Below, in pieces: positions 1 through 64,000 of a stretch of DNA of 64,000 bases. Made by a program: the position numbers and the translations under genes. Numbering within the stretch: position 1 is the first letter of the stretch; the number at the start of each line of letters is the position of its first letter. This DNA comes from Candidatus Aenigmatarchaeota archaeon. GTDB taxonomy: Archaea > Aenigmatarchaeota > Aenigmatarchaeia > Aenigmatarchaeales > JACQIB01. Under the pieces are notes generated by a model, which saw only the letters and a list, made by a program, of their open reading frames with translations, did not search any database and was not told the origin of the DNA. Location of the stretch: assembly GCA_016198755.1 (NCBI GenBank), contig JACQIB010000001.1:129178-193177 (forward strand), read 5' to 3'.

Positions 1-966
1 CACTGTACCATTTGAAAGCCCTATAATTTTCCTGATAACAAGGCAGAGATAATTTGCTTTTATCTTTCTGCTTTTTGAATCCTGCCCTAAATGAGGGAAA
101 AGATATCTGTCCAGAATCTGTTCAATCCTTTCTTTCTGGCTCTCTTTCTGCACAACTTTCATATGATTAGCCATAAACTCTATGGCATCTTTTTGTGTTT
201 TAACATCAGTTTCGTACAAATTCCCATAAAATTCCTCAGAAACTTTCTCCCCTCCTCCCACAGCTTCTACAATTTCCTTATCACTTTCCAAACCAAGTGC
301 CTTAAGCAGTGCAATAACAGGCAGCCTCCTTATGTTTGCAAAGGAAATAGAAATAGAACCATCATTTTTCCTTTCTATAGCATGCCTCTGAACATATCCC
401 CCTCTTTCAGAGTTTACTCTTGCAATCTCAGTATAGTTTCCTATATCCTGCTTCTGTACAATAATCCTGTTGGATGCTATCTCTTCTATCAAAATCAAAA
501 CTCTTTCTGTCCCGTTGATAACAAAATATCCGCCTGGATCCAAAGGATCTTCTCCTGCAGCTTCCAGTTGATCAGTTTTCATTTTACCCAGCGGACAGAA
601 TTTTGATTTTAACATTATTGGAAGAGATCCAACCTGCACATTAACTGTCTCCTGCTCAACCTTATTCACAACAGGAGTCATTTCCACATAAACCGGTGCA
701 GCATAAGTAAGATCCCTTAACCTTGCCTCCAGCGGCATTATTTTCCTTACAGTTCCGTCAGCCTCAGAAACGCTTGGTTCCCCAATGCTAACAGCCCCAA
801 ACTTTATTTTCAGCTCCCCAATCTCAGGCACTTCCGGAACTATTTCCCCTATATCATCCACTATTTTCTGCAGCCTGTTATCCACAAAATCATTAAAACT
901 CTCTATCTGGAACCTTACAAATCCCACCTCATTCGCAAAAGAATTGAGAATAGGTTTTAGTTCCAT
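1..966 (-). CDS. rpoB: DNA-directed RNA polymerase subunit B (N-terminal part, runs off window start)
   Basis: ATG at 966 overlaps the rpoH stop (TAATG). Reads MELKPILNSFANEVGFVRFQIESFNDFV...PLEARLRDLTYAAPVYV...GSLPIMLKS...DPGGYFVINGTERV, hallmark RpoB motifs. Not in the ORF track because truncated. Confidence 0.97.
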   Translation of the reverse strand, partial: MELKPILNSFANEVGFVRFQIESFNDFVDNRLQKIVDDIGEIVPEVPEIGELKIKFGAVSIGEPSVSEADGTVRKIMPLEARLRDLTYAAPVYVEMTPVVNKVEQETVNVQVGSLPIMLKSKFCPLGKMKTDQLEAAGEDPLDPGGYFVINGTERVLILIEEIASNRIIVQKQDIGNYTEIARVNSERGGYVQRHAIERKNDGSISISFANIRRLPVIALLKALGLESDKEIVEAVGGGEKVSEEFYGNLYETDVKTQKDAIEFMANHMKVVQKESQKERIEQILDRYLFPHLGQDSKSRKIKANYLCLVIRKIIGLSNGTV

Positions 967-1229
967 TATTCATCAGCCTCCTTAATAACAATCCTAAAGT
1001 ATTCAGAAGTTCCCGCGGTGTGGCTGCTTCTGATAACTTTCAATACATCCCCAACCTTTGCCCCAATAGATTTTACAACCGGATCCGTTGAATCAATCTT
1101 TGGAAGCTGCTGCGGAATAATATTATATTTATCCATTAAAACCTTTTTTTCAGCTTCACCCAAAATAGTATGCTCTGGAACTAAGCGATGTTTCAGAATA
1201 TCAAATGTTTTTTCCTCTTCCTTTTTCAT
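966..1229 (-). CDS. rpoH: RNA polymerase subunit H (Rpo5)
   Basis: HRLVPEHTIL, LPKIDSTDPVVKSIGAKVGDVLKVIRSSHTAG motifs; directly upstream of rpoB. Confidence 0.97.
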   Translation of the reverse strand: MKKEEEKTFDILKHRLVPEHTILGEAEKKVLMDKYNIIPQQLPKIDSTDPVVKSIGAKVGDVLKVIRSSHTAGTSEYFRIVIKEADE

Positions 1230-1247
1230 GGGGGCACCTGTTGACAG

Positions 1248-1282
1248 AGCCAGCCAATCCCGAAGGATTATCAGGGCTAGCT
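1248..1282 (-). promoter_or_regulatory. Structured 5' leader hairpin (cUUCGg tetraloop) upstream of rpoH
   Basis: Minus strand AGCUAGCC-CUGAU-AAUCC-UUCG-GGAUU-GGCUGGCU. TATA-like TTTATA at about 1327-1332; AGGTG Shine-Dalgarno before the ATG. Confidence 0.55.
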
Positions 1283-1355
1283 TGTAATTTTGGTTAAAAC
1301 CTTCTTTCTTTTCCTCTACCTAACCTTATAAAGCTTTCGGTTTTGCTTCATTCTC

Positions 1356-1661
1356 CTACTTTACCCCTTCCAGAACCAGACCCTTCCTAAACCCTCCCCT
1401 TTCACCCAGTTTTTTCAGCCTTATCCTCTCAATCTCCCCCATATCAAATCCCCTGAACTCGCAGATAGCATTTACAACTTCCAGAATATCAGCAACTTCC
1501 TCTTTACTTTCATTTGCAGAAAATTCCATAACCTCCCCTTCCAGCTTTTCTTTCAGTTTATCCCAATATTCCTTCCCTTCCACTATTTTAAAAACAGGTT
1601 CCTTTCCAGCCCTTTTCATTATCTCAGGCATATTGTCCCTAACTAGTTTTCCGAGCCTCAT
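1356..1661 (-). CDS. Nucleoside triphosphate pyrophosphohydrolase (PRA-PH/MazG-like house-cleaning enzyme)
   Basis: KLVRDNMPEI, EEVADILEV, RGGFRKGLVL motifs. Confidence 0.85.
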   Translation of the reverse strand: MRLGKLVRDNMPEIMKRAGKEPVFKIVEGKEYWDKLKEKLEGEVMEFSANESKEEVADILEVVNAICEFRGFDMGEIERIRLKKLGERGGFRKGLVLEGVK

Positions 1662-1708
1662 TCAACTCCATTCTATCCATACCTACTTAAAGAAAACGGT
1701 TTCAGAAT

Positions 1709-2098
1709 CTAAGAAGCACTAAAAAAGCCCTTGTTTTTAACTACCTTTTTCTGCATATCCTTTCTAATCTTTTCCCCGGCTTCCTTTAATTTATCTCCCT
1801 CAGTATCATTTCCTCTAGCAGACGTCTGCAAATCCCATGCAGCTTTCTCTACACCAGAATATCCATCCAAAAGTACTTCTTTTGTCTTTCCAACAGCACC
1901 TCTATATCCTAATACAACCCCTTTTGTAAGCTCGTCCTTCCACCTGAACAGAGCATATGTTAAAACAAGCACAGGTGCCAGAATAAACGGGTGGTAAAAC
2001 GGAAGTCTAAAAAAAGAGCCCGCATGTTCTATGGCAAGAGTTGCAGCAATATCCATGCCAGCAGCCACCTGTACAGAAGTTTTTGAATTTACATACAT
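1709..2098 (-). CDS. Hypothetical membrane protein
   Basis: 129-aa ORF with a hydrophobic segment and a charged C-terminus; upstream TATA-like sequence. Confidence 0.6.
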   Translation of the reverse strand: MYVNSKTSVQVAAGMDIAATLAIEHAGSFFRLPFYHPFILAPVLVLTYALFRWKDELTKGVVLGYRGAVGKTKEVLLDGYSGVEKAAWDLQTSARGNDTEGDKLKEAGEKIRKDMQKKVVKNKGFFSAS

Positions 2099-2189
2099 AC
2101 TACACTTTTAACATGGCTTACTTATAAGGTTTTTTGCACTCCAACATATAGGTATTTAAAACTTGCCTTTCATCCCTATATTGGTAAAA

Positions 2190-2657
2190 ATGCCAGTATA
2201 CAACAGAGCACGCTTTAAGGTTAGCGATAAAGAAGTTGTTCCAGCCAGAGTTAGGCATGTTGATTTAGGTAGATATCAATTCGATGTGGTGCTCCCTGGG
2301 GGAGTATATGGAGGCCATGTTATGGTTCTGCAACCAGATGGGGACAGAAAAGACCAAGCAGTTGGGCGCAGATACTATCACAGGGATGTTGTCATAACTT
2401 TAGATCCTACACAGTATAGGCCACCAGTTCCTTCTGGAGATCCATTACATCCTTCAAGTGGAACTCCTGTAAGGGTTTCAAGAGACCATGGAATAATAAA
2501 GCAGGGTACCAGGAGAATAGGCTGGGTAGCTAATCCAGATTCTCTGCCACATATTTTAGAAGCTTTGGATCAAATACCAGACGAAAAACCTCCGCTTGGG
2601 ACAGCTAAAACAATTTTAGGAAAAGTAGTTGGAAGGCGCATAACTCCTACATTCTAA
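2190..2657 (+). CDS. Hypothetical protein
   Basis: ORF with ATG at 2190, about 28 nt after TATTTAAA; no recognisable motif. Confidence 0.6.
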   Translation: MPVYNRARFKVSDKEVVPARVRHVDLGRYQFDVVLPGGVYGGHVMVLQPDGDRKDQAVGRRYYHRDVVITLDPTQYRPPVPSGDPLHPSSGTPVRVSRDHGIIKQGTRRIGWVANPDSLPHILEALDQIPDEKPPLGTAKTILGKVVGRRITPTF

Positions 2658-2704
2658 CTGCTCTAATAGCAGCTTTTTATATCTGCAACACAAAAGGGAA
2701 AGGC

Positions 2705-3958
2705 ATGTCTTACAAAGTAAAAGATATTGGACTGGCAGAGCAGGGTAAATTAAAAATAGAATGGGCAGAGCAGCAGATGCCAGTTCTAATGAGCATAAGG
2801 AAGGACTTTGAAAAAGCACAGCCCTTCAAGGGAGTAACAGTTGCAGCCTGTTTGCATGTTACTAAAGAGACAGCAGTTCTTGTGCGTACTCTAAAAGCAG
2901 GCGGTGCTATAGTTGGGTTGTCAGCTTCCAATCCTCTATCCACACAGGATGATGTTGCAGCTGCTTTAGCTTCAGAGGGGATAACTGTTTTTGCATGGAA
3001 AGGGCAGAACAATGATGAGTATTATTGGGGACTTAACCAGCTTCTGGAATTAAAGCCTAACATAACTTTAGATGATGGCGCAGATGTTATTTCCACTATC
3101 CACTCTAAAAGAACAGATTTGCTGAAGAATGTTTTCGCTGGACAGGAAGAAACAACTACTGGAGTAATAAGGCTGAAAGCTATGGCTGCTGACGGAGCCT
3201 TAAAGTATCCTATAATAGCTGTTAATGATACCCCAACAAAGCACATGTTCGACAACTATTACGGTACAGGCCAATCCACAATAGATGGTATACTTAGGGC
3301 AACAAACATAATGCTTGCTGGAAAGACAGTTGTTGTATGCGGGTATGGCTACTGCAGTGCTGGTATTGCACTGCGCTCAGATGGTATGGGAGCAAATGTT
3401 GTAATAACAGAAGTTGATCCATTAAAAGCACTGAAAGCTGCAATGGACGGTTACAGAGTTATGCCTTTGAAAGAGGCTTCAAAAATAGGCGATATTTTCA
3501 TAACAGCCACAGGTGACAAGAATATTCTGCGCGCAGAACATTTCCAGCTAATGAAAAGCGGGGCAATTTTAGCAAACTCAGGGCACTTTAATGTGGAAAT
3601 AAGCATTCCAGATCTGGAATCCCTTTCAAAAGAAAGGAAAAAAATAAATGAAAATACTGAAGAATTTACTCTGAAAACAGGAAACAAACTTTACTTTTTA
3701 GCTGAAGGTAGATTGGTAAATTTAGCAGCAGCAGAAGGCCACCCTTCAGCGGTTATGGATATGAGCTTTGCAGACCAGGCTTTAGTTTGTGAGTGGCTTG
3801 TTAAAAACTATAAAACCCTTACTCCTGTTGTACATGATGTTCCAAAAGAGATTGACGAGAAAGTAGCTAGGCTAAAACTAAAGAGCATGGGCGTGGAAAT
3901 AGATTCTTTAACAGATGAACAGAAACATTATTTAGGAAGCTGGCAGGAAGGGACTTAA
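2705..3958 (+). CDS. ahcY: Adenosylhomocysteinase
   Basis: ACLHVT, SNPLSTQD, DDGAD, EETTTG, KHMFDNYYGTGQS, GHFNVEI, GRLVNL and GHPSAVMDMSF motifs. Confidence 0.98.
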   Translation: MSYKVKDIGLAEQGKLKIEWAEQQMPVLMSIRKDFEKAQPFKGVTVAACLHVTKETAVLVRTLKAGGAIVGLSASNPLSTQDDVAAALASEGITVFAWKGQNNDEYYWGLNQLLELKPNITLDDGADVISTIHSKRTDLLKNVFAGQEETTTGVIRLKAMAADGALKYPIIAVNDTPTKHMFDNYYGTGQSTIDGILRATNIMLAGKTVVVCGYGYCSAGIALRSDGMGANVVITEVDPLKALKAAMDGYRVMPLKEASKIGDIFITATGDKNILRAEHFQLMKSGAILANSGHFNVEISIPDLESLSKERKKINENTEEFTLKTGNKLYFLAEGRLVNLAAAEGHPSAVMDMSFADQALVCEWLVKNYKTLTPVVHDVPKEIDEKVARLKLKSMGVEIDSLTDEQKHYLGSWQEGT

Positions 3959-4032
3959 ACGGAACCCCCCCAAACTATTAATCACTTTATAGTAGTGATA
4001 GCTTTATATATCGCGAAAACCTATTGTTTGTT

Positions 4033-5280
4033 ATGGCAGAACAGGAAACTGGATGGTTCGACCTGTCCATAGAGCAGAGGTTTTCTACCCTTATTTCTGC
4101 ATTAGGAAATGATCTAAGAAATGTTATGGTAGCACATGTTCTGCCCAGACAGGCATTCAAAGATAGGAGACAAATAGCTGCAGATTTTTCGAGCTTCGTA
4201 GACGCATCAGACAAAAGGCTGAAAATGCCAATTCCAACTTCTATAGAATCCCACCTTAACAATGTTTTGGTTCCATTATGGGCAGAGGAAAGTCCTGATG
4301 GAGGCAGCTGGAGACTTACACAAGCAGGTTACAGGATAGCAGCACCAGCCGCTGCGCATGCAATAGCTACATCTGTAGAGCTAGGCACAATGAACTCTAT
4401 TTTAGGCTTTACAAAAAAGGGCGGTTTTACAACATCCCCATACAAAAGGGCAATAATATTGGAGAATCTATACGAAACAACAGGAGGTGATGGAAAGCAT
4501 ATTTCTATAAGCGAAAGCGATTTGCAGCGCAGAATAGGATTTAGAAATTCTTCTCTATCCAAGCACCTTCCAGCCCTAAAGGATGCTGGAATGGTAAAGT
4601 ACGATTCTGTTTCAGCTGAGGATATGGGAGCGCAACTATACAAGTGGAAAGAGGGCAGACCAGAAGATGTGCCACCGCTGCCAAAATTTGCAATAACCTT
4701 GGATGTGGCCAGAGCTCTCAAAAACTCTAAGGATCCGATGGACTATAAATCCATTGCCTCTATGTTAGGAATACCTCCAACAAGAGTTTCAACTGTACTG
4801 AATTATCTTTCAGAGAATGGTTATGTAGAAAGTGTAAGCGGTTTTGTAAGGGGAAAGAAAATGTCAGTGGTTAAAATTTCTGACAATGGAGTAGCTTTGA
4901 TAGATAGGTTTATAGAACCTTTGAGAGCTACTTCTGTCACCAGACATCCTTCAAAAGAACTTAGAGATTCATCAGACATTTATGGAGGTCGCAGGACACT
5001 TGCTGTCGAGCATAACACAGCAGTTATGGTAGCTTATCAGAGCGAGCTAACTAGAGGAGAGACAAACAGGCATTCACAGGTTATTGGTATGCTCGGGGAA
5101 AAGCCTATGAGAATAGTTGATATAGAAGAGGTTATTGGTGTTCCTCCAGCCAGATATTTGAGGGACTTAGTTGCTGGTGGCTATGTTCAAAAGAGGAGAG
5201 GTTGCCCATCAGACCCTGGAAAAGGACATGGAGTTTGGTACAGCCGCACATCAAGGCCATTTTCCAGCCCAGCACTTTAA
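4033..5280 (+). CDS. Protein with several tandem winged helix-turn-helix domains
   Basis: Repeated wHTH-like units: SLSKHLPALKDAGMV, RVSTVLNYLSENGYV, RYLRDLVAGGYV, plus an N-terminal WRLTQAG wing. Confidence 0.7.
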   Translation: MAEQETGWFDLSIEQRFSTLISALGNDLRNVMVAHVLPRQAFKDRRQIAADFSSFVDASDKRLKMPIPTSIESHLNNVLVPLWAEESPDGGSWRLTQAGYRIAAPAAAHAIATSVELGTMNSILGFTKKGGFTTSPYKRAIILENLYETTGGDGKHISISESDLQRRIGFRNSSLSKHLPALKDAGMVKYDSVSAEDMGAQLYKWKEGRPEDVPPLPKFAITLDVARALKNSKDPMDYKSIASMLGIPPTRVSTVLNYLSENGYVESVSGFVRGKKMSVVKISDNGVALIDRFIEPLRATSVTRHPSKELRDSSDIYGGRRTLAVEHNTAVMVAYQSELTRGETNRHSQVIGMLGEKPMRIVDIEEVIGVPPARYLRDLVAGGYVQKRRGCPSDPGKGHGVWYSRTSRPFSSPAL

Positions 5281-5283
5281 TTA

Positions 5284-5730
5284 TTATTTCCCTTCCAGAG
5301 TTTTAGGCCCAAAGGGGTAAGGAAGCAGATCTTTTATTGTTGCAATCAAAACCCTGTCCTTCCTTGTGTTTGAAGAGATAACCTCAACCCCCCCTCCCGC
5401 AAACTCAAACAAAATCTGTCTACACTCCCCGCAGGGACCGCAAACATCCTTTGTATCATGATTATCTCCCTTTGCAATAACAGCCATAGATTTGAACTTT
5501 TTGTGTCCCATAGAAACAGCTTTTGCAATAGCAGCCACCTCAGCATGCACAACATGGTATACAGCATTCTCCACATTCGTTGCCCCAACAATTTCTCCAC
5601 TTTCAGTAAGAACAGCGGCTCCAACTGAAAACCCAGAATATGGACTATATGAGTTTTCCATAACCTTCTCAGCAGCATCCAAGAGCATTTTTTGTTCTTT
5701 GTTAAGTTTAGTATAGTTTGTTTCAATCAT
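5284..5730 (-). CDS. cdd: Cytidine deaminase
   Basis: YSPYSGFSVGAA, NVEN, HAE and PCGECRQ zinc motifs. Confidence 0.95.
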   Translation of the reverse strand: MIETNYTKLNKEQKMLLDAAEKVMENSYSPYSGFSVGAAVLTESGEIVGATNVENAVYHVVHAEVAAIAKAVSMGHKKFKSMAVIAKGDNHDTKDVCGPCGECRQILFEFAGGGVEVISSNTRKDRVLIATIKDLLPYPFGPKTLEGK

Positions 5731-5760
5731 AAAAGAACTCTGAAAATCAAGGATATAAAT

Positions 5761-5872
5761 CTATTTGCCAAGCCAATATGCAAACTCCCCCCTTTCTCTG
5801 CATAACAAAACCTTCCTGTTTCGTATTATCAGTCTCTGTGCATATGAGCTATTTTAATATGACTATTTACAC
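5761..5872 (-). pseudogene. Possible remnant of a Nudix-type gene N-terminus
   Basis: Frames give VNSHIKI / AQRLIIRNRKVLLCRERGEFAYWLGK* after a GGAGTG SD-like site; resembles the Nudix N-terminal beta strands preceding PGG. Confidence 0.3.
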
Positions 5873-5877
5873 TCCAA

Positions 5878-7188
5878 CTATCCAATAGGGGTTGTTGTGA
5901 AGAAATTTACTGTGTACGTTTTCCCATTTAGGCTAATGGACTGCATACCCCTGAAATTTTCCTTGTTAAAATCTATTGAAATATTTGCAGAGAAAAACCT
6001 TTTGACTTTTGAAGAACCGTCCCAAACAAGGCTGTCCCTGACTCCCTGATCAACTTCGTACGTGCCGGAAATTGTAAAATCATTGTTCTCTATTATCTCC
6101 CCCGCATAAAGCCACTTTCCCCCCTCAAAATTCAGCTCCCCAGTAAACCCGCGCGGGTCGAATTCTACCATTGTAGAATTTACAAAATTTACTTTGCTGT
6201 TTTCAAATGGAAACAGCCAAATGCCATCCGAGTCTTTAATTGTAACATTGCTGTTCCTCAGGAACAGCCCCCACTCATTGTAAACATTTACATTTTCAAT
6301 ATGCACACTTCCGAAATCCAGATTTGTATATGTTTCACTCTTCAATCCCTCGAATTGCGTTGTTTTGTTTTTTATTTCCTGGAAAACAAACTTGTTAAGG
6401 TTGGAATTTTTTACTGTCACTTTTGAGGTCTCGTCTGCAAATACGCTCCAACCACGCTCATACGGCCCTTTTTTCTTTGGAGGGAGTATTTTTGAATTTT
6501 CGATTGTAATTCCCAATACAGAAAAGTTATCAATATTTCCGGTCTTTAGGTTTTCAATTGTTCCAGCTTCCCCAGGCCCATAAAAAAGGCCTATAGAACC
6601 CACTTCAGAATCCTTTATAGAACCTTTAACTTGACAGCAAACCTGCAAAATTCCAAAAGCCCCATCCTCTTCAGCTATATCATAGCTAGAATGCAGGCGC
6701 GAGCCATTTTTTATTACAAATTCTACCCCGTTAACTAGGTTCATAACATTGTAAAATGTAGAATTATCAATTAAAATTGAAGAGGTATCGTATGCAGTAA
6801 GGTATAGGTTTGCAGGGTCATCAATTGGAGGCACAAGCCTGCTATTTATAATTTCCAGTGTGGAGTTTCCATGCATTAAAATTTCAGCCCGCGGCCCCTG
6901 CTTTTTTACTATAACATTACTGTTTCCAATTGTCAGTTTGGCATTGTCAAACAGTTCAATATTACCTATCTGAACATAGTTAGGCTTGTTTTCTATAACC
7001 ATCTCCTGATTGCCAGAGAGACTTATTTTTCCCTCATGTGTTTCCAATTGGGTTGTAGAAGTTTCAATCTGGGTTGTAGTGACTTCCGCTTGGGATGTGT
7101 TGCTTTCCCCCTGAGATGTTTGCCCTGTGCATCCGGCAGCAAAAACAGCCAAACCCAGCAGCAAAAATAGCAAAACCAGTTTTTTCAT
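5878..7188 (-). CDS. Secreted lipoprotein with predicted parallel beta-helix repeats
   Basis: Signal and lipobox MKKLVLLFLLLGLAVFAAGC, Thr/Ser/Gln linker, many [IV]x[ND]S repeats. Probable start is 7188, not 7212. Confidence 0.8.
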   Translation of the reverse strand: MKKLVLLFLLLGLAVFAAGCTGQTSQGESNTSQAEVTTTQIETSTTQLETHEGKISLSGNQEMVIENKPNYVQIGNIELFDNAKLTIGNSNVIVKKQGPRAEILMHGNSTLEIINSRLVPPIDDPANLYLTAYDTSSILIDNSTFYNVMNLVNGVEFVIKNGSRLHSSYDIAEEDGAFGILQVCCQVKGSIKDSEVGSIGLFYGPGEAGTIENLKTGNIDNFSVLGITIENSKILPPKKKGPYERGWSVFADETSKVTVKNSNLNKFVFQEIKNKTTQFEGLKSETYTNLDFGSVHIENVNVYNEWGLFLRNSNVTIKDSDGIWLFPFENSKVNFVNSTMVEFDPRGFTGELNFEGGKWLYAGEIIENNDFTISGTYEVDQGVRDSLVWDGSSKVKRFFSANISIDFNKENFRGMQSISLNGKTYTVNFFTTTPIG

Positions 7189-7218
7189 GGTTCCTATAAC
7201 CTTTGGCAGCATAAAAAT

Positions 7219-7463
7219 TGGTGGGCCCGGAGGGAGTTTCGAACCTCAAGGGAGAGGTTGAAAGGAGATACGTAGTTTCTCCTTCTTCGAACCCTCGACT
7301 CTCGGGTCTGAAGAGTGCTGCTCTCGCAGTATTTCTTCCTGTCATCGCCTGAGCTATGAAGACCCAGGCTGCACATGCTTTTATCTGGTGCGGGCATATT
7401 CTGCAACACTTCTGCGTGCCGCAGATAAAAGCCCGATACTCTACCAGACTGAGTTACGGGCCC
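7219..7463 (-). tRNA. tRNA-Lys(UUU) with a 118-nt anticodon intron (37/38; 7308-7425) and a 50-nt T-loop intron (59/60; 7236-7285); CCA encoded
   Basis: GGGCCCG/CGGGCCC acceptor, ACUC/GAGU D stem, UCGGG-CUUUUA|A-CCCGA anticodon arm, GAGGG-UUCGAA|U-CCCUC T arm. The T-loop intron has a BHB (UUCG/CGAA, bulges AA|G and AC|U). Confidence 0.88.
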
Positions 7464-7540
7464 AGATAACAGAAATTGGTAAAGAAGCTTATAAAGGCTT
7501 TATATTCAGCCTCTGCAAAGAATATTTGAGGTGTTAGTTA

Positions 7541-7747
7541 ATGCCAACAAAAACAATGTCTAAAACTTCAGGTGGAACCTGTAATGGATGCGGCTGCGGC
7601 TGCCCTCACCACAGATGGGCAATGAGCATAGCCCTTATAGTAGCAGGTGCTGTTTACGTGTATACAGCTAACTGGGGCTATACATTAGCTGCCTTAGGTA
7701 TTTTGGGCCTGCTAAGCGGGTTCTGCAAGTGTTGTGGCCACAAGTAA
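7541..7747 (+). CDS. Small Cys/His-rich membrane protein
   Basis: CNGCGCGCPHH, two short hydrophobic segments, CKCCGHK; GAGGTG Shine-Dalgarno. Confidence 0.75.
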   Translation: MPTKTMSKTSGGTCNGCGCGCPHHRWAMSIALIVAGAVYVYTANWGYTLAALGILGLLSGFCKCCGHK

Positions 7748-7800
7748 ATTTTTATATTTTCTTTATTTTTCTTCTCCCTAGCTTTGGCTACAGAATAAAA

Positions 7801-7876
7801 TGGCGCTCGGGGTGGGATTTGAACCCACGTTAGTGACTCGACAGGCCACTATACTAGACCACTATACGACCCGAGC
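7801..7876 (-). tRNA. tRNA-Asp(GUC), intronless, CCA encoded
   Basis: GCUCGGG/CCCGAGC acceptor, GUGGC-CUGUCGA-GUCAC anticodon arm, GUGGG-UUCAAAU-CCCAC T arm. Confidence 0.95.
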
Positions 7877-7934
7877 CCAGAAAACTATTGAACCCTATGC
7901 TTTAATAGCTTTACTGGGACGGCATGAGAAAAAA

Positions 7935-7957
7935 TAAAAAGATGGTCACGGTGTTTT
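7935..7957. repeat. Degenerate direct repeat of the 5S rRNA 3' end (att-like scar)
   Basis: TAAAAAGATGGTCACGGTGTTTT versus TAAAAAGATGGTCACAGCGTCTT at 9031-9053: 20/23 identical, first 15 exact. Confidence 0.8.
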
Positions 7958-7960
7958 CAA

Positions 7961-8446
7961 TCAAATTAATTTGAACCTTTTCCTTAAGGTTTCTATATCT
8001 TCATTTCCTAAGTTTTTGATTATAAGTTTTAATTGTATAACAAAATTCTCAGCTTTCGATACCATATCGTGCGCGGAGTCTTTTATAACACCGACATTCT
8101 TTTTGGAAGAAACATAATACTGTTTATCTATTCTTTCATCTTTTGCAAATGATATTGTTTTGAACAGGTCCGGTCTATTGAACAATTTTTGCAATAGTAA
8201 AATAGATCCTGAATGATTTTCGCATTTTATTCCTATTTTGAACAGTAGTGCTGTTAAAGAGTTGTACATAGCATAATACGACATTGAAATGGAGTTTTCA
8301 TAGAGGTCATTATTTAGCAAAAGCGTGGCTGATTTTATGCAAGCTTCAGATTTTTCCAAATAAGATGAACATATTTCTTCTGAGGGGTTTACAAGTTCCA
8401 GTGCTTTGCTGGCTTTAAGCTTGCTGAAAAAATCTTGTTTTTCCAT
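7961..8446 (-). CDS. HEPN domain protein (toxin of an MNT-HEPN pair)
   Basis: YLEKS, SYYAMY, CENH, ERIDKQYY motifs; overlaps the 3' end of the MNT gene. Confidence 0.88.
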   Translation of the reverse strand: MEKQDFFSKLKASKALELVNPSEEICSSYLEKSEACIKSATLLLNNDLYENSISMSYYAMYNSLTALLFKIGIKCENHSGSILLLQKLFNRPDLFKTISFAKDERIDKQYYVSSKKNVGVIKDSAHDMVSKAENFVIQLKLIIKNLGNEDIETLRKRFKLI

Positions 8447-8975
8447 AAAAATCCTCCACACCTCTTAATATTATATGGTTTTTTATTATCTCTTTTATAA
8501 GATTTGAATCCAAATCAAAGTCGCCAATTTTCACCTTTATTTTTGAATTTGTAAACTCTATAGAATCCTTTACTTTTTTATTTTTCGTTTCTACGTATAT
8601 ATCTATATCACTTTCATTCTTTGCTGCAAATTTTGCATAGCTGCCAAATAAGATTATAAGATTCTCTTGGCATTCCTTCAGTAGGCCCTCTATTATAATA
8701 CCCAATTCAGGATACAACTTTACTAATTTTATTAAATTGTATCTTTCTGCATTAAAGACATACGTTTGGGCTTCTAAATTCTTCTTTAGATAAAAAACCT
8801 TGTTTTTACCTTCTTTCTTATAGTCTAAAACACAGCACTTTACTAAATTGTTTAATTTCCTCTCTACCGTTGAGTGAGATACCTTCAATTCCTTTGCAAT
8901 GCCCCTCAAGTGCATTCTCCCGCCTATAAGGCGGAGTATTATTTCGTATTCCATATTGTACCATTTTTGATACAT
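8415..8975 (-). CDS. wHTH plus minimal nucleotidyltransferase (MNT) antitoxin
   Basis: HLRGIAKELKVSHSTV HTH; ILFGSYAK...SDIDIYV NTase motif. Start inferred at the centre of the operator palindrome. Confidence 0.88.
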   Translation of the reverse strand: MYQKWYNMEYEIILRLIGGRMHLRGIAKELKVSHSTVERKLNNLVKCCVLDYKKEGKNKVFYLKKNLEAQTYVFNAERYNLIKLVKLYPELGIIIEGLLKECQENLIILFGSYAKFAAKNESDIDIYVETKNKKVKDSIEFTNSKIKVKIGDFDLDSNLIKEIIKNHIILRGVEDFYGKTRFFQQA

Positions 8976-8997
8976 ATGTATCATTATTGGTACAATA
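8954..8997. promoter_or_regulatory. Long inverted repeat (putative autoregulatory operator) over the MNT start
   Basis: TATTGTACCA-TTTT-TGATACAT|ATGTATCA-TTAT-TGGTACAATA; TATA-like TTTATATA immediately upstream on the minus strand. Confidence 0.7.
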
Positions 8998-9038
8998 CTA
9001 TATAAAGCTTATGTTTGTCAAATTAAAAGTTAAAAAGA

Positions 9039-9155
9039 TGGTCACAGCGTCTTTCGCTTCCCACGTTTTCCGCAGTACAACGAAAATCCCTGGCGCGATT
9101 CACTACCGTGTTCGGAATGGGAACGGGTCTTGCCGCGCCGGTTTGACCGTGACCA
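9039..9155 (-). rRNA. rrf: 5S ribosomal RNA (stand-alone, not linked to 16S/23S)
   Basis: Terminal helix UGGUCACGG/CUGUGACCA, loop C CCCGUUCCCAUUCCGAACACGG, loop E GUA/GAA; own TATA at about 9177-9183. Confidence 0.93.
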
Positions 9156-9261
9156 GTATTTCCTACACCCCCAAAGTATAAAAGCCTTAGCTTTTCCGAC
9201 TTTGCCGCTAAAGATATGCTTTTATAGATTGCTGTCCAATAGAGAGCAGTGAGAAAAATGG

Positions 9262-9474
9262 GTGGCCTACAAAAGTTCGGAAGAAAGAATATTGAACTTG
9301 CTTAGCTCCAGCCCCCGCTCCATTTCTGAACTGATTTCTTTAACAGGTGTTCCGGAAAGGACTTTGCGCTTCCATATTTCTGCACTCCGCTCCCGAAGAA
9401 TGGTTTGTGAGGGTTTTTCTGTTTCTGACAGAAGAAGGAAAATACTTTATTCAGGAGGTGCGAAAAATGGGTGA
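9262..9474 (+). CDS. Small winged-helix (ArsR-like) DNA-binding protein
   Basis: SISELISLTGVPERTLRFHISAL...DRRRKILY; GTG start. Confidence 0.75.
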   Translation: MAYKSSEERILNLLSSSPRSISELISLTGVPERTLRFHISALRSRRMVCEGFSVSDRRRKILYSGGAKNG

Positions 9475-10601
9475 GGAACGGAAGTTCTAGAACAGGAACA
9501 TATACTGGTGGCCCAGAGCTATTTTACAGCTTTGTTTCAGAACATGGATTTGACTATATTAAAAGGGAGGTTGAGCCTTTCATGCCAACATTTCCACACT
9601 GGATTGGCGTTGGTCCCTCAAGGAGAAAAATTGATGCTGTAACACCCTACAGGGATGACATGGAAAGGAACAGAAGAATAAAACCTTCTTCTGAAATAAC
9701 ACCTTTTTCTGTTAGTAGACAGGCTGCGAGGATATTGATTAATAGAATAGATGGAAAAATGGAAATGTACCCGCCTGCTGAAAGGATATGTGATATAAGG
9801 ATTCCTGTGGAGGAGACAGAGTTTACAGTCGGTGTTGCAGATGCGCTCTCAGAAGCCGGCTATATTATAGAGGCAATAAATCCCAATCTCTATACAATAA
9901 ACGGGAAAAACTATACTGTAAATGATTTCGGTAAAACATCGAGGTGTAGGCTTGCCGTATTCCCACAGCGCCAAAGGTTTTTGGCTCGTGTTTTTGAAGA
10001 TGTTATATGGAACCCGCAGGTAAGGCCCTTTTCCTTGCCTGCCCTAAGGGAAAGAATTGTCTCCCTTTCAGATTATGAAATACGCAGGGCTAGGATAGAA
10101 GATAGCGAAGGCATAGTATCTCTCTTGGAGCGGACATTTCCAGTATATGAGACATGCAATCTAAGGGAAACTATGCCAAGAATGATTGCTGATACAAGCC
10201 CTATAGCCCCTGTTGTTTATGCTGCTGTCCGCAAATCAGACAATTCTGTTGTTGCTACCTGCACTAATGAGCGCAATCCCTTCCATTTTGCAGAGCTTAC
10301 AGATGTAGCTTCTGATGCAAACGGCCTAGGCACAACAATATGCTACCTTTCCCTAGTGGCTGCAAGGGAATTGTATGGTGTTAGAAATTACTGGTCAGAT
10401 GATGTGTCCCATCCTTCCATGAACAGAGTTTCAAAACAGCTCGGCGCTGTTTTCTCTGGCATCCACCCCGTCCAAGTCAAAATAACAACCCGCCAGTTCC
10501 AAACAGACCCAAACCCAGTATACAGGCTCACAGAAACCCCTCGGGCTATGGATTTATTTGTCTGGACTGGTTCAACAGACTTTGAGAGAGTGTTGGTATG
10601 A
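9471..10601 (+). CDS. GNAT acetyltransferase, divergent beta-lysine N-acetyltransferase (AblB/YodP)-like
   Basis: LLERTFPVY, VATCTNE...FAELTDVAS and SMNRVSKQLGAVFSG resemble AblB LYxxVFxxYP, AEMTDFAT and GMNxxFxxLGYxYxG. Confidence 0.6.
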   Translation: MRNGSSRTGTYTGGPELFYSFVSEHGFDYIKREVEPFMPTFPHWIGVGPSRRKIDAVTPYRDDMERNRRIKPSSEITPFSVSRQAARILINRIDGKMEMYPPAERICDIRIPVEETEFTVGVADALSEAGYIIEAINPNLYTINGKNYTVNDFGKTSRCRLAVFPQRQRFLARVFEDVIWNPQVRPFSLPALRERIVSLSDYEIRRARIEDSEGIVSLLERTFPVYETCNLRETMPRMIADTSPIAPVVYAAVRKSDNSVVATCTNERNPFHFAELTDVASDANGLGTTICYLSLVAARELYGVRNYWSDDVSHPSMNRVSKQLGAVFSGIHPVQVKITTRQFQTDPNPVYRLTETPRAMDLFVWTGSTDFERVLV

Positions 10602-11266
10602 ACCTGACAGAAATACTGAAAAGAAATAGAGAGCAAATAGGCAGGATTTTTAATTTACAAAATGCCCAAAAGTTCTTTATCTTTGATTTTTCAGCTTCCA
10701 ACAAAGAACTGCAAACAATGGATATGGAAAATGCTCTACAGGCTGATCAGTATGTGAAAAATATTTTAAGGGAAAATTCAGCGGATGTTGGTATAGGGAA
10801 ATACGCTGAAGACAGGGTTATTTACAAACACTCCCCGCTCTTTGGAACAGCTCGCACAATACACTTGGGAATAGATATTTTCCTGCCTGCTGGAACAAAA
10901 GTTTTTTCACCTCTCCCAGCCACAGTACACAGTTTCCAGAACAATAGAGGTATAGGAGACTATGGACCTACAATAATATTGCAGCATGATCTAGAAGGAA
11001 TTTTATTTTTCACACTCTATGGCCATTTAAGCCTCGAATCTTTGGAAGGAAAAACAGTGGGGCAGAAAATAGCGCAGGGGGAAATTATAGGAAAGATAGG
11101 AACTCTGGATATAAACGGTAACTGGCCAGAACATGTGCACTTCCAGATAATTGCAGATATGCTTGGAAAGAAAGGGGACTTTCCCGGAGTATGTTCAAGG
11201 CAGGACAGAGAATTTTACTTAAATAATTGTCCAGATCCGAACCTTATTTTGAAGCTGCAGATTTGA
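10598..11266 (+). CDS. Peptidase M23 family metallopeptidase, no signal peptide
   Basis: HLGID (HxxxD), YGPTIILQH, LYGHL, NGNWPEHVHFQ (HxH); ATGA overlap with the upstream gene. Confidence 0.9.
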   Translation: MNLTEILKRNREQIGRIFNLQNAQKFFIFDFSASNKELQTMDMENALQADQYVKNILRENSADVGIGKYAEDRVIYKHSPLFGTARTIHLGIDIFLPAGTKVFSPLPATVHSFQNNRGIGDYGPTIILQHDLEGILFFTLYGHLSLESLEGKTVGQKIAQGEIIGKIGTLDINGNWPEHVHFQIIADMLGKKGDFPGVCSRQDREFYLNNCPDPNLILKLQI

Positions 11267-11272
11267 ACAAAG

Positions 11273-11445
11273 TGGTCCCGCGGGGGAGATTTTCACCCAC
11301 CCATAGGGAGAGGGTGGAGGGAGATACGCAGTTTCTCCTCCTTTGAACTCCCAGCCTCTCGATTTCTTTTTGAACGCAGACTAATCTGCTGTTACTAATA
11401 CGTAACCAGCTACAGTCGAGCGCTCCACCGTTGAGCTACCGCGGG
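11273..11445 (-). tRNA. tRNA-Tyr(GUA) with a 46-nt anticodon intron (37/38; 11364-11409) and a 52-nt T-loop intron (59/60; 11290-11341); CCA encoded
   Basis: CCCGCGG/CCGCGGG acceptor with archaeal C1-G72 and A73, CUCGA-CUGUAG|A-UCGAG, GGGAG-UUCAAA|U-CUCCC; T-loop BHB UUCA/UGAA. Confidence 0.92.
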
Positions 11446-11525
11446 TTAACTAAGAATTACACAGCAGGGGTTTAAATCTTATGCAGTGCAGCAATACCTT
11501 TGCAATTTTATTTAGAAAATCTGGT

Positions 11526-12899
11526 TTACTCCTCAACATCCACTTTCAGCTTCAGAGACTCCGGGCTTTGAGGATAAGGCATATCCACAGAGTTTGATCT
11601 CCTGACTATAGAAGAGCTGCCGCGCGTTCCTTTGACAACAGCAGAAGCAAGGCTTTCCTTTCTGCTGGCTCTTATTGTATAGTGCAAAACCCTTTCCTCC
11701 CCCCTTCTCAGGGTTCCAATCCTCCATAACAGTTCAGTTCCTTCCCCAATCTTGCGCACAACAGGTTTTGCAGTTTCAAATCCCTGCAGGCTCAAGAACC
11801 CATGTGGAACAACATCTCTTACAACAGTCCCATCCACTGGTCCTCCTTTGTTTAGAATATGAACTGTAACAGAATAATCATCTCCTTCTTTCCTTCTAAC
11901 ACTCTTGCTTACAACCAAAGCTGTCATTTGCAGATATCCTAATCCAGCTAAAGCAAGAGCCCCAGCCCCAGCAAGTGGAACAGGCCAGTAAAATTGTGAA
12001 TACTTTAATTCTGTTGACTGCCCTGGCTGGAGAGTTGCAAACCAGGTCCAGTCAGCTCCCTTTTGGTCAGGCTCTGGTCCAGAATAGCTTGCCCACCAGT
12101 TTCCTGTTGGAATATCGTTTATAGCAGCATTATCAGGTGCATTACCAGTGTTAGTTGCTCTCAATATTACCTCTGCCCCAAACAGGCTTGGAGTTACAAT
12201 TTTCTCAACCTTTACATTCTTTTTCACTGGAACTGTTATTGTTTTCTCAACTGTTCCTAACAAAAGCCTGTTCCCGTATAGCTCTCCCTTTACATTATAA
12301 TCCCCGGGTTTATACTCATTTACAAAAGAAGATCCGGAAAATACTAAACTCTCTCCCCTGAGCAAATCGCTCTGCCCAATCTCAACCTTATTATCCCCCA
12401 CAGTCAAAAACATAACAACATCCCTTATATTGGAAGTTCCGATATTCTCAGCTTCCATATTCAAAATAACTTCTCCTGAACACTCTGTGCAGCTAACAGA
12501 GGAACTTTTCAAAACTGCAACAGTTCTCCTCTGTAAAACATCCAGTAAAAATGTCTTTTCCTCACTTTCTTTTGTTGCCACATTCTCAACCTTTATAGCA
12601 TACCTGTAGGAAAAGGCTTTTGTATCTTCAGGTGGGGAAAAGTAGAACTTTATTGTAGCGCTTTTACTCCCGTCAATGAAAACATTTGCAGCTTCCTGTG
12701 AAATCCACTGTGCAGGAAATGCAGAAACAGAAAACCATGCTCCATCCCCGTTATTTGTTATTGTCAGTTCATGAACAGCTACATCCCCTGCGAAAATTTG
12801 ATCTAATCCTGGGAATGAAGTTGTAAAATCAGAGGCTAATACAGGGTAAGCTGAAAAGAAAAGTGCAAAAACCGCTGCAATTGACAATTTCTTGAACAT
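11526..12899 (-). CDS. Membrane-anchored surface protein with Ig-like domains
   Basis: Signal peptide, beta-rich ITNNG/AENIG/ATNTG units, a TM segment, and a C-terminal VRDVVP...LLWRIGTL...VLHYTI domain. Confidence 0.75.
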   Translation of the reverse strand: MFKKLSIAAVFALFFSAYPVLASDFTTSFPGLDQIFAGDVAVHELTITNNGDGAWFSVSAFPAQWISQEAANVFIDGSKSATIKFYFSPPEDTKAFSYRYAIKVENVATKESEEKTFLLDVLQRRTVAVLKSSSVSCTECSGEVILNMEAENIGTSNIRDVVMFLTVGDNKVEIGQSDLLRGESLVFSGSSFVNEYKPGDYNVKGELYGNRLLLGTVEKTITVPVKKNVKVEKIVTPSLFGAEVILRATNTGNAPDNAAINDIPTGNWWASYSGPEPDQKGADWTWFATLQPGQSTELKYSQFYWPVPLAGAGALALAGLGYLQMTALVVSKSVRRKEGDDYSVTVHILNKGGPVDGTVVRDVVPHGFLSLQGFETAKPVVRKIGEGTELLWRIGTLRRGEERVLHYTIRASRKESLASAVVKGTRGSSSIVRRSNSVDMPYPQSPESLKLKVDVEE

Positions 12900-12937
12900 A
12901 ATTACCAGCTGCTAATTGTTAGCGTAAGCTTATAAAT

Positions 12938-13399
12938 TTACTGCTTCCTTCTGGTTGCAAAATAAGCTATTACAAGCACTGCAATAACAAGCCCTATACC
13001 TCCCAAAACCAGCAAAAACATGCCTTGGAAAGCTTTTAGCAGGTCTTTTAGCCCGAAAACATTCCCAGGTATATCTGTCCCAGTACCCATGAATACAGTT
13101 GATAAAAAGTAAAACACTCCAACTCCAATTTCCAGCACTAAAAGCGTGTAAATTGCGGATTTTATACCTTCTCCTCCACTTGTAGCAGGAGCTGTAGTTT
13201 GGGTTTCAGTAGTGGGTACATGATCCAGGCAGAAAACCCCTTTATCAGTAACCCTTACACACTGTGTGCACACAGCTTTCCTGCAAACCTGACACTGCCA
13301 TTCAACAGGGTTTTTCCCGCAGCGTTCGCACAAAGCTGTAGTTTGTGTACCAGGTACAATAGCTGTTTCAGCCTCCCCAACCATAACCATTCTATGCAA
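12938..13399 (-). CDS. B-box-type zinc finger membrane protein
   Basis: CERC, CQVC, CTQC, CLDH followed by two TM helices. Confidence 0.75.
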   Translation of the reverse strand: MHRMVMVGEAETAIVPGTQTTALCERCGKNPVEWQCQVCRKAVCTQCVRVTDKGVFCLDHVPTTETQTTAPATSGGEGIKSAIYTLLVLEIGVGVFYFLSTVFMGTGTDIPGNVFGLKDLLKAFQGMFLLVLGGIGLVIAVLVIAYFATRRKQ

Positions 13400-13442
13400 C
13401 CCAAGTATAAAAGTTTATAAGTGTGTTAACATGATTTTATGT

Positions 13443-14135
13443 ATGAGAAATCTGTTTATTGGCGCGATTTTTATATCACTCTTGGTTGCCGGCTGTACAG
13501 CACAAACTGATGGAGGAACAGGAACCACCCTTCCAGTCCAAACAACAATATCTGTTCCAGTAACAAATCTGGCTTCTATAACACTGGAAAAGATAAATGA
13601 CAAACCAATTACTTTTAAAATAGAAAGCTCTGATAAGGATGTTTCAGCAAAGCAGTTCTATCCAGAAGTAAAGCAGGTTGCTTCAGCAGCTTTGCCTGGT
13701 TATTGCCTTGTTCGTGCTGCAGTTTTAGGTACAGCTCCAGATCCTGTATCAGGCAAGCTTACAGGAAAGGAAAGTTTATGGGACTATAGGTTTAATTCTG
13801 CTTCCCAGAAGAAATCCTATTTGATAAGAATAGATAGATGGGTAAAGTATGATAGCACAAATATATTGGCAAAGCCTGTTTTCAACGCATACAATCTTAC
13901 ATTAATAGAATTCCCAGGATATAATAATGCAGACTGTATGGATCTTGATAAGTATACAGACAGCACAACAGCAGCAGAAAAGTTCAGTTCATCCAAAGCA
14001 TACAAGCCAGATACCTATGTTATTGCAGCAGCCTTTGAGGATGGAAATAATAAGTGGATATTTGCTCCAAAAGGGAGCAATAACTTCGGGACTCAGTTTG
14101 TGGTAGACGGCCTCACAGGAGAATTGAAACCCTAA
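13443..14135 (+). CDS. Lipoprotein of unknown function
   Basis: Lipobox LLVAGC, Thr-rich linker; C-terminal VVDGLTGE is PepSY-like. Confidence 0.75.
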   Translation: MRNLFIGAIFISLLVAGCTAQTDGGTGTTLPVQTTISVPVTNLASITLEKINDKPITFKIESSDKDVSAKQFYPEVKQVASAALPGYCLVRAAVLGTAPDPVSGKLTGKESLWDYRFNSASQKKSYLIRIDRWVKYDSTNILAKPVFNAYNLTLIEFPGYNNADCMDLDKYTDSTTAAEKFSSSKAYKPDTYVIAAAFEDGNNKWIFAPKGSNNFGTQFVVDGLTGELKP

Positions 14136-14145
14136 ATTCTTTAAT

Positions 14146-14472
14146 TTAGTTCACACAAACCATACCAGTTACTGCCCCGTCTATAACTATATTATGGCAG
14201 CCAACAGCAGGTTTAAACCCATAGCAAGTTCCAGTTTTATAAACAGGACCAGTTTTAAGTTTACCAGCTTCTGTATCAGACAATTCAGTAACACAGTAGC
14301 TTTCGCACTGGCTTGAGTCAGAGCATACTTTTCCTGCATCTGATGCAGGCAGAACACCCCTGAAGTTTGGGTTAAAAGACGAGAAATATTTAGATCCCCC
14401 TTCCATAGCAAAGCCAACGCCCAACAATATTATAACCAAAGCTACCACAGCATACAGTATTCTATCTCTCAT
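14146..14472 (-). CDS. Small secreted or membrane-anchored Cys-rich protein
   Basis: N-terminal TM; DAGKVCSDSSQCESYC...GTC...GC...CV disulfide pattern. Confidence 0.75.
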   Translation of the reverse strand: MRDRILYAVVALVIILLGVGFAMEGGSKYFSSFNPNFRGVLPASDAGKVCSDSSQCESYCVTELSDTEAGKLKTGPVYKTGTCYGFKPAVGCHNIVIDGAVTGMVCVN

Positions 14473-14517
14473 ATAATATACATATAGTTTTTACAATATA
14501 AATTCCACTGTATAAAA

Positions 14518-16743
14518 TCACACTTTCATTTTGGACAATCTAAGAGAATTTGTGACAACAGAAACAGAGCTCAAAGCCATTGCAGCGCTTGCAACTATAG
14601 GATTCAAAAGCATGTATTTTCCAAGTACAGGCTCAAGGAAACCAAGGGAAACAGCTCCGCTAAGGAAGTATAAAGCTCCTGCAGCAATAGGAATTCCCAG
14701 AACATTGTAAATAAAGGCCCAGAACAGATTCTGGCGTATAATTCCCATTGTTTTCCTGCTCAGGTTAAGTGCAGTATATACTCCGTTCAGATCCCCCGAA
14801 ACAAGTGTTATATCAGAAGATTCTATTGCAACATCTGTCCCAGTCCCAATTGCAATACCCAGATCTGCAGCAGCCAAAGCAGGCGCATCATTTATTCCGT
14901 CCCCAACCATTGCAACCTTCTTTCCCTCCTTCTGTAACCCCCTTACTCTCTTTTCCTTATCCTGCGGCAGAACCCTTGAAAAAACCCTTTCAATACCAAC
15001 TTTCTTTGCTATAGCAGCAGCTGTTTCAGGCGCATCCCCAGTAACCATTATAACCTCCTTTCCCAGTTCCCTTAATTTCTTTATTGCTTCCACTGAACTA
15101 TCTTTTATTGTATCAGCAAACCCTATTATCCCAACAACTTTCCCATCAACTGAAACAAGGGAAACGCTCTTCCCTTCTTTCTGCAGTACACCAGCTTCTT
15201 TAGGTATTTTCCTGAAGTAGAGTTCACTTCCCACAACAACTTTCCTTCCTTTTACAGTTCCAATAACAGCCTTCCCAGGAACAGCTTTGAACCCTGAGAC
15301 AGCCAAAGACTTTGCTTTCATTTCTTTCGCTTTTTTAACAACAGCCTTTGCCAGCGGATGTTCGCTTTCACTCTCCAGTGCAGCAGCATAAGCTATTATT
15401 TCCTTTTCTTCCATTCCAACTGATATAATATCTGTAACAGCAGGCTCGCCCTTTGTTATTGTTCCAGTCTTATCCAGCAGCACAACATTTATTTTTCCTG
15501 CAGTTTCCAAAACTTCAGCACTTTTTATTAAAATCCCCTTCTCAGCCCCTCTTCCAGTTCCTGTAATTATAGCTGTTGGAGTTGCCAGTCCCATTGCACA
15601 TGGACATGCAATTATTAGCACAGCAATCATTGCTGTTAGGGCTACAGTAAAGTTTCCAACAAAAACCATCCATGCCCCAAAGGAAACTATAGCAATCAAA
15701 ATAACTATAGGCACAAATACAGCAGCTACCCTGTCCACAAGGTTCTGTATAGGCGCTTTAGAGCTCTGCGCCTCTTCCACTAATTTTATTATCTGTGCTA
15801 ATGCAGTTTCAGCTCCTATTTTTTCAGCCTCTATTTTCAAGCTCCCTGATTTATTTATTGTCCCTCCTATAACCTTTCCATTTTTCTCTTTATCCACAGG
15901 CAGACTTTCACCTGTTATCATGCTCTCATCCACAGCTGAAAACCCGCTCAGAACAATACCATCAGTTGGTATTTTCTCCCCAGGCTTTACCAAAACTATA
16001 TCCCCCTTCTTCACATCCTCTATCCTGACCTCAACAATTTTGTTTCCCTTAACCAAGTGGGCTGTTTTTGCCTGCAGTCCAATAAGTTTCTGCAAAGCTT
16101 CCGATGTCCTGCCTTTTGCCCTTGCTTCCAAGAATCTTCCAACCAAAATCAGTGTTATTATGGCAGCTGAAGTATCAAAATAAGTTCCTGTTCCCAATCC
16201 GGAGCTTTTAAAAAATTCAGGCAAAAAAGTTACAGCTAGGCTGTAAAAATAGGCAGCACTTGTTCCCACAGCTATCAGTGTGTTCATATCAGCTGTCCTG
16301 TGCTGAAGAGAAAGTAAAAAACCTTTATAGAACCTTAAACCAGACCAGAACTGCACAGGAGTAGCCAAAGCAAGAAGTATATAGTTTAAAATCCCTTCAG
16401 GCAATATCATAAAAACAGAAAATAAAACAATCGGTAGTGTTAGAGCAGATGAAACAATAACAAGTTTCTTTGTTTCTTCAATTGCTGCTTTCCTTCTCTC
16501 CTTTTCCTCATTCAGGCTTATTTCTTCCTTGATAACATCATACCCTATATCCTCTATAGCTTCTGCGATTTTGCCCAGAGAAGTCTTCCCGCTCTCATAT
16601 TCTATGGCAGCTTTTTCAGTAGCCAAATTAACAGAAACAGAACTTACCCCATTTACCCCCTTAACAGCCTTCTCAACCTTTGCAATACAGGAGGCACATT
16701 CTAGCCCTTTCACTGTTATTATAGCCTTTTCTTTTCCCAACAA
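14518..16743 (-). CDS. copA: Copper-translocating P1B-type ATPase
   Basis: CASC HMA domain, TGES, CPC, DKTGT, SEHP, GDGINDAP, YN and MxxSS TM motifs. Confidence 0.96.
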   Translation of the reverse strand: MLGKEKAIITVKGLECASCIAKVEKAVKGVNGVSSVSVNLATEKAAIEYESGKTSLGKIAEAIEDIGYDVIKEEISLNEEKERRKAAIEETKKLVIVSSALTLPIVLFSVFMILPEGILNYILLALATPVQFWSGLRFYKGFLLSLQHRTADMNTLIAVGTSAAYFYSLAVTFLPEFFKSSGLGTGTYFDTSAAIITLILVGRFLEARAKGRTSEALQKLIGLQAKTAHLVKGNKIVEVRIEDVKKGDIVLVKPGEKIPTDGIVLSGFSAVDESMITGESLPVDKEKNGKVIGGTINKSGSLKIEAEKIGAETALAQIIKLVEEAQSSKAPIQNLVDRVAAVFVPIVILIAIVSFGAWMVFVGNFTVALTAMIAVLIIACPCAMGLATPTAIITGTGRGAEKGILIKSAEVLETAGKINVVLLDKTGTITKGEPAVTDIISVGMEEKEIIAYAAALESESEHPLAKAVVKKAKEMKAKSLAVSGFKAVPGKAVIGTVKGRKVVVGSELYFRKIPKEAGVLQKEGKSVSLVSVDGKVVGIIGFADTIKDSSVEAIKKLRELGKEVIMVTGDAPETAAAIAKKVGIERVFSRVLPQDKEKRVRGLQKEGKKVAMVGDGINDAPALAAADLGIAIGTGTDVAIESSDITLVSGDLNGVYTALNLSRKTMGIIRQNLFWAFIYNVLGIPIAAGALYFLSGAVSLGFLEPVLGKYMLLNPIVASAAMALSSVSVVTNSLRLSKMKV

Positions 16744-16749
16744 AACCCC

Positions 16750-16950
16750 CTACAAAACCTTGTATCCGCTTTTTTCTATCGTTTTCCTTGCATTTTCATC
16801 TGTTCCTTCAACTTCAAGTTTGGCTTTCCCGCCCTTAAAACTGACCTCAGCAGATTTTATTCCCGTAGTCCTTAAAAGGGCTTTAGTAAGGGTTTTTGCG
16901 CATCCCTCGCAGTGCATACCTCCTATCTTCAGCTCTATTTTGTTTGACAT
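16750..16950 (-). CDS. copZ: Heavy-metal-associated (CopZ-like) chaperone
   Basis: GMHCEGC motif, 66 aa, directly upstream of copA. Confidence 0.9.
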   Translation of the reverse strand: MSNKIELKIGGMHCEGCAKTLTKALLRTTGIKSAEVSFKGGKAKLEVEGTDENARKTIEKSGYKVL

Positions 16951-16951
16951 G

Positions 16952-16972
16952 TCTAAATTTAGATATATCTAA
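16952..16972. promoter_or_regulatory. Two overlapping palindromes in the divergent copZ/regulator promoter (putative operator)
   Basis: TCTAAATTTAGA (16952-16963) and TTAGATATATCTAA (16959-16972), both perfect. Confidence 0.6.
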
Positions 16973-17005
16973 CTATTTAAATATATCCTATAATGAATAT
17001 ATTGA

Positions 17006-17392
17006 ATGAAACTTGTAAGTATACTCAAGCTACAGCTGCTTTTACAGTTAAGAGAGGGTAAAAAATACGGCTATGAGTTAATGAAGGGAAGCGAGGTTTT
17101 GCTCGGGAAAAAAATAAGCCCAAGCCAAATATATCCGTTTCTTGCAGAACTGCAAAAATCCAGACTGATTAAAATAGTAAAAAGGAGCGCACGCGATAAA
17201 AAACTCTATTCTTTAACAGAAAAAGGAAAAATATTCTCAGAAAATACTCTCCAACGATTGGACAGCATGTTTGCCCTTGCCAACAGGGACAGGATTAAAA
17301 AATGCGCACACTGCGGGTGTTTTGTTTATGGAAAATCATTTACAAAATCCGGAAAGCACTTTTGCTGCGGTTCCTGCGCCAATAATTTTTAG
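17006..17392 (+). CDS. PadR-family regulator with a C-terminal TRASH-like metal-binding domain
   Basis: YGYEL, QIYPFLAEL, KKLYSLTEKG; CAHC...FCCGSC. Confidence 0.88.
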   Translation: MKLVSILKLQLLLQLREGKKYGYELMKGSEVLLGKKISPSQIYPFLAELQKSRLIKIVKRSARDKKLYSLTEKGKIFSENTLQRLDSMFALANRDRIKKCAHCGCFVYGKSFTKSGKHFCCGSCANNF

Positions 17393-18576
17393 TGTATTTC
17401 TCCCCAGCCAATTAATTTCCAGCCCTCTCCCGTAAATCTTGAGAAAACAGCCCTGCTACCCGCAGAACAGACTGGCAGCTTGAGTTCAAATTCTATATTA
17501 CCCTTTTTAATAGTTTTCACAACACCAACAGTTCTGGCAGCCCCAATGCTTATCATAACCTGCTCCCCCAACTTAATAGGTTCTATCTTCCCTATTGGTG
17601 AGAACTTTATAGTTAGTTTTTCTATAACAGCTGGCATTTTTCCGGAAATCCCAGCCACAGAACCTGCAAGGCTGTCAGCTTTTGTAAGCGAAGGATCCAG
17701 TTCTGTTAACACTCCCAAAAGCCCCCCAGGCCCAGCTTCCTCTATATCTTTCCCAGCCTTCTGCAGCCCAACAATCTTGCTTACAATCGGAACATACTGC
17801 CCTTTTATTTTTATTCCAGGCCTTATCTCAATCTTTTCTCCAACCTTCAAAAATCCCTGTAACAATGCACCGCCAACAACACCACCTTTCAGGTCTTTTA
17901 TTTTTGATCCTGGTTTGTTAACATCAAAAGACCTTACAACAAGCATCTGTGTATCAAGTTTATTGTTCCTGTCAGGAGTTGGTATAATTTCCTCAATAGC
18001 TTCTATCAATTCCGGTATACCAACCTTCATCTGTGCACTCACTGGTATTATGGGAGCATTCTCAGCCACAGAACCTTTCAAAAACTCCTTTATTTCCTTA
18101 TAGCTTTGAATTGCTCTCTCTTCTGAAACCAAATCTACTTTGCTCTGTACAACAACAATTTTTTTCTGTCCAATTAAATTCAAAACATTCAAATGTTCAG
18201 CAGTCTGAGGTTGCGGGCATTTCTCGTTTGCAGCAATTAAAAACAAGACCCCGTCCATTAGCGAAGCAGCTGAAAGAACAGTAGCCATTAAAGTTTCATG
18301 CCCAGGTGCATCCACGAAAGAAATAGTCCTCTCCGGTTCACACTCTTTCCCATGCTGCAAACATTTAGCATGTGTTGTAAAATGCCCATCACACTTGTAA
18401 ATTGTAGCATCCGCATACCCCAACTTTATAGTAATCCCTCTTTTCAATTCCTCCGAGTGCTGTGCAGGCCATTTTCCTGTTAAAGCTTCCACAAGAGTAG
18501 ATTTTCCATGGTCCACATGCCCCAGCGTTCCTATATTTACCTCAGGTATAAGCCTTTTATCCACTTCCTTTCCCAT
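17389..18576 (-). CDS. eif2g: Translation initiation factor 2 subunit gamma
   Basis: EVNIGTLGHVDHGKST, RGITIKLGYA, DAPGHE, PQPQTAEH, WKLIGWG. Confidence 0.97.
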   Translation of the reverse strand: MGKEVDKRLIPEVNIGTLGHVDHGKSTLVEALTGKWPAQHSEELKRGITIKLGYADATIYKCDGHFTTHAKCLQHGKECEPERTISFVDAPGHETLMATVLSAASLMDGVLFLIAANEKCPQPQTAEHLNVLNLIGQKKIVVVQSKVDLVSEERAIQSYKEIKEFLKGSVAENAPIIPVSAQMKVGIPELIEAIEEIIPTPDRNNKLDTQMLVVRSFDVNKPGSKIKDLKGGVVGGALLQGFLKVGEKIEIRPGIKIKGQYVPIVSKIVGLQKAGKDIEEAGPGGLLGVLTELDPSLTKADSLAGSVAGISGKMPAVIEKLTIKFSPIGKIEPIKLGEQVMISIGAARTVGVVKTIKKGNIEFELKLPVCSAGSRAVFSRFTGEGWKLIGWGEIH

Positions 18577-18665
18577 GCGCACCAATAGGGGGGAGAGGCT
18601 TAAAAACCTTTTCCGCACGCACATCTTTCATAAGGTATTTATCCTTTCCTTCCTAGAGATTTTAC

Positions 18666-20006
18666 ATGGTTAATACATTGATTGTTGGAGCCCAGTGGGG
18701 AGATGAGGGAAAGGGAAAGTTTGTAGATGCACTCGCAGATGGACATAGAGTTGTTGCAAGGTATAACGGAGGTGATAATGCTGGTCACACTGTTGTTTAT
18801 GGAGGAAAAAGATACGCTGTGCATGCAATCCCCTCAGGAATTTTCCATAAAGATATAATGAATGTTATGGGAAGGGGAATGGTTGTAAGCCCGCGCAGGT
18901 TGGTTGCAGAAATGAAGCAGCTACAGCAGGCAGGGATAGAAGTAAGCAAAGACAATTTAATGATAGACTATGGAATACACTTGATACTTCCATATCATGT
19001 TGCGCTGGATAGCGCGGGAAGCGGGAATATAGGAACAACTGGAAAGGGTATTGGGCCAGCTTATGCTGACAAGGCAAACAGGATTGGTGTAAGGCTGGCA
19101 GACCTGAAAAAACCCAGAGAACTAAAGGAAAGGGTAGAAAGGAATGTTAAGCTTCATAATAACACAATTGATTCCAACACACCTGTATTCGATGAAGACC
19201 GGCACGTTGATTCTCATGATATACTGAAAGAGCTGGAGGAAGAGGGTGCTGCTCTGCTAGAATATGCTGGTGATGTTGGAGAATTCCTAGATGGGAAGGA
19301 TAGTATACTTGTTGAAGGTGCACAGGGAGTGCTTTTGGATATAGATAACGGAACCTATCCTTTTGTTACAAGTTCCAGTATTGTAGGAGTTGATGGTGGT
19401 TTAGGCTGTCATATTCCAATAGAGCGCAGGATAGGGGTTGTAAAATTAACCCAGAGCAGGGTTGGGAATGGCCCTTTCCCAACAGAGTTGGGAACACAGG
19501 ATGATTTGAAACCTGAGAGAAAGGTTGATGGAAAAGAGAGGGAAGAGCTTTTGAGAGCGCTCAGGGAAGGAATAAACGATGGCACAGCAACTCCCTATGA
19601 AACAGGAAGGTACCTGAGAGTTAAAGGCGGGGAATATGGAACAACCACTGGCAGGCCAAGGAGGATGGGCTGGCCAGATATACCTCTAATTAGGTATGCA
19701 AGGAGAGTAGCAGGCTTAACAGAGCTGGCTGTTACAAAGCTGGATATATTAACGGGATTAAAAACTGTTGAGCTATGTACTGATTATAAAAAACCAGTGT
19801 TTGTTCCAACAGATCTTGGGAACGCAGAACCTGAATATGCAAGCCGCCCAGGTTGGGAAGGGGGTATAACAGAAGCAGTTGACTGGGAAGATTTGCCTGA
19901 AACAGCCTGCAACTTCTTAAGAACTATAGAATATTTAGCTGGTCTTGAAATCGGATTGCTTTCCACAGGTCCTGACAGAAACCAATTGATAGATACAGAA
20001 GCATAG
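18666..20006 (+). CDS. purA: Adenylosuccinate synthetase (long type)
   Basis: GAQWGDEGKG, GGDNAGHT, GIGPAYADK, EGAQG, YPFVTSS, EYGTTTGRPRR, TKLD. Confidence 0.97.
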   Translation: MVNTLIVGAQWGDEGKGKFVDALADGHRVVARYNGGDNAGHTVVYGGKRYAVHAIPSGIFHKDIMNVMGRGMVVSPRRLVAEMKQLQQAGIEVSKDNLMIDYGIHLILPYHVALDSAGSGNIGTTGKGIGPAYADKANRIGVRLADLKKPRELKERVERNVKLHNNTIDSNTPVFDEDRHVDSHDILKELEEEGAALLEYAGDVGEFLDGKDSILVEGAQGVLLDIDNGTYPFVTSSSIVGVDGGLGCHIPIERRIGVVKLTQSRVGNGPFPTELGTQDDLKPERKVDGKEREELLRALREGINDGTATPYETGRYLRVKGGEYGTTTGRPRRMGWPDIPLIRYARRVAGLTELAVTKLDILTGLKTVELCTDYKKPVFVPTDLGNAEPEYASRPGWEGGITEAVDWEDLPETACNFLRTIEYLAGLEIGLLSTGPDRNQLIDTEA

Positions 20007-20007
20007 C

Positions 20008-20787
20008 TCACTCATACTTCTGGAAAAATCCAGTTCTTAGAGAATGTCTCATTTGTGCCTTAAGTACAATCCAGAAAATTCCAATGTAAATTAAATCTGC
20101 AATGTAGAATTTTGCAATCATTACCCAGTCATAAGCTCCATGTATGAAAGCTCCTCTCAATCCTTCCAGACCATAAGTTGGCGGCAGCCCATAGGAAACA
20201 AACTGCAAAACAGGTGGCAGGACAGAAACAGGGAAAAACACCCCCGACAATAAAATTAATGCATCAGCCACAGACCAGATTAAAACCTCAGCGTTTACTC
20301 CGTATCTCAAAATTGCAGATGAAATTATTATGCCTATGCCCATACCAAACAGGCTCAAGCCAAAGAAAACAGCAAAAAGATAGAGCAGGTTTATTGAAAA
20401 GAGATTAAACCCAAAAACAAAAAAGGCTATTGTAGATGTAATTGCAATCATTGCAGCAGATCTGAATAATCCAAACAGCCAGTTTCCTATAATAAGCTGC
20501 CACTCAGGAATCGGAAGCATTCTGAGTTTTTTCAGGCTCCTGTGCCATATATCCCTCACAAATGTATAGGAGGTATCCACATGGGAAGTAAACATATAGC
20601 TCCAGGCAATGCTGCCTGTTACAAGTATAACAAGCCCTTCTTTGCTCTGGATAAAAGTTGCAAAGAAAGCCAGAGAAGACATTATAATAACAGGCCAGAA
20701 AATAATGGAAAAAACCTCTACACCAGTCCTTTTAAGGTAAACAAAATTCCTTAACATTAAGGCCTTAAAAACAGTTAATGCGCTCAT
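20008..20787 (-). CDS. ABC-2 type exporter permease
   Basis: About six TM segments, SGVFFPVSVLP...PPTYGLEGLR motif; overlaps the ATPase gene. Confidence 0.9.
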   Translation of the reverse strand: MSALTVFKALMLRNFVYLKRTGVEVFSIIFWPVIIMSSLAFFATFIQSKEGLVILVTGSIAWSYMFTSHVDTSYTFVRDIWHRSLKKLRMLPIPEWQLIIGNWLFGLFRSAAMIAITSTIAFFVFGFNLFSINLLYLFAVFFGLSLFGMGIGIIISSAILRYGVNAEVLIWSVADALILLSGVFFPVSVLPPVLQFVSYGLPPTYGLEGLRGAFIHGAYDWVMIAKFYIADLIYIGIFWIVLKAQMRHSLRTGFFQKYE

Positions 20788-21500
20788 TCCAGCCCCTCCC
20801 TTGCCAGTTTTATGAAAGCCTTTTCAAGTGTTTTGCTTTTTGTCTTTCTCAAAAGTTTTTTAGGTGTGTCTATTGCAATAATCCTCCCTTTGTCTATGAA
20901 CGCAACCCTGTCACAAATCTCCTCTGCCTCATACATGTTATGTGTAGTGATTAAAACAGCAGAGCATTTGCTTTTTAGCTTTTTGATGTATTTTCTGACA
21001 ACAACTGCAATTTGCGGATCCAGCCCAATTGTTGGCTCGTCCAGCAAAACAACTTCCGGCCTGTGCTGTAAGGCTATAATCAATCCTAATCTCTGCAGCA
21101 TTCCACTCGAGTAATCCTCAATAAGCGTGTCCAGCTTATTTTCCATCTGGAACTCTTTCGCAAGCTTAAAATCAGGTTTTACACCATAACAGTCTGCATA
21201 AAATTTCATATGTTCCCTTCCTGTTAGCTTTGGCAGGAATCTTGCATACCCACCGCTCAGTCCAATAATTTTTCTCAGCTCCAGAGAGTCTTTTGCAGGA
21301 TCCAATCCCATAACCCTTGCTTCCCCCTTTTCAGGCAGCAAAAGTGTAGAAAGAATATTTACAAGTGTTGTTTTCCCAGCCCCATTAGGTCCAAGCAAAC
21401 CAAAAATCTCCCCCTTTCCAACTGTAAAAGAAACATTAGATAGTGCTCTAACTCCCCCAGCAAATACTTTCTCAAGTCCATTCACAACTATAGGTTCCAT
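20784..21500 (-). CDS. ABC transporter ATP-binding protein
   Basis: GPNGAGKTT, YSSGM, LLDEPT, TTH. Confidence 0.95.
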   Translation of the reverse strand: MEPIVVNGLEKVFAGGVRALSNVSFTVGKGEIFGLLGPNGAGKTTLVNILSTLLLPEKGEARVMGLDPAKDSLELRKIIGLSGGYARFLPKLTGREHMKFYADCYGVKPDFKLAKEFQMENKLDTLIEDYSSGMLQRLGLIIALQHRPEVVLLDEPTIGLDPQIAVVVRKYIKKLKSKCSAVLITTHNMYEAEEICDRVAFIDKGRIIAIDTPKKLLRKTKSKTLEKAFIKLAREGLE

Positions 21501-21537
21501 ATCGCACTTTATCTATTGCGCAGAACTTAAACCTTTC

Positions 21538-21945
21538 TCAGGCCTTCTTCTCTTCTGTTCCCTCAGCCTTTTGCTTTGGTGGGATACCCAGAATAGTTGG
21601 AATATCCCCATCCCCCTCAACAACTTTACAATTAACTTGTCCTGTGCGGTCAGAAATAGTATTCCCAACAATATTTTTCCTTTTCCTCTGCCCCTCTTTC
21701 TTTGGAATAAACCCTGGTGGTCCAGATAGCAAAATTCTTTTCCTCCCAGGCCCATCCACCTCAGCTCTCATAGGAAACCCTTCCTTATCGCTCCCTCCAG
21801 TTATCTGTAGAACAAATCCCCCTAATCCAATCAAAGAACCCTCAATTTTCTCCCCAATCTTTCTTCCAATAAGTGTCGGCACATCCTTTTCTATCTGCCA
21901 GCTCTTCTTTGTTTTTGGTTCGTTTATTACAATTCTCAATGCCAT
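21538..21945 (-). CDS. rps6e: 30S ribosomal protein S6e
   Basis: ITGGSDKEGFPMR, GQRKRK..VGN motifs; GAGGTG SD before the ATG at 21945. Confidence 0.95.
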   Translation of the reverse strand: MALRIVINEPKTKKSWQIEKDVPTLIGRKIGEKIEGSLIGLGGFVLQITGGSDKEGFPMRAEVDGPGRKRILLSGPPGFIPKKEGQRKRKNIVGNTISDRTGQVNCKVVEGDGDIPTILGIPPKQKAEGTEEKKA

Positions 21946-22053
21946 TATTTCCACCTCAGTTCTGCTGGAAAACCAGCTCACTACCGAGTGCTTACTCTAT
22001 TGCTCAGAGCCTATTTAAGTCTTTCCTACACACGTTTGGTAACTGGTTATTTG

Positions 22054-22458
22054 TCATAAGTTTTTATTTAATAGTGTCCTTAGTTTTTCAATAATATCCT
22101 TAATATCTTTCTCTCTTCTGATTAAAAAATGTTCTTCTGCAAAAAACCCCTCGTAAGTAATCCTATTTCTAATAACACGAAGCATATCTATCAAATCGAG
22201 CTCGCTCCTTTTGAAATGGGTTTTATAGTTATTGCCCAAATATTCGACTAGCTTTTTGTGGCTCAGTGTTTTGAAGCCATCTATAAGCAATAGAGCTGTA
22301 ATAAGCTCTTTAATAATTTCATAATATCCCTCCAGAACTAAAGATGTGAACCGTTTCCTATCAATAGTTTTCAAATTCTCTTCGCGTGCTGCAGCCATTG
22401 CTATTATGCTTTTAGCTCGTTCTATGTCTGGAGAAACCTTAACAATATCATTTTCCAT
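22054..22458 (-). CDS. HEPN domain protein (toxin of the second MNT-HEPN pair)
   Basis: YYEIIKEL, SHKKL, LRVIRNRITYEG. Confidence 0.85.
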   Translation of the reverse strand: MENDIVKVSPDIERAKSIIAMAAAREENLKTIDRKRFTSLVLEGYYEIIKELITALLLIDGFKTLSHKKLVEYLGNNYKTHFKRSELDLIDMLRVIRNRITYEGFFAEEHFLIRREKDIKDIIEKLRTLLNKNL

Positions 22459-22997
22459 TAAAACACCTTAAGATAACCGTGTAATACAATGCCATTTATA
22501 ATGTTATTCCTGAGTTCTTTACTGAGCCTATTAAAGTTTTCTTCCCATATGATATTTATCTGCTTGTCAAGGTATTTTTCAAACTTTGCTATATCTAGCT
22601 GTTTTTCCTTTGCAACCATAAATAAATCTATATCACTTTCCTTCACGTCTTCCCCCCTAGAAAATGAACCGAAAAGAACGATGGCATCTGGCATGCAGTT
22701 TCTATCCAAAAAATCTATAAGACCAGATTCCTTTATGCTAAGTATGTTGTCCATCTTTTTAAGAAATAAAAAGTCTGTACTGGAGCGATTAGGCCAATAT
22801 ACAGGGTACTTGTATATACTGTGCTCGGATTTTATTATAAGACCTTCATTTGCCAGTTCATTCAAATACTTTGCAACAGATTTTGGAGTTATTTTTACAA
22901 TCCTGCCTATTTGCCTGAGCTGAAACCCAGTCCCTGCAGGGTTAGGGTCGTTAAAAAACACACGCAATATTTTATATCTGTTGTCTTTATACAACAT
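22458..22997 (-). CDS. wHTH plus MNT nucleotidyltransferase antitoxin
   Basis: FQLRQIGRIVKITPKSV HTH; VLFGSFSRGED...SDIDLF. Confidence 0.9.
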   Translation of the reverse strand: MLYKDNRYKILRVFFNDPNPAGTGFQLRQIGRIVKITPKSVAKYLNELANEGLIIKSEHSIYKYPVYWPNRSSTDFLFLKKMDNILSIKESGLIDFLDRNCMPDAIVLFGSFSRGEDVKESDIDLFMVAKEKQLDIAKFEKYLDKQINIIWEENFNRLSKELRNNIINGIVLHGYLKVF

Positions 22998-23015
22998 ATG
23001 TTGTAATATTACAAC
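22990..23015. promoter_or_regulatory. Overlapping 16-bp palindromes at the MNT start (putative operator)
   Basis: TACAACATATGTTGTA (22990-23005) and GTTGTAATATTACAAC (23000-23015), both perfect. Confidence 0.7.
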
Positions 23016-23080
23016 TACTGTATATAAATTACTACTATTCTATAAAACATATATTACACTATATAAGTATGATGAGGATT

Positions 23081-24796
23081 TTAGTGACTGAGTATTCTCC
23101 TTGCCAGCTCAGCTTCCGGTCTCTCAAGTTCTTCCAGAATATTCAAATCCTGCACAGAAACTTTAGTAGCCAGTTCATCCCCCTCTCTAATGTTTCTTCC
23201 AACAACTCCCCCTTCAATAGAAACAGCAACTCTCTTCCCTTTCTCAGCGGAATCCAAATGTTTTCCTTCATCCTGCAAATCCTTCACACTTCCTATCTCC
23301 TTATCCCCCTTTATCAGCCCTGCTCCTGATCTCAGCTCCCCCTCCAAAACTTCTACTCCAACAACAGCAGGATCACTCTGCCTGAAAACAAATCCTGGCA
23401 GAATTTTTATTAACGCAGGCAATGTTATATTGGAAAGCTTCTCTTCCATCTCTTTCTTTTTCTCTTCCCCTTTCCACAAATCATACTGCTCAAACAGCCT
23501 GTAAATAATATCACTGTTTATTATTTTCACTCCAGTTCTCTCAGCTTCAGCAGCAATATCCTTTGAAACAGGTACATTAAAGCAGAACACAACTCTTTTG
23601 TACCTATCCTGTACACTCTGCAAAGCAATCAAATCCTTTTTAGCTGGCCCGCCAACCTCAGCTTTCTGCATATCAATTCCCCTCTCCTGTAAAAGCTTTA
23701 CAAGTGCTTCTATTCCCCCGAGAGTATCAGCCCTTACTATAATTCCTTCCCTAGAAGTCTCAAACTCTATTTCCTGTACTTCAGCTTCCAGCTCCCGCTT
23801 AACTTCCTCAATTCCCTTTTCCTCCCTTACAGCCCTCAAAGAGCTCCCAGCAATAACATTCTCAAGCCCAGGAGCAGCAATTTTAACTGCAACAGCAGCA
23901 GAAACCTCCTCTAAATTTTCAAATTCCTTCTCAGTTCTTATCTCTTTTAATGGCTTTGGCTTTAGCAAAGCTCTGACTTTTGCCACAGTAATTTCTTTTC
24001 CCCCAACCACAATCCAGTCCCCCTTTCTCAAAATTCCATCATACAAAACCACATCTATTGTTGTCCCCAACCCTGGATAGTCCCTAACTTCCAAAACAGA
24101 ACCCTTCCCAACTTCCCCCGCAACCTCGAGATTTTGTTTCAAAAACTGCTGTGTAATCCCAACAAGCGCAGCTAACAATTCAGGTATTCCCTCTCCCGTT
24201 ATTCCAGAGCATGGAACAATAGCAACCTGCTTTTTAAAATCAGTAATTCTGTCTATCCTTTCAGAATCAAATCCTTTCTCAGAGAGCTGCCCAACAAGCT
24301 TGTAAACATTCCTGTCCAGCTCTTCCTTAACAAATTCAGGCTGTTTTTTCAGACTTTCAGTAAAAAAGTTTCCTTCATTCTGAATCCAGCCGTTTATTTT
24401 ATCCAGCTTTGTTGCAGCAACAATAAAGGGAGTTTTAAACTGTTTCAAAATTTCTATACTTTCTTTCGTTTGTTCCTGCACCCCTTGCAAAAGATCTATA
24501 ACAAGTATAGCCAAATCAGCAATAGCTCCCCCCCTCTTTCTCATCCCAATAAAAGCAGCATGTCCAGGAGTGTCTAACAGCAAAAGCCCTGGTATTTCAA
24601 CTTCTGTTTTTCCAAGCAAAGGTCCTGTAATCCTTTTTATTGTTTCCAGCGGTAGTTCAGAAGCACCTGCAGCCTGCGTTATTGCTCCAGCTTCTTTGGC
24701 TGCTATAGCAGTTCCCCTAAGCTTATCTGCTAAAGTGGTTTTCCCATGGTCCACATGCCCTACTATTACAACTATAGGTTGCCTTATCCTTGGCAT
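23081..24796 (-). CDS. infB: Translation initiation factor aIF5B (IF-2)
   Basis: IRQPIVVIVGHVDHGKTT, EAGAITQ, DTPGH, DTLGGIEAL, FRQSDPAVVGVEV. Confidence 0.97.
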   Translation of the reverse strand: MPRIRQPIVVIVGHVDHGKTTLADKLRGTAIAAKEAGAITQAAGASELPLETIKRITGPLLGKTEVEIPGLLLLDTPGHAAFIGMRKRGGAIADLAILVIDLLQGVQEQTKESIEILKQFKTPFIVAATKLDKINGWIQNEGNFFTESLKKQPEFVKEELDRNVYKLVGQLSEKGFDSERIDRITDFKKQVAIVPCSGITGEGIPELLAALVGITQQFLKQNLEVAGEVGKGSVLEVRDYPGLGTTIDVVLYDGILRKGDWIVVGGKEITVAKVRALLKPKPLKEIRTEKEFENLEEVSAAVAVKIAAPGLENVIAGSSLRAVREEKGIEEVKRELEAEVQEIEFETSREGIIVRADTLGGIEALVKLLQERGIDMQKAEVGGPAKKDLIALQSVQDRYKRVVFCFNVPVSKDIAAEAERTGVKIINSDIIYRLFEQYDLWKGEEKKKEMEEKLSNITLPALIKILPGFVFRQSDPAVVGVEVLEGELRSGAGLIKGDKEIGSVKDLQDEGKHLDSAEKGKRVAVSIEGGVVGRNIREGDELATKVSVQDLNILEELERPEAELARRILSH

Positions 24797-24844
24797 TTTT
24801 CTCACGCACAGAAAGGCTTTGGGTTTACTGTTTATAAACAAGCA

Positions 24845-25315
24845 CTAGAGAGCCCGTATCCAGCTCTCTTCAGGCACAAATACATCTTCTCTATATACAA
24901 TTTTTGCAGTAAAGAGCTTGTTTTCCAGAACAAAGGGAAGAAACCATTTATCCCCGCCATTCAGGTTTAACTCCAACAACTTCCCATTATCAATCCATTC
25001 CAGTTCCCCTTCTTTGCTATTTTCAATTAGTTGCCCTTCAAACTTTTCAGCAGAGAAAACAAAAACAATCCAACTCTCCCCAGCTTTACTGACATTAAAA
25101 GGGAAGCTTATAACTCCAACCAGTTTCGGTTTAGTTATTTTTAATCCAGACTCCTCAAAAACCTCGCGCACAGCACACTCCTCCGGCGTTTCCCCTTCAT
25201 CTATCTTTCCTCCAAGTCCGTTCCACTTCCCCTTATGCATTCCACCTTCCTTCTTTACATTAACCATAAGGGTCTTTCCTTCGCTTTGCACATAACAGAG
25301 AGTTGCAACCTTCAT
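24845..25315 (-). CDS. Nudix hydrolase, 8-oxo-dGTPase-like
   Basis: WNGLGGKIDEGETPEECAVREVFEESGL Nudix box. Confidence 0.9.
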   Translation of the reverse strand: MKVATLCYVQSEGKTLMVNVKKEGGMHKGKWNGLGGKIDEGETPEECAVREVFEESGLKITKPKLVGVISFPFNVSKAGESWIVFVFSAEKFEGQLIENSKEGELEWIDNGKLLELNLNGGDKWFLPFVLENKLFTAKIVYREDVFVPEESWIRAL

Positions 25316-25345
25316 AGAAACAATTAACCTGAGGTAGAATAAATA

Positions 25346-25522
25346 TTATGCTTTCGTTTTCCCTTTAGAAGTAACCCACTTTACATGAGCAGGATCCCTT
25401 CCAAGATTAGAATTGTTCTCGCACTTGCTCTTGCAGAAATAGAAAATCTTCCCATCTCCGCGCACAAACATTTTTCCTGTTCCAACAGAAAGCTCATCCC
25501 TGCAGAAAGAACATTTTGCCAT
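25346..25522 (-). CDS. rpl24e: 50S ribosomal protein L24e
   Basis: Translated by hand: MAKCSFC...GTGKMFVRGDGKIFYFCKSKCE...GRDPAHVKW (58 aa, below the ORF-track cutoff). Confidence 0.95.
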   Translation of the reverse strand: MAKCSFCRDELSVGTGKMFVRGDGKIFYFCKSKCENNSNLGRDPAHVKWVTSKGKTKA

Positions 25523-25523
25523 A

Positions 25524-25739
25524 TTAACGCATCTCCATTGTTCCAGCGCTTTCCATTTCAGTTTCTCTTAACATTAGCATATCTCCAACCCTTACAGGCC
25601 CAACCACATTCCTTACAAGAACCTTTCCAGCATCCCTGCCCCCAAGAACTTTACACCTAACTTGTGTAACTCCCTTTATTCCGGATCTTCCTAGAACCTG
25701 CACAACTTCTGCTGGCGTAGACTCCTGTGTGGCTGCCAT
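25524..25739 (-). CDS. rps28e: 30S ribosomal protein S28e
   Basis: VTQVRCKVL...[16 protein letters not shown]. Confidence 0.96.
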
Positions 25740-25745
25740 TTAATA

Positions 25746-26078
25746 TCACTTTGCAGATTTTGCTATATCCTCAACTTCTTTCCTTGCTTCTCCTGTTTCA
25801 AGAATTGCAACTGCTGCAGTTGGCACATTTATGCCTACAGCCCTGCCCAAATCCTGCTTGCTTGAAACCTGCACCAAAGGTATTTTCTTTTCAGAACAAA
25901 GCGGAGGCAAATGCATTACAACTTCTTTTGGGTTAACATCCTCTGCAATAACAATAAGCTTTGCAGCTCCTCTTTCCACTTGTTTTGTAGCTTCATTTGT
26001 TCCTATTCTTACTTTTCCAGTATTCTTGGCTATCTCCACAGCCTGTAAAATCCTGCTCTCCATTTGTTTGTCAGCCAT
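25746..26078 (-). CDS. rpl7ae: 50S ribosomal protein L7Ae
   Basis: GTNEATK, IAEDVNP.EVVMHLP.LC, LGRAVG. Confidence 0.96.
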
Positions 26079-26154
26079 TCAAATCACCTCAACCTTTCAT
26101 AGGTTCATTTTTCAGAAACTCAGTCAGCAAAGTATTTAAAGCTACTATATGTCC

Positions 26155-27810
26155 TCACTTGTGGGCAAAATAAAACACTAACGGTTTTGTTGAATCAACC
26201 CTGCAGAATCCTATTCTCTCAAACTGCAGCGTTTCCCCAGCTTTAATCTTTCCCACAGCAGGCTCAGCCAGCCCATTCAAAACAGCCCCAGTATCCATTA
26301 CAAGCTTTGCTTTCACAGCCTTCTCAGGAACCCAGTGTATTTTAGGTATATCCTTTACAGGCTTTCCAGTATACTTTGCTTCCTTATCCAGAACAAAATT
26401 TGCAAAGTGCATTAGCCTCACTTCCTTCCCTCTGTTTGCAATAAAATCAATTTTGTCCACAAAAACCTTTTTACTCACGGGGATTTTTCTCATTTTCCTT
26501 TTTCCTGGATAAAGAGGAGCAGAAACTGTTCTGGTTGGTATTTTACTCAGGGTTATTTGGATAGGTTCTGCAACAAAAAAATACCTATTTGAGTTCTTGT
26601 CTATATGTTTCCTGTTTTCAGAGTTTATAATATTCCAGTCAAAAGTTGCAGATCCCGGCCTTAATCCAACTCTCTGAGCCAGATAAAAGAAAGTTTCTTT
26701 TACATATCCCCTCTTCTTCAAAGCTTTTATTGTAACCAATCTTGGATCATCCCAGCCGGAAACCTTCCCCTCTTCTATAAGCTTTCTAATTTCCCTCCCC
26801 TGTGTAATAGCCCCCTCAACACCAAATCTTCCATACTGCATAACAAACTGCTTATTGAAACCCAACAGTTCTTTTAGCTTGTTCTGCAGTTCAATTCTCA
26901 TTTCCCCGAATTCAGCACTTCTAAGAATATGCGTAATTCCACAAAGTTCATCCTCTACAACATTCTGGAAATCATAGAGAGGCCAGACCTTAAACTTTTT
27001 GCCAAGCTTGAAATGTGGTGTTAAACATACTCTGAATATTACAGGATCTCTTAATGTTTGATTATCTGCTTTCATATCCAGTTTAAGCCTGAGAACAGCA
27101 CCTTCCTCCCCAAACCCTCCTTTTAACATTTTTTTCCAAAGTTCCATGCTATAAGTTCTTACCCTGCACTCACACTCCTCTCCTTTATGTCTCATATCCT
27201 TAATTTTTTCCCTCGCGCATGTACAAACATAAGCATTCTCATTCTCTATTAGCTTTTCAGCAAAAGAATACATTTTCTCTAAATCATTGCTAGAGAAAAC
27301 AATTTTATCAGGTTTTATTTCCAAAAACCCCAAAATATCCTCCTTAAAAGCATCCACATATTCCTGATTTGATTTTTCCGGATTTGTATCTTCAAATCTA
27401 AGAATACATTTCCCTTTGTATTTCTTGGCATAAAGATAATTTATCAGAAAGCTGATAGCATGCCCTATATGCGTATATTTGCTGGGCTCCGGAGGTATTC
27501 TTGTAACAACCTTCCCCATTTTCGCCCCTTCCAATTCAGGCAATCCCTTCCTCTCCTTCTTTTCAACAGCAGCAGGCTCGCCAATTTTCTTCAGTTCTTT
27601 TCCCTGCTTTTCCAAGCCCCACTCATTTACATCCTTTACAATATCAGAAACCAATTTTCCAATACCAGCCATGTTTTCCTTCAGCTCAGGCTTGGCAGCA
27701 ATAATTTTCCCTATAACAGCCCCAGCATTAGCCTTTCCCCCATACTGCAGAGCATTAGCTAAAGCAAACTGCAGAATTAGCTTTTCCAGCCCTTTATCTA
27801 CTGATACCAT
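26155..27810 (-). CDS. gltX: Glutamate--tRNA ligase (archaeal type)
   Basis: PPEPSKYTHIGH, RFEDTNP, GWDDPRL, RYFFV, QFERIGFCRVD. Confidence 0.95.
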   Translation of the reverse strand: MVSVDKGLEKLILQFALANALQYGGKANAGAVIGKIIAAKPELKENMAGIGKLVSDIVKDVNEWGLEKQGKELKKIGEPAAVEKKERKGLPELEGAKMGKVVTRIPPEPSKYTHIGHAISFLINYLYAKKYKGKCILRFEDTNPEKSNQEYVDAFKEDILGFLEIKPDKIVFSSNDLEKMYSFAEKLIENENAYVCTCAREKIKDMRHKGEECECRVRTYSMELWKKMLKGGFGEEGAVLRLKLDMKADNQTLRDPVIFRVCLTPHFKLGKKFKVWPLYDFQNVVEDELCGITHILRSAEFGEMRIELQNKLKELLGFNKQFVMQYGRFGVEGAITQGREIRKLIEEGKVSGWDDPRLVTIKALKKRGYVKETFFYLAQRVGLRPGSATFDWNIINSENRKHIDKNSNRYFFVAEPIQITLSKIPTRTVSAPLYPGKRKMRKIPVSKKVFVDKIDFIANRGKEVRLMHFANFVLDKEAKYTGKPVKDIPKIHWVPEKAVKAKLVMDTGAVLNGLAEPAVGKIKAGETLQFERIGFCRVDSTKPLVFYFAHK

Positions 27811-27844
27811 AAAGAACTATTCCTTCCCATGTTTAAAAATTAGA

Positions 27845-28501
27845 CTACTTCCTGCGTGGGCCGCCGCGTCCCCTGGATTTCTTTATTTTCTCCTTCTCCA
27901 TCCTTTCTAGCTTCTCTTCTTTGCTTTCCTCAGTCATTTCGAAATCCTCAGCTTTTGCAGTAAATTCCTCATCAGTCTTTATTGTTCCCCTTTCCTTCAG
28001 AATCTCTTTTGCAAGAGCCCAGTAAATCATTGCTAGACTCTTCCTTCCCTTGTTATTACAGGGTATAACAAAATCAATATAAGAAGTTTCATTAAAGGTA
28101 TCGCAGAGGGCAATTATAGGTATCCTCATTTTTACAGCCTCTTTTAGTGCCTGCTTGTCAACCATAGGGTCTGTAAGCAAAATAACATTCGGCTCATAAT
28201 AGTTTTTGAATGAAGGATTTGTGATTGTTCCTGGAAGAAACCTTCCTATAGAAGCTTTCCCGCCAATCATTTCTGCAAATTTTACAGCAGGCTTCTGCCC
28301 AGGTCCCTTTCTGGAAACAATAAGTATATTGTTTAGCCTGCTAAGGAACTTTGCAGCAGTATTTACTCTCTCTTCTATAAGGGAAACATTCAAAACAGCC
28401 AGTCCATCAGATCTTATCTTATAGATAAACCTTTCCATATCTTTTGCTCTTTGTTTCATCCCAATATGGACTCCTGCAGACAGGAAATTCTCATTAGCCA
28501 T
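27845..28501 (-). CDS. rps2: 30S ribosomal protein S2
   Basis: AGVHIG, GRFLPGTITNP, DKQALKEA, IPCNNKGRKS. Confidence 0.97.
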   Translation of the reverse strand: MANENFLSAGVHIGMKQRAKDMERFIYKIRSDGLAVLNVSLIEERVNTAAKFLSRLNNILIVSRKGPGQKPAVKFAEMIGGKASIGRFLPGTITNPSFKNYYEPNVILLTDPMVDKQALKEAVKMRIPIIALCDTFNETSYIDFVIPCNNKGRKSLAMIYWALAKEILKERGTIKTDEEFTAKAEDFEMTEESKEEKLERMEKEKIKKSRGRGGPRRK

Positions 28502-28545
28502 GTCCCAGAGTTCTGTAACAGAAGTATTTAAATCCTACCGCAGAC

Positions 28546-29787
28546 TCAAACCCATCCTCTTAATTTCATTGCTTCTGCAACACGCTTAATTGCCACAGCA
28601 TAGGCTCCCATTCTCATATCCACAGAATGCTCGCGTGCAGCTTTCAGTGAGCTCTCAAAAGCTGTTGTTATAATCTTATCCAACTTTTCAAAAACCTCTT
28701 CCTTTGTCCAGTAATATCCATACAGGTTCTGCACCCATTCAAAGTAGGAAACTGTAACCCCTCCCGCATTGCACAAAAAGTCAGGTATAACAAAAACCTT
28801 ATTCCCGAACAAAATCTCATCAGCTTCCGGAGTTGTGGGTCCGTTAGCAGCCTCAGCAATTATTTTCGCCTTTATTTTTCCAGCATTCTCCCCTGTTATC
28901 TGATTTTCTAAAGCAGCAGGAACTAAAATATCCAGTTCCAGTTCAAGCAGTTCAGAATTGGAAATTTCCTTTGCACCAGCAAATCCCAGAACAGTTCCAT
29001 ATTGTTCCTTGTGCTTTGCCAAATCCTTTGCAGCCAGCCCATTCTCATTATAAATGCCCCCGCGCGAATCAGAAACAGCAACAATACTTGCCCCCATCTC
29101 TGAAAGCTTTGTAGCCACAAAAGAACCAGCATTTCCAAATCCCTGAACAGCAACTTTAGCTCCTCTAAGTTCAATCCCAAGAACTTTAACAGCCTCCCTT
29201 ATAGTATAGACAACTCCCTGTGCAGTAGCATCCTCCCTTCCAGCGCTTCCCCCCAAAGCCAAGGGCTTTCCAGTTATAACACCCGGAGCAGCCCCCCCAA
29301 CTATTTTCTCATACTCATCCAGCATCCATGCCATTATCTGCGGTGTAGTGTAAACATCAGGAGCTGGCACATCCTTATCCGGTCCAATAAACTGTGCAAT
29401 AGCTCTTATGTATCCCCTGCTTATTCTTTCCAATTCAGTTGAAGAAAGCTCTTTTGGGTTGCAGATAACACCCCCCTTCCCCCCTCCGTATGGTATGTTT
29501 GCAACAGCACACTTCCAAGTCATCCAAGCAGCCAGTGCTTTAACAGTATCCAGAGTCTCAGCAGGATGAAATCTTATCCCCCCTTTACAAGGTCCCCTAG
29601 CATTGTTATACTGCACTCTAAATCCATTGAAAATCCTTGTTTCCCCAGAATCCATTTTAACAGGAAAATGAACATCTATTATTCTCATTGGTTCCCGTAA
29701 AATAGAATGTACAGCAGGTTCCAGCCCAATAATTTTAGCAGCTTTTTCCAGCTGTTTCTGCGCATTCTCAAAAGGATTTTCTCCCAT
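28546..29787 (-). CDS. gdhA: Glutamate dehydrogenase
   Basis: [50 protein letters not shown]. Confidence 0.96.
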
Positions 29788-29821
29788 ATTGAACAATAGA
29801 ACTATCCAGTATATAAAAACT

Positions 29822-30643
29822 TCAGTATGGCAGCTCAGCCCACTTTACCTTTTCCCCAATCTCAAGTGCAATATCCAAAAGCCTGTTAAACTTTATAATC
29901 CCCTCCTTCTTTCCTAAAGATCCTTTAAACAATGCAGCTCCAACACCTACAGCAAAATCAGCTGAAAAACTATCCAGCGAATCAGCAGAATCAGCAACTA
30001 TAATACCCTTCCCAGATTCCTTTATTTTTATAACAGCTTCCAAAGCCTTTGTCACACTACTAAAATCAGATAACTGAATAACAGAACCCCTTTCCAGTAC
30101 AAAAGTTCCGAAAGCTTTTTTAGCTCCTTCCAGAAGATCTCCTTCCCCATCCACTCCAATAGAACAGTTGTTATCACTGGCTATCTGAGACAAAATCTCA
30201 AAAACCTTCAAATCATCCTTTGGATTTTTAGGTATTTCCATAAACCTTCTGTATGCTGTATTGCAGGTTTTCAAAGCCTCGTTCATACCGCCAGCGAATT
30301 TTGGAAAAACAAAAAATTCCTTTATACCATCTTTCTTTTCAAGCACAACAACAGCAGGCATAGGAAGATTATTTACAGTTCCCTGTGAAAAAAGCCTCCA
30401 AAGCTTTGTTCTAGCCTGTGCTTTTGCAAGGCATTGTGTCACTGCCAGGGAAACTTCTTTTGGGAGTGAAGAAACTTCCTGTTCAAATCCTTTAAAATCA
30501 GGCTCTTTTCCAACAATCCATTCCAAATTTTCAACAGCAGCTTCCCCTGAAACAGAGCTGGAAAATTCCCTGCCACCCGAAGTCAGGAAAACTTCTGTTC
30601 TCCCGTTTGCAGAGCGCATCCAGGCTTTTTCTATAATAGGCAT
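29822..30643 (-). CDS. Degenerate, shortened enolase homologue (probably catalytically inactive)
   Basis: Remnants [26 protein letters not shown]; lies in the conserved rpoK-eno-rps2 position; lacks GDEGG and SHRSGE. Confidence 0.75.
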
Positions 30644-30669
30644 AAGAAAAATATGGAAAGATAAAACTC

Positions 30670-30861
30670 TTATAGCTGCATCCTTGGAGGCATTTTCTTT
30701 TTAACTGTCATAGGCAAAACCCCAGAATCCAGTTCCATTTCAGCAAGCCTTATAGGATCTTCTGTATTTCCCTTTACAAGCGGTGGAGCTCCGGCAGCTA
30801 TCTGAAGAGCCCTTGCCCCTATTAATCTAGTCCTCTCAAACCTTGTTAATATGTCGCTCAT
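30670..30861 (-). CDS. rpoK: RNA polymerase subunit K (Rpo6)
   Basis: TRFERTRLIGARALQIAAGAP...LPMTV. Confidence 0.96.
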   Translation of the reverse strand: MSDILTRFERTRLIGARALQIAAGAPPLVKGNTEDPIRLAEMELDSGVLPMTVKKKMPPRMQL

Positions 30862-30922
30862 GGATAAGATTAAGGGTAATGTGGAGTATTTAAAATTTTG
30901 CATTGTATAGATTCTGATAGAT

Positions 30923-31768
30923 ATGCAGATACCAGCCAGTTTCCTTTCAGACAAACCCCCGCTTTCTACTGTTACTTCTCTCAGCCACAGGACTAGGAGA
31001 GGTGTGGTTTTTCCAGATTTGTCATCCTTAGAGGCAGCTTTTTACGATATTGGTGGTTCACATGAGTGGAATAGGCCACAATATATGAGGGAAGATATAG
31101 CTACTATAAAAGCCACTGGCGGTCTGCATGAAAAGCATGGATATGAAGCTGCAGGAACATTATTTTTCGGGACAGAAATTGATGTAAAAATACTGGGTAC
31201 AGTTTATATGCTCTTTCTTTACAGGGAACCTCTTAGAATTAAAGGAGAAGACAGTAAATACAGACAACACCCAGGAACAATAACTGATATGAACGTTCAT
31301 ATAGCACGCCAATTTACACGGCCTCTCTGCACAGACCATTCTCTTGTTGGGAATATCACGCCAGTAGAAGATGGCTGGATTAATCTCGATATACCAGCTT
31401 TTCTAAACCCGGTTTTTCCCCAGAAACCAGCCATAGAGGTTTCCCCCGCACTTGTAAATAATCGTGGAAGAGCCCTAACAAATATACAACATGAAAACAG
31501 GGATATGTTCTTAGAAGTTAGCATAGAAACTGGAGGAAAAATCCAACCAAAACAATTGCCTCTTGGACTGCATAATGGGAGGCTTATCTGCGGCCCCCTC
31601 ACAGGATATAGAAGGATGGTTCTTTCTTTTTATCATAAGTCTCCAACAAACATCCCCCTACCTTCCGTAACACCAGATGAAGATAGTGTAATAAAACAAG
31701 AAACAGATTATTTATATGGGATTCTATCACACACAGCCCAGCCAGATCAAACCCCCGTCAGTCCCTAA
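30923..31768 (+). CDS. Hypothetical protein
   Basis: 281-aa ORF, TATTTAAA about 28 nt upstream; no motif recognised. Confidence 0.7.
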   Translation: MQIPASFLSDKPPLSTVTSLSHRTRRGVVFPDLSSLEAAFYDIGGSHEWNRPQYMREDIATIKATGGLHEKHGYEAAGTLFFGTEIDVKILGTVYMLFLYREPLRIKGEDSKYRQHPGTITDMNVHIARQFTRPLCTDHSLVGNITPVEDGWINLDIPAFLNPVFPQKPAIEVSPALVNNRGRALTNIQHENRDMFLEVSIETGGKIQPKQLPLGLHNGRLICGPLTGYRRMVLSFYHKSPTNIPLPSVTPDEDSVIKQETDYLYGILSHTAQPDQTPVSP

Positions 31769-31780
31769 TTGCAACTAATC

Positions 31781-32554
31781 TTAACCAATATACTTCAGAT
31801 CTTCCTTTCCCTTTGTTTTCTGAAGCTGGTCCATTGCCTGCGATTGTATATCATGCAATTTTTTAATGAAATCATGCATTGCCTCTACCTTTGCTTTTAG
31901 TTTTACAAGGTCAAAATTAATTTTGTATATTTTTTGTATAACTCTTAATACAGCAGAAGCTGCTGTAGGATCTGTTATAATTGGGAAGCCTGAAGTTTCC
32001 CCTAATAGGCAGTATCCAGCCATCCCATACAAATCAGCCAACCCAGGTAAAAGACCTGAAGCACCAACAACAGTTGCAATTTGCCCTGAAACTTTCATTT
32101 CCACTCCACTTCCTTTAAATTCAGCTTCCTGCTCTTTACTGTTTAAAACAGCAAAAACCTTTGGTTTTTCACTCACATTCCCCGTGCTAAACCCGCCAAT
32201 TGTAATAACTTTCTTGCATCCCATACCTTTCAAAAGATCCAGTATTTTTCCCGCAACCTCATAATGACCTTTCGGGTCATAAGTCTGTACATCCCCTATA
32301 AGGAAAATATAGTCCTTGCCCTTCTGCCTTGTCCAGTAAAATTCGTTCCTTAAAGTGTGTATCCTGTTTTCATGCACAATAATAAAGGGGAAAAAATATG
32401 GTGAATAAAGCTCTGCAAATTTTTTAGCTTTTGTCTCATGCACAAGATATTCAACAGCTATCCTTCCAATATGCCCAATCCCAGGCAAACCAATAAAACA
32501 GGTTGGATTCTTCAGCTTTACCTTTTCCAGAACTTTTATCTGCGTCTCAATCAT
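31781..32554 (-). CDS. Proteasome assembly chaperone (PAC2 family)
   Basis: GLPGIGHIGRIA, ITIGG, GASGLL, CLLGET, DPTAA, LKYIG end. Confidence 0.92.
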   Translation of the reverse strand: MIETQIKVLEKVKLKNPTCFIGLPGIGHIGRIAVEYLVHETKAKKFAELYSPYFFPFIIVHENRIHTLRNEFYWTRQKGKDYIFLIGDVQTYDPKGHYEVAGKILDLLKGMGCKKVITIGGFSTGNVSEKPKVFAVLNSKEQEAEFKGSGVEMKVSGQIATVVGASGLLPGLADLYGMAGYCLLGETSGFPIITDPTAASAVLRVIQKIYKINFDLVKLKAKVEAMHDFIKKLHDIQSQAMDQLQKTKGKEDLKYIG

Positions 32555-32600
32555 ACAAGAACTTCTGTTCCGCGGAATTTAAAGCTTTCTTTCTATATAC

Positions 32601-33089
32601 TCATACAGGAACAACTTCTACTGTCCTCCTCACATATTTCAATGCTTCTGAAACATAGGTATTCCCATCTGAAACAAGAGCAAAAAGTTCAGGATGAGTT
32701 TCCTTAAGTTCTGCCAGCAGCGTTCTATCCATAGAAACATCTCCTGTTCCATTAGCCAGCCTTTCTCCTCTCCCCCTCCAAAATTCAACCAATGCCTGTG
32801 CAACTCCCTCTCTTGTTGGCTCAGGTACAAGTCCCTCAGATCTAAGCCTTATTGCAGTTGCCAGCCCCTGCACCCCGCTAGGAAAACTTCTGTATGTTCT
32901 CACAAGCTCATGGTGGTAAGCAGATCCTGCGCTATCAGGGTCCCTTTCAATTCTTTTACGCAAAGTTCTATAATCATTTGCTCTATCCCTTCTATAGGCT
33001 CCCCAGAGCATGTCTCTTTCCCCCATGGGCAGACTTTTAGTAGCTGCTACCATCAAATCAGTTGCAGCAACTCTATTCCACAAATTCAT
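32601..33089 (-). CDS. Hypothetical protein
   Basis: ORF with its own TATA (TTTTTAAA, about 33120-33128), between nop10 and PAC2. Confidence 0.65.
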   Translation of the reverse strand: MNLWNRVAATDLMVAATKSLPMGERDMLWGAYRRDRANDYRTLRKRIERDPDSAGSAYHHELVRTYRSFPSGVQGLATAIRLRSEGLVPEPTREGVAQALVEFWRGRGERLANGTGDVSMDRTLLAELKETHPELFALVSDGNTYVSEALKYVRRTVEVVPV

Positions 33090-33133
33090 AACAATCAAAA
33101 ACAATTATTGTTGTAAATCTTTAAAAACCTCTA

Positions 33134-33283
33134 TCAAGCCCCTGCTCTCCTGTACTTCCCATACTTCCTTTCCTTTTCCAAAGAAAACACAGGCGGATGC
33201 GCTGAAATTGTTTCCTTCCCACACTTCCCGCACTTCTCTTTCAGTGTATAAACCCTGCAATACCTACATACATTAATTCTCAT
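33134..33283 (-). CDS. nop10: H/ACA RNP protein Nop10
   Basis: Translated by hand: MRINVCRYCRVYTLKEKCGKCG...AHPPVFS...KYGKYRR (49 aa); follows eif2a. Confidence 0.92.
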   Translation of the reverse strand: MRINVCRYCRVYTLKEKCGKCGKETISAHPPVFSLEKERKYGKYRRAGA

Positions 33284-33285
33284 TT

Positions 33286-34056
33286 TCACTCCTCAATTTT
33301 CTTATAACCCCCTTCCCCAACACTCTTTATTGCAGCTGCAGCAATCTGCTCCATTTTCCTATCGCCTGCTTTTGCATCCTTTGTTCTCATGCTAAGCCTG
33401 TAAACAGGGGCTGAAATATACTTTACATCTATACCAGTGCTTTCAATCCCAAGCAATGCTTTTTTGATTTTTTCAATTCCATCCCCAACACTGCTTTTCA
33501 GCTCAAGCTCAGCTCTTAGTTCTATTTCTTTTATCTCTATATTTTTTTCAGCAACAGAACTAATAGCCTGAACCCATTTTTCCGGAATTCCTTTCTTCAA
33601 AAGCTGCTCTTTTCCTGTGGGTGTTAGAGAAAGTACAAAAGCCTTGTAAGCCTCCCCAAAAAGTTCTTTCAACTTCTCCCCCATATTTTCCTTTGCCTGT
33701 GCAGCAGGCAGTCCAAGTTCTTTTGCAGCCATTTCAATTAGCCTTTCAGCCTTCTGCCCCCGTTTTATTTCTTTCAGCTTCTCATCAGCTTCTCTCTGAG
33801 AAACTCTTTTCAGGCTGAGAGAAACATGTCCCTTTTCAGGCTCAACTTTCAGTACAAGTACAACAGTCTTTTCCCCCTCTTTTGCAAATTCTCGTATATC
33901 CTTTACCCACTTCCTTGAAACCTCAGAAATATGCACCATTCCCTCTATTCCTTTATACTCATCCAGTGCAATCATTATAGAAAACGGATTTACCTTTGTA
34001 ACAGTTCCAATGACCTTTTCCCCAGGTTCAGGATACTTTTGCTTTATCATTCCCAC
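33286..34056 (-). CDS. eif2a: Translation initiation factor 2 subunit alpha
   Basis: S1 domain (PEPGE, LDEY, HISEV, SLSLKRV) and YISAPVY. Confidence 0.95.
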   Translation of the reverse strand: MGMIKQKYPEPGEKVIGTVTKVNPFSIMIALDEYKGIEGMVHISEVSRKWVKDIREFAKEGEKTVVLVLKVEPEKGHVSLSLKRVSQREADEKLKEIKRGQKAERLIEMAAKELGLPAAQAKENMGEKLKELFGEAYKAFVLSLTPTGKEQLLKKGIPEKWVQAISSVAEKNIEIKEIELRAELELKSSVGDGIEKIKKALLGIESTGIDVKYISAPVYRLSMRTKDAKAGDRKMEQIAAAAIKSVGEGGYKKIEE

Positions 34057-34084
34057 TCTTTTGTTGTCAGCATTTAAATCCTTT

Positions 34085-34621
34085 CTACTCTGCCGGAATC
34101 AGAATGCCTTCAGGCCCCAAAATCGAGTCCAAACAAAACGTCTGCAAGCCAAGTATATACTCTAAATCAATAACATTCGCGACAACAGCACCAATAGTAC
34201 CCTCAACTTCCGGCTTAACATCAATACACCCAATAGCAGCAATACCCTTAATTTCCAGCCCCACTATAGCTTCGCCCATGCTTGAGCATCTCCTCCATGG
34301 TCTCATATCAGCCCCTGCAAAAACAGCGCCCTGATTAGGTAGTCTATCTATCAACTTTCTCTTACGAAATACCTCCACATCCCCAACATTTACCCCATGC
34401 CTCTCCCTAACATTAATAGCATCCTGAGGGAACGTTGGTTCATACTTTATAGAAAAATCCGGTCCCAAATTTCTATAGGTTCCTACAGGATACAGTGCAA
34501 TACCATAATCCGTAAATTGCGGCTCCTGTCCACTCTTCGCATAAATATAACTTATTGCAACTCTGTTAGCAACCTCAGCAATTCTGTGCAGCTTTGGCAA
34601 TTCCCTTGCAACAGGATCCAT
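34085..34621 (-). CDS. Hypothetical protein
   Basis: 178-aa ORF between rps27e and eif2a. Confidence 0.65.
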   Translation of the reverse strand: MDPVARELPKLHRIAEVANRVAISYIYAKSGQEPQFTDYGIALYPVGTYRNLGPDFSIKYEPTFPQDAINVRERHGVNVGDVEVFRKRKLIDRLPNQGAVFAGADMRPWRRCSSMGEAIVGLEIKGIAAIGCIDVKPEVEGTIGAVVANVIDLEYILGLQTFCLDSILGPEGILIPAE

Positions 34622-34657
34622 AACAAACCATATAGAAATAAATCTTTTTAAACCAGT

Positions 34658-34846
34658 CTATTCCATGACTTCCAAAACTTTTGTTTTAACAGCAGCTTTC
34701 CCGCCCATGCTCTCAGCCAGAGCAGCACCGCAAACAAGGCACTTTACATTTTGTGCAGCCTTGTTAAAAATAATCTGCTCATTCTTGCACTTTGAGCAAT
34801 TTACCTTCAAAAACCTGCTTTTTGTCTGTTGAAAAATTTCTCTCAT
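34658..34846 (-). CDS. rps27e: 30S ribosomal protein S27e
   Basis: SRFLKVNCSKCKNEQIIF...CLVCG...GGKA. Confidence 0.96.
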   Translation of the reverse strand: MREIFQQTKSRFLKVNCSKCKNEQIIFNKAAQNVKCLVCGAALAESMGGKAAVKTKVLEVME

Positions 34847-34849
34847 TTT

Positions 34850-35137
34850 TTACACCTTTTGCAATTCATATTTTTTAACTCTAAACCCCTTTCCAATAAC
34901 CTGCTCTTTCCCGCATACTTTGCACTTATACCTCAGGTCTAACTTGCGTGTAGGCTTCTGCCTGTCTTTAGGATTGGGACGTGGAAAGCTACCGAAACCC
35001 AGTAATTTCCTGTTAAACCTCCTTTGTCCCTGAGCCATAGACCTTCTCTTCTTCCCAGTGCTCTCTCTGCTAATCTCCTGCTCAGTATGCTTTTTGCAGT
35101 ACCTGCAATAATGTCTCTGTATCTTTGGAGCTTTCAT
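34850..35137 (-). CDS. rpl44e: 50S ribosomal protein L44e
   Basis: YCRYCKKHT, GQRRF, KPTRKLDLRYKCKVCGK. Confidence 0.96.
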   Translation of the reverse strand: MKAPKIQRHYCRYCKKHTEQEISRESTGKKRRSMAQGQRRFNRKLLGFGSFPRPNPKDRQKPTRKLDLRYKCKVCGKEQVIGKGFRVKKYELQKV

Positions 35138-35186
35138 ACCCTTTCCCTTATAGCAGAAACTATATAAAAGCCTTTCCAGTATCAGT

Positions 35187-35840
35187 TTAAATCAAAGCTT
35201 CCACAGCTTTTCTCCCTTCCAGTGCAATGCCCATCCCCTCTTCCAGCTCTATATCCTGCCCAGTCTTCCAAGGTCCATACTCTTTCATATCACTCCAAAC
35301 AAACCTTGGTATATCCATTTTAACCCTGAACCGTTTCCCCCCGTTCCCATTTGTTATCTGTGGCTGTTCAGGCTCTGTTTGTTTAATTTCCACTGGAGGT
35401 TTTTCAGCCTCTTTCACAAATTCTACTTTGCTTTCTTTCATTTCTTCCAGCAGCCCGCGTGCCTGTTCTAATCTTTCGCGGGCAAGTAAATCCTCGCTTA
35501 GTAACTTTTCTCTCATTTCCTTCTGGAACCCCTTTAAAATCAGGACCAAATGATCAAAAACTTTCTGTTCATCTATATCCAGACCATGCGGAGGCACATC
35601 CCCCCTTATTGTATGTAAAGCAGCCAAAACCAGTTTTCTCTGCCTCCTGCTTATAATCTCATCTAACAGCCTTTTAGCACTCTCAACTTCCATTAGCGCA
35701 GTTGTATCTCCTTTTGAGAGTTTATGGGCAATCCATGCGCGCACAGAATCAAAGAAACCTGCTGGCAATTTCTGTAATTGATCTCCTTTCTCAGCCCTGT
35801 GTGCAGCCCTTATTGTTTCATATGTAATCAGGTCAGCCAT
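35187..35840 (-). CDS. DNA replication GINS complex subunit (Gins15/51-like)
   Basis: ITYE...EK...LQKLPAGFF, RRQRKL, C-terminal DIPRFVWSDMKEYGP B-domain. Confidence 0.85.
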   Translation of the reverse strand: MADLITYETIRAAHRAEKGDQLQKLPAGFFDSVRAWIAHKLSKGDTTALMEVESAKRLLDEIISRRQRKLVLAALHTIRGDVPPHGLDIDEQKVFDHLVLILKGFQKEMREKLLSEDLLARERLEQARGLLEEMKESKVEFVKEAEKPPVEIKQTEPEQPQITNGNGGKRFRVKMDIPRFVWSDMKEYGPWKTGQDIELEEGMGIALEGRKAVEALI

Positions 35841-35917
35841 ACCAATCCTTACTCAGGGAAGCAATAAATTGCTTTCTATCCAGTGCTTTTAAGAACAAGT
35901 ATACCCAAAAACCAATA

Positions 35918-37369
35918 ATGCTTCCTATATCCGAGTTTTCTGCCCTTGATAGGAGCGCAGAGTTTTTTGGTGTTTCAATAGCCCAGCTTATGGAAAATGC
36001 AGGCGAGGGAATTTCGAAGGAAATTTTAAAACACCATCCACCCCCACACAGGCTTTTGTTTGTATGCGGAACAGGGAATAACGGGGGAGATGGGTTTGCA
36101 GCTGCTCACAAGCTGGCTGGAAAGGGTTATGAAATCAGGATTTTTTTGGCAGAACCCACAGAAAAAATAAAAGGGAAAGAATCAAGGGAAAACTTTGAGC
36201 GCGCGAGAAAATTGGTTTCGTACGAATCAATTGAAAAGCTGTTAGACTGGGCAGATGTTGTTCTGGACTGTTTACTTGGCACGGGTTTAGAAGGAAAACC
36301 CCGCGAACCTTACTCAGGAATAATAAAAACTCTGAATAAAAGCAGGAAACTAATAATTTCCATTGATGTGCCTTCGGGCTTCCCCTCTTCCCTGTCTGTA
36401 AAACCCAGCCTGACTCTTACTCTCCATGATACAAAGGAAGGTATGAACAAAAACAACTCAGGAAAAATTATTATTGTTCCGATAGGCTTCCCTGCTGGTG
36501 TAGAGTCTATTGTAAACCCTGCAATACTCTCTCTTTTGGATTCACGTCCTGAAGAATCCCATAAAGGGCAGAACGGTTCTGTTCTTATTATAGGTGGAGG
36601 CCCCTATGTTGGCGCTCCAGCTTTAGCAGGATTAGCTGCGCAGCGCTGTGGAATTGATTTGATTTACGTTGCAGTTCCCTCTTCTGTTTTCACAGCTGTT
36701 GCAGGCTTTTCTCCAACACTTATAACAAAAGAACTCTCAGGCAATATTTTCACTGAGCATTCTGTGCACACATCACTCAATATGGCACAAAAAGCTTCTG
36801 CTGTACTTATTGGGAATGGGCTGGGAGACTCGAAAGAAACAGCCCATGCTGTGCGTTTTTTCCTAAAAAAACTGAATAAACCAGTTGTTATAGATGCAGA
36901 TGCAATTGCTGCAGTCGGGGCAGAGCCGAAAATACTGAAAGCGTTTAGGGGAAGGGCTATTGTAACTCCACATTCACACGAGTTTAAGGAACTTACAGGA
37001 AAAACAGTTCCACAGGATTTGGAAAAAAGGAAAAAGCTAGTTTCTGCTGAAGCCAAAAAGCTTGGCTGTACAATACTGCTTAAAGGTAGGACAGATGTTA
37101 TTTCCAACGGGGCAGAAACAAAAACCAATATAACAGGTTCCCGTGCAATGGCTGTTGGAGGAACAGGAGATACTTTAGCAGGAATAACAGCAGCTTTTCT
37201 ATCCAAGGGTTTAGAACCTGTCAAAGCAGCAGAAGCAGCAGCTTTTGTAAATGGATATGCAGGAGAGCTTGCAACCGCAGAGTATGGTCTATCCATGGCT
37301 GCAACTGATTTAATATGGAAAATTCCAGATGTTTTCAAGAAGTTTCTGCCAGAGTGGACAGAAAAATAG
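35918..37369 (+). CDS. nnr: Bifunctional NAD(P)H-hydrate epimerase/dehydratase
   Basis: LMENAG, GNNGGDG, DVPSG, SHKG, DADA, TPH..EF, GGTGDTLAG. Confidence 0.95.
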   Translation: MLPISEFSALDRSAEFFGVSIAQLMENAGEGISKEILKHHPPPHRLLFVCGTGNNGGDGFAAAHKLAGKGYEIRIFLAEPTEKIKGKESRENFERARKLVSYESIEKLLDWADVVLDCLLGTGLEGKPREPYSGIIKTLNKSRKLIISIDVPSGFPSSLSVKPSLTLTLHDTKEGMNKNNSGKIIIVPIGFPAGVESIVNPAILSLLDSRPEESHKGQNGSVLIIGGGPYVGAPALAGLAAQRCGIDLIYVAVPSSVFTAVAGFSPTLITKELSGNIFTEHSVHTSLNMAQKASAVLIGNGLGDSKETAHAVRFFLKKLNKPVVIDADAIAAVGAEPKILKAFRGRAIVTPHSHEFKELTGKTVPQDLEKRKKLVSAEAKKLGCTILLKGRTDVISNGAETKTNITGSRAMAVGGTGDTLAGITAAFLSKGLEPVKAAEAAAFVNGYAGELATAEYGLSMAATDLIWKIPDVFKKFLPEWTEK

Positions 37370-37400
37370 ATTTTTATATCAGCTTGTGTAACAAATAGTT

Positions 37401-38036
37401 ATGAAAAACATATATTTTCTTCTTGCGACCCTTGCAATAGCAGTTGTTTTCACAGCAGGCTGCACTTCTCAAACACCCAACAAAACCAGCACAACCCTTC
37501 CTGCAGCATATACAGGCTCAATTGAACCCTGCAAACCTCCCACTTCTGTTACTCCCTCCTCAGAATTAATAAATTTCAAAAGCTTAGATTCAGGTTTTAA
37601 TTTTAACTATCCTGCAGTATGGGATAAGGGAGATTGGCAGATTCTTATAGTTTTTGGAGACCCTTCTTTCAGCTCTGATTCTGAGGGTCATCCAGAGGTT
37701 TCAGTTTCTTCCCATTTATCCCTCGGAACCTCATCAGAAACTCCAACGCTTGAAAAGTATACAGGTTACATGCTGGATTTGATACAGAACAGGGCGCGGG
37801 AGATTGTTAAGGATTCGAAAATATGCTCCACAACCCTTGGGGGGGAAAAAGCCCACAGGCTTGTGTATGATTTGTATAATGATGCTGACAGACCAAACTT
37901 TGCAATAACACAGACAAATGTTTATACTGTTAAAAACGGAAAAATATATGGTATTACATACAGTGTATACAAGGAAAGCTTTTCTAAATACCTGCCAGAC
38001 TTTGAGGCTATTTCCGCTTCTTTCCAGATGAAATAG
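37401..38036 (+). CDS. Lipoprotein with a PsbP/Mog1-like domain
   Basis: Lipobox FTAGC; FNYPAVW, TTLGGEKAH, YGITY, FEAISASF. Confidence 0.75.
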   Translation: MKNIYFLLATLAIAVVFTAGCTSQTPNKTSTTLPAAYTGSIEPCKPPTSVTPSSELINFKSLDSGFNFNYPAVWDKGDWQILIVFGDPSFSSDSEGHPEVSVSSHLSLGTSSETPTLEKYTGYMLDLIQNRAREIVKDSKICSTTLGGEKAHRLVYDLYNDADRPNFAITQTNVYTVKNGKIYGITYSVYKESFSKYLPDFEAISASFQMK

Positions 38037-39291
38037 GCTTTTTTTCTGTTCTCGGTTTAGATCTCAAATATCCTTTTATTGCATCGTTCACGGGGTTTTT
38101 GCACCCCTGTGCACAGTGCACTTCCCCTGCACAAAGTCCAATAGATTTGTAAAACAAATCATTCTCGCAGTTTGGTGGCAGCCTTTCTGTGCGGGAGTGC
38201 CACTTGAGCTGTGTTCTTACAAACCTCTCAGGCAATCCAACCGTTCTCCCCCATTCCAATACTCTTTTTTCAATCTGTTCCCCGCCCCAATTCACAGACT
38301 GCAAAAATGAAATGATAGTGAAAACAGACCTTTTCCTTCCATCTGGCAGGCCTGCAAGCATTTTCTTAATACAAGGTGGAAAATACTGCTCAGGAACAGT
38401 TTCAGAGAATTTTCCTTTCGGCTTTTTCGTTTCCATCGCAGGTTCAGGCTTTATTTTTGCAAACCAATCCAGTGACTGTAAAAGCAATTCAGTTCCCTCC
38501 CCCACTTTACTTTCTAGGAAAGGCGCTTCAACTTTTATTTTTTCCGGTACAGCTTGCTCTGGCGAGAAGGAGCGTAGCTTAAACAGTCTAATAGGGAGGG
38601 AAACCAGCCAGGTTCCAGAGTGCAGAGAATAAGGAGCTCTGAACAGGTGACGCGAACCCCAGTTCTCTTCAACTTCCACAAACAAATAAGGGTTCAGTTC
38701 CGAGACAGAAGGCAAAAGTGAGGTAAGTGCTGAAACACCCCCCTCTGTTTCCACAAGCGCATCAAAAATTCTTCCCTTTACTTTTTCTTTGATAAACCTG
38801 CAAATAGCTCTCGGGGCTTCAGGATAGCGGGAACTCAAAGATTTGAAATCCAGAGCAGGCGGAAAAGCCTCTGCAGAAACAGCAATATGGAATCCTCTCC
38901 TTCCTGAGAACTTTACTGTAGGCTGTACTCCAATCTCTTTCAAAAAATCCACAATAACAACAGCAGCAGTTCTCCCATGTTCCAGCTTTATTTTGCTGTC
39001 TATATCAATAATCAAATCCCAGCTCTTTCTCAGCTCATCCAGTTCTGTGGAAGAAAGTTTTGTGCTCAACTGAAGAGGGTTTGTCCAGTGTTCTACAGAG
39101 CAGTGGAAAGCAACAGCACCCCGTTTCACCCTTTCCAAAATATCCTTTGGGTAAAGCAGGTTATCAGGCCTTTTCATATAGGAACCATCAGTAAATGCAC
39201 CCACAACTTCCCTTTCCCTCCCAACAGAAAGAAGCGCTTTCTGTATTTGCTGGGATGAATAGTGCTTTAGAATTTCCTCTGGAGAGAGCAT
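38008..39291 (-). CDS. Fused DNA primase (PriS catalytic domain plus PriL Fe-S domain)
   Basis: DLIIDID, FSGRRGFH and RAPYSLH (AEP), followed by FPPCI...DGRKR...PPNC...C..C (PriL C-terminal domain). Confidence 0.9.
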   Translation of the reverse strand: MLSPEEILKHYSSQQIQKALLSVGREREVVGAFTDGSYMKRPDNLLYPKDILERVKRGAVAFHCSVEHWTNPLQLSTKLSSTELDELRKSWDLIIDIDSKIKLEHGRTAAVVIVDFLKEIGVQPTVKFSGRRGFHIAVSAEAFPPALDFKSLSSRYPEAPRAICRFIKEKVKGRIFDALVETEGGVSALTSLLPSVSELNPYLFVEVEENWGSRHLFRAPYSLHSGTWLVSLPIRLFKLRSFSPEQAVPEKIKVEAPFLESKVGEGTELLLQSLDWFAKIKPEPAMETKKPKGKFSETVPEQYFPPCIKKMLAGLPDGRKRSVFTIISFLQSVNWGGEQIEKRVLEWGRTVGLPERFVRTQLKWHSRTERLPPNCENDLFYKSIGLCAGEVHCAQGCKNPVNDAIKGYLRSKPRTEKKPISSGKKRK

Positions 39292-39343
39292 ACACAAGCT
39301 TTATTCACAAGCCTTTAAAAGCCTGTGCTTACAATTGCTGGTC

Positions 39344-40279
39344 ATGGACAAGGAAGAGCTGTTGCAGCAGGAAGTTGAAGACTTTAGAGTAGGAAAAGAG
39401 ACAGTTGCAGAACTTGTTGATAAAATGCACTCTGCAGGTGGTTTCTCATCCAAGAATTTGGCAACAGCTGTAAACATACTGAAAAGCATGAATTCTGATA
39501 ACTGTAAAAAAGTTCTTTCATTTACAGCAGATTTGATTGCCACCGGATTAAGGGGAGTTATAGCGCAAATGATTGAACAGGGTATGGTTGATGTTATAAT
39601 AACAACCTGCGGAACTTTAGATCATGATTTAGCAAGAGCATGGGGAGGCAAATACTATCATGGTAGTTTTGAGCTGGATGACCATGAATTGCAGAAATTG
39701 GGGATAAACAGGCTCGGTAATGTTTTGGTTCCGAATGAAAGCTATGGTACAATTTTAGAGGAAAAAATGCAGCCTATCCTTTCTGAGTTATCAAAGCAAA
39801 AAGCCGAGTGGGGCCCGCGCGAGCTTATACATGAGTTTGGATTAAGAGTGAATGACAAAAACTCAATTCTATATCAGGCAGCCAAAAAGAATATACCAGT
39901 CTATGTTCCAGGTATAACTGACGGGGCTTTCGGTGCCAATCTAGTCTGGTTTTCTCAGGAGAACAAATTTAAAGTTGATGTTTTGAAAGATGAAAGGGAA
40001 CTGGCAGATATTTTCTTTTCTAAATCCAAGTTTGGCGCACTAATGCTCGGGGGAGGAATAAGCAAGCACCACACAATCTGGTGGTCCCAGTTTGCAAACG
40101 GCTTGCAGTATGCTGTGCAAATAACAACAGCAACCCAGTACGATGGCTCTCTGAGCGGAGCCAGATTGAAGGAGGCAGTGAGCTGGGGAAAGGTTGCCCA
40201 AACAGCCAAATATGTTAATGTGGACGGGGATGTGACAATTTTACTTCCATTAATTATCTCTGCTATACTTGAAAAATAA
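39344..40279 (+). CDS. dys: Deoxyhypusine synthase
   Basis: TGLRG, INRLGN, GGGISKHH, DGSLSGA..EAVSWGK. Confidence 0.96.
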   Translation: MDKEELLQQEVEDFRVGKETVAELVDKMHSAGGFSSKNLATAVNILKSMNSDNCKKVLSFTADLIATGLRGVIAQMIEQGMVDVIITTCGTLDHDLARAWGGKYYHGSFELDDHELQKLGINRLGNVLVPNESYGTILEEKMQPILSELSKQKAEWGPRELIHEFGLRVNDKNSILYQAAKKNIPVYVPGITDGAFGANLVWFSQENKFKVDVLKDERELADIFFSKSKFGALMLGGGISKHHTIWWSQFANGLQYAVQITTATQYDGSLSGARLKEAVSWGKVAQTAKYVNVDGDVTILLPLIISAILEK

Positions 40280-40282
40280 ATT

Positions 40283-41029
40283 TTAGTCCTCAGAAACTCT
40301 GGGAGCCAAAATGAACGTAATTTTGGCAGCTCCCCCGTCAAATTCCATTTTCATGGGATAATCATTTCCAATAAAAATCCTTGCTTTTTCTGACAGTTTT
40401 TCAGCCTTTACCATTTTCTTCAAGTATTCTAACGGGTAGCGGGATTTTACAGGCTGTGAAGCCTTTATCCCTGTTAATGCAGGAGATCCTTTTTCCAGCT
40501 TAAGCTCTGTTGCAGACGCATCTGTCTGCGCAGCAATTCTAAATCCTTCCCCAATCTCAAAAATAACAGAATCAGCAACAGTGTCAGCATCTGCAACACC
40601 CTCAGTTAAAATCCCTGAGGAAATTTCTACTCCAGCAGGGAACTCAAACTGTGTTGTAGAAGGTGTTTCCCCATGCGGTATATCCAGCACAGGAATTGAA
40701 AAGTTTCTTACAGACTCCCCTTTTAATGTTACCTCAACCTTGTTCCCTGCACCAGCTCTTATCATTACCTTATCCTGCGGTCCAGCCCTTTTCAATATTG
40801 TTAGAAAATTCAAAAGGTTTAAGCCAACAGCAACCTCAGAATCTGCCTGTAAACTCTCAAAAGCTTGTGGCCCAATTTTCAAATCCACAACAGCTACAAC
40901 AGCCCTGTCAGCAGCTATCAATTCAATCCCCTGCGGTCCCATCTTGAATATTCCCTCATCTATTATCTGGGCTACAGTATCTATAGTGTCCCTCAAAAGC
41001 TTCGGATCAGGTGCTATTGCTGTAAACAT
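40283..41029 (-). CDS. pcn: PCNA sliding clamp
   Basis: IIDEGIF, ADRAVVAVV, YPLEYL, DYPMKMEF, ILAPRV. Confidence 0.95.
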   Translation of the reverse strand: MFTAIAPDPKLLRDTIDTVAQIIDEGIFKMGPQGIELIAADRAVVAVVDLKIGPQAFESLQADSEVAVGLNLLNFLTILKRAGPQDKVMIRAGAGNKVEVTLKGESVRNFSIPVLDIPHGETPSTTQFEFPAGVEISSGILTEGVADADTVADSVIFEIGEGFRIAAQTDASATELKLEKGSPALTGIKASQPVKSRYPLEYLKKMVKAEKLSEKARIFIGNDYPMKMEFDGGAAKITFILAPRVSED

Positions 41030-41126
41030 ACAAAACCAACTCTAAACTATGTGTTTTCAATATTTATATCCTTTCTTTTTCCATACCGCGCAGTCTATTT
41101 ATGCTTTTTCTTCCCTTATTTTTACT

Positions 41127-42503
41127 ATGGATATAGAAGCCTTGGATAGATTTTCCAGAGATGTTCTTCCAGAGTTTGCATCTGATTTGGGAGGCTTGGT
41201 ACAGATACCAAGCATAAGCGGGGATCCTGTACATTCTGAAGATGTTAGGAAATGTGCAGAGGCTCTTTTAGGTTTCTTGAATAGAACTGGTGCTGATCAT
41301 AGGTTGATAGAAACCGAGGGGCATCCAGCAGTTTTCGGCTCCCTGACTGTAGACGAAAAAAAGCCCACAATTCTTGTTTACAACCACTATGATGTACAAC
41401 CGCCTGGTGAGGGTAAATGGGAATTGGAACCTTTTTCAGGAAAATTAAAGGATGGAGCTGTACATGGACGAGGCGCGACAGATGATAAGGGACCACTTTT
41501 GGCAACTATTGAAACAGTAGATTACTTGAACGGAATAGAAGAGCTTAATGTAAACTTACGTTTTATTTTTGAAGGGGAAGAAGAGAGTGGCAGCCCAAAC
41601 TTTTCTAACGCTCTTAAACAATCAGGAATCGGTGCAAATGATATAGATGGAATTTTGCTTTGTGATACGGTTTGGATGAACGGAAGGCCAACAATAACCT
41701 ACTCCCTTCGTGGTCTTGTCTATGCTGAGATGACTTATAGGTCAGCTAAAGCTCCAGTGCACTCTGGCTTAGTTGGTGGTGCAGTTAAAAACCCGCTTAC
41801 AGTACTTTCCAACGCAATAGCTGCTTGCGATAAAGCATATCGCAATAATCCTAGTGGCGATTTCCTTGATGAAGATGTTGCAGAACCTACAGAAGAAGAG
41901 CTACAAGCATTAGATAATCTGAATTTCGATGCAGAGCGGTTTTTGCGTGATACTGGAATAACAAGACCCACAACCCTAAACTCTTTGACTATGCTCAAAA
42001 GATTATGGATGCAGCCTACAATTGAAGCTCATGGATTTATAGGAGGCTATACAGGTCCAGCTTCTTCAACAGTTATTCCAGATTCTGCAACAGCAAAGAT
42101 AAGCATGCGGCTGGTTCCAAATCAGGATCCGAATAAGGCTGCAAAGACTTTATCCGATAATATAAAAAAGGTAGATGAAGATATAGAGATTAAGTTTACA
42201 AAATCTATACCTCCATTTAAAACCAGAACAGACCATCCCTATATGAAAGCTGCTCATTCGGCTGCTGAACAGGGGTTTGGTATAATTCCAGCATATGTTG
42301 GTTGCGGGGGCAGCATAGGAGCGGTACCAGCTTTCTTAGAATATTTTGGCCAGAGGCCAATTGTAATGCTTGCAATGAGCACAGAAAGAGATAGCTACCA
42401 TGGACCAAATGAAAAGTTTGAATTACAGCAGGCAGCCGGTGGTATAAGAACAGTTGGCAGATTCTTAGACAATGTGGGAAAAATGGGAAGAACTGTGGCC
42501 TAA
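41127..42503 (+). CDS. M20 family metallopeptidase/dipeptidase
   Basis: HYDVQP, GRGATDDKGP, EGEEESGS, HSG, GGSI, HGPNEK. Confidence 0.92.
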   Translation: MDIEALDRFSRDVLPEFASDLGGLVQIPSISGDPVHSEDVRKCAEALLGFLNRTGADHRLIETEGHPAVFGSLTVDEKKPTILVYNHYDVQPPGEGKWELEPFSGKLKDGAVHGRGATDDKGPLLATIETVDYLNGIEELNVNLRFIFEGEEESGSPNFSNALKQSGIGANDIDGILLCDTVWMNGRPTITYSLRGLVYAEMTYRSAKAPVHSGLVGGAVKNPLTVLSNAIAACDKAYRNNPSGDFLDEDVAEPTEEELQALDNLNFDAERFLRDTGITRPTTLNSLTMLKRLWMQPTIEAHGFIGGYTGPASSTVIPDSATAKISMRLVPNQDPNKAAKTLSDNIKKVDEDIEIKFTKSIPPFKTRTDHPYMKAAHSAAEQGFGIIPAYVGCGGSIGAVPAFLEYFGQRPIVMLAMSTERDSYHGPNEKFELQQAAGGIRTVGRFLDNVGKMGRTVA

Positions 42504-42826
42504 GCCTCCCTGGCCTTCCTGTAAAGCTCTAAATTGAAACCTTCCAAGTCCTGCACAGCTTCCCCCCTGCACTCAAACCCTTCTAACAACGGCAAAACTC
42601 TTGCCACAACCCTTACTCTCTTTCCAACTCCAGCTGAGCCTATAAGGTCAGGGTTCTCAAAAACAACTTCAGTCTTTCCAGTTCCATCATCCACTATTAT
42701 TGAGCTGTCATCAGCAGCAATAACAGTCCCGAGCAAGCGCACGCGCACATCCTTTTCAGGATCCACATCAGATATACTCTTCTCAACAGCAGGAAGCTTT
42801 CTCTTGGGTAATTGTGCCTGTTCCAT
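42500..42826 (-). CDS. Single OB-fold replication protein A small subunit
   Basis: RVRLLGTV, VDDGTG, RVRVVARV, VQDLEGFNLELY. Confidence 0.8.
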   Translation of the reverse strand: MEQAQLPKRKLPAVEKSISDVDPEKDVRVRLLGTVIAADDSSIIVDDGTGKTEVVFENPDLIGSAGVGKRVRVVARVLPLLEGFECRGEAVQDLEGFNLELYRKAREA

Positions 42827-42906
42827 GTGAAGCTTTTGTGCCCAAAAGAATAAATAGGCAGGTTGGGAAGGGCAGCTTTAAAAGCCAAAAAAACAATAAA
42901 ACTCAC

Positions 42907-43713
42907 ATGGTTCTGGAATCTCTTTTCCCTGCAAAGGATATTGTGAACAAGCCAATAGACATGTTAATACTCTCGTTTATAGTGGCTATAGCCTGCGTTT
43001 TTATTTCCTATTTTATTTTTCCTTCCTATGCCGGAATTATAGCACCACTTTTGGTTACAGTTGCCATGACACCAGTTGTTTACAGGATTTTTAGCATAGA
43101 GGAAGAGGTTGAAAGGGACGAGGCAGAGAAAAAGCTAACACTCACATTTTTCCAGAGGCACAGGGAAACAATATTGCTCTTTTCCCTGTTTTTTATAGGC
43201 AATTTCCTTGCTATTTTCCTTCTGGCCCTTGTTTTGCCGCAGGAGGTTGCAACATCGGCTTTCTCACAGCAGATAGCTGAAATAAAGCTTATTAAATCAG
43301 TTTCAGCCTCTGCCACTGGTTCTGCAACTTCAGATGCGTTCTTTGCAATAATAACCATGAATAACCTGAAGGTTATGATTTTCTCCTTCCTTATATCCCT
43401 CTTTATTGTAACTGGTTCCTTTTTTATTTTGAGCTGGAACGCTTCTATAATAGCAATATATTTAGCCAGTTTTATTAGACAGGGCTATATTGATGATTTC
43501 TTTTCCCGTTCCCTTGGAATTTTACCGCACGCTCCTGTAGAAATGCTGGCATACTTTTTAGCTGGTATAGCAGGCGGAATTCTATCTTTAGGATTGGTCA
43601 GGGAAAAGCTCTGGAGTCCTGAATTTAGGCTAATCCTCCGAGACTCTGTACTTTTAATGGGACTTTCAATTGCAGCAGTTTTTGCAGGTGCTGTACTAGA
43701 AGTCTGGGCATGA
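42907..43713 (+). CDS. SpoIIM/DUF95-like membrane protein
   Basis: NNLKV, WNAS, LPHAPVE.LAY, final AVLE; multi-TM. Confidence 0.85.
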   Translation: MVLESLFPAKDIVNKPIDMLILSFIVAIACVFISYFIFPSYAGIIAPLLVTVAMTPVVYRIFSIEEEVERDEAEKKLTLTFFQRHRETILLFSLFFIGNFLAIFLLALVLPQEVATSAFSQQIAEIKLIKSVSASATGSATSDAFFAIITMNNLKVMIFSFLISLFIVTGSFFILSWNASIIAIYLASFIRQGYIDDFFSRSLGILPHAPVEMLAYFLAGIAGGILSLGLVREKLWSPEFRLILRDSVLLMGLSIAAVFAGAVLEVWA

Positions 43714-43725
43714 CAAATACAGGCG

Positions 43726-44118
43726 CTAGATGCCCCCGCCTTCTAAATTTAGCTTGCCCATTCCCATCTGCATACCCCTTTGTTCCTGCTTATGCTCAGC
43801 TCTGGCAATCATTGTAGGTGTATATCTCAGCAAGGCTATACAAACAAGTCCCAATTCTGCAGCTCTTCTCAGATTCTCCGGAACGTAATTATACAGCAGT
43901 TCAGAATAGACAAATGCCTCTCCCACAGAGTGCCCAACAGCCCCCAGTTTAGTAGAAGCTGAAGCTGTCATACATTTCCATCCCCGTTCTTGTTCCAGAT
44001 AATCATGTGCAGTTCCTGGCCAAAAGAAATATTCTTTCACACCCCTGCCAATGTATTTGACTCCTTTTTTTAAAGTCTCCCCAATTCTAGGTTTACTTGG
44101 TATTGTTGTTTCTGCCAT
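43726..44118 (-). CDS. Hypothetical protein
   Basis: 130-aa ORF with upstream TTTAAAA. Confidence 0.6.
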   Translation of the reverse strand: MAETTIPSKPRIGETLKKGVKYIGRGVKEYFFWPGTAHDYLEQERGWKCMTASASTKLGAVGHSVGEAFVYSELLYNYVPENLRRAAELGLVCIALLRYTPTMIARAEHKQEQRGMQMGMGKLNLEGGGI

Positions 44119-44203
44119 ATTCTCATTTGAACAAAAAAGCTTTTAAACCTTTCAAAAACTGGTGGACCCCTGCTTTTTATTCTTGTGAAAGCAACCCCAA
44201 GCT

Positions 44204-44647
44204 ATGGAAACCCACATGGTTGTATCAGCCTATATTGTCTATAATAACAAAGTTCTTTTAATCCACCACAAGAAGCTGGATATGTGGCTCCCTGTTGGTG
44301 GGCATATAGAAGAGAATGAAGTTCCTGATGATGCTATTCTAAGGGAAATAAAAGAGGAGGTTGGTATAGAGGCAGAAATACTAAATATTTCAGACCTCCC
44401 AATTGTTGGCTCAGTCAAAAGGAACCTCCACATACCTTTCTATGTTAATGTACATAATGTAGGTGACCATAATCATTGTTGTTTATATTATTTGTGCAAA
44501 CCCCTAAACCCTGAAAACCTGAAAATAAGCGAAGAGCTCAAAGGCTTTCGCTGGCTCTCCCGCGAGGAGCTTTCTGGTCCTGATGTATCGCCAGAAATTA
44601 AGAACAGTGCCAAAAAAGCTTTAGATATATTCTCAAAATTTGTCTAA
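44204..44647 (+). CDS. Nudix hydrolase
   Basis: HHKKLDMWLPVGGHIEENE.PDDAILREIKEEVG. Confidence 0.92.
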   Translation: METHMVVSAYIVYNNKVLLIHHKKLDMWLPVGGHIEENEVPDDAILREIKEEVGIEAEILNISDLPIVGSVKRNLHIPFYVNVHNVGDHNHCCLYYLCKPLNPENLKISEELKGFRWLSREELSGPDVSPEIKNSAKKALDIFSKFV

Positions 44648-44666
44648 TGGTGGGTCACTGTGATTT
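44647..44666. repeat. Degenerate direct repeat of the tRNA-Pro 3' end (att-like scar)
   Basis: ATGGTGGG-TCA-CTGTGATTT versus ATGGTGGG-CCCG-CTGTGATTT at 45180-45200. Confidence 0.75.
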
Positions 44667-44705
44667 TACACAAACTTTATAAGTTGTGTGTTACATAGAT
44701 ATATT

Positions 44706-44915
44706 ATGCATTTGAAACCAGAAAAGAACATATACAACAGACTTAGCCAATTACAAAAAGACATAAGGCATGTTAAGACTGATGTGGATATGATAAAGGC
44801 AGTAATAATTGAAGATACTCTACTTACAAAGGAGGAAAAGGCTCATATAGAAAAGAGCATGGAAAACCTAAAGAAAGGGAAAACGGCAGAGTTTATACCA
44901 TTAAATGAAATCTGA
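44706..44915 (+). CDS. Putative type II antitoxin
   Basis: Short ORF ending LTKEE..IE.S...KKGK..FIPLNEI, 5 nt before the RelE gene. Confidence 0.75.
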   Translation: MHLKPEKNIYNRLSQLQKDIRHVKTDVDMIKAVIIEDTLLTKEEKAHIEKSMENLKKGKTAEFIPLNEI

Positions 44916-44920
44916 TACAA

Positions 44921-45175
44921 ATGTTTAACATACTCCTCCACAAGGATGTTGTAAAATTTCTAAAATTCCTTGATAAAGAGTTGCAAGATAGAATAAAGAA
45001 AAAGCTTAGGGTGCTTGAAACAGATCCTTATCCAGCAGGATGTATAAAGCTTGCAGGAACCAGGAATATGTTCAGGTTAAGGGTGGGTAATTACAGAGTT
45101 CTGTATTATGTTGATTACGACAGCTCTACGATAGTTATTGATAAGATAGATAAAAGGAGCAGTGTTTACAACTAA
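44921..45175 (+). CDS. RelE/ParE family toxin
   Basis: RIKKKL..L..DPYP...KL.G....FRLRVGNYRVLY...IDKRSSVY. Confidence 0.92.
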   Translation: MFNILLHKDVVKFLKFLDKELQDRIKKKLRVLETDPYPAGCIKLAGTRNMFRLRVGNYRVLYYVDYDSSTIVIDKIDKRSSVYN

Positions 45176-45180
45176 ACTTA

Positions 45181-45326
45181 TGGTGGGCCCGCTGTGATTT
45201 GAATTCCTGGGCATCTTGCGCCGCACAGGTCGCGAGGTCCCGAACCTCGAATCCTACCATTCTAGCATGCGAAGTTGTGCTGGAATCCAGCGAAGCTTGC
45301 TTCGCACGAAGCTAGACTACGGGCCC
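45181..45326 (-). tRNA. tRNA-Pro(CGG) with a 50-nt D-loop intron (45260-45309) and a 20-nt intron at 53/54 (45204-45223); CCA encoded
   Basis: GGGCCCG/CGGGCCC, CGAGG-UUCGGGA-CCUCG, CUGUG|UUCAAAU-CACAG; BHB central helices CUAG/CUAG and CCUG/CAGG. Confidence 0.9.
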
Positions 45327-45348
45327 AAACACTATTCTACAAACTAAC

Positions 45349-46182
45349 CTAAAAAGGATAAGAAATATGCCTTTTTTCCACTTCTGATGTTGGCGGCAGG
45401 TATTTGGGAGGTTCTGTTAATACAGTTGGTTCAGCAGGTTTTTCATATTCCCTTTTCCTTGTTGGATAGAACCATTTAACCCTTCCCAAAAGGCTCCTGA
45501 TATCTTTTCTTTCCTGTTCCATTAAAGACAGTGCAATTCTTACAGGTTCTGTCAGTTCCATAAGCCCCTCATCTTCTGCCAAAAATCCCTGTTCCCTGAG
45601 GGGATGTATTTTAGAATCCATGAATACGTTACGCTCAACTGTTTTTGTATTTGGGTATTGTAACCTTTCCATAATATCAGGCATGCTCAGCGGTTCTTTT
45701 TGCCCATACAGTAACCAGAGTATTGCATAGCCGCAGCCAAGTGCAACATCCCTCTCTTTCTTCATCGTATCAAACACATCATCAATTTCAAAGAAAACCC
45801 TGCTCAAGGCTGCAATTTTGTTTGTAGCAAGGACTTCTGTCTTGTTTGTAAGACGGGCTGATAAGAGGTTTCTTTTTGCATAAGATCCCCTCTCATGCTG
45901 GAATCTGCTTACATTATTTCCAGCTCCCCCCTGGCCAGCCTGCAGCAATGCCATAGCATATACAGACCATGCAGGAGTCTGTGAATGAAAATTGTAGCAG
46001 TGGGATCCTATATCGATTTTTGGGCCAGATGCGGATGTAAAATTATATGATGGAAACAGTTCCCGAATATATTTTAAAACCTCAGTTTGTACCAATCCGA
46101 AATTAAAACCTGAAATATAACTGTCTATCCTTCGTTTTAGTTCCCTCCGCTGCTCAACAGGCAGAAGTCTCTGGGAAGCCAT
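45349..46182 (-). CDS. Hypothetical protein with a probable C-terminal winged helix
   Basis: AILWLL...PLSMPDIMERL...IHPLREQGFL...MELTE. Confidence 0.65.
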   Translation of the reverse strand: MASQRLLPVEQRRELKRRIDSYISGFNFGLVQTEVLKYIRELFPSYNFTSASGPKIDIGSHCYNFHSQTPAWSVYAMALLQAGQGGAGNNVSRFQHERGSYAKRNLLSARLTNKTEVLATNKIAALSRVFFEIDDVFDTMKKERDVALGCGYAILWLLYGQKEPLSMPDIMERLQYPNTKTVERNVFMDSKIHPLREQGFLAEDEGLMELTEPVRIALSLMEQERKDIRSLLGRVKWFYPTRKREYEKPAEPTVLTEPPKYLPPTSEVEKRHISYPF

Positions 46183-46238
46183 ATAACAAATATATACTCT
46201 ATATTACTTATCCCTTTGTGATTTCTCTCCAGTAAGGA

Positions 46239-46946
46239 CTAAACCTTCCTGCCGAAAACCAGAAAGCCTGTGTGTGCCATGCTCCATGTTTTTGGCCGGC
46301 TCTTCCCATATCCATACTGCCATTCTTTCTGTATATTTTCCAATCCCTTTATCCCGGAAAATCCAGCTTTCTCAAGCGCAGCCCAGACCTTTCCCAAAGT
46401 TTCAGCATGCAAACAGTAAACAGCAACCCAGCCCCCAGTCTTTAACAGGGAAAAAGCCTTTTTTATAAACCTATCCGGATTTTCTAAATCTAAAGTAACC
46501 AAATCTACTTTCCCTTTTGCTTTTGAGAAATCTTTGTTCACAAACTTAATTTTTACCCCGCAGAATTCCGCATTTTTATTTGCAATCTCAAAAAACCCCT
46601 TATCCCTCTCATAACTTGTAACAGAACAACCTTGCATAGAAAGAAAAATAGAAAGCCACCCGCTCCCGCCACCAGAATCTATAACTTTCCAATCGGTCCC
46701 AGCACCAGTTATAGAAACAATTGCGGCAGCATCCTTCGGAAGAATAACCTGCGGCCCTCTCTTGCAGTGCAAAAGCAAATCAAGTGTTGAAGGTTTTAGA
46801 ACTGAAAAAACAGCCTTCCCAACTTTTATCCTCTGTCCAATTTTTACTTTCCTAAGATCAGCCTTCCCATATTTTGTATCATAAACTTTCCCAGTGCCCA
46901 GAAGGTAGCTCTTTTCCTTCCCCACAATCAGAACCCTCTCTTCCAT
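46239..46946 (-). CDS. trmI: tRNA (adenine57/58-N1)-methyltransferase
   Basis: RGPQVILPKDAA, DSGGGSG, YER, LDLENP, RP....HTGFLVFGRK. Confidence 0.9.
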   Translation of the reverse strand: MEERVLIVGKEKSYLLGTGKVYDTKYGKADLRKVKIGQRIKVGKAVFSVLKPSTLDLLLHCKRGPQVILPKDAAAIVSITGAGTDWKVIDSGGGSGWLSIFLSMQGCSVTSYERDKGFFEIANKNAEFCGVKIKFVNKDFSKAKGKVDLVTLDLENPDRFIKKAFSLLKTGGWVAVYCLHAETLGKVWAALEKAGFSGIKGLENIQKEWQYGYGKSRPKTWSMAHTGFLVFGRKV

Positions 46947-47009
46947 ATCTTTCAGTTCCTATCAACCACTATTTATATACAAGTTTGGTATGGGCAGGGA
47001 AAAAAATAT

Positions 47010-47993
47010 CTAGGCAACAGCTTCTGCCCCGCCGAACAGAATACTCTTTGCTACCCCAACTCTTTCAGACAGAACATCTAACATATCGCTTCCTCCCCAG
47101 TATGCACCCTCGGGTACAAAAACTCTTCCGTCAGCCATTGTAATAACAGAAGGCTTGTCTATATGCACAGTTCTCTCTTGTATTTCAGCCCTGTGCAGCA
47201 GCGCCCCAACAAGCATATCCACGCTCCTGTTCGCAATTTCCGGAGAAAAACTATTATCTATAACCGGCGGTCTGAAAATATCGTATATTGACATTATTCC
47301 CCGTTCTGAAGGGGCAGAACTTTCTGTTATTAATTCTTCCCATGAGCGTGCATCCCTCCCACTGACCCGTTCAAATCTCTCTTTCTCCTCGCAGTGCACA
47401 AAAACAATATCCCCTCCCAGCTTTTTAATTGTAGAGGCTTCAGCCACAGTTCTCACACCATCAAACACAGCACCCCCAACAACCCTCTCCAGCAATTTTT
47501 TAACAACAATATCCCCGCCATACTCAGCTCTCATTCTCTCCCCCATCATCTGCATATTATCCCTTGTTGGCTCCAGCCCCTCCCCTGCCAGTTCCTCTCT
47601 AATAACATCTGAGCAAACCAAGTGCTGCAGCCCAAACCTGTGGGCTATATACTTTGATATTGTCCCCTTTCCAGATCCTATAAGTCCAGCCACCCCAAGA
47701 TAAAAATCATCTCCAGCACCTCTTCTATTTACAACAGCCTGCCCATCGCAGCAGCCTATATTTGACAGCTTTGCTCTTACTGTGTAAACTGTTGGCTCCC
47801 CCACAGTCCTATAAAGATGAGCAAAATCCCATGTGTAGGCGTCGCAAGAAAATGTCCCCCGCCTTGTTATAATTGCAACTGCTTCTTTTGGAATATCCAG
47901 CTGCAGCAAGCCATATGTTGGCCCTATTTCATCAGAATTTCTGCTAAACCCCTCTACAACAGCATTAAAACCCAGTTCAACAGCCCCAGCCAT
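47010..47993 (-). CDS. Unknown N-terminal domain fused to a P-loop nucleotide kinase (dephospho-CoA kinase/UPF0200-like)
   Basis: GLIGSGKGT, SDVIRE, TRDNMQ..GE.MR...G, DGVR...E, RFER, IDN. Confidence 0.75.
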   Translation of the reverse strand: MAGAVELGFNAVVEGFSRNSDEIGPTYGLLQLDIPKEAVAIITRRGTFSCDAYTWDFAHLYRTVGEPTVYTVRAKLSNIGCCDGQAVVNRRGAGDDFYLGVAGLIGSGKGTISKYIAHRFGLQHLVCSDVIREELAGEGLEPTRDNMQMMGERMRAEYGGDIVVKKLLERVVGGAVFDGVRTVAEASTIKKLGGDIVFVHCEEKERFERVSGRDARSWEELITESSAPSERGIMSIYDIFRPPVIDNSFSPEIANRSVDMLVGALLHRAEIQERTVHIDKPSVITMADGRVFVPEGAYWGGSDMLDVLSERVGVAKSILFGGAEAVA

Positions 47994-48034
47994 AGAAAAG
48001 CTTGCGCACAAAACCTTTTAAACCCAGTATTTTC

Positions 48035-48724
48035 CTAGCTAATAGGATAAGCAAGCCCTGTGCGCGCAGAGTTTGTGTTTCTAAACTTCCTTAGGGATTC
48101 CGGCCCAAAATCATCTATAAACCTTCTAATGCAAATCCCTCCAACTTTCCTATTGCTGTATTCTACTCTTTCAGGAAGCGGATCATCTGCAAACTCCCCC
48201 AATTTCACAAGCTCAGGCACTATCCCATTTCCAAAATTAAACAGCCCAACTTCCCGTTCTGTACCCACATACCCTTTCCCCAGCATCTCTTCCATAACTG
48301 TTGCAGGCCATGTCATACTTTTGTCCCTGTCTGGAATAACTTTAATTTTTCCATCTTCCTCTGTTAACAGGCAAACACTTGACCAGTCATAGCTTGTCTT
48401 TTTCTGCTCCCCAATCCCGCGCAGAACAGCAGGCTCTGCAAAACCAGCACCAATCAAATGCATTCTTGACATTCCACACCCGTCCACCCCTTCCGGAGCT
48501 TCCCATGTCATTGTCTCAGAGCTTATTCCCCTTACATCCTCCCGCGTATGGTATATTGTTGTTGGAATTGAAGAGAGAATGGCAGCATAAATCCCATTTA
48601 GGAACTGGAAGCTTGTTGCAGCAGACAAATCAGCTCTACCAGCATAAGTCAGCCTTACAGGGTACGATCCAGTCCTGTCCCTTGCAGCCTCTACAAAGAA
48701 TGTGGTTTCTGACATGTTTACCAT
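48035..48724 (-). CDS. Hypothetical protein
   Basis: 229-aa ORF co-oriented with its neighbours. Confidence 0.65.
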   Translation of the reverse strand: MVNMSETTFFVEAARDRTGSYPVRLTYAGRADLSAATSFQFLNGIYAAILSSIPTTIYHTREDVRGISSETMTWEAPEGVDGCGMSRMHLIGAGFAEPAVLRGIGEQKKTSYDWSSVCLLTEEDGKIKVIPDRDKSMTWPATVMEEMLGKGYVGTEREVGLFNFGNGIVPELVKLGEFADDPLPERVEYSNRKVGGICIRRFIDDFGPESLRKFRNTNSARTGLAYPIS

Positions 48725-48739
48725 TCGAAAGAAATCTAT

Positions 48740-49534
48740 TTAAGCAGTAGCTTTGATGTGCCAGAATCCATTCCTTTCCTTAAGGTCATCTATACGAAGC
48801 CTAGCTTGTTCAACAACTTCTCTAATTCCTATTTGTTCCCATCCTACTTCTTTTCCCTCCCTGTTATAAACACGGCATACACCTTTCTGGAACATTATAT
48901 AATCTTCTGTTTTTTCTCCTCGGGGCCCATGTGTATTAGACATTGTGACCATACTCAGCTTGCCCCCAGGCTTAAGCACACGCTTAATTTCTTCCAAGGC
49001 ACTGATGCAAACATCTATCGGTCTCTTTCTCCCTCCAAAAACCTTTTCAGAGTGCGGAAGCATCATTAAAACTCCATAAAACCCAACACCATCCATAGAC
49101 CCCCTTTCAAATGGGAGGCTTGTTGCAGAACCCCATCTCACATCCCTATTAACAGTATCATTCCATTTCATGATCCTTGTCTGTTCATCCGGAACCCCTC
49201 TCCTGGCAAGTTCACCTTCAACATAGGAAAGGTTCACACCAGAAACCTGAAACCCCGCATTCTGCAAAGCCCACAAACTATAACCCTCACCGCAGCCAAC
49301 GTCCAATACTCTCTTCTCCCTCACTCCACCTAGAGTTTCCCTCCAGTAGTCAGGAGCTTTAACGCCATATCTATACGCTGTAGCAGGATCAAAAGCAGCT
49401 CCACCTGTTTTTCTAGAGAAAATCTCCCTCTCATATCTTAACTGCGCAGGGCTTAGCATTTTGAGGTGCACTGCATTTGGTGGTATATTATGATCTTTCA
49501 TAAAGTCCAGAATTGGGCTATTATCTTTTCCCAT
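48740..49534 (-). CDS. Class I SAM-dependent methyltransferase
   Basis: VLDVGCGEG, LPFERGSMD, RVLKPGG. Confidence 0.88.
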   Translation of the reverse strand: MGKDNSPILDFMKDHNIPPNAVHLKMLSPAQLRYEREIFSRKTGGAAFDPATAYRYGVKAPDYWRETLGGVREKRVLDVGCGEGYSLWALQNAGFQVSGVNLSYVEGELARRGVPDEQTRIMKWNDTVNRDVRWGSATSLPFERGSMDGVGFYGVLMMLPHSEKVFGGRKRPIDVCISALEEIKRVLKPGGKLSMVTMSNTHGPRGEKTEDYIMFQKGVCRVYNREGKEVGWEQIGIREVVEQARLRIDDLKERNGFWHIKATA

Positions 49535-49620
49535 AATTAAATTTGGAAATAAAACCTTAAATAGGCTTCTGTCTCGTGCTAGTATAGTAAAGTTAAAAGC
49601 CCACAAACCAAATAAATCCC

Positions 49621-50385
49621 ATGGTTTTCGAGCTTGTTAGATTTGCGGTTGTGCTTGCAGCAGTTGGATACTGCGGATACAAGGATTTGAAAACTTCAGA
49701 TGTGCCTGCAGAGCCAATAATTGTAGGAGCCATTTTAGGATTAGTTTTATTTTGGGCAGATGGATTTTCAAATATTCAGGCTGCTTTTACAAACCTGCTG
49801 ATTTTCTCTGGAATTGGCGCCTTATTTTATTTTACAGGCAGCTGGGGAGCAGGCGATTCAGCTGTTCTGGTTCTGTCAGGCTTCCTTTTCCCGAAAGATC
49901 CTTTGTTAACAATTTTCACTGTCTTTTCAGTTGGTTTAGCTTACTCAACTTTCTATATACTATTTTATTCCTGGAAAAACGGGAAACTTGGGAAAATAAA
50001 GAGTGCCTGTAAAGGCTTTCCTCTCCTCTCTTTACCAATAGCTCCTGCAGCAGCTTTAACAGTTTTCTTTTTGTCTCCAGCACCCCTATCTCTTTCAGCA
50101 ATCCTTTCATTAGCAGTCCTTTTCGTTCTTTTAATGCCTATATTATATGTAGTTTTCAAGGAAAGTGAAACCCTGTTTAGAAAAAGAATACCAACAAAAC
50201 AGCTGAAAGAGGGTGATATGCTTGCAGAGCCTGTTGCAGGAGTTGGTTCAAAGCTTGTGCGTGGTTTGACCAAAATAGAAATAGGCAGAATTAAAAAAAT
50301 TAAAAAGTTTATTTTAATTAAAGACGGAGTAAGGTATACTCCGGTTTTTTTCATTTCACTTTTGGTTCTGTTACTTTTAGCCTGA
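49621..50385 (+). CDS. Prepilin/prearchaellin peptidase (A24, PibD/FlaK-like)
   Basis: Catalytic Asp motifs YKDLK and WGAGD, multi-TM, C-terminal LKEGD..GLT..RYTP. Confidence 0.85.
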   Translation: MVFELVRFAVVLAAVGYCGYKDLKTSDVPAEPIIVGAILGLVLFWADGFSNIQAAFTNLLIFSGIGALFYFTGSWGAGDSAVLVLSGFLFPKDPLLTIFTVFSVGLAYSTFYILFYSWKNGKLGKIKSACKGFPLLSLPIAPAAALTVFFLSPAPLSLSAILSLAVLFVLLMPILYVVFKESETLFRKRIPTKQLKEGDMLAEPVAGVGSKLVRGLTKIEIGRIKKIKKFILIKDGVRYTPVFFISLLVLLLLA

Positions 50386-51681
50386 ACTCCACCTAAACCA
50401 GTCTGCTGTTTCAGAGGTTGTTGTAAGATTGAGGGTTGCAATGTTGTTTGTTTCATTAAGTTCAGAAACTTCTTCCAGATCATCCAGCTTAACAGCAAGT
50501 AGAGGCGCTGTGCTGTTCAATGGGCCATTTGAAACAGTAGAATTCAGGAAAAGGAAGGAAAATACATAAGACTGGTTTACAGTCAATCCTGCATGGTTCA
50601 ATTTTGTTGTGTTGAATATTGTTCCGGATGAGTTTGAGAGAGTAAGATTTACAAGGAAGCCAGTGCTGGCTGCAGTTCCTGTGTTGTTAACAGTTAAGTA
50701 AATCCTGTAGTAATTCTCAGTGTAATTATAACGAACAGAAGCATTTCCAACCACAAAGTCAGGCTTTGGGGCTTGAGTAGTGGTAGTTGTGCTGGTAGTG
50801 GAAGTTGTTGTTGTGTTTGCAGTTGTTGTAGTTGTGTTCAGTGTTGTAGTTGTTGTATTTGCAGTGGTTGTTGTTGGAACTGTTGTTGTAGTTGAAGTTG
50901 TTGTTGTAGAGCTGGTTGTAGTAGTGGTTGTTGTAACAGCTCCGGAGAAAATATCCAGCCAGCCTATGTATCTAGTGAAGTTCCCTCCTGAGCAGAGTGT
51001 AAGCTCAACACTTCCAGTTGAGTTTGGAACATCAAATCCACCTTTACACTTCCCTTCAGATATAGTGCACTCACCTAAAACAGAGCCTGTGCAGGCAAAG
51101 CGGGAGCTCTCATTCTCCCCGGCAATTTTAAGGGAAAGTTTTGTTCCAGAGCAGCTGTTGCATAAAAGATCTCCGGTAAATTCAACCCTCTCCCCAAAAG
51201 AAACATTGCCCTTTGAAAAGCCTAAAATATGGTTTATACCCCCAGTATAGCCAACATATTTCCCTGGGAATGTGCATGTGCTGTTAGCTGGAGGAATCAT
51301 GCACAAATAGTCTGGCCTGTACTGCTGCGGGCTAAGTATATCCTGCTGCAGCCCTAAAGCAACAAAACAGAGGGGCTGGTTAGTAAATGAATCCATCCAG
51401 ACAGTGAGAGAGCTCTTGTTTTCCGGTGTGGAAGCTATAACTCTCCAATAAGGTTTTATTTCCATCTGCTCTCCGCAGCTCTGCCTTATGTTTCCTATAT
51501 TGTTTGAAATAGTGTTATTGTCCAGAAAAACAGCTGTTACTGTTGAGTTTGGGAAACTGGAAAGGAAGTTTTTGAAAATCTCAGTTCCCTTTGCAACAGA
51601 AGCAGGATCAGACTGCCCTGTGCACCCAGCAGCAAGTACAACAACAAGAGCAAAAACAATTATTCCTTTCAATTTTGTCAC
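50377..51681 (-). CDS. Surface lipoprotein with a Thr-rich linker and a C-terminal CARDB domain
   Basis: Lipobox LAAGC, poly-Thr tract, PDFVV...NNTG...EVSELNETNN; many NxT/S sequons. Confidence 0.85.
   Translation of the reverse strand: MTKLKGIIVFALVVVLAAGCTGQSDPASVAKGTEIFKNFLSSFPNSTVTAVFLDNNTISNNIGNIRQSCGEQMEIKPYWRVIASTPENKSSLTVWMDSFTNQPLCFVALGLQQDILSPQQYRPDYLCMIPPANSTCTFPGKYVGYTGGINHILGFSKGNVSFGERVEFTGDLLCNSCSGTKLSLKIAGENESSRFACTGSVLGECTISEGKCKGGFDVPNSTGSVELTLCSGGNFTRYIGWLDIFSGAVTTTTTTTSSTTTTSTTTTVPTTTTANTTTTTLNTTTTTANTTTTSTTSTTTTTQAPKPDFVVGNASVRYNYTENYYRIYLTVNNTGTAASTGFLVNLTLSNSSGTIFNTTKLNHAGLTVNQSYVFSFLFLNSTVSNGPLNSTAPLLAVKLDDLEEVSELNETNNIATLNLTTTSETADWFRWSSG
50775..50937. repeat. Low-complexity ACN-codon tract encoding poly-threonine
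   Basis: GTT/GTA/GTG triplet runs on the plus strand. Confidence 0.85.
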
Positions 51682-52499
51682 TTCTTCTCTTTCTTTTTCC
51701 TAATCTCCTGTTTTACTGTCTCCAGTCTTTCCCTCCAGCCAGCTTCAGCAGCATGCTTTTCCCTTACCTTTTTCAATCTATGTAACTTGCCCTGTATCTC
51801 CCTCAACTGCTGCAGCAAAGTTCCATGCAAAGTATCAGTAAAGCTCATTGTCCCGTTCTCATAGATCGTGTTTCCAACAACTATAGTGGCCCACTTGCTC
51901 ATTTCTTCAGCCCTTTCTTTCGTGTTTACACCGCCCCCATAAAACAAATGAGCTTTTTTCAAGTTCTCTTTAACAGCCTGTACAATAGCAGGATCCCCAT
52001 AGGTGCCAGAATACTCTATATACACACTAGGCATGTTAAAGAAACGTTCAGCTAATACAGCTGTTGCAACCACATCCTCCTTCGGTATTGGCTTAGCTTT
52101 GGAAATTTTGGCAGCAGCACATTTAGGATTTAAAATAATCAGGGCTTCCGGAACAACAATATCCCAGTTTATCTCTTTCGAGTCCCTTTTTATCCAGTCT
52201 ACATGTATCCCGTTGATAAACTTTGAAACATCAGTGTTAAAAACAGACTGCACAAAAATCCAGTCCACACCCTTATAGATAAGGCAGTTTGGATTTGAAG
52301 GCTTCAGAACCACAGGCACATCATAGTTTTTAAGCATCCTTAGAACTTCCAGAACATTGTTCCTGTTCATGTTCTGGGATCCAGCTACAATAATGGCATC
52401 AGTATCAGTTTCCATTATCTGGTCCAGAACCTTTTCCGATATTTTCCTGTCAGGATCCAGCTGTGTAACATGCTTCCATTTTCTCCATTCTTCGCTGAT
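51678..52499 (-). CDS. Geranylgeranylglyceryl phosphate synthase, group I (PcrB-like); start apparently ATC
   Basis: WKHVTQLDPD N-terminus lies in frame upstream of the ATG at 52415; YIEYSGTYGD, FYGGG, IVVGN. Confidence 0.85.
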   Translation of the reverse strand: MSEEWRKWKHVTQLDPDRKISEKVLDQIMETDTDAIIVAGSQNMNRNNVLEVLRMLKNYDVPVVLKPSNPNCLIYKGVDWIFVQSVFNTDVSKFINGIHVDWIKRDSKEINWDIVVPEALIILNPKCAAAKISKAKPIPKEDVVATAVLAERFFNMPSVYIEYSGTYGDPAIVQAVKENLKKAHLFYGGGVNTKERAEEMSKWATIVVGNTIYENGTMSFTDTLHGTLLQQLREIQGKLHRLKKVREKHAAEAGWRERLETVKQEIRKKKEKK

Positions 52500-52516
52500 T
52501 CAAACCCCCTCTGAGC

Positions 52517-53566
52517 TTAAGCTATAACCCCTGTTTTTCTTGCCAACTCTTCCGCGGTTTGAGCATTTAAGGCTTTCTGCTCGAGTATAGTATATCTATC
52601 CTTTCTTATATTGCCTGCCAGAACCAGCGCTCTTACTATATCCCTTTCCCCAACCCCCAGCTCAGAAGCAGTTATAGGGCAGCCAATTTCCCTTATTGTT
52701 GCCCGTATCCTCTGCCATGGTAACCCATGTAAATAGCTCATCATTATACACCCTATAGCAACCTGTTCCCCATGAAACCTTCTCCCTTCAGGCAGAATAG
52801 AGTCTAAAGCATGGGAAAACATATGCTCAGACCCTGAAGCAGGCCTGCTGTTCCCTGTTATGCACATTGCTATACTCGAGCTTATCAATGACTCAACCAA
52901 ATTTCTTAATCCTCTCTCTTCCCTATTCCTTATCATTTCAGCAGAGTCTACAACCATGTTTGCGCTTAACAAAGTTAAAGCAGAAGCATAGTCTGAAAAT
53001 GTCTCTCCTGTTACTTTAGAAGAGAGCTTCCAGTCCTCTATAGCCGTTAACTTCCCAATCATATCCCCTGCTCCAGCAGCTATTAACCTCTGCGGAGCTT
53101 TAGCCATTATTGTTGTATCAGCTACAATAGCTTCCGGTACATGAGCAAGAAAAGAGTAGTTTGTATGGTTTTCGCTCAATGTAGCCCTTGGACTGGCAAT
53201 CCCATCATGGGAAGGGGCTGTTGGAACTGAAATAAACGGAATCCCTGCACGGAAGCTCGCATATTTTGCAATATCTATAACCCTGCCTCCCCCAACAGCA
53301 ACCACAAACCTATACTCTCTAGCTCTTTCAATCAGCTTTCCAAGTTCATGCTTCTCTATACTTTCCACAACCTCTGTTTCCACAGGATATCCAGCTCCTG
53401 AAAGAACTTCAGAAACCCTTTTCCCTCCAATTCCCATTGTTTTAGGCCCAGAAACCAGCAGACAGGCTCCCGATAGCAAAAGGTCTTTGCAAACATCCCC
53501 AACCTTCTCTGTAACCCCCTCCCCTATCAGAATCTCAGCAGGCATCTGTATCTTATGGATACCCAT
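52517..53566 (-). CDS. egsA: Glycerol-1-phosphate dehydrogenase
   Basis: GGGRVIDIAK, PTAPSHDGIASP, SRPASGSEH.FSHALD, HGEQV. Confidence 0.95.
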   Translation of the reverse strand: MGIHKIQMPAEILIGEGVTEKVGDVCKDLLLSGACLLVSGPKTMGIGGKRVSEVLSGAGYPVETEVVESIEKHELGKLIERAREYRFVVAVGGGRVIDIAKYASFRAGIPFISVPTAPSHDGIASPRATLSENHTNYSFLAHVPEAIVADTTIMAKAPQRLIAAGAGDMIGKLTAIEDWKLSSKVTGETFSDYASALTLLSANMVVDSAEMIRNREERGLRNLVESLISSSIAMCITGNSRPASGSEHMFSHALDSILPEGRRFHGEQVAIGCIMMSYLHGLPWQRIRATIREIGCPITASELGVGERDIVRALVLAGNIRKDRYTILEQKALNAQTAEELARKTGVIA

Positions 53567-53573
53567 AACAGCT

Positions 53574-54728
53574 CTATTCTCCTTTAAGGCTTTTATACCT
53601 TTTCAGCCAGTCTAAAAATCCAGTTTTCTCCCCTTCTTTAGCAAGCTTTTCCAGCTCTTCTCTCCCTATCCACTGCAGAACCTCTCCCTTTTCCAGTTCT
53701 GTTGTTAAAACAGTAAGCCCAGTTTCCTTTAACCTTTCCCCTATCTCCTGCGAACAAAAAACAGCAGCAGGCTCTTTTTCAACCAAAAACTTCACTGCTC
53801 CAGTCCCCCTCTCCTTTATTATAGCAACAGCCTTTCCTTTCAGTGTTCCAAACTCCCTCTCAGCCCTTTCAATACTCTCCCTGCTCAAATCAAACACCGG
53901 ATAAACAGGTATTCTCCCTTCCAGCACAATTCCAGCAGCCTCCTTTGCTGCAACCTCCCTTTTCTCAGAATCTCTTCTCAGCCCTCTCTCTTTCTGCAGT
54001 TCCCACTGCAGCTGTTTTATCATTCCCTCCCTCACAGCTATCTCCCGTTCTTTTAACACAGCCCTTCTTGCTGTTTCATTCCTCTTCCTCTGTTCCTCCT
54101 GCTCCCTTTCTAAATTCTTTTCCAGCCCCTTTATTTTTCCCTCTATTTTTTCAATATACTGCTTTTGTAATTTTACTCTGTTTTCCAGTTCTTTTCTCAG
54201 TTTTTCCTCTGCACTCTTTATTCTCGGCTTTTCTATCTCCCTTTCTATTTCCTTTTCCTCCATAGGTTTTTCTATCCTTTCCAGAGCCTCAGCAATATTT
54301 TTAGCTTTTCCCCCAATCAAAAGTTCCCTAACTTCCCCAGCTTTCTCCCCCACAGAATCCTTTATTTTCGCAAACCCCCGTGCATGTGCTCTGTAAGCAA
54401 TCAAAGCAGCAGCCAGCGCATCCCTCTCATGCTGGTTTTTCAGCTCCTCCCCTTTAGCAATCTCAATCTTCTTTTCAACCTCAATATCCCTCTCAGGCAA
54501 AAATAATTCACAGTTAAAGCTTGCAGCAATTTTTCTCAGCGCCTCTCCAGCCCTTTCTCTATCCCCAGCAACCAAAAAAGGCTTCCCAAACTCTATTGCC
54601 CGCTCAATAACCCAGTTTATTCCCACAGTTTTCGCACTTTCTACAGCAAGAATATTCCCCTCTAAATCCAGAACAGCAAATGCAGTTGTTAATCCCGGAT
54701 CCACACCCAGAATAATTTCCTTTCCCAT
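53574..54728 (-). CDS. DUF460-family protein (RNase H-fold plus coiled coil)
   Basis: GVDPGLTTAFAVLDLEG, NQHERDALAAA, long coiled coil. Confidence 0.85.
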   Translation of the reverse strand: MGKEIILGVDPGLTTAFAVLDLEGNILAVESAKTVGINWVIERAIEFGKPFLVAGDRERAGEALRKIAASFNCELFLPERDIEVEKKIEIAKGEELKNQHERDALAAALIAYRAHARGFAKIKDSVGEKAGEVRELLIGGKAKNIAEALERIEKPMEEKEIEREIEKPRIKSAEEKLRKELENRVKLQKQYIEKIEGKIKGLEKNLEREQEEQRKRNETARRAVLKEREIAVREGMIKQLQWELQKERGLRRDSEKREVAAKEAAGIVLEGRIPVYPVFDLSRESIERAEREFGTLKGKAVAIIKERGTGAVKFLVEKEPAAVFCSQEIGERLKETGLTVLTTELEKGEVLQWIGREELEKLAKEGEKTGFLDWLKRYKSLKGE

Positions 54729-54761
54729 GCGCAATTATTGTGTCCAGAAACTTAAATAAGC

Positions 54762-54986
54762 TCATCGCCTAGCAATTGGGTGCTGGCTGCGGACATGCCT
54801 AAGCATTTCCCCAACATTCTTAAATGGCCCATGAGGCTTCTCATTTCCCCTATCCAAAAGCTCCTTCACAACCTCTGGCCTGAGTCTCTCAGGCTTTCCT
54901 GTTACAGGACAGGTATATTCTATGGCTGCCGTTTCCAGTACCCTTTGATCATATTCCCTTCCCCGATTCCCATAACCTTCTGCCAT
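54762..54986 (-). CDS. Small protein with an antitoxin-like C-terminus
   Basis: Probable start MAEGY, about 25 nt after TTTATATA; LRPEVVKEL...GPFKNVGEML. Confidence 0.55.
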   Translation of the reverse strand: MAEGYGNRGREYDQRVLETAAIEYTCPVTGKPERLRPEVVKELLDRGNEKPHGPFKNVGEMLRHVRSQHPIARR

Positions 54987-55099
54987 AGATAAAATCTCTC
55001 TTTGCCCTATATAAATAAAATCTTTTTTATCCGCTAATCGTCGGTTTTTTCCAAACAAAATCGATGCCTTTACATCTCTCAAAAACCTATAATCTATCA

Positions 55100-55375
55100 G
55101 TGGAAGAATATTCTGTTCTCTATATGCCTAAAGCAGAAAACGCTATAGATAAACACACAAGGAAGAACATCCACCAGAGAAGAATAATAGATAAAAAGCT
55201 TGATAAAATAAAGCTTAACCCATATTCTTATGGGGAACCCCTCAGAGGGGATTTGAAAGGAAAATACAGCGTACATATAGATACCCACTTTATTCTTATT
55301 TACAGCGTGGACGAGAAAGTGCACAGCATTATAATAGAAGGATACGGGAAGCACGACAAAGAATATAATATCTAA
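55100..55375 (+). CDS. RelE/YafQ-like toxin
   Basis: GTG start; KKLDKIKLNP...EPLRGDLKGKYSVHI..HFILIY...YGKHD. Confidence 0.85.
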   Translation: MEEYSVLYMPKAENAIDKHTRKNIHQRRIIDKKLDKIKLNPYSYGEPLRGDLKGKYSVHIDTHFILIYSVDEKVHSIIIEGYGKHDKEYNI

Positions 55376-55415
55376 GTCCGAAATTTTATTTGCTTTAGAA
55401 ACTTAAAAATCACAA

Positions 55416-58400
55416 CTAGCGTTTTGTTTTCGAAGGTTTATCTCTTAAGTTTAAATTCATAATACGGACAGAATTATCTTTCTGTTTTCTGGCTGCATCT
55501 GCAAACCTTCTCACATCCTGCTTAAGCAGATCGTCATTTATATACAGTTCGTTGTCAGAGCCGGCACGTTGCAAAACAACCACATATTTGTATTTATCGC
55601 CAAATATTGACTCTGGTGGTTGCGGTGGGTTTTTGCCTGTGAAATTTTCGGAGAATACGATATCGTATCTATTTGCACCCAACACATCTAAAACACCTTC
55701 CACAATCTTTCCTATAACATCTTTTCCACCCTTGTTTTTTCTTAATATTGTAAGGCGGTTATTAACATCTTCAGCAGCAATGTGGCTTGTTGTCTGAGTA
55801 TCCAAAAACCCTGTAGCCGGCAAAGAAAACACCTTTTCTGAATCAGAAAGTTTTATTGAGCCTTTCTGCGGATTAGTTAAAGTCCTTTTTCCCTGAGCAT
55901 CATACTTGACAAATGTTATTGAAAACTTTTCTGTTCCATCCGACTGTTTAACAGATTCAGGATGTTTCGCGAAATAATCTTTCAACTTTTTGTTAACAAC
56001 TTTGAACTGCAAATCTTTTGCGGTGTCAGGGACAAAAATATACTCTCCAACTCCTAAATCTCCGGAGGAAATTGTATTTTGTTGGGTTTCATATTTCCCA
56101 GTTTTATAATCCATTCCTATATGATATTGCTTTCCATTCAGAGAATAGTAAGCATGCAAATCCAAGTCCGCTTTTTCATTTGAAGCAGGGCCGCTCGCAC
56201 CTCCGAACAATCCCCCGACAAAATTTGAAACAGAGTCTGCTGCATCTCCTGCGGAATCAGCAATTGCTTCCCCTGCATTCTGCGCAGCTTCTCCTGCTTG
56301 TCCAGCTGCATCAGAAACTGCTCCTATCATGTTTGACATAAATTTTGTTTTAATTTCAACTTCTGCTGAGCCATCCACATCAAGATTATTTTTAGTTAGC
56401 ATGAATTGCGCGTTTGTCATGCCTTCATCTATTATATCACCATTATTTTTTAAAGTTCCTGCGATTGTTATCTGATCAATACCACTTGCTAATGTGTTTA
56501 CTTTGTAAACAACAACCGCTGTATCAGGCGCGCCGCGGTCAAAATAAGTTAATGCTGGGTTGCGCGTTCTTGCTTCAACAAAATATCTCGTCCCAATTAT
56601 ATAAGACAATATTGGAGTTGCTCTTGTTGTAAGAACTTTGTTGGCTTTGTTAGCCTGTTGCAGAGAATATTTTCCATCTTTCAATTTCACATCTTCACTA
56701 CTCCAACCGGCTTTTATTCTTGTGAAGGCGTCCATGAGAGGCGGAAAATTATCTCCAAGTTCATAAGTACTATACATAACACCCCAACTTCTGATATTAC
56801 TCTCTCCAAATAGAGTCGGTTGCCCAGCAAGGCTGGCAGGATAGAGCTCCATAGTCTGTCCCAATGAGTGTCCGAGTTCATGTGAAGGGACTCCCATACT
56901 ACTATATTCTCTGATTAGCATATCACCATCAAAGCCAGTGAAACCATAACCCATTTCCATAATTTTACCTGCAGCGCCGTCACGTGGCAACACGACTATT
57001 ATTTTACCTTCAGTGCCTGTAAAACTTCCCCTTGTTTCTCCGGTTGCCGCTTCTATGGCATCTGCTACCAAAAGTGGAATAAGGCCCACACTGGCGCCAT
57101 GTAGTGGATTCTGGGCAACATAAACCCATTTTCCATTGTTATCGAAAATTTTCCAGGTAAATCCAACTCTTCCATTTGAAGCTTCGTGATAATATTTATT
57201 CGTTCGTGAAAAAAGAATATTTTCATATTCATACTTATCCCAGCCGTCGCAGTCATCGTTTTCTCCGTAGCCTGTGAATCCATCTCCGTCCCTATCGCGA
57301 CCATCGCCGCATCTTATTGGTTTTATATTATCATACAAAGCCAGCACGACCCCAACCTTTATTGTTTTTTGCGCTGACCATTCTGCAACATTTATTTTTA
57401 TTTTTCCTTTATATTCACCGTCAACCGCCATTGAAATGTTATGTTCACCTTCTGCAAAGTACCTGTATATTCCATCGCTATCAAAAACTCTTGTTATCTC
57501 TTTGTCTATACCGAGTGCAGTCAATTCTTTTTTATAATTATTTTTGATCAAAAGTCTTCCGAGGCTTTCTCTGGAAATAGAAGAGCCGTCTATAGGTAGA
57601 GTTATTGAAATATTTTCTATTTTATCTCCATCATCAAATGTGAAATATAAGGAAAAGTTTCTATCAAAATCTTCTGGTATAATAAACTCCCGTTCTCCGA
57701 TGCCAGATCCAAAAAAGTCTGACCCAATTTTTACAGCAGATCCATCTCTCCTTGTATAAGAAGCTGAAAGATATATGATTCCTTCTGAATAGCCGCTTGA
57801 ATTTGTTCTCAAATAAAGTTTGTCTCCTGCTTTCACGTTCATTGCCGGAGAGATATAATTTTTATCTTTAGAAGCCTCTATCTTCATTGATGGAATCCGA
57901 ACGACATAGCTTCTAAAAGGAAGTGGCATGATAATTTTATATTTCTTCCCGTTCCACTCATCAAACCACTCAACTTTTTTTCCAGAAACATTTCCAACAG
58001 GCTCGAACCAAACCAAATCCCCTTCTTTCACTCCTTCAAGCGCGCCGTCTTTGCTTTCAGTTAATACCCAGTCATCTTTGCGGAAGGAGGCTTTCGGAGT
58101 TATGGGTTCAGAACTTCCCTGTGAACCAATTTGGTCTGGTGATGAACCAGATGATTGACTCTGGTCTGATGGCTGTGCAGAAGATGTAGACAAGGTTTTC
58201 GCTGTTATTATACTTTGCTTCAGGTAAACTCCATTTTTAATAGCACCAACTTCGATATCATAAGATATGCCAGGTTCCAAACCCGCAACAGTGTAATAAA
58301 TGCCTGTAACAGTTGCACTTGAAGCCCAGGAAGGCTCTCCGGTTTTTTTGTTTTTTACAGAATAGGAAGAAGCATCTGGGTATGAATTCCAAAGAAGCGA

Positions 58401-60203
58401 TATAGATGATTCTGTAGTGCTTTCTGTTGCAATCTGCAGTTCTATTGCTGTATATGCGGAAGTTTTGGCAGTTATTGTGCTGCTTGTTTTCAAAACTTTA
58501 TCATAAGGGTCTATTGCATTCAACCTTATATCATAAGACGTGCTGGGCTCCAGATTAAAGAGGGTTGTTGAATATTCAGCCCCGTTAACATACGGAGCAA
58601 ATCCCCACTGTGAGGTACCGCTTTTCTTGTATTCTGCCTTGTAGTAGGATGTTCCATAAACACGGTTCCAGCCCAGCGCTATTGTAGCTGAGGTTGTTGT
58701 TCCTGCCTTGAGAGTCAGGTTTTGTGGAAATGTTTTAACTACCAGCAAATTACTGGTTTTTATTATCTGGCCGCTGGCTATAGCCTCCGCTTTAATATCA
58801 TACGAAGTGTCTGGTATCAGGCCTGAAATAGTATAAATATTTTTGGATTTCGCATCTATTATACCTGCCCACGAATTTGCACCTGTTGTTTTATATCTGA
58901 CATTATAAGAAGCCGCTCCAGACACGTTATTCCAGCTCGGTGTAAGTGCTGTATCTGCTGCTTCAGAAATACTCAAAATTAGTGCCGGAACAGCATCGGT
59001 TTTAACCGTCAGTATGTTGCTTGTTTTCAGTATATATCCATCAGCCTTTCTTGCTTCAACTTTTACATCATAAGAACTATCTCTCTCCAAACCAGTAATT
59101 ATATTCGATCTGTCTGTTATAAAATATTTTTGATTGTAAATCCAATTTGTCATGCTGCTTTTTTTGTAAACAACATAATATTTGTCAGCTCCTTGGTAAA
59201 AGTTCCAATTCAACGGAATTTCTGTCTGGGAAGATGTTCCATTGGAAACTTTGAAATCCTGCGCGGCTGTCTTTACCCATATTTCATTGCTAGTTTTAAT
59301 AATATTACTTCCAATACCAGCGTGTACATGTATTTGATACGAAGTTTCGGGAAGCAAATTTGTTAATACATAGGATTTTGGTATGTAATCTCTGACATAT
59401 GCAACTTTGCTCCATTCGACATCGCTTCCTGATGTGCGCACTTCTATAACATACGAGTCTGCACCTGAATAATTGCTCCATAATATCGGAATTGAAGAAT
59501 ATGTAGGTGTATTTGCTGCGACTTTCAAACCTCCTGCGGTTTCAACTCCCCGTTCTCTGCTTGTCTGCAAGATAGTTCCCCCGGACAAGGCGTGAATCCT
59601 TATGCTGTATGATGTCCCGCGCTCCAAGTTGGAAATTGTATATGAAACATTCGCAGTCTCTTTTTCGACTTTCCAATCAGAACTGCCTTGGTTTTTTTCT
59701 ATCCTATATGAGTCAGCACCCGGATAGGAACCCCAACTTAAAGAGATTGAATTCTCTGTTACAGTATTTATGGTAAATTTGAGCTCTTGTTTAAGTGTTT
59801 TTGCGGTCAGTACACTACTTACTTTTAGAAGTTGGGCGGTTTGTTGTTTTTTTGCTTCTGAAAAAGCTGTTACCCTGAAATCATAAGAAGTGTCGGCTTT
59901 CAGGCGTTCAATTTTAATGTGTCTCTCAGTCACGTTTTTATCTGAAATCCATGCTGTATCAGACGATTTTTTGTATTCCACACCATACGAGCCAACCCTG
60001 TTTACGCCGTCATTGTACTCCCCCCATTTTATTTCTATCGAATCTGATGTTACAATGCCGGTTGAAACCGTAAAATTATCAGATTTTGTCTGAAATCCCG
60101 TAGGAAACTCTGCGGAAATGAAAAAAGACCCAGCTACTATTAAAAGTGAAAAAATCAGCGGAGCAACTCTGCCAAGAAAGGAATTTGACGGCATTTCAAC
60201 CAT
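55416..60203 (-). CDS. Large secreted protein: seven fibronectin type III repeats plus an M6 (immune inhibitor A-like) metalloprotease domain
   Basis: N-terminal hydrophobic signal, seven W...Y...L.P.TSY.I repeats, Ser/Gln linker, YYHEASNG, SHELGHSLG, WGVM, PP.MDAFTRIKAGW, YFVEAR. Confidence 0.88.
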   Translation of the reverse strand: MVEMPSNSFLGRVAPLIFSLLIVAGSFFISAEFPTGFQTKSDNFTVSTGIVTSDSIEIKWGEYNDGVNRVGSYGVEYKKSSDTAWISDKNVTERHIKIERLKADTSYDFRVTAFSEAKKQQTAQLLKVSSVLTAKTLKQELKFTINTVTENSISLSWGSYPGADSYRIEKNQGSSDWKVEKETANVSYTISNLERGTSYSIRIHALSGGTILQTSRERGVETAGGLKVAANTPTYSSIPILWSNYSGADSYVIEVRTSGSDVEWSKVAYVRDYIPKSYVLTNLLPETSYQIHVHAGIGSNIIKTSNEIWVKTAAQDFKVSNGTSSQTEIPLNWNFYQGADKYYVVYKKSSMTNWIYNQKYFITDRSNIITGLERDSSYDVKVEARKADGYILKTSNILTVKTDAVPALILSISEAADTALTPSWNNVSGAASYNVRYKTTGANSWAGIIDAKSKNIYTISGLIPDTSYDIKAEAIASGQIIKTSNLLVVKTFPQNLTLKAGTTTSATIALGWNRVYGTSYYKAEYKKSGTSQWGFAPYVNGAEYSTTLFNLEPSTSYDIRLNAIDPYDKVLKTSSTITAKTSAYTAIELQIATESTTESSISLLWNSYPDASSYSVKNKKTGEPSWASSATVTGIYYTVAGLEPGISYDIEVGAIKNGVYLKQSIITAKTLSTSSAQPSDQSQSSGSSPDQIGSQGSSEPITPKASFRKDDWVLTESKDGALEGVKEGDLVWFEPVGNVSGKKVEWFDEWNGKKYKIIMPLPFRSYVVRIPSMKIEASKDKNYISPAMNVKAGDKLYLRTNSSGYSEGIIYLSASYTRRDGSAVKIGSDFFGSGIGEREFIIPEDFDRNFSLYFTFDDGDKIENISITLPIDGSSISRESLGRLLIKNNYKKELTALGIDKEITRVFDSDGIYRYFAEGEHNISMAVDGEYKGKIKINVAEWSAQKTIKVGVVLALYDNIKPIRCGDGRDRDGDGFTGYGENDDCDGWDKYEYENILFSRTNKYYHEASNGRVGFTWKIFDNNGKWVYVAQNPLHGASVGLIPLLVADAIEAATGETRGSFTGTEGKIIVVLPRDGAAGKIMEMGYGFTGFDGDMLIREYSSMGVPSHELGHSLGQTMELYPASLAGQPTLFGESNIRSWGVMYSTYELGDNFPPLMDAFTRIKAGWSSEDVKLKDGKYSLQQANKANKVLTTRATPILSYIIGTRYFVEARTRNPALTYFDRGAPDTAVVVYKVNTLASGIDQITIAGTLKNNGDIIDEGMTNAQFMLTKNNLDVDGSAEVEIKTKFMSNMIGAVSDAAGQAGEAAQNAGEAIADSAGDAADSVSNFVGGLFGGASGPASNEKADLDLHAYYSLNGKQYHIGMDYKTGKYETQQNTISSGDLGVGEYIFVPDTAKDLQFKVVNKKLKDYFAKHPESVKQSDGTEKFSITFVKYDAQGKRTLTNPQKGSIKLSDSEKVFSLPATGFLDTQTTSHIAAEDVNNRLTILRKNKGGKDVIGKIVEGVLDVLGANRYDIVFSENFTGKNPPQPPESIFGDKYKYVVVLQRAGSDNELYINDDLLKQDVRRFADAARKQKDNSVRIMNLNLRDKPSKTKR

Positions 60204-60250
60204 ATGAATTTAGTAAATCTCATATAAATACCCTATATTTTGTTTCTGCC

Positions 60251-61180
60251 CTACTTTCCAAAGAGAAAACCAAAGAAACCGAAAAACTGCTCAAGGAAAC
60301 CTTTCCCTGCCCCCTTACTTTGGGATGTAATTGGTATTCTTTCTATATCAGAAAGTGGAATCCTGTCTATTTTTCCAGAGGAAAGAGTTGTTGTGGTTGG
60401 AATTGTGGTTGTTAGTTTAAAGCCCGGTTCATTTAAAACCGGAAGTCTTACTTCCCTTCCCAAATTTTGCGCAGGCTGTGCAGCCTTTGCTGTATCGCTG
60501 TTATCACTCACAACATTCACCTCATAAACATCCTGTATATTAGACCCATGCTCTACATCCCACCCGCCCTTTCCGTTTGAAAAATCAGAATTCACAAGCT
60601 GGTAATTAACCCCATCTATTATAAGCTCAATATTGTCAGCTCTGCTAACATAATCCCATCCATTTCCTGCAACAAGAATCCTGTCTATATGCGTTGGCCT
60701 TCCTTCTGGCAGCTTATCCAAATAGTTAACTATATTCTCAGAAGTAAACTCTCCCCACTCCCCTCTAGGTACAATATTATAATTTTTCAGCCCGTTAGGA
60801 TTTGGCCCAGGTAGGAACCCCCATCTCCATCTCCCATCCTCTGAACTCCCAGAACGGGAGTAGAAAAGATAAATCCCAACCGGATACTCCCCCTCACCAA
60901 TGTTTATATCAGACCACCAGCCGCTCCCTTCAAGTGTATTTGAAATAATCTTTACCCTCGCCTTTACAATAATGCTTGTTGCTCCAGAAATATTCAGCCA
61001 TCCAGCTTTGCATTTAACAGGAGTTTCATGCCCTTCAGGGGAGCAGATAGCCTGCGTTACCCCAATCAGTCCCCCATCCTGCCAAGAATAATCCCTCTTG
61101 AACTCAACTGCTTGGTTCCCCTCAGCCAAAACAAAAGAAGGCAAAACCAGCAGAACAGCAATAATACACACTACTTTCAT
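60251..61180 (-). CDS. Secreted protein with a Trp-rich, possibly carbohydrate-binding beta-sandwich
   Basis: Signal peptide, NSDFSNGKGGW, Thr-rich tail, amphipathic C-terminal FLEQFFGFFGFLF. Confidence 0.7.
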   Translation of the reverse strand: MKVVCIIAVLLVLPSFVLAEGNQAVEFKRDYSWQDGGLIGVTQAICSPEGHETPVKCKAGWLNISGATSIIVKARVKIISNTLEGSGWWSDINIGEGEYPVGIYLFYSRSGSSEDGRWRWGFLPGPNPNGLKNYNIVPRGEWGEFTSENIVNYLDKLPEGRPTHIDRILVAGNGWDYVSRADNIELIIDGVNYQLVNSDFSNGKGGWDVEHGSNIQDVYEVNVVSDNSDTAKAAQPAQNLGREVRLPVLNEPGFKLTTTIPTTTTLSSGKIDRIPLSDIERIPITSQSKGAGKGFLEQFFGFFGFLFGK

Positions 61181-61245
61181 TCAAATTAATACTGAGAGTG
61201 TAGATTTAAACTTTATAAAAAAGCAAAGCCGGATCCCAGAAAAGC

Positions 61246-62358
61246 TTACTTTCCAGCATTTACAGGCACAGAAGGCTTTCCAGCCTGAACAACTGAAGCC
61301 CCTTTCTTTTTCTTCCAGTATCTCCAAATCCCCACCCCAGCCAATGCAATAGCAACCACACCCGCAGCTATTCCCATAGAAAAGTAATCTATCCCCTTCC
61401 CCGTTGTTTTCACATCTATCTCCATTTTAAGCGTTCCAGTACTTGCTTCAGAAACCAAGCCAGCTCCATCCTCAACAGTTAATTTCCAGTCAGCCTTTCC
61501 ACCCACAAACTCATTTGGGTTTATATCCACTGTTATATCCTTGCTTTTCCCATCCAATAATATAGGCTCCTTTTTCTTCCCATTAATCTCCACATTTAAT
61601 TTTGCAAGCAAAAGATTATCAGAAAGTTTTACTTTCAGTATACCAGTCCTGCTCCCAATCTCATAAACCCCCTCAGCTTTCAAAATCTTAGGCTTTTCAG
61701 TATCAACCCCACCAACCTCAAACCCCTGCGGTCCAGTTGTGTTTGATTTTCCAGCAATATCATAGGCTTTCATACTCCATTGTACATTTGTTCCGCCGGG
61801 CGATCCAGCACTCCATGTATACCTAGCTCTTGCTTTTTTCCCGCTCAAATCAATTTTCTCAGTATATGTTTCAGTGTCTGTTATTGTTATGTCCGCATAA
61901 TCCAGCTCAGAATCAGAAACCCAATCCACAGCAATATCCACTCCCTCCCCCTCTTTTGGTATTGAACTTGACTGCTGTATAGAAAGCCATCTAACCCCAG
62001 TTCCAGCAATTGCAGCCGTTCCCCCAGCTATTGTTGTTCCCGTTTCTGCAGATGGCAAATTCCCCTCAAATGTATCCCCAAGTTCAATAACAGAATCTCC
62101 TGCAGTCAAAACACCAACGGAGCTTTCTTTGCTGGCCTGAAGCACAGAACTTCCTTCTGTCAACCCCTCTCCTCCCATATCCACTGTTAAAACAGTTTCT
62201 TCCCCCGCAGTTACAAATCCCGATGTTCCTTCAGAAACCTGAAAACCATGTGAGAGCGCAGATATAGATATAACAGCAAAGAATATTGCCAGATACATTT
62301 CTATTAGCAGATTCCCCTTTCCACCCCTCTTCCTACTATGTTCCCTCCTTCTTGCCAT
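61246..62358 (-). CDS. Membrane-anchored Ig-like domain surface protein
   Basis: N-terminal TM, AYDIAGK / DTEKPKI / VEDGAG Ig-type motifs, C-terminal TM plus WKKKK. Confidence 0.75.
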   Translation of the reverse strand: MARRREHSRKRGGKGNLLIEMYLAIFFAVISISALSHGFQVSEGTSGFVTAGEETVLTVDMGGEGLTEGSSVLQASKESSVGVLTAGDSVIELGDTFEGNLPSAETGTTIAGGTAAIAGTGVRWLSIQQSSSIPKEGEGVDIAVDWVSDSELDYADITITDTETYTEKIDLSGKKARARYTWSAGSPGGTNVQWSMKAYDIAGKSNTTGPQGFEVGGVDTEKPKILKAEGVYEIGSRTGILKVKLSDNLLLAKLNVEINGKKKEPILLDGKSKDITVDINPNEFVGGKADWKLTVEDGAGLVSEASTGTLKMEIDVKTTGKGIDYFSMGIAAGVVAIALAGVGIWRYWKKKKGASVVQAGKPSVPVNAGK

Positions 62359-62589
62359 AGAAAAGACTTGAACCTTTATCTTTATAAAAAGAGCACCACG
62401 TTCCCAAATCAATATACACACCTAAATTCTGATAATTATTTACCCTCCCCCGCGAGTAAAAAAGCCCCAAACCCAGCTTTTTAACCTTTTCCGTTCCATA
62501 TTATCTATGCTCAGTAGTAATACGACAGACAACGTGCAGAGGACGCCTTTTTATTCCCAGAAAACCATTTCTCTTTTGGGGCATTTGGT

Positions 62590-64000
62590 ATGAACAAATT
62601 ATTTTGTATAGTGGCAGCTACCCTCTTCCTTTTAACTATACCAACTATTTCCTTTGCTTTTTCCACGGACAACCAGTGGACCTATCTGGTTGTTCATTCT
62701 GATACAAATACCAGAGAGTATACAAACAGATGGTTTGATTTAGCTTACAATGATAACTGGTGGACACCAATAACAGGCGATGGAATCAAGCCTGTTTATA
62801 CTTCAGGCTCTAATGCTGTTCTGTTAAGGAAAACAATAAACTGGAACGGGGAGGACTTGTGGTTCAGGGGCTGGGAAGGATATGCAGGAACTTGTTATAT
62901 CAACCAAATAAAAGTCGACTCCCAGCATATACACTTATCAGATTATCTAAAGACAGGAAACAATTTAGTTGCCTGTTCAATCTGGGGAAAAGGTGTCACC
63001 TATTGGGAGAATAGGCAGGCTTATTTTTACGGCCAGTTTATTCCTGTTTCTGAAAATCAGTTAGCTTGGAGCAATAGCAATGATTGGGCAAGATGGTTTG
63101 TTAATAACAGGCCCATTAATACAGGAACAGAAGCCAAATTTTATTTCTGTTATGATAATCCACAGGAATCCTATGGTTGTTTCTTGAACTCTGCCTGGCC
63201 ATGGAATAAGGACAAAGGTGTTTCAGGCACAGCTTTTACAAAATCATTTTATCTGGAGAGCCCAGAAGAAAAGAATATTGTTATAGGAGCAAATGTTATG
63301 GTTTCTGGGGGGCAGTACTGCTGGAACAATGGGCAGTGCTGGCCAACCGCCTACTGCAATTTCAATGGGCAACTTATAGGGTTCTATCCAAATACACATG
63401 AAAAATACAATTATAAAGCAGCTGTTTCAGGCAAGGCTGGAATAAACACTATAACCTGCTATGTTCCCACAATTAAAGAGCCAAATCCAGTTAATAACTG
63501 GAGTTCAACTGGGTATAATAAGTTTGATCTTGCTCTTGCCCCAGCCCTGGAAATTCTTGAGTTAACAGAGTACTCTGTTAGTTCAGAGGACCCAACAATA
63601 ACAATTTTGGTTAACGGTGCTGGGAATGCAACAGTTTATGCTGAGTTGTTTGAAAACGGGAAGAGTGTGAGTGTACCTATAGAAGATACTCTGGATTTGA
63701 ACGGGCAAACAGAAGTTCCGTTAACTTTGGAAGTTAACAATACAGGAAAATACTCTGTTAAAATAACAGCCGTTTACAACGAGTATGGGATTAGCAAGAG
63801 CAAGGATTACAACCTGGAAATAACAGAAACCCCAATTGTTCTGCCAATAACTGGAAACCCGTTTGTGCAGGATTCCGGTGGCGGCTCTAACAGCGCAGGA
63901 ACAGATTCTAGTTCTTCTGCAATCCCGCTCGCTGCCGGTTTAGCTGGAGTAGCTGCTGTTGGAGTTGGTTATGCTGCTCTTAGAAACTCCAACAATAGAA
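62590..64000 (+). CDS. Secreted/surface protein with galactose-binding-like domains (runs off window end)
   Basis: Translated by hand: MNKLFCIVAATLFLL signal; W..LAYNDNWW, LLRKT, CYIN, YLKTGNNLVA resemble the glycoside hydrolase sugar-binding domain; late hydrophobic segment; no stop before 64000. Confidence 0.8.
   Translation, partial: MNKLFCIVAATLFLLTIPTISFAFSTDNQWTYLVVHSDTNTREYTNRWFDLAYNDNWWTPITGDGIKPVYTSGSNAVLLRKTINWNGEDLWFRGWEGYAGTCYINQIKVDSQHIHLSDYLKTGNNLVACSIWGKGVTYWENRQAYFYGQFIPVSENQLAWSNSNDWARWFVNNRPINTGTEAKFYFCYDNPQESYGCFLNSAWPWNKDKGVSGTAFTKSFYLESPEEKNIVIGANVMVSGGQYCWNNGQCWPTAYCNFNGQLIGFYPNTHEKYNYKAAVSGKAGINTITCYVPTIKEPNPVNNWSSTGYNKFDLALAPALEILELTEYSVSSEDPTITILVNGAGNATVYAELFENGKSVSVPIEDTLDLNGQTEVPLTLEVNNTGKYSVKITAVYNEYGISKSKDYNLEITETPIVLPITGNPFVQDSGGGSNSAGTDSSSSAIPLAAGLAGVAAVGVGYAALRNSNNR

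Follow-up and report, generated by a model that had tools for sequence, protein, structure and literature searches.

The genes for tRNA-Lys(UUU) and tRNA-Tyr(GUA) in the genome studied here, that of a groundwater archaeon of the Aenigmatarchaeota, are both broken after the sixth nucleotide of the T loop by inserts that are homologous and structured, an observation that the original prediction made from the DNA letters and that is confirmed here. The reading that we favor, with moderate confidence, is that these inserts are relaxed BHB introns whose core is a REP/MITE-like module, mobile at the level of DNA. The established part of this reading consists of the anatomy of the module, its copy numbers, the covariation of its outer stem, swaps of intron alleles between close relatives and an insertion site that is found both filled and empty.

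The tRNA-Lys and tRNA-Tyr genes and their T-loop inserts

The window, a stretch of 64,000 nucleotides, is part of a six-contig assembly of 890,842 bp (G000, ~0.89 Mb; completeness given as 89%), and the features discussed here are collected in Table 1. Because a 118-nt intron at position 37/38 also lies inside it, the tRNA-Lys gene is longer than first apparent and takes up the full 7219-7463. On the minus strand, its T arm reads GAGGG-TTCGAA, then the 50-nt insert (7285 down to 7236), then T-CCCTC-CGGGCCC-A-CCA. That of tRNA-Tyr reads GGGAG-TTCAAA, then the 52-nt insert (11341 down to 11290), then T-CTCCC-CCGCGGG-A-CCA. These T-arm sequences show that the coordinates first proposed for the inserts, and their placement between T-loop nucleotides 59 and 60, are exact. 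By eye, the 37/38 intron of tRNA-Tyr is set between CTCGA-CTGTAG and A-TCGAG. DNA contigs from four runs gave the presence or absence of neighboring segments; in contigs from two other groundwater/soil runs, position 7309 is joined to 7430 with 2 other letters, which indicates that there are relatives without the 118-nt Lys intron.

Table 1. Genes, introns and modules in the window (positions of the window), and tRNA loci at which G000 and a close relative carry different 59/60 introns (G000 contig positions)
Feature	Position	Strand	Details
tRNA-Lys(UUU) gene	7219..7463	minus	245 nt, two introns, encoded CCA; acceptor/T-arm census, G000:C5:136396-136640
tRNA-Lys family-A intron	7236..7285	minus	50 nt, between T-loop positions 59 and 60
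Conserved 47-nt module within Lys intron	7244..7290	minus	covariance model R1, G000:C5:136421-136467, 62.9 bits
tRNA-Lys canonical 37/38 intron	7308..7425	minus	118 nt; ends approximate, ARAGORN placement
tRNA-Tyr(GUA) gene	11273..11445	minus	173 nt, two introns, encoded CCA; census, G000:C5:140450-140622
tRNA-Tyr family-A intron	11290..11341	minus	52 nt, between positions 59 and 60
Conserved 47-nt module within Tyr intron	11300..11346	minus	R1 match G000:C5:140477-140523, 62.2 bits; core hairpin 11320-11338
tRNA-Tyr canonical 37/38 intron	11366..11411	minus	46 nt; ends approximate, ARAGORN placement
Swap Gln-CUG (L190)	G000 C1:2198		G000 family B, relative A
Swap Arg-GCG (L191)	G000 C5:12206		G000 family B plus nested extra insert, relative A
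Swap L193	G000 C2:239127		G000 family D, relative A
Swap Trp (L206)	G000 C5:99342		G000 family D, relative A
Swap L234	G000 C1:47759		G000 family C, relative A

The two inserts are alike well beyond chance. The 19-nt core GGAGAAACTRCGTATCTCC occurs in the window at 7264-7282 and 11320-11338, both times on the minus strand and with 0 mismatches to the R pattern, against 0.01 occurrences expected, and none of 100 shuffles reached 2. Pattern matching reproduced the 18/19 identity claimed for this hairpin, and the motif CCTCTCCCT, claimed to be common to the second hairpins, is present in both inserts. Both also carry a pyrimidine tail beside the hairpin core; in the Lys module, the core is accompanied by an outer stem GAA/TTC, a bulge and the tail AACCTCTCCC. 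As they stand, the two genes are missed by ARAGORN, which reports 1 tRNA on the unspliced window, and by Rfam, which at gathering threshold finds only 5S rRNA and tRNA-Asp in the window. Once the 59/60 insert is taken out in silico, ARAGORN recognizes the two genes as Lys(ttt), with the 118-nt intron, and Tyr(gta), with the 46-nt intron.

Each insert folds into two hairpins, at -17.1 kcal/mol for Lys (z -3.3; 2 of 200 shuffles as good) and -18.8 kcal/mol for Tyr (z -1.8; 9 of 200). The second stems, AACCUC/GAGGUU in Lys and CCACCC/GGGUGG in Tyr, differ and still pair, as had been proposed. When folded with flanking context, Tyr does no better than its shuffles (z -0.57). In the minimum free energy (MFE) folds, the T loop pairs with the 3' end of the insert in a 4-5-bp helix (UUCGA/UUCGA in Lys, UUCA/UGAA in Tyr). 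At the 3' splice site of both genes, a 3-nt bulge precedes U60; in Lys, it follows the pairing of the insert end TTCGAAAC with the T-loop sequence TTCGA. The 5' splice site falls in a three-way (multi-branch) junction with no clean 3-nt bulge; the predicted splice motif thus departs from the canonical form, and that the transcript is cut at this site is an assumption. The proposed co-variation of the insert end with the T loop of its host is borne out: CGAA is found in both family-A hosts with TTCGAA (2/2), and TGAA in the six TTCAAA hosts of G000. The Lys and Tyr inserts are predicted to be BHB introns at 59/60, relaxed at best.

G000 encodes candidates for the machinery that such introns would need, in the form of two adjacent ORFs with an EndA domain (PF01974; 173 and 178 aa) and of RtcB. 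As stated in the accessible portion of one published account, non-canonical introns are cut only by two-subunit and epsilon-type endonucleases, and broad specificity is conferred by a "specific loop" (PMC5829648). A two-subunit splicing endonuclease would probably excise the inserts, and RtcB would rejoin the exons. This route is predicted for the Lys and Tyr inserts because the interrupted genes are the only tRNA-Lys(UUU) and tRNA-Tyr(GUA) genes found: no second Lys or Tyr(GUA) gene turned up in G000, where ARAGORN in intron mode gives no Lys call and a lone Tyr call with anticodon ata (C1:67784-67871), most likely a mis-call.

A conserved module inside and outside tRNA genes

The inserts belong to a larger population. 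In a census of G000 for a 7-bp acceptor, a T arm and an encoded CCA, with an insert allowed after T-loop nucleotide 59, 39 rows were returned, 2 of them junk; with a tRNA-Leu(GAG) found separately, this gives 38 tRNA genes, a set that is not exhaustive. An insert at 59/60 is present in 23 of the 38, and by sequence these fall into four families: A, the Lys/Tyr type (7 genes), B (7), C (5) and D (3), with a 12-nt, D-remnant-like piece in one further gene. All begin with G and finish with GAAAA (or GAAAC or GAGAA) before T60, and of two almost identical tRNA-Val genes, one has A and the other has C. Removal of the insert in silico restores the cloverleaf, and ARAGORN recognizes 34 of the 38 candidates so spliced. 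The 59/60 introns thereby explain why standard tools find just 9 tRNAs in unspliced G000, or 16 with intron mode, a practical matter for DPANN annotation.

The exact core is found at 8 places in G000, as against 0 for the reversed control pattern, and a covariance model recovers the same eight copies with no diverged extras. Seven sit at 59/60 of tRNA genes: Lys, Tyr, Ser-CGA and Arg-CCT as called by ARAGORN, and Val-GAC, Gly-CCC and Leu-GAG as assigned by eye, ARAGORN placing the other introns of these last three elsewhere. Highly similar introns at the same position in seven hosts of different tRNA identity are what marks a transposed intron family, and the homologous multi-copy family that had been proposed from the two window genes is therefore real. 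The eighth copy begins 3 nt past the stop codon of an ORF that resembles Rpb3/RpoD and ~55 nt short of a tRNA-Leu gene. An intron in the rpoD mRNA, of the kind known from cbf5, was considered here and rejected, as the copy starts past the stop, the 70-aa frame downstream has no Pfam match and the tRNA-Leu gene comes next. Rfam at E<=1 on six other G000 copy loci gives no match on the module.

The conserved unit is ~40 nt long and consists of a covarying 3-bp outer stem, an 8-bp stem, a bulged C and a ACCCUCUUCC tail. The inner stem pairs GGAGAAAC with G-U-(U or A)-UCUCC around a 3-nt loop and is followed by a bulged C or U, and the pyrimidine tail reads A(A)CCUCU(U or C)CC. In the introns, a second, host-specific 3' part pairs with the tail, forming the second hairpin, and with the T loop through xGAA. 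The intron had originally been taken as the conserved unit. The family stands, but what is conserved is this module of ~40 nt, which also occurs outside tRNAs and in both orientations.

We examined 59 distinct copies drawn from many genomes, bearing in mind that copies within one genome are related and that the counts overstate the number of independent events. Pair 6-31 is AU in 25, CG in 15, GC in 9, UA in 8 and unpaired in 2; pair 7-30 is GC in 35, AU in 15, CG in 6 and unpaired in 3; pair 8-29 is GU in 5, and G-U pairs are confined to the forward strand. The three base pairs outside the core are formed in 96.5% of cells, and the outer-stem covariation score of 0.233 compares with 0.005-0.057 for slid controls and was reached by 0 of 500 shuffles, which upholds the earlier suggestion of covarying stems. 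The inner 8-bp stem is invariant in part because the copies were searched with that pattern. Further copies are likewise present in G000 and elsewhere, as expected. The loop is not strictly conserved, with five types among the copies (TAC 43, TGC 9, GTA 4, GCA 2, TAT 1). The proposed switch, in which GGAGA pairs with the second UCUCC, is possible in 18 of the 59, all of one haplotype, but not in the remaining copies. Most copies in relatives are GUUUCUCC, with a perfect 8-bp stem; all eight in G000 have an A.A mismatch. The model R1 also picks up copies with longer or altered stems and an unchanged plan of purine 5' arm, short loop, pyrimidine 3' arm, bulged C/U, outer stem and tail A(A)CC(C)UC..UUCC.

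The distribution of the module is patchy. The core with up to 3 mismatches is present in 16 of 61 relatives' genomes; under strict filters, R1 at E<=0.001 matches 18 of 151 sampled genomes of the class (five of these hold 8, 14, 9, 5 and 4 copies) and, at the same threshold, 0 of 4 sampled genomes of the organism's own family. Families B and C are nearly private to G000 (1/61 and 3/61 genomes, with search patterns longer, and hence stricter, than that for A). A scan of one genome per prokaryote species returned 96 stretches with the core, of which the archaeal ones carry the tail and the bacterial ones do not. The tail-bearing archaeal MAGs are Aenigmatarchaeota and others labelled, as given, Methanocellales, Thermococci, Thermoplasmata, Methanosarcinales and Norongarragalinales. 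The bacterial matches (13 loci in one Rikenellaceae MAG, singles elsewhere), which have other flanks in addition to lacking the tail, were set aside as unrelated hairpins. A link to viruses is unsupported, the 2 core matches in IMG/VR both being without the tail.

The settings in these genomes are equally varied. The module lies in sense orientation at 59/60 in four other genomes and at 37/38 and in D loops at five further loci, and in one MAG, the D-loop introns of three tRNA-Leu genes have it, reversed, as their 3' end. At four other loci, as in the rpoD copy of G000, it lies at or a few nucleotides from the TAA stop of the upstream ORF, often with a T run after it; one stop-codon-adjacent copy follows a C-terminus that by eye is SecY-like. 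In reverse orientation, it is also found 0-4 nt upstream of ORF starts with an archaeal pilin N-terminus; the one such ORF tested matched Pilin_N (E 5e-6), the alignment starting after the Met of the MKG motif. The solo copy downstream of rpoD is seen at 1 of 24 relatives' loci and is retained in a sister population (L199).

Two further possibilities were rejected. Reversed modules ahead of tRNA 3' fragments in three genomes suggested split tRNA halves that are trans-spliced through complementary modules. This was set aside, as an intact gene for the same tRNA stands on the same strand, 0.3-0.9 kb upstream, and the fragment repeats 20 nt exactly; in these order-mates, a 20-nt repeat of the tRNA 3' end borders, on either side, an insert of 0.3-0.9 kb whose far end holds the module. 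A target of the tail elsewhere, for example in rRNA, was sought by scanning for its complement, and this gave nothing usable, just scattered purine-rich coding matches and the modules themselves.

Allele swaps and a filled and empty site

Searching metagenomes for the core plus tail as a 33-nt pattern gave 52 copies, spread over 50 stretches, several of which are syntenic with G000. At five orthologous tRNAs in the contigs of a close relative, family A stands where G000 has B, C or D (Table 1); the scan covers family A only, and the swap counts carry neither direction nor frequency. The alignments differ mainly in the intron (overall BLAST identities 73-97%), with exons and mostly also flanks a few letters apart; in L191, for example, no difference is seen over the first 60 aligned nucleotides and hardly any in the 3' flank. 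The exchanged block starts directly after TTCAAAG or TTCGAAG and stops 5-12 nt before the 3' splice site, these last 5-12 intron nucleotides being host-specific in all five swaps (for example AGAGCG-GAAA in tRNA-Gln). Because the exchange ends short of the 3' splice site, it appears that an inner module moves within a constant intron frame. The proposal of a mobile intron thus gains the support of five orthologous tRNAs that differ in family over a short time scale.

A further locus, L202, is a filled and empty pair at the level of DNA. It contains an insert of ~150 bp made of two tandem units, each a family-A intron followed by a tRNA 3' exon and CCA. The insert stands after TTTAAA in the T-loop-like sequence GGATTTAAATCC, and TTTAAA is repeated at its far end; the uninterrupted site is found in G000 at C3:211930.

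The tRNA-Lys intron itself is old. A second genus of the family (L027), with an RpoD protein that is just 59% identical, has it as well, there with a compensatory outer stem (GAA/TTC versus AGA/TCT) and with another second hairpin. In an independent run, one contig spans the whole Lys gene with its insert, at 14 differences in 283 nt.

That the module spreads as DNA we infer; searches of G000 (89% complete) found no Y1 transposase, tyrosine recombinase, integrase or reverse transcriptase. For the RAYT-type Y1 domain (PF01797), there were 0 matches in G000 and in three other genomes, and only fragments at three contig ends in one more. In the mechanism that we propose, the module would overwrite the inner part of resident 59/60 introns, much as in cassette exchange by gene conversion, and could also land at T-loop-like sequences. 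It would survive in tRNA loops because splicing enzymes remove it, the host-specific 3' part building the splice-site structure by pairing with the tail and the T loop, and it would persist between genes, right after stop codons and ahead of pilin-like genes. The simplest driving force would be recombination or gene conversion seeded by the common intron frame and T-arm sequence; alternatively, an enzyme that recognizes the hairpin may be the driver.

Alternative explanations and known systems

Several other accounts have been considered, two of which are compatible with the mobile-module reading and need not exclude it. One of them is that no element moves as such and that the swaps simply reflect ectopic gene conversion among old introns. 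On this account, old 59/60 introns are homogenized into a few families by concerted evolution among ~23 copies, and recombination with tRNA genes would on rare occasions leave copies elsewhere as a by-product. The four families do share their frame (first G, last GAAAA) and their site, the intron ends remain host-specific in every swap, A and C occupy near-identical tRNA-Val genes, searches of G000 for a transposase, an integrase or a reverse transcriptase were negative, and the L202 insert carries tRNA 3' exons plus flank, as a recombination product would. What this leaves unexplained is the module at 37/38, in D loops, reversed, after stop codons and ahead of pilin-like genes elsewhere, and the presence of A in distant MAGs when B and C, sought with longer patterns, are confined to 1 and 3 of 61 genomes, and we consider it rather unlikely as the whole explanation. 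A host function fits other parts of the data, namely the conservation across distant genomes and the placement after stop codons. Here, the module would be an RNA element with a role of its own, for example as a terminator or stabilizing hairpin at 3' ends, as a binding site for protein or, once excised, as a stable RNA circle, with introns as one of its homes and selection, not selfish mobility, as the cause of its spread. Core and tail are indeed kept between genomes of different families and differently labelled phyla, the outer stem covaries, G-U pairs (five at pair 8-29) lie only on the forward strand, several copies stand at or near the TAA of the upstream ORF ahead of a T run (the rpoD-like and SecY-like ones and others), and both the orthologous Lys intron, between genera, and the rpoD copy, in the sister population, have been retained. 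Against this stand the few genomes of the class that have the module (18/151) and its absence, at E<=0.001, from the four of the own family, the solo copy after rpoD in 1 of 24 loci, the use of both orientations relative to the host transcript, the lack of an Rfam match and the harm that a terminator in sense orientation would do within a tRNA intron. We give it a similarly low, though not negligible, chance.

Finally, the inserts might stay in the RNA, the genes being pseudogenes or artefacts of repeat assembly. Repeated sequence can mislead assemblers. For Tyr(GUA) and Lys(UUU), however, no genes other than the interrupted ones were found, the exons of these are intact and give a cloverleaf once the insert is removed, the independent contig covers the Lys gene with its insert, and each insert has a 3' part that suits the T loop of its own host, all of which makes this account highly improbable.

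A separate lead comes from the tail of the module (CCUCUU..), whose sequence mirrors that of the hairpin's 3' arm (..UUCUCC). It is conceivable, albeit doubtful, that the tail lies in the major groove along the purine arm GGAGAA as a triple helix, in RNA or in single-stranded DNA. Such a structure would use C+.G-C and U.A-U triples, and in duplex DNA the same mirror repeat would be an H-DNA motif. The U run of the tail tracks that of the arm (3 to 2 in 28 of 31 distinct parsed copies, 4 to 3 in 2 of 2, 5 to 4 in 4 of 5), and divergent copies change arm and tail together, with mirror matches exceeding direct ones in L177 (13 versus 8 nt, p 0.001), L253 (10 versus 6 nt, p 0.014) and L155 (9 versus 6 nt, p 0.017). 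The stem A.A mismatch and a U-to-C change in the tail, which fall in the same layer, are also linked (41 U/U, 16 A/C and 2 others among 59). The mirror excess is absent in 16 of 31 tested copies, including the Lys copy of the window (p 0.99) and a whole subfamily with A in the tail. C/T-rich, low-complexity sequence matches easily, and the predicted folds of the tRNA introns instead have the tail paired within the second hairpin. If it were real, the triplex could make the excised intron circle unusually stable and the DNA locally recombinogenic, driving the copying of cassettes into T loops and introns without a transposase.

The phenomenon of transposed tRNA introns is already known from the Thermoproteales, where, in the accessible text that describes the work of Fujishima et al. 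(2010), the mechanism of transposition of the BHB introns is called unknown (PMC4090602). To the extent that this text covers them, the two systems agree in having near-identical introns at the same canonical or non-canonical position of different tRNA identities and in the assumed BHB-dependent splicing. They differ in that the phylum here is of the DPANN (Aenigmatarchaeota), four families compete for 59/60, the core also occurs outside tRNAs, in both orientations and in distant genomes, and naturally swapped alleles and a filled and empty site are seen. A second precedent, again as given in the accessible text, is the tRNA-Thr gene of Caldiarchaeum subterraneum, which is disrupted by a 1.8-kb mobile element encoding a recombinase (PMC3293823). 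As far as that text goes, it resembles our system in the heterogeneity of a population at a tRNA locus, in tRNA fragments beside inserted DNA and in the tie between intron gain and the integration or recombination of mobile DNA. The unit here is ~40 nt instead of 1.8 kb, and no recombinase was found in G000.

Our system also has relatives of other kinds. In bacteria, REP/BIME and Correia-type repeats are short imperfect palindromes in many intergenic copies, often after stop codons, in either orientation and with patchy occurrence. The module shares with them its nature as a short dispersed hairpin repeat, its post-stop copies, its use of either orientation and its patchiness. Unlike them, it is archaeal, has an added pyrimidine tail and sits in tRNA genes as a predicted spliceable intron. 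With no RAYT-like Y1 transposase in G000, it does not qualify as a REP/RAYT element, nor is it a MITE in the strict sense, since the palindrome of its stem lies inside the unit and not at its ends, G000 yielded no transposase and a direct repeat (TTTAAA) occurs at one filled site and at none of the 59/60 introns. Archaeal tRNA-Trp introns that carry box C/D guide RNAs are a further parallel, for there too a structured, conserved RNA lies in a BHB intron, which here is a predicted one, and could be released, possibly as a circle. The module has no C or D boxes by eye and many hosts, not one.

In the openly accessible literature searched on archaeal and DPANN tRNA introns, intron transposition and MITEs, no description of the module was found. 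What is new here is the lineage, the four families at one T-loop site, the core outside tRNAs and in distant genomes and the swapped and filled/empty alleles. A 2026 preprint on Asgard tRNA introns closes, in its accessible part, with the statement "how they arrive remains open". The locus bears on this question of how archaeal tRNA introns arise, in that one small genome holds four families competing at 59/60, its relatives supply natural allele pairs in which the family is replaced and the aligned exons and flanks are nearly unchanged, and the core is also found outside tRNA genes. Together, these make the origin of the introns a testable question, open to population metagenomes, in vitro splicing and biophysics.

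A filled and an empty site, and variable segments at tRNA genes

A filled site and its empty counterpart are seen at L202, a metagenome contig that carries two tandem units, each composed of a family-A intron, a tRNA 3′ exon and CCA. The site of these units is the T-loop-like GGATTTAAATCC, with TTTAAA on both flanks, and the counterpart lacking them lies in G000, the genome that holds the window (see table). One of the two 3′ exons matches the tRNA-Leu gene that adjoins rpoD.

A different arrangement occurs in three order-mates (genomes G035, G039 and G029), where an intact tRNA is followed by an insert of 0.3–0.9 kb, which in G035 contains a 248-amino-acid ORF that is methyltransferase-like by eye. 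At their far ends these inserts bear the module in reverse orientation, together with a 20-nt sequence that repeats tRNA nucleotides 54–73 exactly, and about ten more junctions of this type are present on metagenome contigs. The arrangement resembles an att-type site, or a long duplication of the target, at the T loop.

Around the tRNA-Lys gene of the window, other sequencing runs differ in two segments. In X5 and X6, contigs lack the 118-nt canonical intron and join position 7309 to 7430; a contig of X7 retains it. Further along the window, contigs of three runs (X5, X6 and X12) join 7501 to 7796, with two other letters; thus, 294 bp of the interval between tRNA-Lys and tRNA-Asp are missing in these relatives.

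Coordinates and loci of the features discussed
Feature	Location
Canonical tRNA-Lys intron	window 7308-7425
Segment between tRNA-Lys and tRNA-Asp	window 7502-7795
Empty counterpart of L202 site	G000:C3:211855-212043
tRNA plus insert, G035	L129 (G035:C1:11259-14278) 1460-2390
tRNA plus insert, G039	G039:C214:74212-74596
tRNA plus insert, G029	G029:C19:104480-105155
Families B, C and D, example loci	G000 C1:2198-2337, C1:47759-47903, C2:239127-239318
Further family-B cores	G000 C3:17767, C3:31446
tRNA-Arg GCG	G000:C5:12206-12414
tRNA-Leu GAG	L005 (G000:C5:115580-115740)
rpoD and tRNA-Leu(UAA), G014	L177 (G014:C52, 1-200)
rpoD and tRNA-Leu(UAA), G000	G000 C3:233829-234111
Split RtcB match	G000:C5:42797-45628
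Rikenellaceae hairpins	L033, L034, L040, L055, L057, L063-L065, L072, L080, L108
Pilin-like ORFs after reversed module	L140, L142, L155-L157, L159; G043 and G109

Introns at the 59/60 site and a possible insertion in the RtcB gene

Across the whole of G000, intron families B, C and D use the same 59/60 site as family A, and in each of them a tail of the ..ACCCC type comes after a GC-rich hairpin. Two further copies of the family-B core lie outside the tRNA gene census list. In tRNA-Arg GCG, the family-B intron holds a nested extra insert of ~50 nt that other B copies lack, which is an insertion within an intron. The tRNA-Leu GAG gene has a family-A intron at 59/60 and, by eye, seems to have a second GC-rich insert, of ~20 nt, that separates the T loop from the 5′ T stem.

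The order of rpoD then tRNA-Leu(UAA) is common to G000 and the relative G014 and is kept between families. In G014, this tRNA-Leu has a divergent module at 59/60, with a GGAAGGGGGAGA stem and matching tail; in G000, only a 12-nt insert is found there, and the module stands upstream as a solo copy.

The RtcB match in G000 comes in two pieces (profile positions 1–50 and 48–426) ~1.4 kb apart. Both fall inside one open frame of 1010 amino acids, which points to an intein, or to some other sizeable insert, within the ligase gene.

The hairpin and module in other contexts

The same 19-nt hairpin occurs at 11 or more loci of one bacterial MAG (Rikenellaceae), where its flanks are GGGGTC..GACCCC and ..TGTGC. 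It appears to belong to a bacterial repeat of separate origin that has the hairpin in common by chance or convergence.

The reversed module is also found, in frame, 0–4 nt upstream of small ORFs that start with MKG.. and have the N terminus of an archaeal type IV pilin (Pilin_N match in one of two tested, E 5e-6). There, it could serve as a 5′ UTR element or belong to a lengthy leader peptide (..EEGRGRNVVSPL-MKG).
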